A DNA stretch of 32,000 nt, taken from the NCBI RefSeq assembly GCF_000008305.1, contig NC_006055.1, forward strand, positions 150,001-182,000, in the 5' to 3' direction. Positions 1 through 32,000 of the stretch are shown piece by piece; the stretch's first letter is position 1, and the number at the start of each line of letters is the position of its first letter. The DNA is from Mesoplasma florum L1. Lineage in GTDB: Bacteria > Bacillota_I > Bacilli_A > Mycoplasmatales > Mycoplasmataceae. The notes below the pieces were generated by a model that did no database searches, was not told the DNA's origin, and was given only the letters and a program-made list of their open reading frames with translations. A program made the position numbers and the translations under genes.

Positions 1-123
1 GTATACAATGGTAAAGAATTTATTCCCGTGTACGTAACAGAAGATATGGTTGGGCACAAATTAGGAGAATTTGCCCCAACTCGTAAATTCGGTGGTCACG
101 GAGACGACAAAGGTAAGAAATAG
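1..123 (+). CDS. rpsS: 30S ribosomal protein S19 (uS19), 3' end only
   Basis: Frame +1 reads [40 protein letters not shown], the conserved S19 C-terminus. It lies directly upstream of L22. The 5' end is outside the window. Confidence 0.9.
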
Positions 124-141
124 AAGAGGTAGGATGACAAT

Positions 142-480
142 ATGGAAGCAAAAGCTTATTTAAATATGATTCGTATCTCTCCTAGAAAAGTTAGATTAGT
201 AGCAGATACAATCAGAAACAAACCAGTTGCAGCCGCAATTGCAACATTATATAACTTAGATAAAAGATCAGCTGAGCCAGTATTAAAATTATTAAACTCA
301 GCAATCGCAAACGCAGTTAACAACAATGGAATGGACGCAGATAAATTATTTGTTAAAACTATTTTTGTTAACGAAGGACCAACTTTAAAACGTTTTAGAC
401 CAAGAGCTCATGGTAGAGCATACGAAATTTTAAAAAGAACATCACACGTAACAATTATTGTTAGTGATGAAAGAATATAG
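142..480 (+). CDS. rplV: 50S ribosomal protein L22 (uL22)
   Basis: 112-aa [30 protein letters not shown]...; canonical S19-L22-S3 order. Confidence 0.95.
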
Positions 481-498
481 GAAGGACGAGAAGAATAT

Positions 499-1224
499 AT
501 GGGACAAAAAGTATCACCTAATGTTTTACGTTTAGGAATCGTTAGAGATTGAGAAGACACTTGATATGCTGAAAAAGATCAATACGTTAAATGATTAGAT
601 CAAGATATCAAAATCCGTGAAGGAGTTCTTAAATTATTAAAAGATGCAGCTGTATCAAAAATTAAAATTGAAAGAACAAACTCAAACATTACTTTAATCA
701 TTAGAACTGCTCGTCCAGCTATCGTGCTTGGTCAAGAAGGTAAAAATGTTTCAAATATCGCAACAGCAGTGCAAAAAATTGCTAAAGATAGAAACTTAAA
801 AGTTGAAGTTAAAGTAATTGAAGTAAAAAATCCTGATGCAGATGCAACATTAGTTGCAAGATGAATCGGAGAACAAATTACAAACCGTGCTTCATTTAGA
901 ACAGTTCAAAAATTAGCTATTAGAAAAGCTTTAAAAGCAGGAGTTAAAGGAATCAAAACTTCTGTAAGTGGACGTTTAGGTGGAGTTGAAATGGCTCGTA
1001 CAGAAGGGTACATCGAAGGATCAGTACCTCTATCTACATTAAGAGCAGACATTGATTATGCTTTATATGAAGCTCCAACTACATATGGACAAATTGGTGT
1101 TAAAGTTTGAATTAATCATGGTGAAGTTATCGGAGGTCAAAGCCAAAGAGTTTCTGAAAAAGCACCAATGAATAATGATAGAAGATTCAACAACAAAAAC
1201 AACAACAGAGGGGGACGTAAATAA
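499..1224 (+). CDS. rpsC: 30S ribosomal protein S3 (uS3)
   Basis: Table-4 translation [33 protein letters not shown]...[31 protein letters not shown]... (241 aa). It has five in-frame TGA codons, so it is missing from the standard-code ORF track. Confidence 0.95.
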
Positions 1225-1637
1225 TGTTATTACCAAAAAGAACCAAATATCGTAAACCTCATAAAGTTAGTTTTAAAGGAAAAGCAAAAGGAGCTAAAAC
1301 AATCAACTTTGGTGAATATGGATTAATGTCTCTTGACGGAGCATGAATCGATAACCGTCAAATTGAAGCAGCTCGTATTGCTATGACACGTTATATGAGA
1401 CGTGATGGAAAAGTTTGAATGAGAATTTTCCCACACATTTCAATGTCAAAAAAACCTGCTGAAGTTAGAATGGGATCTGGAAAAGGGAACCCCGAAAAAT
1501 GAGTAGCAGTTGTAAAAGAAGGAACAGTTATGTTTGAAATTGCTGGAGTTAGTGAAGAAACTGCAAGAGAAGCTTTACGTCTTGCAATGCACAAATTACC
1601 AGTTCGTTGCAAATTCGTTAAAAGAGGTGAAGAATAA
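1224..1637 (+). CDS. rplP: 50S ribosomal protein L16 (uL16)
   Basis: [23 protein letters not shown]...[33 protein letters not shown]... (137 aa). The ATG overlaps the rpsC TAA by 1 nt. In-frame TGA codons fall where Trp is expected. Confidence 0.95.
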
Positions 1638-2056
1638 TGGCAAATAAATTAATGGATGAAATTAGAGCGCTTTCAGTAGAACAATTATTAGAAAGAAACG
1701 AAGCTAAAAAAGCTGAGTTATTCGCATTAAAATTCCAAGCTGCTGTTGGAAGTTTAGAACAAACACACCGTATTAAAGAAATTAAAAAAGAAATTGCAAG
1801 AATTCAATTAGTAATAGCTGAAAAAGCTAAAGCTGGTGAAGAAGTAAACAAAACTGTTAAAACAAACTATAACCAAGCTGTAACTGAAGCTGAAAAAGCT
1901 GGTAAAGAAGTTAGAGCAAAACAACGTAAAATGATCGAAGAATTACAAGCACAATATGAAAACAACGGTGCAAGTAATGATGATGCTATTGCAGAAGCTA
2001 TGGCTAATGCAGTAGTTGAAGAACAAAATGATGTAAACGAAGGAGAAACTAAATAA
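1637..2056 (+). CDS. rpmC: 50S ribosomal protein L29 (uL29) with long C-terminal Ala/Glu/Lys-rich extension
   Basis: The N-terminal ~63 aa ([57 protein letters not shown]) form the L29 core. About 75 further residues follow. The ATG overlaps the rplP stop. Confidence 0.9.
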
Positions 2057-2313
2057 TGGAAAGAAATAGTAGAAGAATACTAGTTGGTAAAGTTGTATCT
2101 GACAAAATGGATAAAACAATTACTGTATTAGTTGAAACTTACAAAAACCACCCAATCTACAAAAAACGTGTTAAGTATTCTAAAAAATATAAAGCACATG
2201 ACGAACAACAAGTTGCTAAAATAGGGGACAAAGTTCAAATTATGGAAACACGTCCTTTATCAAAAACAAAAAACTTCAGATTAGTAAAAGTAGTAGAAAA
2301 AGCTATTTTATAG
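2056..2313 (+). CDS. rpsQ: 30S ribosomal protein S17 (uS17)
   Basis: [49 protein letters not shown]...; the ATG overlaps the rpmC stop. Confidence 0.95.
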
Positions 2314-2326
2314 GAGATAAAGAGAT

Positions 2327-2695
2327 ATGATTCAAACATTATCAAAATTAAAAGTAGCAGATAACTCAGGTGCTAAAGAAGTTCGTGTTATTCGTAATTT
2401 AGGTGGATCAGTTAGAAAGTTTACAGGAATTGGAGACATCATCGTTTGTTCAGTTCAATCAGCAACTCCAGGAGGAGCTGTTAAAAAAGGTCAAGTTGTT
2501 AAAGCTGTTATTGTTAGAACTACTAGAGAATTAAAAAGAGAAGATGGTACATACATCCGTTTCTCAGAAAATGCTGTAGTAATTATTAAAGAAGATAAAT
2601 CACCACGTGGAACTCGTATTTTCGGTCCAATTGCACGTGAAATTAAAGAAGCTGGATTTGCAAAAATCGCATCTCTAGCTCCAGAAGTATTATAG
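2327..2695 (+). CDS. rplN: 50S ribosomal protein L14 (uL14)
   Basis: [28 protein letters not shown]... (122 aa), a highly conserved L14 sequence. Confidence 0.97.
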
Positions 2696-2708
2696 GAGGA
2701 ACCAGAGA

Positions 2709-3038
2709 ATGAGCAAATCAAAAATCTTAGTAGGTGACGTGGTTAAAGTTATCGCTGGTTCACACAAAGGTGAATTAGGACCAATCACTTGAATATCAAA
2801 AGACAAAAAATGAGTATCAGTACAAGGGATTAACTCTTTAAAACATGTTAAACCTTCACAAACTGACTCAGAAGGTGGAATTAAAGAAGTTCCATCAAAA
2901 ATTAATTTATCAAACGTAGCATTACAAGATCCTAAAAACAAAGATGGTATTTCAAAAGTGGGATACCAAATTGAAGATGGTAAAAAAGTTAGAATTGCAA
3001 AAAAATCTAACTCACCATTAAAAAAGGCAAGTAAATAA
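2709..3038 (+). CDS. rplX: 50S ribosomal protein L24 (uL24)
   Basis: Table-4 translation [49 protein letters not shown]... (109 aa, KOW motif). Two in-frame TGA codons hide it from the ORF track. Confidence 0.93.
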
Positions 3039-3055
3039 GAAAGGGACATGAAGAA

Positions 3056-3598
3056 ATGAAATCAAGATTAGAAACTAGATATACTGAACAAATTGCTCCT
3101 GAATTATTTAAAGAATTAGGATATAAATCAGTAATGCAAGTTCCAAAACTTACAAAAATCGTTATCAACATGGGAGTTGGAGAAGCTACAACTGATCCAA
3201 AAAAACTTGATGCAGCTGTTGTTGAATTAGAACAATTAACTGGTCAAAAACCATTAGTAACAAAAGCAAAAAAATCATTAGCTGTATTTAAATTAAGAGA
3301 AGGAATGCCAATTGGTACAAAAGTAACTTTAAGAGGGAAAAAGATGTATGACTTCTTAGACCGTCTTACAAATGTTGCTTTACCACGTGTGCGTGACTTC
3401 AGAGGGGTTCCAAAAACTTCATTTGATGGATTTGGAAACTACACAATGGGAATTAAAGAACAAATTATTTTCCCAGAAATTGATTATGATAAAGTTCAAA
3501 AACTACGCGGAATGGATATCACAATTGTAACTACTGCAAAAACAAACGAGGAAGCATACAAATTATTAGAAAAATTTGGAATGCCTTTCGCTAAATAA
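3056..3598 (+). CDS. rplE: 50S ribosomal protein L5 (uL5)
   Basis: [44 protein letters not shown]... (180 aa). Confidence 0.96.
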
Positions 3599-3617
3599 TA
3601 AAGGGGATTAGGAATAA

Positions 3618-3803
3618 ATGGCTAAAAAATCATTAAAAGTTAAACAAGCTAAACACCAAAAGTTTGGCGTAAGAAACTACACTAGATGTAATAACTGTGG
3701 TAGACCACATGCTGTGCTTAAAAAATTTGGAATTTGTCGTCTATGCTTTAGAAAATATGCATACGAAGGTCAAATCCCAGGGATTAGAAAAGCTTCTTGA
3801 TAA
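3618..3803 (+). CDS. rpsN: 30S ribosomal protein S14, short zinc-binding (type Z) form
   Basis: [16 protein letters not shown]...[38 protein letters not shown]. The CxxC...CxxC zinc motif is present. The terminal TGA encodes the conserved C-terminal Trp, and the true stop is TAA at 3801-3803. Confidence 0.95.
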
Positions 3804-3834
3804 TAGGAAATAGAAAGAGTAAAGGAAATAAAAA

Positions 3835-4224
3835 ATGACAACAGACGTAATCGCAGATATGTTAACTAGAATCCGTAATGCAAACCAAAGAATGTTAAAA
3901 ACTGTTAACATTCCTTCATCAAAAATGAAATTGGAAATTGCAAACATCTTAAAAGAAGAAGGATTCATTTCAAGCTTCACTGTTGAAGGTGAAGTTAAAA
4001 AAACTATTACTATTGAATTAAAATATCAAGGAAAACAAAGAGTAATCTCAGGACTTAAAAAGATCTCTAAACCAGGTCTTAGAGTATATGCACCAGCAAA
4101 CGAAATCCCACAAGTATTAAACGGTTTAGGAATTGCAATAGTTTCAACATCACAAGGAATCATGACAGGAAAACAAGCTCGTCTATCAAACATTGGTGGA
4201 GAAGTATTGGCTTTCGTCTGATAA
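3835..4224 (+). CDS. rpsH: 30S ribosomal protein S8 (uS8)
   Basis: [24 protein letters not shown]...GGEVLAFVW. The final TGA is the conserved C-terminal Trp, and the true stop is TAA at 4222-4224. Confidence 0.95.
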
Positions 4225-4243
4225 TAGGAGGTAGAGGTAAAAT

Positions 4244-4786
4244 ATGTCACGTATAGGAAACAGAATTTTAACTATCCCTGCAGGTGTTGAAGTTAGTGTT
4301 GCATCAGACAACACAGTTACAGTAAAAGGGTCAAAGGGAACTTTAACTCAAAAATTCGCAGAAGTTATCACAATCAAAGTTGAAGGAGCAGAACTTTCAA
4401 CAACAAGAGCTAATGAAATTAAACATACAAAACAATTACACGGAACAACAAACTCATTATTACAAGGTATGTTAATCGGTGTAAGTGAAGGGTTCAAAAA
4501 AACTCTTGACATTAACGGGGTTGGATATAGAGCAGCTTTAGCTGGAAGTAAATTAAATCTTTCACTAGGATACTCACACCCAGTTGAATATACAATTCCT
4601 CAAGGAATTACAGTAGAATGTCCAAAACCAACTCAAATCATTATTTCAGGTATTGATAAACAAGTTGTAGGACAAGTTGCAGCAGAAATTAGATCATACA
4701 GAAGACCAGAACCTTATAAAGGTAAAGGAATTAAGTACTCAGATGAAATCATTATTAGAAAAGAAGGGAAAGCAGCTGGTAAATAA
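4244..4786 (+). CDS. rplF: 50S ribosomal protein L6 (uL6)
   Basis: [38 protein letters not shown]... (180 aa). Confidence 0.96.
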
Positions 4787-4811
4787 TATCAGAGCTTAAG
4801 GTTATAGAATT

Positions 4812-5159
4812 ATGAAATATACTAAACAAGAAGCAAGAAAAAGAAGACATTACCGTGTTAGAAGTAAAGTTTCTGGAACTGCTGCTAAACCAAGATTAAA
4901 TGTTTTCAAATCAAACACTAATTTCTACGCACAAATAATCGACGACACAACTGGAACAACTTTAGTTTCAGCATCATCATTAAACTTGGGATTAAAATCA
5001 GGAAACATTGAAGCAGCTAAAAAAGTTGCTGAAGAAATCGCTAAATTAGCAATTGCAAAAAGCATTGTTGATGTAGTATTTGACCGTGGTGGATACTTAT
5101 ACCATGGTAAAGTAAAAGCTTTTGCTGAAGCAGCAAGAGAAAACGGATTGAAATTCTAG
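4812..5159 (+). CDS. rplR: 50S ribosomal protein L18 (uL18)
   Basis: [45 protein letters not shown]...[26 protein letters not shown]. Confidence 0.96.
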
Positions 5160-5170
5160 AAAGGTAAAGA

Positions 5171-5800
5171 GTGAGAAATATGGAAAATAAAACAGAAGTA
5201 GTAGTAGCTGAAAACGCTAACAATCAAACTCAACCTGAAAGAAAAAAGTTTGATAGAAAACCAAACCGTCGTCCTCAAGGACCAAAACAATTCCAAAAAG
5301 ATGATTTTGAAGAAAAAGTAGTAACAATTAGACGTGTTACTAAAGTTACAAAAGGTGGACGTCACTTTAGATTCGCAGCAGTTGTTGTTGTTGGAGATAA
5401 AAAAGGTCAAGTTGGTTTAGGAACAGGAAAAGCAAATGAAGTTCCTGAAGCAATTAAAAAAGCTGTTAAAGAAGCTAAAAAGAACTTAATTAGAGTTCCT
5501 TTAAGAGGAACAACTGTTCCTCATGAAGTGATCGGTCACTTTGGTGCAGGTCAAGTTCTAATTAAACCAGCTAAACCTGGTACTGGAGTTATTGCCGGTG
5601 GACCAGCTCGTGCTGTTATTGAATTAGCAGGTATTGCAGACGTTTATGCTAAATCATTAGGTAGAAACAATCCAATCAATATGATTAGAGCTACAATTGA
5701 TGGTTTATCATCAATGCATACAGCTAAAAAAGTAAATGACTTAAGATTTGGAAAACCAGTTATTAAAACTGAAAAACCAAAAGTAGAAGAAACTAAATAG
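5171..5800 (+). CDS. rpsE: 30S ribosomal protein S5 (uS5) with N-terminal extension
   Basis: The conserved core [52 protein letters not shown] is preceded by ~45 residues. A GTG at 5171 lies 6 nt after an AAAGG Shine-Dalgarno (SD) sequence. ATG 5180 is an alternative start. Confidence 0.9.
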
Positions 5801-5818
5801 GAAAGGAGCATACAAATT

Positions 5819-6256
5819 ATGAAATTACATGAATTAAAATATACTGAAGGTAGCAAAAAAGATGTTACTAGAGTAGGTAGAGGTATGGCTTCTGGAAAAG
5901 GGAAAACTTCTACAAGAGGTCATAAAGGACAAAACTCACGTTCAGGTGGGGGAGTTCGTGTAGGATTCGAAGGGGGACAAACTCCTTTATACAGAAGACT
6001 ACCAAAAATTGGATTCACTTCTCCAAACCAAAAAGAATACGTTATTCTTAATCTTTCAGATTTAGAAAGATTAAATTTAGCATTAATTGATCATAAAGTT
6101 TTAGTTGAGCAAAAAATTATCAAAAACGAAAAACAATTAGTAAAAGTTTTAGGTAAAGGTTCAATTACTTCAGCAATTAATGTAAAATTAAACAAAGTTT
6201 CAAAATCAGCTCAAGCTGAAATTGAAAAACTTGGAGGAAAAGTAGAGGTGATTTAA
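5819..6256 (+). CDS. rplO: 50S ribosomal protein L15 (uL15)
   Basis: [63 protein letters not shown]... It follows S5 after only 18 nt, leaving no room for an L30 gene. Confidence 0.96.
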
Positions 6257-6257
6257 T

Positions 6258-7718
6258 ATGGCAAAAAAGTTCGCTAAAAAAAGCAAACAATATTCAGCCA
6301 AAAAATCACAAAGTAATAATAGCGATTTAAGAACTGGCAACTTCTTTATTAAAAATAAAGATATTCTAGGTAGAATCGCTTTTACTTTATTATTATTAGT
6401 GATTATTAGAATTGGAGTATATATAACAGTACCTGGTATCAGATTGACTTCTGATTATCAAAATGCTATTAACAATTCACAGTTCTTTCAATTACTTTCA
6501 ACTTTGGGGGGAGGTACTATTGGAAGATTCTCGATTCTAGCATTAGGGGTATCTCCTTATATTACTGCTTCCATTATTGTTCAGTTGCTTTCAACTGATG
6601 TTGTTCCTATCTTAACTAGATGAAATAAATCTGGTGAAAGAGGAAGAAAGAAATTAGATAAATTAACAAAAGTATTAATGATTCCATTTGCTTTAATGCA
6701 AGGGATTGCAACGATATTTACACTTCAACAACAAGGTGTTATTGAACCTGGTTGATCAAGTGATAATGTATTAGCTTCTCCAGCATTTTACTATGTATTA
6801 GTACCACTTGTTATGTTAGCTGGTTCATACTTTATGTTATGAATTGCTGATCAAATTACAATCAAAGGTGTTGGTAATGGTATTTCAATAGTTATCTTTA
6901 TTGGTATTATTGTTCAATTGCCTAACCAAATAAAAGCTACATATGATTTCTGAATACCTTCAAATGAAAGTATTAACGTTTTCTTTGACGGAATAATTAA
7001 GTTTTCTATTTACATGTTAGTTTTCTTTGTTGTTATATTCTCTGTTGTACTTATGAATGAAGCAGAACGTAAAGTGCCTATTCAGCAGACCGGTAGTGGT
7101 TTAATTGATTCAAAAGATCATACACCATATCTACCACTAAAACTGAATAATGCCGGGGTTATACCAGTTATCTTTGCATCTGCATTGATATCAACTCCAA
7201 TTACAATTGCACAAATTATTGACCCAACAGCTAGCACGTCTACCGTTGATTCGGCAAATGCATTTGTAAGGTTTACACAACATTACCTTTCATTTAATAC
7301 GTGATGAGGAATTGGAATATTTGCTGTAATGATTGTATTATTTACATTCTTATATGCTCAAGTTCAAATTAATCCTGAAAAAATAAGTGAGAACTTTCAA
7401 AAATCAGGAACTTTCATTCCTGGGATTAAACCTGGAAAAGATACAACAAATTTCTTAAAAGGAACTATTAATAGATTGTCTTTATTTGGTGCTATATTCT
7501 TAGCTGCAATTGCTGCGTTGCCATATGTTATATCTAAATTGACTAATTTACCAAGTCAGTTAGCTATTGGGGGAACCGGTTTAATTATTTGTATATCGGT
7601 TGCTATTCAAACAACACAACAATTACAAGGAAGAATTACACAACACAAATTTATTGAAAGCAAAAAACAAAACTTTACTGAAGAAGCCTCAACAAATTCT
7701 TCAAGTCATATTTGATAA
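6258..7718 (+). CDS. secY: preprotein translocase subunit SecY
   Basis: Three same-frame ORF-track fragments (6258, 7014, 7329) plus shorter pieces join across in-frame TGA into a 486-aa protein. Recognisable segments include ...LGVSPYITASIIVQLLSTDVVPILTRW... and ...GTFIPGIKPGKDT.... It occupies the canonical position after rplO. True stop is TAA at 7716-7718. Confidence 0.95.
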
Positions 7719-7745
7719 AAGACTATCAGTAGTCTTTTTTCTTTT
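7717..7745 (+). terminator. intrinsic terminator after secY
   Basis: AAAAGACTA-tcag-TAGTCTTTT hairpin followed by a T-run (ttttttctttt), starting at the secY stop. Confidence 0.75.
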
Positions 7746-7776
7746 GGTTTAAACCTATTTTTAGATATAATATAAT
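7744..7776 (+). promoter_or_regulatory. candidate sigma-A type promoter for cdd-adk-map...
   Basis: TTGGTT (7744-7749), a 16-nt spacer, then TATAAT (7766-7771). A second overlapping TATAAT lies at 7771-7776. Confidence 0.5.
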
Positions 7777-7795
7777 TGTTATGAAAGAGGTAAAG

Positions 7796-8203
7796 ATGAC
7801 TGAAAAGCAAAATGTATTTAAAGAATTATTAAAACTTAAAGATAATTCTTATAGCCCTTATTCAAATTTTAAAGTGGCTTGTTTAATCTATTTAAACAAC
7901 AATGAAATCATTAAAGGTGTAAATGTTGAAAATGCAGCATATCCTGCAACTATATGTGCAGAAAGAACCGCATTGTCTCAAGTTTATTCTTTGGGTTATA
8001 AAAAAGAAGATATAAAATCTTTAGAGTTATATACTGATTCTGAAAGTTTGGGATCACCTTGTGGAGTTTGCCGTCAAGTTATTTCTGAATTAGTAAATTG
8101 AACTACACCAATTTCAATTTACAACAAAAATGGGTTTCAATTAGAAACAAATATAAATGAGTTATTGCCGCATGCCTTTGAGCCTGCACAACTTATTAAA
8201 TAA
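7796..8203 (+). CDS. cdd: cytidine deaminase
   Basis: MTEKQNVFKELLKLKDNSYSPYSNFKVACLI...VENAAYPATICAERTALSQ...SPCGVCRQVISELVNW... It carries the CAE and PCGxCRQ zinc and catalytic motifs and reads through one TGA to TAA at 8201-8203. ATG 7796 has an AAAGAGG SD. The in-frame ATG at 7781 lies at or inside the predicted promoter. Confidence 0.88.
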
Positions 8204-8216
8204 AAGGAGAGAAAAT

Positions 8217-8855
8217 ATGAATATTATGTTATTAGGAGCACCTGGTTCAGGTAAAGGAACTTTGGCAGAAAAATTAATCAAGAATCAAGGATTTAATCAA
8301 ATGTCAACAGGAGATTTGATGCGTAAAGAAATCAATGATGAAACACCTTTAGGAATTGAATGTGCAAGATATATGAATGAAGGTAGATTAGTACCTGATG
8401 AAGTTACAATGGGTATTGTAAAAAACTTTTTACAAGATAATCATAATCAATTAATTTTTGATGGAATTCCAAGAACATTAAATCAAGCTAAAATTTTAGA
8501 AGAAAACTTAATTGAACTAAATGCAAAAATAGATAAAGTTATATACATTGATGTTCCAAGTGAAATTTTATTAAACAGAATAAGTGGAAGATTAATTTGT
8601 CCAAAATGCAAAGTTAGTTACCATATCATTAGCAGAAAACCAAAATTAGAAGGAATTTGTGATAATGATGGAACTGAACTAGTTCGTAGACCAGATGATG
8701 CTCCAGAAAAAGTTAAAGTTAGACTTGAAGCATATGCAAATGAAACAGCACCATTAGTAGATTACTATAAAAATAAACCTGGATTTATTCATATTGTAGA
8801 TAATGCGAACACAACTGCTGAAGAAGTTTATGCAGAAGTTTTAGGAGCTTTATAG
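8217..8855 (+). CDS. adk: adenylate kinase (zinc-lid type)
   Basis: MNIMLLGAPGSGKGTLAEKLIK... (P-loop); the lid has CPKC...CDND. An AAGGAGAG SD lies 5 nt upstream of ATG 8217. The ORF-track start at 8157 overlaps cdd and is not used here. Confidence 0.95.
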   Translation: MNIMLLGAPGSGKGTLAEKLIKNQGFNQMSTGDLMRKEINDETPLGIECARYMNEGRLVPDEVTMGIVKNFLQDNHNQLIFDGIPRTLNQAKILEENLIELNAKIDKVIYIDVPSEILLNRISGRLICPKCKVSYHIISRKPKLEGICDNDGTELVRRPDDAPEKVKVRLEAYANETAPLVDYYKNKPGFIHIVDNANTTAEEVYAEVLGAL

Positions 8856-9614
8856 ATGGCTGTTACAATAAAATCACCTCAAGAAATTGAAAAAATGCGT
8901 GTTGCTGGTCAAGTTTTGGCAGAAGCTATTGACATGTTAAAATCAATGATAAAAGTAGGCGTAAATTGCTTAGATTTGGATAAAGAATTTGAAAAATTTA
9001 TTACTGAAAAAGGATGTAAATCTAATTTTAAAAATTATCATGGATACCCAAAAACTATTTGTATATCAATCAATGAGCAATTAGTACATGGAATTCCACA
9101 AGATAGAATTTTAGAAGAAGGAGATTTAGTTTCTGTTGATACAGGGTGTGTTTTCGAAGGATATCATGCTGATAGTGCATTTAGTATGATAGTAGGCATT
9201 GCAAAAGATACAAAACATGATATACTATTAAAAGTCACTGAAGAATGTCTGGATTTAGCTATTGAAGCTTTAGCTCCAGGGGTTCGTATTGGTACTATTG
9301 GGAGCATAATTCAAAACCATGCAGAAAGTTTTGGTTTTGGAGTTCCAAGAGACTATACAGGACATGGAATTGGTACAGAAATGCATGAAGATCCTTTTAT
9401 ACCAAATTATGGTAAAAAAGATACAGGAATGCGTTTGCAAGCAGGGATGGTAATTTGTATTGAACCTATGATTCAAATGGGTACTTTCAAAACTAAACTT
9501 GCAGCAGATAATTGAACAGTTCTTTCAGCTGACAAGAGTATGACTGCTCACTTTGAACACACTATCTTAATTACTGATAGTGGTTATGAAGTATTAACTA
9601 AATCAAAAAGATAG
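8856..9614 (+). CDS. map: methionine aminopeptidase type I
   Basis: MAVTIKSPQEIEKMRVAGQVLAEA...VDTGCVFEGYHADSA...YTGHGIG...ICIEPM...[32 protein letters not shown]. One in-frame TGA is read through; stop is TAG at 9612-9614. Confidence 0.95.
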
Positions 9615-9626
9615 GAGTTGTAGTTT

Positions 9627-9863
9627 ATGGCAAAAGAAGCAGAAATGGAATTTGAAGGTACGGTTGTAGAAGTATTGCCTAATGCAAAATTCAAAGTACA
9701 ACTGGAAAACGACATTGTTATTGATGCACACGTGTCAGGTAAAATCCGAATGCATTACATTCGCATCTTACCTGGAGATAAAGTAACAGTCGTGATATCA
9801 CCTTATGATATGACACGTGGAAGAATTACATATAGAAAAATTGCTAAAAAAGCAGAAGTGTAA
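9627..9863 (+). CDS. infA: translation initiation factor IF-1
   Basis: [70 protein letters not shown]. Confidence 0.96.
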
Positions 9864-9872
9864 TTATAGAAA

Positions 9873-9892
9873 AAATCGACTTAAGTCGATTT
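9873..9892. repeat. perfect 20-bp palindrome (potential stem-loop) between infA and rpmJ
   Basis: AAATCGACTTAAGTCGATTT is its own reverse complement. No long T-run follows it. Confidence 0.6.
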
Positions 9893-9932
9893 AAATTGTT
9901 TAAATACAAAAGAACAAATACGGAGGTTACAG

Positions 9933-10046
9933 ATGAAAGTAAGATCATCAGTCAAAAAAATTTGCGACAAATGTCGTGTTATTAGACGTAAAGGCCGCGT
10001 AATGATTATTTGTGCACAACCAAAGCACAAACAAAGACAAGGTTAA
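9933..10046 (+). CDS. rpmJ: 50S ribosomal protein L36 (bL36), zinc-ribbon form
   Basis: [37 protein letters not shown] (37 aa). A GGAGG SD lies upstream. The ORF is too short to appear in the ORF track. Confidence 0.95.
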
Positions 10047-10103
10047 TTAGTCTAAATATAAAATTATTAAAAATAAATTTTATTTAAGAAAGGAATTAGA
10101 GAT

Positions 10104-10469
10104 ATGGCTCGTATTAGTGGAGTAGAAATCCCAAACGAAAAAAGAGTTGTAATTTCATTAACATATATTTATGGTATTGGATTATCAACATCTCAAAAAG
10201 TTTTATCTAAATTAAACATCAGTGAAGATGTTCGTACAAGAGATTTAACTGAAGAACAAATTAAAGCAATTTCTACAGAAATTTCAAACTTCAAAGTTGA
10301 AGGGGAATTACGTAGAGAAGTATCATTAAACATTAAACGTTTAATGGAAATAGGATGTTACAGAGGATTAAGACACCGTAAAGGATTACCTGTAAGAGGG
10401 CAATCTTCAAAAACAAACGCAAGAACTGTTAAAGGTCCAAGAAAAACTGTAGCTAACAAGAAAAAATAG
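10104..10469 (+). CDS. rpsM: 30S ribosomal protein S13 (uS13)
   Basis: [39 protein letters not shown]... Confidence 0.96.
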
Positions 10470-10491
10470 AAGGTAGAAGGAGATTACAAAA

Positions 10492-10884
10492 ATGGCAAAA
10501 CCAAAAACAAATAATACAAAAAAACGTATTAAGAAAAATATCCCAAAAGGTATCGCTCATATTCACTCTACTTTTAACAATACAATTGTTACTATTAGTG
10601 ATGAAAAAGGAAACGTACTTTCTTGATCAAGTGCTGGAGCAATCGGGTTCAAAGGTTCTAAAAAATCTACACCTTATGCTGCGCAAATGATTTCAGAAGC
10701 AGCTGCTAAAGGTGCAATGGATCAAGGTGTTAAATCAGTTCAAGTTGAAGTAAAAGGTCCAGGTCCAGGTCGTGATGCTGCTGTTAGAGCATTAACAATC
10801 GTTGGAATGGAAGTAACTTCAATTAAGGATTGTACACCAATCCCTCATAATGGAGTTCGTCCTAAAAAACGTCCAAGAAAATAA
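10492..10884 (+). CDS. rpsK: 30S ribosomal protein S11 (uS11)
   Basis: [65 protein letters not shown]... joins the ORF-track fragment at 10687 across one TGA (130 aa). Confidence 0.95.
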
Positions 10885-10909
10885 TTATAGAACAAAGGAG
10901 TTTTAGCGA

Positions 10910-11863
10910 ATGAAACAATTTAATAAACCAGAATTCGGAATTGTAAAAGAATCACCAAATAAATTTTACGGTAAGTTTGAAGCAGCTCCTCTTGAAAGAG
11001 GATTTGCTGTAACTTTAGGTAATGCATTAAGAAGAACATTATTATCATCAACACCGGGAGCAAGTGTTTTCGCAATTAAAATTGCAGGAGCACAACACGA
11101 ATTTACTTCAATCTCAGGTATTGAAGAAAATGTAACTCGTATAGTTCTTAACGTTAAAAAATTAATTTTAAGAATTGATAGCGCGATTTACAATGACGAC
11201 GAAACTGTTGAACTAAAAGTAGGTACATCTACAATTGGTCCGGTTACTGCAGGAAGTTTAGTTTTACCAGCAGGAGTAGAGGTTTTAAATAAAGACCTAG
11301 TTATTGCAAACGTTGCTGAAGGTGGTAATTTAGATTTAGTATTATATGCTAAAAACTCAAGAGGTTACAAAACTTTCAAAGAAAATAAAGAATTAAAAGA
11401 TGTAGTACCAGGAATGATTACAATCGATTCAAACTACTCACCAATTATCAAAGTTGCTTATGGATCAACTCCAATCAACTTAGGTAAAGCGCAAGATTTT
11501 GAAAAATTAATCTTAGAAGTAGAAACAGATGGATCAATCTTAGCATCAGATGCTGTTTCATTAGCATCAAAAATTCTAATTTCACACTTTGATGTATTCA
11601 CTACTTTAGCTGAAGAAGTAGAAGAAGTTGCAATTATGGGTGTTGAAACTGTTGAAGAAAAAGAGTTAGACAAACCTGTTGAAGAATTAGAGTTTACTCA
11701 AAGAAGTTTAAACTGCTTAAAACGTGCTGGAATCAGTACATTAAGAGAATTAGTTTCTAAAACTGAAGATGAAATTCAAGATATTAGAAACTTAGGACGT
11801 AAGTCATTAAAAGAAATTAAAGATAAAGTTGCGGCTTTAGAATTAACATTCAAACAAAATTAA
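10910..11863 (+). CDS. rpoA: DNA-directed RNA polymerase subunit alpha
   Basis: 317 aa. N-terminal domain: ...LERGFAVTLGNALRRTLLSSTPGASV.... C-terminal domain: ...LEFTQRSLNCLKRAGISTLRELV...NLGRKSLKEIK... Confidence 0.96.
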   Translation: MKQFNKPEFGIVKESPNKFYGKFEAAPLERGFAVTLGNALRRTLLSSTPGASVFAIKIAGAQHEFTSISGIEENVTRIVLNVKKLILRIDSAIYNDDETVELKVGTSTIGPVTAGSLVLPAGVEVLNKDLVIANVAEGGNLDLVLYAKNSRGYKTFKENKELKDVVPGMITIDSNYSPIIKVAYGSTPINLGKAQDFEKLILEVETDGSILASDAVSLASKILISHFDVFTTLAEEVEEVAIMGVETVEEKELDKPVEELEFTQRSLNCLKRAGISTLRELVSKTEDEIQDIRNLGRKSLKEIKDKVAALELTFKQN

Positions 11864-11883
11864 GATTATAAGGAGGTAAATAT

Positions 11884-12243
11884 ATGTCATATATTCAAAA
11901 ACAAGGTAAGAATACTGCATGAAGAGTAGCTTTAATGCGTAACTTAACTAGTGAATTAATTGTTTCAGAACGTTTAGAAATTACTGAAACAAGAGCTAAA
12001 GAATTAAGAAAACATTTAGATAAAATGGTTACTTTAGCAAAGCGTGGCGATTTACACGCTAGACGTCAAGCTGCTTCATGATTAAGAAACATTGAAGCAA
12101 GTTCAAAAGAAGATGTTTTACAAAAATTATTTACAACTATCGCTAAAAAATATAAAGATAGAGACGGTGGTTACACACGTATCTTAAAATTAGATAACCG
12201 TAAAGGTGATAATGCACCAATGGTAATTATTGAATTAGTTTAG
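11884..12243 (+). CDS. rplQ: 50S ribosomal protein L17 (bL17)
   Basis: [69 protein letters not shown]...[25 protein letters not shown] (119 aa, two TGA = Trp). Confidence 0.94.
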
Positions 12244-12255
12244 TAATAAAAAAAT

Positions 12256-12281
12256 TAAGGTTAATATGCCTTATTTTTTTT
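12256..12281 (+). terminator. weak candidate intrinsic terminator after rplQ
   Basis: TAAGG-ttaatatg-CCTTA followed by T8. The stem is only 5 bp. Confidence 0.4.
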
Positions 12282-12344
12282 ATCTATTTTATCTATTTTA
12301 ATTTATAATTATTATAAACAAATTTTAAACAGGGGGATATCACC

Positions 12345-13565
12345 ATGGATTCATTGAAAAAATTCAAAACTACAAAATTGACTAGTCAAGATCTTAATGA
12401 CTTTAAGATTAAATTGCATGCCAAGTATATTGAAATGTTAGAAGCTAATAATAATTTCTTTAAATTTAAAGAAGCTGAAAAGCAAGGCAAAATTTCAAAG
12501 GAAGAATTAGTTGAATATAAAAACAAATCAATAAAAGCAAAGAAAGCTTTTAAAGCAATTTGCCAAGATAAGTCTTTTTCAGAAAATTTAAAGAACATTA
12601 CAAAAATTTATAACTCAACAACAAGAAAAAATAGTTCTGTTATTTTAGAACAAGCTAAAGAAGAATTAATTGAAGCTAAAAACTTAAAAAGAGAAGCCAG
12701 AGATTCTGTTAAAGATCATGGTAGAGGTGCTCAATTAACTAAACTTGATAAGGTTGCAATTAAAGTGGAAAACTTAAAATTTAAATATGCTCCTGATTTT
12801 CCTTATGCTTTAAATGACGTTAGTTTTGAAATTAATGATGGTGAATATGTTGCTGTTATTGGACACAATGGAAGTGGTAAGTCAACTCTTTCAAAAATGC
12901 TTATAGGTGTGCTTTCTGCTCAAGAAGGACACGTAAGTATATATGGTAATGTAGTTACTCAAGATAATTTAGATCAAGCACGTAAATTTTTAGGTATTGT
13001 TTTCCAAAACCCTGATAATCAATTTATAGGTTCTAGTGTAGAAGCTGATATTGCATTTGGATTAGAAAATAAACGTGTTAATCCAAAAGAAATGCAAAAA
13101 ATAATTTATGATTCAGCTAAAAAAGTTGGAATGGAAAATTTCTTAGATAAAGAACCATTAAACTTATCTGGTGGTCAAAAACAACGTGTGGCTATTGCTA
13201 GTGCGCTTGCTCTAAATCCAGATATATTAATTTTTGATGAAGCAACAAGTATGCTTGATCCAAAAGGAAATAGAGAAATTAAAGAAATAATGGTTGAACT
13301 TAGAGATAAAATGAAAAAAACAATTATTTCTATTACTCACGACATGGATGAAATTCTTAACGCAGATAAAGTTATAGTTATGAATGGTGGTCGTATGGTT
13401 AAAATTGGTAAACCAGAAGAAGTTCTTAAAGAAAAAGAATTTTTAAGATCAATTAAATTAGAAATACCATTTTTATCTTTAGTTGAAGAAGCCTTAGGCA
13501 ATGAAGGAATTAAAGTAAAACATAGTCAAAATATGGATGAGTTGGTGAAACAGTTATGCAAATAA
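12345..13565 (+). CDS. ecfA1: ECF transporter ATPase EcfA1 with ~135-aa N-terminal extension
   Basis: The C-terminal ~270 aa form an ABC ATPase, with GHNGSGKST (Walker A), [12 protein letters not shown] (signature), [12 protein letters not shown] (Walker B) and an ITHD H-loop. A strong AGGGGGA SD lies 8 nt before ATG 12345. It occupies the canonical position after rplQ. Confidence 0.9.
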
Positions 13566-14503
13566 ATAAAAAAGAAATCAAACAAAATCTAAAAAAATGA
13601 AATGAAGAAAAAAAATCTATTAAATCATTTTCATTTACTGGTGATATTATTTTAGATAATGTAAGCTATACATATTCAAAAAAGACTCCTTTTGAATTTA
13701 GAGCACTTGATAATGCAGATTTAACAATCTCTGATAAAAAGATAACTTGTGTTATTGGTACAACTGGTTCTGGGAAATCAACAATGATTCAATTAACTAA
13801 TGGATTATTAATTTCTGAAACAGGTCAAACAATTGTTGGAGATTATAAAATCCCAGCAGGGCTTAAAAAAATTAAGGAAGTTAAAGATTTAAGAAGAGAA
13901 GTTGGACTTGTATTTCAATTTCCAGAATATCAATTATTCCAAGATACAATTGAAAAAGATATAGCTTTTGGTCCTATTCATTTAGGTGCTGACAAAGAAG
14001 AAGTTTATAAAAAAATACCTGAACTATTAGATTTAGTTTCTTTACCAAGAGAATATGCTAAAAGATCACCTTTTGAATTATCAGGTGGACAAAAAAGAAG
14101 AACTGCTATTGCCGGAATTATTGCAATGGATGGTAAAACATTAGTTCTTGATGAACCAACAGGTGGATTAGACCCAAAAGGTGAAGAAGACTTCATGAAC
14201 TTATTTTTAAGATTAAATAAAAATCAAGGAAAAAGAATTATTATGGTTACTCATAATATGGATCAAGTTTTAAAAGTTGCTGACGAAGTAATAGTTATGC
14301 ATGAAGGAAAAGTTATTTCAAAAGGGTCACCATTTGAAATATTCTCTAACCAAGAATTATTATCAAAAATACAAATTGAACCACCAAAATTATACAAACT
14401 TATGTATAAACTAAAAGAAAAAGGAACAGATTTATTAAATAAAAATATTAGAACAATTGATGAATTTGCAAAAGCATTTAAAGAAGTAAGAAAGGGGAAA
14501 TAA
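13556..14503 (+). CDS. ecfA2: ECF transporter ATPase EcfA2
   Basis: [25 protein letters not shown]...GTTGSGKST (Walker A)...[12 protein letters not shown]...[11 protein letters not shown]...VTHN. It overlaps ecfA1 by 10 nt and has one in-frame TGA near the 5' end (315 aa). Confidence 0.9.
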
Positions 14504-14504
14504 T

Positions 14505-15503
14505 ATGAGAGTAACATTCGGTAGATATTTACCAAAAAATTCTATTATTCATGCAATGGATCCTAGATTTAAATTAGTAATGATCATTTTATTGATGGTA
14601 AGTATTTTCTTACCTATTGGTTTTACAGGTTACATTATATGTGCAGTTGTTATACTTACAATTTTTGCACTGTCTAAACTAAGCTTTAGAATGTTACTTG
14701 GATTATTACCACCTGTATTATTTGTCTTCTTTGTAATATTTTTAATGAATGCTTTTCTAACACACCCAGATTCAAGTATTTTAGAATATTTTTTAGCTAA
14801 GAATAATCAAGTTAGTGGAGTATGAGCAAACAAAATTTCTGGTGGAGCTGTTACTGGACAATTTTTAGTTAGTTCAAGCAATTTATCATCAATGCCTGAT
14901 GGATATCAAAATATAGGTTTATTTTATAAAATAGGACCTGTTTGATTCAGTGAGAAAGCTTTATATAATGCATTAATAATGACATTTAGAATTTATTTAA
15001 TGATTTCATTAACTTGTATACTTACAGCATCCACTTCACCATTACAATTAACATTGGCAATAGAAGATTTATTATACCCATTAAAATGAATTGGAATACC
15101 AGTTTACATTTTATCAATGATTATTTCTATTGCATTACGTATGATACCTACTTTAATTGATGAAGCAGGAAGAATTATGAAAGCTCAATCTTCAAGAGGA
15201 ATTGATGTTAAGAATGGTAAATTAAAAGATAAAGTTAAGGGTTTAACATCATTGATTATTCCGTTATTAGTATCAGCGTTCCAAAAAGCAGAAGACTTAT
15301 CTTATGCAATGGAAGCAAGAGGATATGATCCTTATTCAAAAAGAACAAGATACATACAATTTAAATTTAGAGCAATGGATTTAGTTCTATTATTATTTGC
15401 TTTTGCATTAATGTTATTTTTAATTCTGTATTCAGTTAATGTTTTAGGATTATGACACATTAGTTTCCCAAGACTTGACACAATTATTGGAATTAGAAAT
15501 TAA
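14505..15503 (+). CDS. ecfT: ECF transporter transmembrane subunit EcfT
   Basis: Same-frame fragments at 14505 and 15117 join across four TGA codons (332 aa). The protein is polytopic and hydrophobic. The conserved region ...ISIALRMIPTLIDEAGRIMKAQSSRG...AFQKAEDLSYAMEARGY matches the EcfT coupling-helix Ala-Arg-Gly motifs. Confidence 0.88.
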
Positions 15504-15512
15504 AATATAATA

Positions 15513-16268
15513 ATGTTTAAATTTTTAATAACTTTAGAATATGATGGTTCAGATTTTCATGGATGAATAGAACAGCCAAAAACTTCTACAATTCAAGGAG
15601 AACTTAATAAAGCTATTAATAGGGTAACTAAAAATGCAGTTTTTAAAACAATAGGAGCTAGTAAAACTGATACAGGAGTACATGCGATTGACCAAAAAGT
15701 TTTATTAGATTTAGGTTTTAATCCAAAACTTGATTTATTTAAAAAAGCAATAAATAAGGCTTTACCTGAAACTATTAAAGTTCGTTCAATAGAAGAAGTT
15801 AAACAAGACTTCAATATAAGAGATGTTTTGTATAAAGAATATTCTTATACTATAAATGATAAGGAATATAATATACTATCAAATAGGTTTGAACTTAATT
15901 GAGATTTTGAAGAAATAGATATTGATAAGCTACAAAATATATTTAATTTATTTATTGGTGAACATGAATTTAAATTATTTTCTGGATTAAATCATAAAGA
16001 GTTAGACAGTAACAAAATTACAACAATTAGAGAAATTGAATCTATTGATGTAAAAAGAGCACTTGATAAAGTTGTTATAACTTTTAAAGCCAAGGGATTT
16101 ATTAGATATCAAATAAGAATGATTGTGCAGTCAGCCCTTAATTGTTATTTAAATAAAAAAATAAGTGCAGATGAAATAAAAGAAAAACTACAAGGGAAGG
16201 GTAACAAACCGCCTTTCAATGCTCCTGCAAAGGGACTTAAATTAAACAAAATAGTTTTTAAATCATAA
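15513..16268 (+). CDS. truA: tRNA pseudouridine(38-40) synthase TruA
   Basis: MFKFLITLEYDGSDFHGWIEQP...GASKTDTGVHAIDQ (catalytic Asp motif)...GEHEFKLFS...FIRYQIRMIV... (251 aa, two TGA = Trp). The ecfT-truA order matches the Firmicute pattern. Confidence 0.9.
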
Positions 16269-16284
16269 AATAGTGTATTATTAT

Positions 16285-16438
16285 GTTAAGGGTGTTGTTA
16301 AAACAATATCACATAAGTAATGCACTGATAAAATAATCGTATGTTTTTGAATAAGCTTAGGCAAAGAAGGAAAACGATTTATTTATGAGTTCATCACAAC
16401 CGCACCCTCTAAAAAAGACACAATTGTGTCTTTTTTTT
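16285..16438 (+). ncRNA. candidate structured RNA, or structured 3' UTR of truA, ending in an intrinsic terminator; identity unknown
   Basis: Nested long-range pairings: AGGGTG (16289-94) with CACCCT (16403-08); CATAAGTAA (16312-20) with TTATTTATG (16379-87, one G-U pair); ATCGT...ACGAT (16336-40 with 16374-78). A terminator follows immediately. No convincing ORF or SD is present. Confidence 0.25.
16411..16438 (+). terminator. intrinsic terminator
   Basis: AAAAAAGACACAATTGTGTCTTTTTTTT: a perfect GACAC/GTGTC palindromic stem flanked by an A6 run and a T8 run. Confidence 0.8.
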
Positions 16439-16445
16439 CATTAAT

Positions 16446-16474
16446 TTGATAAAATTATATAAATACATTTTAAT
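16446..16474 (+). promoter_or_regulatory. candidate promoter for permease A operon
   Basis: TTGATA (16446-51), a 17-nt spacer, then TTTAAT (16469-74). An AAGGGAAGG SD at 16479-87 lies ahead of ATG 16496. Confidence 0.4.
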
Positions 16475-16495
16475 TCTAAAGGGAAGGTATTAATT

Positions 16496-19400
16496 ATGCA
16501 TTTTAAAAAAATTTATTTGATGTTAAAAAACTCATTTAAAAATGCGACTAAAAGTAAAACACAATTAATAGGTGTTACTGTTTTAGCTTTTTTACTGTCT
16601 TTAGTTTTAACATTAGTTGTTTCAATGAACGTTCGTGTTATTGAAAAATATAAAGAAATGAATGAAAATTCAAGAGTTCATGATGCTGTTATTGATTTAA
16701 ACCCTTATGATAAAGTAGCAACTGGGGAAAGTGAAGAAACTGAAGAAGCACCAAAGAACCTTGTTGCAGCTCAACAATACTGAATATATAAATTACAAGA
16801 GAAATATTTTGAAGAATCAAGTGACTTACAATTTGAGTGATCTAGAACAGAAGCTAGAGAATTTTCTCAAGTAAAACAAAATGGTAATGACTTAACAATT
16901 AAAGCAATTACTAAAACTTCTCAAGAAAATAATTTTAGTAACCAAGAAGTAGATAAATTAGTTATTTTTGAAGGTGAAGACATACAAACTCATCACCAAG
17001 TTGTAATTGATCCAAACTATGCAAAAAATAATGGTATTAAATTAGGCGATGTTATTAGAATACAAGCTGATAACTTAGGAAATTCTTTATTAGTTAGAGA
17101 TTCTGACAATAAACAAGTAGCTAGTGATATAAAAGAAATTGAAGCTACAGGAACTGAAATTGATGCAATTGATGGTAAATATAATATTTACTATTCAAAC
17201 TATCAGTGATTTCAAGTTGTAGGATTTGGTAGTTCAGCTGATTTTATGTCGCCAATCTTTAATGCGTCAACTACATTACCAAGCCGTAACAAAGAAGTAA
17301 TGATTTATGTTAACCCAACAGCATTTGGATTAAAGTACAATCAAGAATCAAATTTATATGAATATAACCTAAACCAAAATGGTAATTTAACAGTTTCTTC
17401 AAATGTAGAAATTGAATCGTTTTATTCAATTAAATTTAAAGACGCTAAAAAAGCTAAAAGTACAGGTTTAGAACAATTTGAAAGTGACTTGAAAGAATTA
17501 ATTAGAAGAAATTCAAATAATAAAATAGTTTATGGAAAAGAAGATTCAAGCTACAGATTTAGTAAAAGAATTCTTTTAATTCAAAAAACTATTCGAACTT
17601 ATAATATAGCAGCCTTTGTAATATTTATTTTAATTTTATTTGTATGTTTATATACAATATCACTTGTTACAAAAAAACAAATTGAAAAAGCCTCAAAACA
17701 ATTAGGTACATTAAAAGCATTAGGATATAGAAAACGTATACTTGTTTATAATTTTGTTATGTTACCTGTAATTGCCTCAACAATTGGTGGATTATTGGGA
17801 TATATTGTTTCAATAAGCGTTTCAAATACTCTAACTAATGAATTTGCCAGTTATTTCTCACTTAATTATTCAAAATTTGATTTTGATTGAATTACATTAG
17901 TATTAATGATTGGAGTTATGTGATTTATTTTATCAGCGATATCATTTGTCATAGCTACAATGTTAATGCGTAAATCATCATTAAGCTTAATTACTGCAAC
18001 TTTTAATCAAAAAGCTAGTGCATTTAAAGCTAAATTAAGAAGTATTCATTTTAGAAAATCATTTGGTTCAAAATTAAGAAAAGCTTTATTAGTAGATGCT
18101 TTTGGAAAAATGATGGCAATTGGTTTTGTAGTATTACTTTCATCAATGTTATTTACAGTTTCGTTTGCTGCTCCAGATATTTTAAAAAGAAATGAAAAAG
18201 CAACTTATACTGGTGTTAAATATAAACAAATAGTTGAATATGCTCAGCCAAGTTATAATAACCCCCTAACCTTCGCTAAAACATTTAACCCTTCAACTAA
18301 ACAAGATGAAATGGTTTACTCAAAAACAGCTGGTGGATGAACAAGTTTAGCTTTAAGAGACAATGGTGATTTTGATTATGATCAAATCATGACTGATTAC
18401 TTTAATAATGAAATAAGTGAGAAATACTATTCAATTTTTATTCAAAACTTATTTACTGCATCAAGTGATGATGAATATGCAATTCCAAACCTTATTGAAT
18501 TATCATTAGCAAATATGAAACTTTTAAATTTAGAAGGTTCAATATTTGATAGTAACTACTTCAGACAATTATCTAAATATGGTGTGCCTGCCGCAAGTAA
18601 TTCAGATATATTAGGAAAAATGATTTCCCCTATCATTTTAAAACAATGATTTGATTACCAAAATTTATTTAGTGAAATTAATTCAGCAAAAACAATGTAT
18701 GAAGCAGGAGCTGCGATGCAAACTTTCTATGCTAAATATTCTGAATCAATTGGTTTATCTATAAGCAATGATTTTAGAAGTGATTATGGTACTAAAAAAA
18801 TAAGCGATGAAGAATGAATTAAAATGAGTGAACATTCTAAAATAAATGTATTTAATTCATCAAATGGTAACTTAGCAAATATGTATCTATTAAATAATGA
18901 GGATATGTTAAAAACATTATTAAAAGCTGAAACAGGTAAAATTGAATATGAAAATCAAACAAATCAAAACAATAAATTTAAATTAACTAATTCAAATTAC
19001 ACAGGAATAGGTTCATTTAGAATTGCATCAGAACACAATACTGAAGAATCAACTAATGATTATTATTTAGGTCTAAACTTCGATAAAATGGCTGAAGAAA
19101 ATGATAAAGATAAAGCAATAGAAGCTATCACAGATATGTGAGAATGATTTACATTCTTATTCAATAATCGTGTTGATCAAGCAATTATTCAATCAGCTTT
19201 CTCAAGACCTCCGTATTCTGTTAAACAAACATTGATTAATGCATTTAAATCAAATGATAAAAATTACTCAATGGCTTTCAACTTAGTTTCATATGATCCT
19301 AGTCAAGAAGCTTTAGGAACAAAAATCCAAGCTGAAAAAGATGGTAAAAACTTTAAAATTTATGGAATCGATAATGATGATAGATTTTTAGATTTAAGAG

Positions 19401-20785
19401 ATTCTAACAATAATAATTTAATGGAAGAATTATTTAATTTTAAAGAAACAAATGGAATCGTTATTAATGAAACACTAGCTAAAACTTTAAATCTTAAAGA
19501 AGGTCAAGAAGTAGATTTCAATGTTATTCAAAACGAATTACAAGATGCATCAAAAGGTGAAATAGTTCCTTATAAATTAAATGATTGAGATACAAGCAGT
19601 TTATGAAACGGAACTGATGGATTTAAACAAAATTCAAGAACAAACAATTTAGGTTCAAATATATTAGTAACAAGACCTGATTTAGACGATAAAAATGCAA
19701 TTAACTTTATGACAAGCATTTCTAAACCAACTGAATATTACAATTCTGTATTAAACGGTGACACAATCATTGCTGATAAAACAACAAATACAAAATTTAA
19801 AATTGTTGGAATTCATGAAGGATATGGATCAGCTCAAGCATGAATAAAAAATGATGATGCAAAATCTATTCTTAAATATGATGAAGTTGAAAACTACTTG
19901 TGAAAAAATTTCTTTGCAAAACAATGAAATACACAGTTTGGATATTCAACACTTGATCAATTCAACAATAAAATAATTATTGAAGATAAAGATCAAGAAG
20001 AGTTAAAAATTTACAATAAAATTAAAGGTTTAGATTTAACAAAGAATGGTCTAGATGATTTAGATTTATTTAAAAACAAATTTATTGAACATCCACAAAA
20101 TAATGATGAAAAAGCGTTAGGTGAATTGATTCTTAAAATATTTGAAAATCAATATCCAGTTTTCAATTATAAGTATTCTAACAAAACTGATGTTGCTGAT
20201 TACAATACAGTTATGAGTGTTTCAACAGCATTTGGAGACTATTCTCCAACAGCGCTAAATGGAATGGAAGCTAAATTCAGTGCTACTCACGCAGCATTTG
20301 ATGGTAGTGGTATTGGAACTGTAGAATGAATATTACCTATTGATTTATCAAAAGATATGTTAGAAGAAATATCACAATTGATTTTATTATTAATTGCAAT
20401 AGCCATTGTCTTAATACTATCGTTAACATTTGTAATTATTTTACTAACAACATCAATTATTATTACTGACAACATAAGGTTTATTTCAACAATGAGGGTC
20501 TTAGGATATCATGATGCTTATGTTGTTAAAACAGTAATGGGAATGTATCTAATTGTTATATCAACAATGTTTGCTGTGGGATTTGCAGCAGGATGATTCA
20601 TTTTTGCAAAAGCTGTAAACATTATGTTATTAAGCGGAGTTGTTTTACCAATAGCATTCCCTATATGATTACCAATTGTAGTTTTCTTAGGAATTGTTGG
20701 TATTTATGCAATAGCAATTTTCGCAGGTTACAAACGAATAACAAAAACTAACTCTGTGCAAATTTTACAAAATGCAGACCTCTAA
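16496..20785 (+). CDS. giant double-FtsX-domain (MacB/type VII ABC-like) permease, 1429 aa ('permease A')
   Basis: Eight same-frame ORF-track fragments plus short pieces join across TGA with no TAA or TAG. Order of elements: N-terminal TM (LIGVTVLAFLLSLVLTLVV); extracytoplasmic domain with a MacB-like segment (VVIDPNYAKNNGIKLGDVIRIQ); a TM bundle with FtsX signature QLGTLKALGYRKR (~17700-17735); a second TM; a ~730-aa extracytoplasmic domain (IVINETLAKTLNLKEGQEV); and a C-terminal TM bundle with signature STMRVLGYHDAY (~20483-20520). Confidence 0.85.
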
Positions 20786-20805
20786 TTAGAAAGGGTATTT
20801 AAATT

Positions 20806-23346
20806 ATGAAAAAAATATTATTAAGTTTAAGTGCTCTAACTATTGGAGCAACTCCGGCTGTATCATTATTGAATGTTGGTCAAAAACAAGTAATAACTCA
20901 AGTAACTTCAGAAATTCAAAAGAAAATCGATGAGACTTCTGTTTTATTTAAAGCACCAATTATAACTAATGCTCAAAAACAAAATTCAGATGTCACAACA
21001 AATTGATTAAATGATCAAAAAGTAAGTGACATTAGCAATATTAATAGTGCTTTAAGTTATGCAAATTTTAACGCTGAGAAATATGATATGAAATCAGTTG
21101 AAAAAACTTTAAATAAAATTTATAAAGACAAAGATTATAAATATAAAAATGAAGATGCAACATCAGAACTTATATTTGGCGCAGCTGATAAAGGTGTAAG
21201 CTTATTAGAAAATTCAATTGATGATGATGGATTAAAGGCTGAAGGCGTTAACGAATTATTGAATTGAATTTCATATGTTTCTTTTGGAACAGGTTTAGTG
21301 GGTGCGGTTAATGCTAAAAGTATAGATAAAAGTATTTTAAATTTAAATAAAAATATTGAATGAATAGCAGCTTTTAAAAATACTCCTATACCAACATTAA
21401 GTAAATTAAATAATGAATATGATGTCTATACATTCCAAGATTTGCAAGACTTTATAATAATAAGTATAGGAAACTTGCTTTCTGAAGCTAGCGGATTTGA
21501 AGGAGATAGTTTTGCTCAATCTACAGGATGAGGGGGTAGAACAAAATGAAATAACATAGTCAAAAAAGAACTTGATTTAGATACTATGAAAAAAGTTGCA
21601 ATACCACAAAAAAATAAAAATAGCTCAAATGTTCCAAAAGGTCAAACAAGCTGAGATACAACAACAAATGGAAACAATAGAGAATTTTCAATATATGATG
21701 AAAGAAGCATTGTACAACAAGAAACTGATTTTATTCAATCAATAGTAAAACACATAATTAACAGTGGCAACGGATTAAAAATAGAAATGAATTCAAAGAA
21801 TCTTCAATCAATTGTTAATATTGTTTATTCTATTTCTTGATATATTAGTTCATATGATAAATATTCTGTTTATGTTATGCCAAGTGATGATAATTACTTA
21901 TTTTCAGAAACAAAATCAAATATGACAATTTTTAATGAACAAAGAACAAAAACTATTGAGAAAACAGATTTATCAAATAGTTTAAGTGGAATTTTGAGTT
22001 TATTCAAAAGTGTATTTATAAGTAAAGATAGAATGACATCTAATAGAGGTTTAAAAATTTTATTCCAAAATGGTGATAAAACAACAAATAATTGAGGATC
22101 TGAGTTATCTATATTTTTAAGTTTTATAGGTGGAACATGAACAAGAAATAATTTTAATAATGGTTTAAATGCTTTATTAATTGGAGCAATGGCTGGTGTA
22201 ACTAATTCTAAATTACTTGATAATGTTAAAAGTATTGATACTATTTTAACTTTAGTTGGTCTTAACAGAAATTCATTAGGTTATGTTATTGGAAATATTT
22301 TAAATGCAACATTAGCCAATACTAATAGTACAAATGTTTTCTATGGATTAGCAACAAGTACATTAGTGACAATAGTTGGTGGTATAATACCAGACGTTGG
22401 TAAATATTTAGATGAAATTAAAAAAATGGCCAATGACAATGCCTTTGATCATACAATGACAAAATTAGTTTCAACAAAATTAAATGTACTAATGGATTAT
22501 TTAGGTAATGTTATGGATGTATTTTCACCACCAGCTGAAACTGATCCACCTAGAGAACCTTCAACGCTTCCTAATAAATCAATTTTAGAATTTATGAATA
22601 TGGGAGTAATGGGAATAACTGTTGGAAATGTGATATGAAGTGGTTTAAACTTTATTAATACTTCTTTATCTGAAATAATGAAACCATTAGGTCTTCTAGG
22701 AGCTCTATTAAGTGATGACGTATCAAGAAATTATAATTTCTATGTAAAAGATAAAGAAAATAAAGACTCTCTTACAACTTTAGAACTAGAACAATTACTT
22801 GGATATAAACCTGAAGATGTATTTGAGGGAAACACTAAAACATCAGATCTAGCAATTGTTTGATCTATGATGCGCTTTGTTAATACTGAACAAGGAAAAA
22901 ATAAAGTTGTAGGTGTTTCTTTAAAAAATTCAAATGGTACTTCTGAAGAAATAATTTATGGTCATAAAGCATGAAAAATGCTTCTTGGTCTAAACTATGA
23001 TGAAATGAATTATTATGATAATTCATTGTTATATTGAGCAAATGAATTATTAACAAATGGATTAACATCTAAAATAATTCAATGACCTGTAAAAATGACT
23101 AGAAAGTATATTGATTACAATTTGAGCGATATAACTTTTAATAGAAATAAAAAAATGAATTACTGATCAAATAAAGATTTATTCTCAACACAATTTGTAA
23201 GTTATCAAGAAGATTCTAAACAAGAAGTTTTAAATTACAAGATAATGTATAAAGTTAAGAAAGATGTTTATTACACATATAATGTGTCAGTTTATAAAGA
23301 GAATACAAATTCAAAATATAAAATAAATTCATTTAACAGAATATAA
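20806..23346 (+). CDS. exported protein of unknown function, 846 aa, Cys-free paralog of the lipoprotein at 23373-25871 ('A2')
   Basis: Four same-frame fragments join across TGA. The N-terminal signal-like sequence is MKKILLSLSALTIGATPAVSLLNVGQ, with no Cys. An AAAGGG SD is present, and the gene starts 20 nt after permease A. It shares the motifs DDNYLFSETK, KILFQ and WGS, and a Tyr/Lys-rich C-terminal module, with the minus-strand paralog. Confidence 0.8.
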
Positions 23347-23376
23347 AAAATGCGAGTTATTAATTCGCATTTTTAT
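23345..23376. terminator. bidirectional intrinsic terminator shared by convergent paralogs
   Basis: AAAAAATGCGAG-ttattaa-TTCGCATTTTT: an A-run upstream, a T-run downstream and a 7-bp stem. The stop codons of both convergent genes abut the hairpin. Confidence 0.8.
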
Positions 23377-25871
23377 TTTTTATAAAAGGCTTCAATTTGG
23401 TATTTAACATTTATTTCTTCTTGATCACTACTTGGAAGTAATAGTTTAACAACGTATGTATTATTAACTATTCCATTTTTATAATTAATTTCATATGTTA
23501 CGTGACTATCTTTTTTACTATCTCTGAAGTTTTCATAGCTAATCAATTTGGTTTTATAATGAATGTAATTTAAATCTTCTAAGTAAGATTGATTTTGTTT
23601 GTTATCAAAAATATCTGCTATAGTTTTTAAAATGTCATTTATTCCTGACATTATTCCAGTAATCAAATTACCAGTTTCATCGTTTCATAATGTCCCAATA
23701 GAATAAAGTATTGTTCCTGGTCTAAATTGATTATAGTCAATTACACCATTATCAAGTTCTACTCCAAGACCCATTATTCATTTAAGACCATCTTTATTTG
23801 TAAAAGTTCTTGTAGTTTTTAAACCAAACTTATTACCACCTGGTATTGTAATACTGATACCTGTATTATCTCTACTAGAAAGTGCTGTAGCTAATGCTAA
23901 GATGTAAGTATATTCCTTACCTTCTTCATTTTTAAAAATTAATTCTGGTGATATTTTGATTTCACCTAAAGTTTGAAGAGTGCTATTACTATTTACAATT
24001 TTAAATTCAGGATCTAAGAAAAGAGAAGTATCATTGAAAGCATCTGCAATGTTAACTATTTTCGGAGCAACACCTTTACCTAATAATGCAATTAAATAAC
24101 TTGTCCCTTTTGCACCTAGTCTTAATAAATCGCTAAGTTTTAAAGTTTTTGTTAATTGAATATCTATTATTTGTTTTAATGAAATTTTTGGTAATTGAAC
24201 AGGTAAACTATTTTCTAATCCGAAAATTTCCATTAATTTTCTTATGTCTGTATTAATTAAGTACCCTAAAAATTTATTTGTAAAAGGAGCTTCAGAATTT
24301 AACAAACTATCAATTATTGGTTTAACTTTAGTATTAACAGATGTTTGAATAGATGTTATTTGTTCTGCTAAAGGTTTATTTTTTATGAATGATCATTCTA
24401 ACAAGTTTTTTAATGAGTCATCTATTTGTTTTATAAATGTTTCAAAGAAATGATCCATATCAATACCTGTTAAAATAGAACTAATTAAACCTGAAACTAC
24501 TCCACCTATTTGTTCAGAACCCATCCCAATAGAATTTAAGAAATCCATTATTCCACCATCAGGATCAAAAGAAGCAGTATATCCTTTCACTAAACCATCT
24601 AGTGAAGAACTTAAAAATGTATTTAATGCTCCATTTTCTGTTTTACCATTTGAACCTCATTCACCAATTTTAAAATCTAATGTTTTACTTCCAAATTTAA
24701 TTATTTTAGTATTGAAATCAAGTTTTTGATTTTTAACAGTTATATCATCATCAACTTGGAAAAGTATTTTAAAAGTTCTAAGTAGTTTAAAAGATTCTTT
24801 ATCTTTTTCACCAGAAAATAAATCATAGATAAATTGCATTAAACCATCTACATTAGTTGAGTTAATAATTTCTTTGTCAATTTTTGAAGAGTTTACTTGA
24901 TGAATTACTTCTAAGTTAGTTTTATCAGTAGAAAATATGTGATTATCATCCAGCATTTCATCAGAATGTAAATTGTATTCATCAGCTGTAAAATTTTGAA
25001 TATATCAGTTTATTCCAAATAAGGCATTCATAAGTAGAGCTAAGCTTTGACTTGTAAAATTAATTTCAGGTTTCTCAGCATCCTTACTGTTCATTTTTTT
25101 AATTATTAATTTTCAAACACTAGAATTATGTGCATAATATTTTTCATTTATATTATCTTTATTTTCACTAATGACAAAAGGTTTTTCTATTTCAACGCTA
25201 AACAAGTTAGCAACAAAAGAAGTCAATTCATTTGAGAAATAAATTTTTAAGTCTAAATTAGTTTCAACACCTAATTTAATTAATTCATTGTAATTAGTAA
25301 CTTTAACGTCTTTCATTATTTGTAAACTACTTGAAATTTTAGGCATAACTTTTTGAATTGAAGAAATATTATCAGCTTTTAATGAATCTAATAATAAAGG
25401 CAATGCAGTATTTCATAAAGTTGGATCGAAATTCACACCAATTAATTTATAAATCTCATTGTAAGCTTTTTGGATAGTGCTTATTAATTCACTAGCACCA
25501 TTTCCAGTAGCTGGTCTATCGAACTCTTCTTTGCTATATACTTCATTTTTCATATATTCACTTGATTGTTTTGTATCTAAGAAAGTGTCAAATATTTTAG
25601 CCATAGATGTTGTATCTTTTGAATTACTTGTTAAATCCCCAACTTTTAACTTAGAAATATATTTATCAACTGATTGACCATTGTAATCTTCGGAATTGGC
25701 TAAAATAGCACCTTTAAAATAATTAGACGTTGAAGAAATTACTTCTGCTAATTTATTATCTATACTTTTTTGAATTGTATCTATATATTTACAAGATACT
25801 ACCGCCATTGCTGGTGTTGTTGCTAATGAAGCTGCACCAATCAAAGAAATTAATTTTTTCATTCCTACCAT
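23373..25871 (-). CDS. putative surface lipoprotein of unknown function, ~830 aa ('B-lipo'), paralog of 20806-23346
   Basis: Six same-frame minus-strand fragments join across TGA. The N-terminus is M(VGM)KKLISLIGAASLATTPAMAVVSC|KY, with a lipobox VVSC, and that Cys is the only Cys in the protein. ATG 25862 is an alternative start. Size and architecture resemble the large Mollicutes paralogous lipoprotein families; membership is unverified. Confidence 0.8.
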
Positions 25872-25881
25872 AATAAAATAA

Positions 25882-25910
25882 TTTTACACTTTTTGAAGCT
25901 TTTTTACACT
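25882..25910. repeat. direct repeat TTTTACACT x2 (20-bp register) in the divergent promoter region
   Basis: TTTTACACT occurs at 25882-25890 and 25902-25910, in the 102-bp gap between the divergently transcribed lipoprotein and permease B. The second copy overlaps a TTTACA -35-like hexamer, which has TATAAA 17 nt downstream. Confidence 0.5.
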
Positions 25911-25973
25911 AAACATAGATGATTAATATAAAATATATAATATGTGAAAACACTTATAGTTGGGGAAAAAGGT

Positions 25974-28900
25974 ATGAAAATAACATGACTTTTATTTAAG
26001 CAAGGAATAAGAAGTATGTTCAAATTTAAGATTCAATTCATTGTGGTTGTACTGCTTTCTTTTTTTGCGTCTTTTTATTTGGCTTCAACAACAAGCTTAA
26101 ATTCTAGAATGAATAAGTCATATGATGACATTGTAAGAAATTATGAAAAATTTGATTATTCATATTCTACTAAAGCTAGTGAATCAAATTTATCAACATC
26201 AAATAAAACATTATTACCAATCCTGGACTTGATGCCTACTTCAACAAATTATTTTGTTCAAGCTAATAAATCAATTCATGATTCTTTTAATGTTGTTTTA
26301 AATAACCACGGAATTAAAACAGAAGGTTATGAAGAAAATTTAATAACAAAAACATTTTTTGATCAAAACACTGGTAAACCAACACAAGCTATGCAAAATG
26401 TTTGAAACGGTATTCCATGATATAATTCTTGAAAATTTTTCTCTCTTCTAAAATCTGATCCTAATAAAGGTGAGTTTTTATACTACCCACAAAGTTTTAA
26501 AACAAACTTTGGTTCTAATTTAGAAAATTTTGGTGGTGGTGACTACTTTAATGCATACGCTTCAATGACCTATTTAATAGTTAAAGAAATTTCAGATACT
26601 CTTTATAATGAATTATTACTTGATGAACCTAATGAATCATTTGTTCAATCTTTAATTTATAAATATTGAAAAGCAAATGATTTAAAGGTAGAAAAAGATT
26701 TTAAAAAAATTGATGCTCCAATTGATCTTAATCAAACAAATAATTTTGATTGAATTTCAGAATATAAAAAACAAGTATCTAGTTTAGGAGAATTCCAACT
26801 TTATATTTATAATGCTCTAGAATCAATAGGTTATTTTATAACATATCAAATTAACCAATTTTTAAGTAATTCTTATGCAAGAACTGCTAAATCAATTAAT
26901 TTTGATTGAAATATTGCTGGAAGCGATGAAGAAAAATCAAAACTTTATGTAACAAAATTTAATGAAATGGCAGAACAAACACAAGAAATGAAAATATTCA
27001 TGGAATTACATACATCTTCTGGTACTAGCGAAATTACTGGTAAAGATGGTGAAACTGTTGAATCAATTTCAAATTATAATAATGAACTAACTTTTGAATA
27101 TATTTTTGGAACAAACTTGGTTGATCAAACTTTAAATCCTAAGTTTACTGTTAAATATGGTAACGCAGAAAATACTTATCAAATAAAAGGTATGGATAAT
27201 CAAATAATCGGGAGTAATTTAGACGCCAAAAAAGATGGGTTAAGAGGTTTAGCTAACCCCACAACAATTAAAAAAGATGAAGAATACAATGAATATTCTA
27301 TTTCTACAATGAATTTACTAAATCCTTGAGAAAAAAATGATTTAAGTCAAAAATGAGAAAATCAAAATACAGGTAAAAAATATGACTATGAGTATGATGC
27401 ATCAAAATACGCAACAATGTATGATTGATCAAATATTTATTCAAATAATATTTTTCATCAAAAAATGGCTGCTGAAATAAATGATTTGGACTTGTATTTA
27501 AGAGAAGAAGCATTTATGTATGACAGAAATACAAAAACTAATTTTAGATTTGTTGTAACAGACAATAATTACGATTATAACTTCAAAGTTACCGCTGGTT
27601 TACCGGTTATGCATTCAAGTGAAATTGTAATTTCACAGCAATATGCATTTAAAAATGGCTATTCTGTTGGAGACAAAATAAAAATAGGAAACTCAAACTT
27701 TATTATTTCTGGTTTTGGTAGTGATGCACTTACATACTATCCACTTGTTGATCCTGAAGTACCTTTAAGTGACGTTGCAAACTCAGTTATTGTTTATGCA
27801 CCAAAATATGTAATTAACGAAATAATGAAGAATGGTAATGAAAAAGACGTAACATTTACAACTTATTATTTCATTAGAGATAATTTAAAAGATAAAGAAA
27901 CAATTGGCAAAAGAATGTCTAATTTTGATTCATCTCTTTTATCAAATAAATCAAAATTATCTGAAAGTTTTATAGACTCAAAGAATGAAAATTTAAGTTT
28001 TGGAGATAAAAAATCAGCAAATGAAATTAAATTATTTGAAAAAACATATTTTAACTTAAATTGAACACTACAACCCAAAATGTTAGAAATTGTGACAATT
28101 ATTTCAATTGTTACTTCTGTTCTTGTATTAATCATGTCATTTGTTTCAATTGTTTTTGGAATTAAAAAAACAATTGATCATAACTCAAGCCAAATTGGTT
28201 TCTTAAAAGCTAAAGGTGTAGATTCATACAGATTGTCATTATCATATATTGGTTATTCAATAATTTTATTATTTATAATAGTTCCGTTAGCATGATTGGC
28301 AGCAGGATTCTTTCAAGAAATAATTACGAAACTTTTTGCTACGTATTTTTCAACAACATTATATGAATTTGTGTTTGATTATAAAATTTTACTAATTCTA
28401 TTAGTTGTTTTTGGAATTGGGTCATTAATATTGAGTTATTTCATTGCGTTCTTACTAGTTTCAAAAGATGTTATGCAAATTATCAATAAAGAAAGCCAAC
28501 AAAGAAAAGTTAGAAATTGATTGCCAAGAAAATTAAATGTTATTAATATAATCGATTTCAAATTTAGATTCCCACTTAAAATATCATTAAGAGGTTCTAA
28601 ACAAATAGCTATGATAAGTTTTACAGCTTTAATTACAACATTTGTTATAACTTTCTCAGTGCTTACTCCTTCTATGCTTAACGTGTATATAAGAGATGCT
28701 GGAAAATACTATCAATATAATAATCAATATGTGATGCAAGATCAGTTAACTGGATTACCAACAGCTAAAGCTTCATTAACAGCGTCAAGAGGTTTACCTA
28801 CAACAGAAGAACTTTATCAAGAACCAAAAACTCTTTTAGGAACTTCAACAAGAGACCAAATATCTGATATTTACTTTGATAACAATAAGTATTACACAGA

Positions 28901-31418
28901 TTCAAGTTGAGATAGTAGTATATTCCCTCCTATTTTATTAGGTGAAGGATGAACAAATGGACAATGAACAAAAGATGAGTTAAATTGAACTGAAAAATGA
29001 ATATTTGATGAAAATTCTTCAACAAGAGATGACACATCAAAGTTACTAAAAATGGCAATGCCTGTAATTGGTCAATTAGGTAACTTAAACGGGATAACAA
29101 TTTCAGCAGGAGAATTTGAAAAAATATCAAGTTATATCTGAAATGCTGAAATAAATCCAAATACAGGAAAATCATATTTTGACGGTCAACAAATAAACCC
29201 GAATACATTACAAAATATTTGAGAAATGAAGAAGAACTCTGCAAAAGGAAGTATTGAATTTATTCAAATGGCTTTACAAGTAGCTATGCAATCTCTAGCA
29301 AATTCAGAAGATAATGGCCTACCTACTATTGAAAGACCAACAGACACAACTTGAAAAGAAGATTTAATTTTATTAGCGCTAGCATTTTTACCAAATGTAG
29401 GACAACAATACTTAAAAGATTCACCTAATAGAGCTTCTCAATTTGGTATTTCTATTAATGCAGAAAATTATACTCCTGGAATTGAAACATTATCTACAGA
29501 TGTATATACACAAATGAATAATAATTTTGTAAATGTAAATGGATTGAAAGATAACCAAACTGTTTATAATTTAGACTCAATTGATGATGATAAAGTGTTT
29601 ATTAAAGATCAAGAAACAATTGATAAATTAAATGTATTATTTAATGACAAAGAAAATTATACAGGTGGAGATATTTATCTAAATGATGATTTCAAAATAT
29701 ATGATTCAAATACAAAAGTATTGAATATACCTGTTGTAACTAATCTAAAAAGTTATAAACAACAAAACTTAAATAAATCAGTTCCAATTCAAGGAATGAG
29801 TTACAAAACTCTTTCAATTGGAGGAAAAGAAGTTCCTAAAAATGCTTGAATATATGACAATAGAGAAATAACAAATAATAAAAACTTATTTAGTAGTGAT
29901 TTAAATATGAAAAATGAAGAAGATTGAATTAATCCTTCAAAAATAGATCCAAATAAACTAACATATACTAAACAATTTAGATATGATGACAATGGAAATA
30001 TAACATCACTAAATGACCAATCAAAATGATTTATTAATAGTATTGTTAATGATCAATATAATATTGATGGTCTTGATTTTGAAATAAGACCATACTATCA
30101 CTACAATAACTTAAAATTATTTGTGCCTAGAAACTTAACTGATATAGATTCTCTTTTAAATGGAAAAAACGCTAACACAAGTAAAACATCAAAAAATAGT
30201 TCTAGTGATTGAAGATCTAATATTGATATATGACATGGTTCTGTGTTAAGTGTTGATGTTCCAGAAGAAGTAAAAAAAGCTTGAGGTTCTGAATATGCAA
30301 ATCAAACTGAATGAGAATGAATTTCACCATTTAGTTTAAATTACAGTAGAAAAATTACTGATCCTAACAGAAAAGGTTGAATTCAAAATATTGATACTGA
30401 TTTACAACAAATTTACACTTGAGCAAGTGACAAAATTGTCGCTAGTGGATCAAGTTCAGATGCAGTTGTTACTGTTTCAAACAAACTTCCATCATTTTTA
30501 AGTGATGTTAGAATGCAATCTGTTGATACTATTCAAACATACAACGGAAATATTGTTATTGCTGATCAAGATATTCTAAATTTATTAACAAATAAATCTA
30601 CAGAGAAATACTTGCCAGTAGATTATGATTTTTATGGTGCTCCAATTAAACAAATACCAAATGGGCAAATCACAAGTGGTGATCATACAATAACAGTTAA
30701 TTCAATGAGAAATCCAATAGAACAATTAAACATGATGAGAGAAAATAAAACTTTCTTCATGAAAGATGATTTAATGAATAAATATGAAATCACTGACCAA
30801 GAAGCGTATAGAAAAGTTCTACAGAATAGAGATTTCAACTCAAAATTCTCTTCATTTGATGAAGCTTATGGAATAACTGGTGGGGTTAAAGGGATTATGG
30901 TTGATTCTCCAGGTGTATTTGCTCTTCAAGGAAGCACAGATAGAATTGAAGAAACTTTAGGTATGACTTACAATAAAATTGATTTAGTAAGTACTCAATT
31001 GGGTATGATAATAAGCATTAGTGAATCTATCTTACTTGTTGCATTGTTCTTAATTACAGGAATTATAATAATTTCAGTGTTAATAATAACAATTATTTCT
31101 GATGTCTACATTATGAAATATCACCGATTCATGGTAACGATGAAAGCGTTAGGATATTCAAATAAAGAAACAATTATAAACACTATACTTATACCAGCTG
31201 TTATATCAACAATATTTGTATTGATTGGTTATCTTGTTGGTAAATGATTGTTAGGTTCAATGATGATTCAAGCTCAAAAATTCGGAATATTTATTCCATT
31301 GATAACTAATTGATGAGCAACACCATTAATCTTATTAGGTATTATAATTATGTTTGTACTAGCCTTTACTTTCTCTTTAAGAAAACCAATTAAAGATGAG
31401 TTAAAAACATTAACTTAA
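25974..31418 (+). CDS. giant double-FtsX-domain (MacB/type VII ABC-like) permease, 1814 aa ('permease B')
   Basis: ATG 25974 follows a GGGGAAAAAGG SD: MKITWLLFKQGIRSMFKFKIQFIVVVLLSFF.... Nine same-frame ORF-track fragments join across ~34 in-frame TGA (manual count) with no TAA or TAG. FtsX signatures are IGFLKAKGVDSYR (~28198-28232) and VTMKALGYSNKE (~31134-31170). MacB-like segment: SEIVISQQYAFKNGYSVGDKIKIG. The two extracytoplasmic domains are ~660 aa and ~760 aa. Confidence 0.85.
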
Positions 31419-31433
31419 TTAATAAAAAATTTT

Positions 31434-31459
31434 AAAACAGACTTTGTTCTGTTTTTTTT
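31434..31459 (+). terminator. intrinsic terminator after permease B
   Basis: AAAACAGA-ctttgt-TCTGTTTTTTTT. Confidence 0.75.
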
Positions 31460-31471
31460 GTTGTTTAACTC

Positions 31472-31499
31472 TTGAAACCATAAAACAAAAACATATAAA
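31472..31499 (+). promoter_or_regulatory. candidate ligA promoter
   Basis: TTGAAA (31472-77), a 16-nt spacer, then TATAAA (31494-99). An AAAGGAG SD lies at 31523-29. Confidence 0.35.
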
Positions 31500-31533
31500 A
31501 AAGTTTATAATTATATAGATATAAAGGAGCATC

Positions 31534-32000
31534 ATGACTAAAGAACAAGCAAGCAAATTAATTAATGATTTACGATTAAAACTTAATGAATGAGCAAAAG
31601 AATATTATGTTTTAGATAACCCTAGTGTTGATGATGCTGAATATGACAAAACCATTCATCAACTTCTTGATCTTGAAAATCAATTCCCTGAATTAATAAC
31701 ATCTGATTCTATAACTCAAAAAGTTGGCGGAATTGTAAGTGATAAATTTGAAAAGCACACACATAAATATCCAATGTTAAGTCTTGGTGACATTTTTTCT
31801 TGAGATGAGTTCATTAACTTTAATAAACAAGTTGCAAAAGTTACAGGCACAGAAAACAATGAATATACTGCAGAACTAAAAATTGATGGATTATCAATAT
31901 CTTTAATTTATAAAGATGGTGTATTACAAAAAGGTGTGACTCGTGGTGATGGTAAAGTCGGTGAGAATGTTACAACAAATGTAAAAACAATTAAATCAAT
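31534..32000 (+). CDS. ligA: NAD-dependent DNA ligase LigA, 5' part only
   Basis: [54 protein letters not shown]...[16 protein letters not shown] (adenylation motif KxDG)...[12 protein letters not shown]. The gene runs off the window end. Confidence 0.92.

Follow-up and report, generated by a model that had tools for sequence, protein, structure and literature searches.

Two giant permeases of the FtsX type, each encoded beside an exported protein, lie in a stretch of the Mesoplasma florum L1 chromosome, and their genes raise the question of which kind of system they constitute, whether permease and neighbour act as a couple, and which ATPase could drive them. The window analysed here is the whole stretch of 32,000 nucleotides from genome positions 150,001 to 182,000, and all nucleotide coordinates refer to it.

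Organization and transcription of the locus

Reading the window with genetic code 4 (TGA=Trp) yields four open reading frames, corresponding to mfl156-mfl159, and reproduces exactly the gene coordinates given in an earlier note on this DNA, whereas table 11 breaks the frames up. The features of the locus are as follows:

16288..16440, plus strand: candidate structured leader/attenuator of PermA (TSS, helix, terminator, folding)
16449..16461, plus strand: second promoter of the PermA-A2 transcription unit, -10 box TAAAAT, TSS 16461 (published TSS, TU_077; sequence checked)
16496-20785, plus strand: PermA (mfl156), 1429 aa, table-4 ORF
20806-23346, plus strand: A2 (mfl157), 846 aa, table-4 ORF
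21290..22835, plus strand: central segment of A2, hypervariable (aa ~162-677), with alleles in two deeply diverged classes
23350..23369, unstranded: bidirectional intrinsic terminator common to A2 and B-lipo (published terminator table; hairpin ATGCGAGTTATTAATTCGCA in the sequence)
23373-25871, minus strand: B-lipo (mfl158), 832 aa, table-4 ORF, annotated start 25862
25872..25973, unstranded: divergent promoter region of B-lipo and PermB (published TSSs, sequence)
25974-31418, plus strand: PermB (mfl159), 1814 aa, table-4 ORF

PermA and A2 are separated by 20 nt, the convergent A2 and B-lipo by 26 nt and the divergent B-lipo and PermB by 102 nt. The block is flanked by ecfA-ecfA'-ecfT-truA upstream and by ligA downstream. 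A break of synteny specific to this site, as formerly proposed, does not hold: in the Spiroplasma/Entomoplasmatales/mycoides lineage the order is truA, PermA and then rplM-rpsI, and the position of PermA directly 3' of truA is ancestral to this lineage, not specific to M. florum.

The PermA leader is opened by a strong TSS at 16288 (Matteau 2020 datasets; sequence checked) and comprises a long closing helix, GGGTG...CACCC, followed by an intrinsic terminator at 16415-16431 with a T-run, which is likewise taken from the Matteau 2020 datasets and confirmed in the sequence. Folding of the candidate leader gives an MFE of -38.7 kcal/mol (z = -4.6); none of the Rfam families matched it, and its motifs also occur at three other loci (L004, L007 and L010). 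According to the published transcription units, mfl156 and mfl157 form one unit (TU_077), as do the paralogous genes mfl260 and mfl261, while the ECF genes constitute a separate unit with a terminator at its end. B-lipo and PermB start transcription at 25874 (minus strand) and 25942 (plus strand), respectively, each with a TAAAAT -10 box. An alternative GTG start of PermB at 25944 is unlikely, because the published TSS lies at 25942 and the SD-like GGGGAAAAAGG precedes the ATG.

PermA and PermB are fused dimers of LolC/LolE-like units

The Pfam family FtsX (PF02687) matches two stretches in each permease (E 1.5e-28 and 1.8e-16), and hydropathy indicates that both proteins twice repeat the arrangement of one transmembrane helix (TM), an ectodomain (ECD) and three further TMs, giving 8 TM (4+4):

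PermA, aa: TM1 24-42, ECD1 43-372, TM2-4 373-486; TM5 530-557, ECD2 558-1297, TM6-8 1298-1410
PermB, aa: TM1 16-40, ECD1 41-705, TM2-4 706-837; TM5 878-896, ECD2 897-1686, TM6-8 1687-1802

Coupling motifs are found at LKALGY 406 and MRVLGY 1333 in PermA and at LKAKGV 744 and MKALGY 1723 in PermB; within the LKALGY-type motif, Q402, G404, G410 and Y411 are invariant across orthologs. The AF2 model of PermA residues 1-505 (pLDDT 81.7) fits LolE, MacB, YtrF, YbbP, HrtB and BceB over ~500 columns with E-values down to 6e-9, and also the isolated periplasmic domains of LolE and MacB. Its top structural match is LolE in the lipoprotein complex (9rlc_E, E 6e-9), YbbP scores at E 7e-8, and matches to the FtsX fold span only ~200 columns. 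The two FtsX matches per permease, the 8-TM hydropathy and the model of the PermA N-half thus bear out the suggestion of a fused MacB/FtsX-type dimer and show that PermA and PermB are covalently fused pseudo-heterodimers of two LolC/LolE-like type VII ABC units, each comprising TM1, a Porter/Sabre-type ectodomain with large insertions, and a 3-TM bundle with a conserved coupling-helix motif.

The gene mfl156 was scored as essential and has a homolog in JCVI-syn3.0; mfl159 is non-essential and carries several Tn insertions, and cells in rich medium can do without mfl157, mfl158 and mfl159. PermA is present at ~46 and PermB at ~24 molecules per cell.

A2 and B-lipo belong to the MOLPALP family

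The proposed paralogy of A2 and B-lipo is confirmed by BLASTP (E 1e-10 over 219 aa, with colinear N- and C-terminal segments in addition) and by a single family profile that recovers both proteins. They belong to the named MOLPALP family (TIGR04547 / PF27873), whose members share a length of ~800 aa, restriction to Mollicutes and several paralogs per genome; B-lipo, mfl260 and their orthologs qualify as full or near members. B-lipo scores 62.2 bits against TIGR04547, below the cut-off of 65, and features the NF038029 lipoprotein signal, the lipobox AVVSC and the CDD domain Mollicu_LP; PF27873 was detected on its orthologs. A2 bears the UniRef name 'MOLPALP family lipoprotein'. Unlike the MOLPALP lipoproteins, however, its subfamily is not lipidated: no A2 ortholog has a lipobox cysteine, which the subfamily has lost, and A2 is an exported protein but not a lipoprotein. 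The searches did not lead to a family of known, unrelated function; MOLPALP carries a name without a described function, and therefore the family match does not refute the idea of a permease partner. The literature searched mentions the family in passing and describes neither its function nor a linkage to giant FtsX permeases.

The AF2 model of A2 (pLDDT 71) is helical with a C-terminal beta-sheet and has no match in the PDB, so a cargo cannot be read from its fold. In a blastn comparison with L001, the alignment is interrupted at the central segment between flanks of ~96-97% identity; between the allele classes, the middle region is 27-28% identical as against 95% at the N-terminus. A2 and B-lipo amount to ~103 and ~67 molecules per cell, respectively.

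Conservation of the pairing

Five pairs of the B-lipo/PermB type were found, namely mfl158/159, mfl260/261 (the third pair of a permease with a ~840-aa-type protein in the M. florum genome), two in Mesoplasma-group relatives and one in Spiroplasma, in three layouts including divergent and co-directional ones and in differing genomic contexts. Full-length PermB orthologs adjoin B-lipo orthologs in L002 and L008, the latter pair being 37%/46% identical to B-lipo/PermB, and the two Spiroplasma genes (30%/39% identity) point the same way, 8 nt apart, in another context. Altogether, 12 giant FtsX genes were examined, and 8 of them have a lipoprotein-type gene as direct neighbour, in many cases overlapping or at a distance of 4-8 nt, against a baseline of at most 11% lipoprotein-like ORFs at the examined loci.

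The neighbour of PermA is usually a lipoprotein, whose family varies among lineages: M. feriruminatoris has a DUF285 lipoprotein there, Spiroplasma has small, unrelated ones, and M. yeatsii and L007 have none. Moreover, MOLPALP genes without a permease neighbour occur as mfl324, at 16571-19381 of L003 and as a tandem array in L007. The functional couple envisaged in the earlier note is hence supported by B-lipo/PermB, which recurs five times, and by the published transcription units uniting mfl156 with mfl157 and mfl260 with mfl261, but not by a paralog kept beside PermA. Taken together, these observations support a non-random couple of permease and ~840-aa protein.

A candidate ATPase in trans

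As previously noted, the block lacks an ATPase in cis: tblastn (code 4) with a MacB-clade nucleotide-binding domain (NBD) returned nothing at E<=10 within 16496-31418, and window-wide only ecfA (12810-13343) and ecfA' (13691-14308). Across ten loci, no NBD in cis was found apart from that of L006, where it adjoins another FtsX gene of smaller size. An orphan ATPase is nevertheless listed in the published M. florum annotation tables, where mfl019 is the one LolD/FtsE/MacB-type NBD (CDD ABC_MJ0796_LolCDE_FtsE; only K02003), 140 kb from the block. Its Spiroplasma ortholog (33/55 identical, pre-NBD segment included) gives top scores against DevA, LolD, MacB, YbbA and FtsE, and the gene for a double-FtsX permease of 1112 aa lies two genes downstream of it. 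Mfl019 amounts to 317 molecules per cell, as compared to 245 needed at two copies per detected permease (46+24+32+20; six FtsX permeases in the published table, five identified in the present analysis), and the copy numbers are thus compatible. Mfl019 therefore likely solves the puzzle of the missing ATPase. The main conflict of a shared motor is that mfl019 was scored non-essential and 'absent from JCVI-syn3.0', while mfl156 is essential and 'present': as the only motor of PermA, mfl019 would be expected to be essential, too. In this scoring, one insertion at any site in the gene suffices for the class non-essential.

Two proposed surface mechanotransmission modules

We consider it about an even chance (roughly 0.5) that the four genes constitute two modules for mechanotransmission at the cell surface, belonging to the type VII ABC (MacB/LolCDE/FtsEX/YbbAP) class, with partners encoded adjacently and Mfl019 acting in trans, both adapted, in this best reading, to a single-membrane, wall-less cell. 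PermA would pair with its non-lipidated neighbour A2 and PermB with its neighbouring lipoprotein B-lipo, and each permease would be powered by two copies of Mfl019, presumably the single MacB-clade ATPase common to all listed FtsX permeases. ATP binding and hydrolysis would then set the ectodomains in motion and thereby act on the docked partner. All partners are co-expressed, within similar orders of magnitude.

The earlier note knew of no characterised system of this kind, yet the E. coli YbbAP-TesA, a type VII ABC transporter-lipid hydrolase complex (PDB 9GE6-9GE8; McAndrew et al. 2025, PMC12646458), now fits in general design: its permease is a double-FtsX fusion, its ATPase is a protein of its own, and the gene of its extracytoplasmic partner is divergent, facing the transporter operon; the stoichiometry is 2:1:1 (PMC12646458). 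Like PermA and PermB, YbbP is a single polypeptide with FtsX units and Porter/Sabre ectodomains in duplicate; PermA has YbbP among its leading fold matches, and YbbA is one of the top-scoring matches of the candidate ATPase. On the other hand, YbbP has 10 TM (4+2+4) and 804 aa in total, compared to 8 TM by hydropathy, 1429-1814 aa and ectodomains of 330-790 aa here; ybbA shares the ybbP operon, while mfl019 is remote and apparently shared; and TesA is a known SGNH hydrolase, whereas MOLPALP proteins are without known fold or activity. The likeness to LolCDE-LolA comprises the LolE match, the unequal ectodomains as in LolC/LolE, the association with lipoproteins and the essentiality of one member, but there LolC and LolE are not fused, and LolD is encoded in the same operon. 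FtsEX with EnvC, PcsB, CwlO or RipC shares mechanotransmission to an extracytoplasmic partner without transmembrane transport; its FtsX, however, is a small 4-TM protein that forms a homodimer and is encoded next to ftsE, and the partners serve to activate peptidoglycan hydrolases, a role without relevance to a wall-less cell. In the Mycoplasma pneumoniae group, MG_064/MG_065 and MG_467/MG_468 comprise very large, uncharacterised double-FtsX permeases, apparently with an ATPase gene adjacent, unlike in the M. florum block.

Alternative explanations

An allosteric control as in FtsEX, where ATP-driven ectodomain motion toggles an activity of the partner, which would be an enzyme, an adhesin or a receptor, and no cargo is moved, appears unlikely. 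It would follow the established FtsEX-EnvC/PcsB logic of type VII systems (PMC12646458), and the conserved termini of A2 flank a hypervariable exposed middle, as expected of a docked module displaying a surface-interaction domain. Nevertheless, domain and profile searches and the A2 model revealed no recognisable catalytic or adhesin domain in A2 and B-lipo, and without a wall the known FtsEX targets are absent.

Slightly less likely still is a Lol-like release, in which the permease pulls the neighbouring lipoprotein, then its cargo, from the membrane by the acyl chains and sheds it or passes it on. LolE as best match, the lipobox in B-lipo, mfl260 and most neighbours, and a 2-5 fold excess of lipoproteins over their permeases favour this process. 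It is opposed by the whole A2 subfamily, which without a lipobox cysteine, and thus without lipid anchor, offers no acyl chains to grip, by the absence of the outer-membrane destination and LolA/LolB that Lol requires, with no LolA-like acceptor in the block, and by the fact that Lol systems are not known to be encoded beside individual substrates.

It is improbable that adjacency occurs without coupling, simply because lipoprotein genes are abundant in Mollicutes and came to lie beside permeases by shared locus ancestry. The switching or missing neighbours of PermA (two genomes) and the unpaired MOLPALP genes are in line with this, but the B-lipo/PermB pair is kept between Mesoplasma and Spiroplasma despite changes in orientation and context, the paralogous pair mfl260-mfl261 is co-transcribed, and several of the eight neighbours lie within 4-8 nt.

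That the permeases do without an ATPase and serve as passive channels or scaffolds, or that they borrow the neighbouring ECF ATPases, is decidedly improbable: the loci without NBD in cis, the discordant essentiality of mfl019 and PermA, and the ECF ATPase genes just upstream are countered by strict conservation of the coupling-helix motif in both halves, the existence of the abundant MacB-clade NBD Mfl019, and the separate ECF transcription unit. Furthermore, ECF A-components dock on EcfT and not on FtsX-type coupling helices. Finally, a conventional importer with the lipoprotein as substrate-binding protein can be nearly dismissed, since, even though lipoproteins encoded in the same operon are the usual binding proteins of Mollicutes ABC importers, the helical A2 model with its terminal beta-sheet is unlike the periplasmic-binding-protein fold, profile searches with A2 and B-lipo matched no such family, and no type VII system is known to import via a substrate-binding lipoprotein.

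Returning to the proposed mechanotransmission modules, one may speculate by analogy with LolCDE-LolA and YbbAP-TesA that their work would most likely consist in moving a hydrophobic cargo (a lipid, an acyl chain or a molecule anchored by lipid) from outer leaflet to partner protein or back. If this were the case, homeostasis of membrane or lipids could be the task of the essential PermA system.

Organization of the four-gene block

Translation with the standard bacterial code yields dozens of short ORFs in this region, while under code 4, in which TGA encodes tryptophan, it holds four long ones. These are the four genes of the earlier note, all of which were recovered at the positions it had assigned to them:

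16496-20785, plus strand: PermA (mfl156), permease, code-4 ORF of 1429 aa
20806-23346, plus strand: A2 (mfl157), exported protein, code-4 ORF of 846 aa
23373-25871, minus strand: B-lipo (mfl158), lipoprotein paralog of A2, code-4 ORF of 832 aa
25974-31418, plus strand: PermB (mfl159), permease, code-4 ORF of 1814 aa

The A2 sequence matches a protein of Mesoplasma florum L1 at 100% identity. The published gene table places the window at genome 150,001-182,000 and lists the block as mfl156-mfl159, which is flanked by ecfA, ecfA', ecfT and truA upstream and by ligA downstream. The genes themselves are not new: public annotation already names them 'ABC transporter permease' or 'MOLPALP family lipoprotein', and published omics data cover them. 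According to published 5'-RACE and RNA-seq data, mfl156 and mfl157 form one transcription unit, as do mfl260 and mfl261, while mfl158 and mfl159 have separate start sites, both of which lie inside the divergent gap. The -10 boxes and terminators of the published transcription units were confirmed by inspection of the sequence. In the M. florum Supplementary Dataset (file 9) of PMC7745072, the columns 'conserved domains' and 'amino acid sequence' are offset from the gene rows. The entry for mfl159, for instance, shows the sequence and the domain label that belong to mfl019, a gene outside the window. The abundance columns appear aligned, but reuse of the table calls for caution.

An intrinsic terminator follows truA, and the stronger published start site of mfl156 (16288) lies ahead of it, which gives the transcript a leader of ~150 nt (16288-16440). 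This leader is closed by a long helix (MFE z = -4.6), and its motifs TTAAAACAATRTCA and AAGAAGGAA also occur upstream of the PermA orthologs of M. yeatsii, the comparison locus L007 and, in part, Spiroplasma diminutum. The leader had no match in Rfam and an alignment of five sequences gave no consensus structure; it is possibly an attenuator or a small RNA. In a large ribosomal-protein gene cluster, ribosomal-protein leaders might be expected; despite the presence of such a cluster, no Rfam family reached the gathering score within positions 1-32000 of the window.

PermA and PermB as fused FtsX-type permeases

Both permeases contain two stretches of the Pfam family FtsX (PF02687), which scored 99.7 bits in PermA and 60.7 bits in PermB (cut-off 25.5). 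Of the two Pfam families proposed for them earlier, FtsX thus applies to both proteins, whereas MacB_PCD (PF12704) stayed sub-threshold (E 0.48). Hydropathy analysis revealed a unit of one transmembrane helix (TM1, N-in), a large extracytoplasmic domain and three further TM helices, which occurs twice in each permease. Because the linkers between the repeats (PermA 487-529, PermB 838-877) are polar, a 4+4 topology with eight TM helices is predicted. Moreover, in both proteins the first helix of every three-TM bundle is succeeded by a motif of the LKALGY type. When PermA is aligned with PermB, the N-terminal halves pair with each other and so do the C-terminal halves; the fusion is therefore older than the split between the two permeases.

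The solved relatives found by sequence are MacB, FtsX, LolE and YbbP. Residues 1-505 of PermA were modelled with AlphaFold2 from 15 orthologs; the confident model (pLDDT 81.7, pTM 0.76) comprises helices at residues 21-59, 356-398, 413-451 and 465-491, the first of which is followed by a mixed alpha/beta ectodomain. The model resembles whole chains of LolE, MacB, YtrF, LolC, YbbP, HrtB and BceB over ~500 columns (best E 6e-9), and its first extracytoplasmic domain additionally fits the isolated periplasmic domains of LolE (5udf) and MacB (3ftj) with probabilities of 0.92-0.98. In the predicted structure, a Porter/Sabre-type core is present in this domain. Between genera, the ectodomains are about as well conserved as the TM regions. 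Taken together, the two FtsX stretches, the twofold topology and the fold matches of PermA 1-505 bear out the earlier note's description of each permease as a covalently fused MacB/FtsX dimer. At a comparison locus of the Mesoplasma group (L008, 2266-3839), the region 3' of the PermB ortholog contains two fragmentary ORFs of 237 and 127 aa that match PermB and look like what is left of a second, decayed permease.

A2, B-lipo and the MOLPALP family

B-lipo scored 62.2 bits against TIGR04547, slightly below the cut-off of 65, matches the model of the Mollicutes lipoprotein signal (NF038029, 30 bits, cut-off 24) with the lipobox AVVSC, and is labelled Mollicu_LP by CDD. Orthologs of both B-lipo and A2 have precomputed assignments to PF27873. 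A2 itself gave no match to curated family models, TIGR04547 included; its kinship with B-lipo is evident from BLASTP (E 1e-10), colinear termini and a joint profile, and its UniRef name is MOLPALP. Every B-lipo-type sequence compared displays the pattern VVSC-x-Y-x-DT. The lipobox cysteine is absent from A2 (N-terminus at 20806-20880) and from all twelve A2-type sequences compared (P0001-P0010, P0019, P0020), and A2 is therefore assigned to a non-lipidated subfamily. Judging from these sequences, the database name 'MOLPALP family lipoprotein' is probably wrong about the lipidation of A2, which may be signal-anchored or secreted.

An exhaustive profile search of 1.84 billion proteins yielded only 27 MOLPALP cluster representatives, and the named matches all stem from Mesoplasma or Spiroplasma. 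Word-indexed homolog searches with A2 and B-lipo returned Mesoplasma sequences only, the MOLPALP alignment scanned against genome contigs gave just two loci, and a scan of JGI metagenomes found none. By these searches, the family is small and restricted to Mollicutes; M. florum possesses four CDD-labelled copies in addition to A2.

The A2 model (pLDDT 71) is mostly helical with an antiparallel sheet at the C-terminus and has no significant fold match in the PDB; a P116-like lipid-binding role found no support in this comparison. The idea that A2 is an enlarged form of the small lipoproteins encoded beside PermA orthologs was rejected, as these are unrelated to A2. Literature searches on MOLPALP, on FtsX in connection with syn3 or mycoplasma, and on MacB in Mollicutes turned up nothing on function, MOLPALP being named in three papers of the library searched; the eLife paper on syn3A metabolism does not discuss the genes of the block. 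The earlier note had considered that the ~840-aa proteins might match a family of known unrelated function; the family they match is MOLPALP, on whose function the papers found are silent. Outside the window, mfl324 encodes a 672-aa Mollicu_LP paralog away from FtsX genes and is followed by mfl325, which encodes a 'fatty_acyltransferase_like' protein; this adjacency is a weak hint of a tie between the MOLPALP family and lipids.

Between L1 and a near-identical genome (~96-97% identity), the neighbours of A2 share 95.5-99.4% protein identity while A2 shares 48%, and the DNA alignment is interrupted at 21290-22835 (A2 residues ~162-677). Comparison of 11 A2 alleles separates the central ~500 aa into two classes with ~28% identity between them, and M. 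florum strains have one class or the other. Within strains of the M. florum group, identity remains at ~95% over the N-terminal 160 aa and at ~100% over the final ~90 aa. This mosaic suggests balancing or diversifying selection together with recombination acting on an exposed A2 domain.

Adjacency of permeases and partners

The pairing of B-lipo-type and PermB-type genes is real and was observed in five instances.

Instances of the B-lipo/PermB-type pairing (arrangement; relation to the window pair)
mfl158/mfl159: divergent, 102 nt; reference pair
Near-identical genome: divergent; lipoprotein 96.5%, permease 96.8% identity
Mesoplasma-group locus L008: divergent, ~100 nt; lipoprotein 37%, permease 46% identity
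Spiroplasma endosymbiont: co-directional with a gap of 8 nt, surroundings unrelated; lipoprotein 30%, permease 39% identity
mfl260/mfl261 of M. florum: co-directional, 27-nt gap; paralogous pair

Of the couples proposed earlier for both permeases, the pairing is thus conserved for the B-lipo/PermB type and less regular for PermA, whose neighbour changes family or is absent. PermA directly follows truA, with rplM-rpsI next, in M. feriruminatoris, M. yeatsii, S. diminutum and L007. The gene 3' of the PermA ortholog encodes a DUF285 lipoprotein in M. feriruminatoris and unrelated lipoproteins of 311-347 aa in Spiroplasma, and no lipoprotein gene lies directly downstream in M. yeatsii and L007.

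At the M. feriruminatoris locus (L003), the lipoprotein encoded after the PermA ortholog (14314-15429) consists of DUF285 repeats (PF03382, E 2.4e-57), and a 936-aa PF27873 lipoprotein is encoded 2.4 kb further on, after rplM-rpsI. A similar duplicated module follows truA in S. diminutum (L004, 2636-15190), in the order FtsX protein of 1461 aa, TM protein of 235 aa, lipoprotein of 670 aa, FtsX protein of 1380 aa, lipoprotein of 347 aa and rplM-rpsI, with 4-nt gaps before the 1380-aa FtsX protein and before the 347-aa lipoprotein.

A candidate ATPase encoded in trans

A tblastn search of the window with a MacB-clade nucleotide-binding domain (NBD) detected the two ECF ATPase genes only, and the block was empty at E<=10, which bears out the earlier statement that no ATPase is encoded in cis. 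The orphan FtsE/LolD/MacB-like ATPase that was to be sought elsewhere has a candidate in the published genome tables: mfl019, the sole ABC_MJ0796_LolCDE_FtsE protein and sole K02003 entry of M. florum, is located at 25.9-27.7 kb (genome 25861-27675) between hsp33 and a hypothetical gene. The recovered partial sequence of Mfl019 consists of a ~390-aa N-terminal extension rich in Lys, Glu and Ala, followed by a typical MacB-type NBD start. The extension accounts for ~65% of the protein, measures ~70 aa in the Spiroplasma ortholog (L006, 1264-2190) and is unusual for a MacB-clade NBD.

This ortholog, a 308-aa ATPase of Spiroplasma sp. DGKH1, is identical to the Mfl019 fragment at 33 of 55 positions, the segment before the NBD included. 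It scores best against DevA, LolD, MacB, YbbA and FtsE and, among solved structures, MJ0796, MacB, BceA and YbbA, and its gene is located two genes upstream of a gene for a 1112-aa double-FtsX permease. Proteomics reported 317 molecules of Mfl019 per cell, along with 46 of mfl156, 24 of mfl159, 32 of mfl261 and 20 of mfl262. With two NBDs per permease, 245 Mfl019 would be required, and the 317 counted are thus compatible with one shared motor; we infer that Mfl019 is shared among the permeases, although the essentiality data given below contradict this in part.

Mechanism and alternatives

The analysis shows the type VII fold and the fused dimers, conservation of the coupling motifs and of gene adjacency, co-expression, and a candidate for an NBD encoded in trans. 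In its probable mode of action the system resembles YbbAP-TesA of E. coli and LolCDE, yet it belongs to neither: its ectodomains are two to four times larger, an outer membrane is lacking and the partner fold matches nothing solved. As in permeases of the YbbP/BceB type, two FtsX units reside in one polypeptide. However, YbbP has 10 TM helices, including a TM5-TM6 pair that links the repeats (PMC12646458), compared with eight by hydropathy in PermA and PermB, and the YbbP/BceB type has its ATPase gene in the permease operon, where the block has no NBD. By analogy with the 2:1:1 stoichiometry of YbbAP-TesA (PMC12646458), a complex would comprise two Mfl019, one permease and one partner. More speculatively, LolCDE, YbbAP, HrtBA and BceAB suggest that a hydrophobic cargo could pass from the outer leaflet to the partner or back.

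The most far-reaching reading, to which a probability of about one in five is assigned (0.22), is that a single orphan ATPase powers at least five partner-dedicated, lipid-moving permeases, with PermA as an essential machine of syn3.0 and A2 kept dimorphic. The hosts would be wall-less Mollicutes of the Spiroplasma/Entomoplasmatales/mycoides lineage, in which fused, LolCE-like permeases, all different, would each be dedicated to their own large surface protein and be driven by a MacB-clade ATPase with a long charged N-terminal tail. Lipids or lipid-anchored molecules would be moved between the environment and the sole membrane, amounting to Lol/Mla-like trafficking in a cell devoid of a periplasm. 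PermA would account for one unexplained essential function kept in the JCVI-syn3.0 minimal cell, and the dimorphism of A2 might be maintained by phage or host selection.

Allosteric control of the partner in the manner of FtsEX is the strongest alternative, albeit an unlikely one: FtsEX partners combine a coiled coil with a LytM/CHAP/NlpC-type domain acting on peptidoglycan, and A2 and B-lipo have no such domain. Slightly less probable is Lol-like shedding of the neighbouring lipoprotein. The PermA model resembles LolC and LolE; on the other hand, in LolCDE, LolC and LolE are distinct proteins whose operon includes LolD, whereas the block has a fused permease and no NBD in cis, and LolCDE delivers to a LolA acceptor and an outer membrane, whereas M. 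florum has a single membrane and no LolA-like gene in the block. That permease and lipoprotein genes are neighbours by coincidence is improbable: MOLPALP genes are found without an adjacent permease (mfl324, L003, L007), while a lipoprotein-type gene adjoins 8 of the 12 giant FtsX genes examined, against at most 11% lipoprotein-like ORFs in the same loci.

Still more doubtful is that the permeases act independently of an ATPase, a view on which the essentiality data bear. In published transposon data, the 4.3 kb of mfl156 are free of insertions (P = 2.6e-7), and the gene has a homolog in syn3.0; mfl019 was scored non-essential, a class for which a single insertion at any position of a gene sufficed, and is scored absent from syn3.0. 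These data contradict a shared Mfl019 motor in part; on the other side stand the coupling motifs conserved in both permeases. SBP-type import is very improbable for permeases of this fold.

Implications for minimal cells

M. florum and the related JCVI-syn3.0 serve as model minimal cells, in which many essential genes lack a function. Among these, mfl156 is essential, conserved and expressed, while its annotation reads merely 'ABC transporter permease'. No published description was found of a permease-MOLPALP coupling, of a single trans-encoded NBD or of an essential gene of a minimal cell being interpreted as type VII. Placing mfl156 among the type VII mechanotransmission systems makes the question of its function testable, with mfl019 as candidate motor and mfl157 and the MOLPALP family as candidate partners. 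The reading proposed here would extend type VII ABC biology to bacteria without wall or outer membrane, would add to it a fused eight-TM architecture and a possible arrangement of one ATPase serving many permeases, and would give the MOLPALP family its first functional context.
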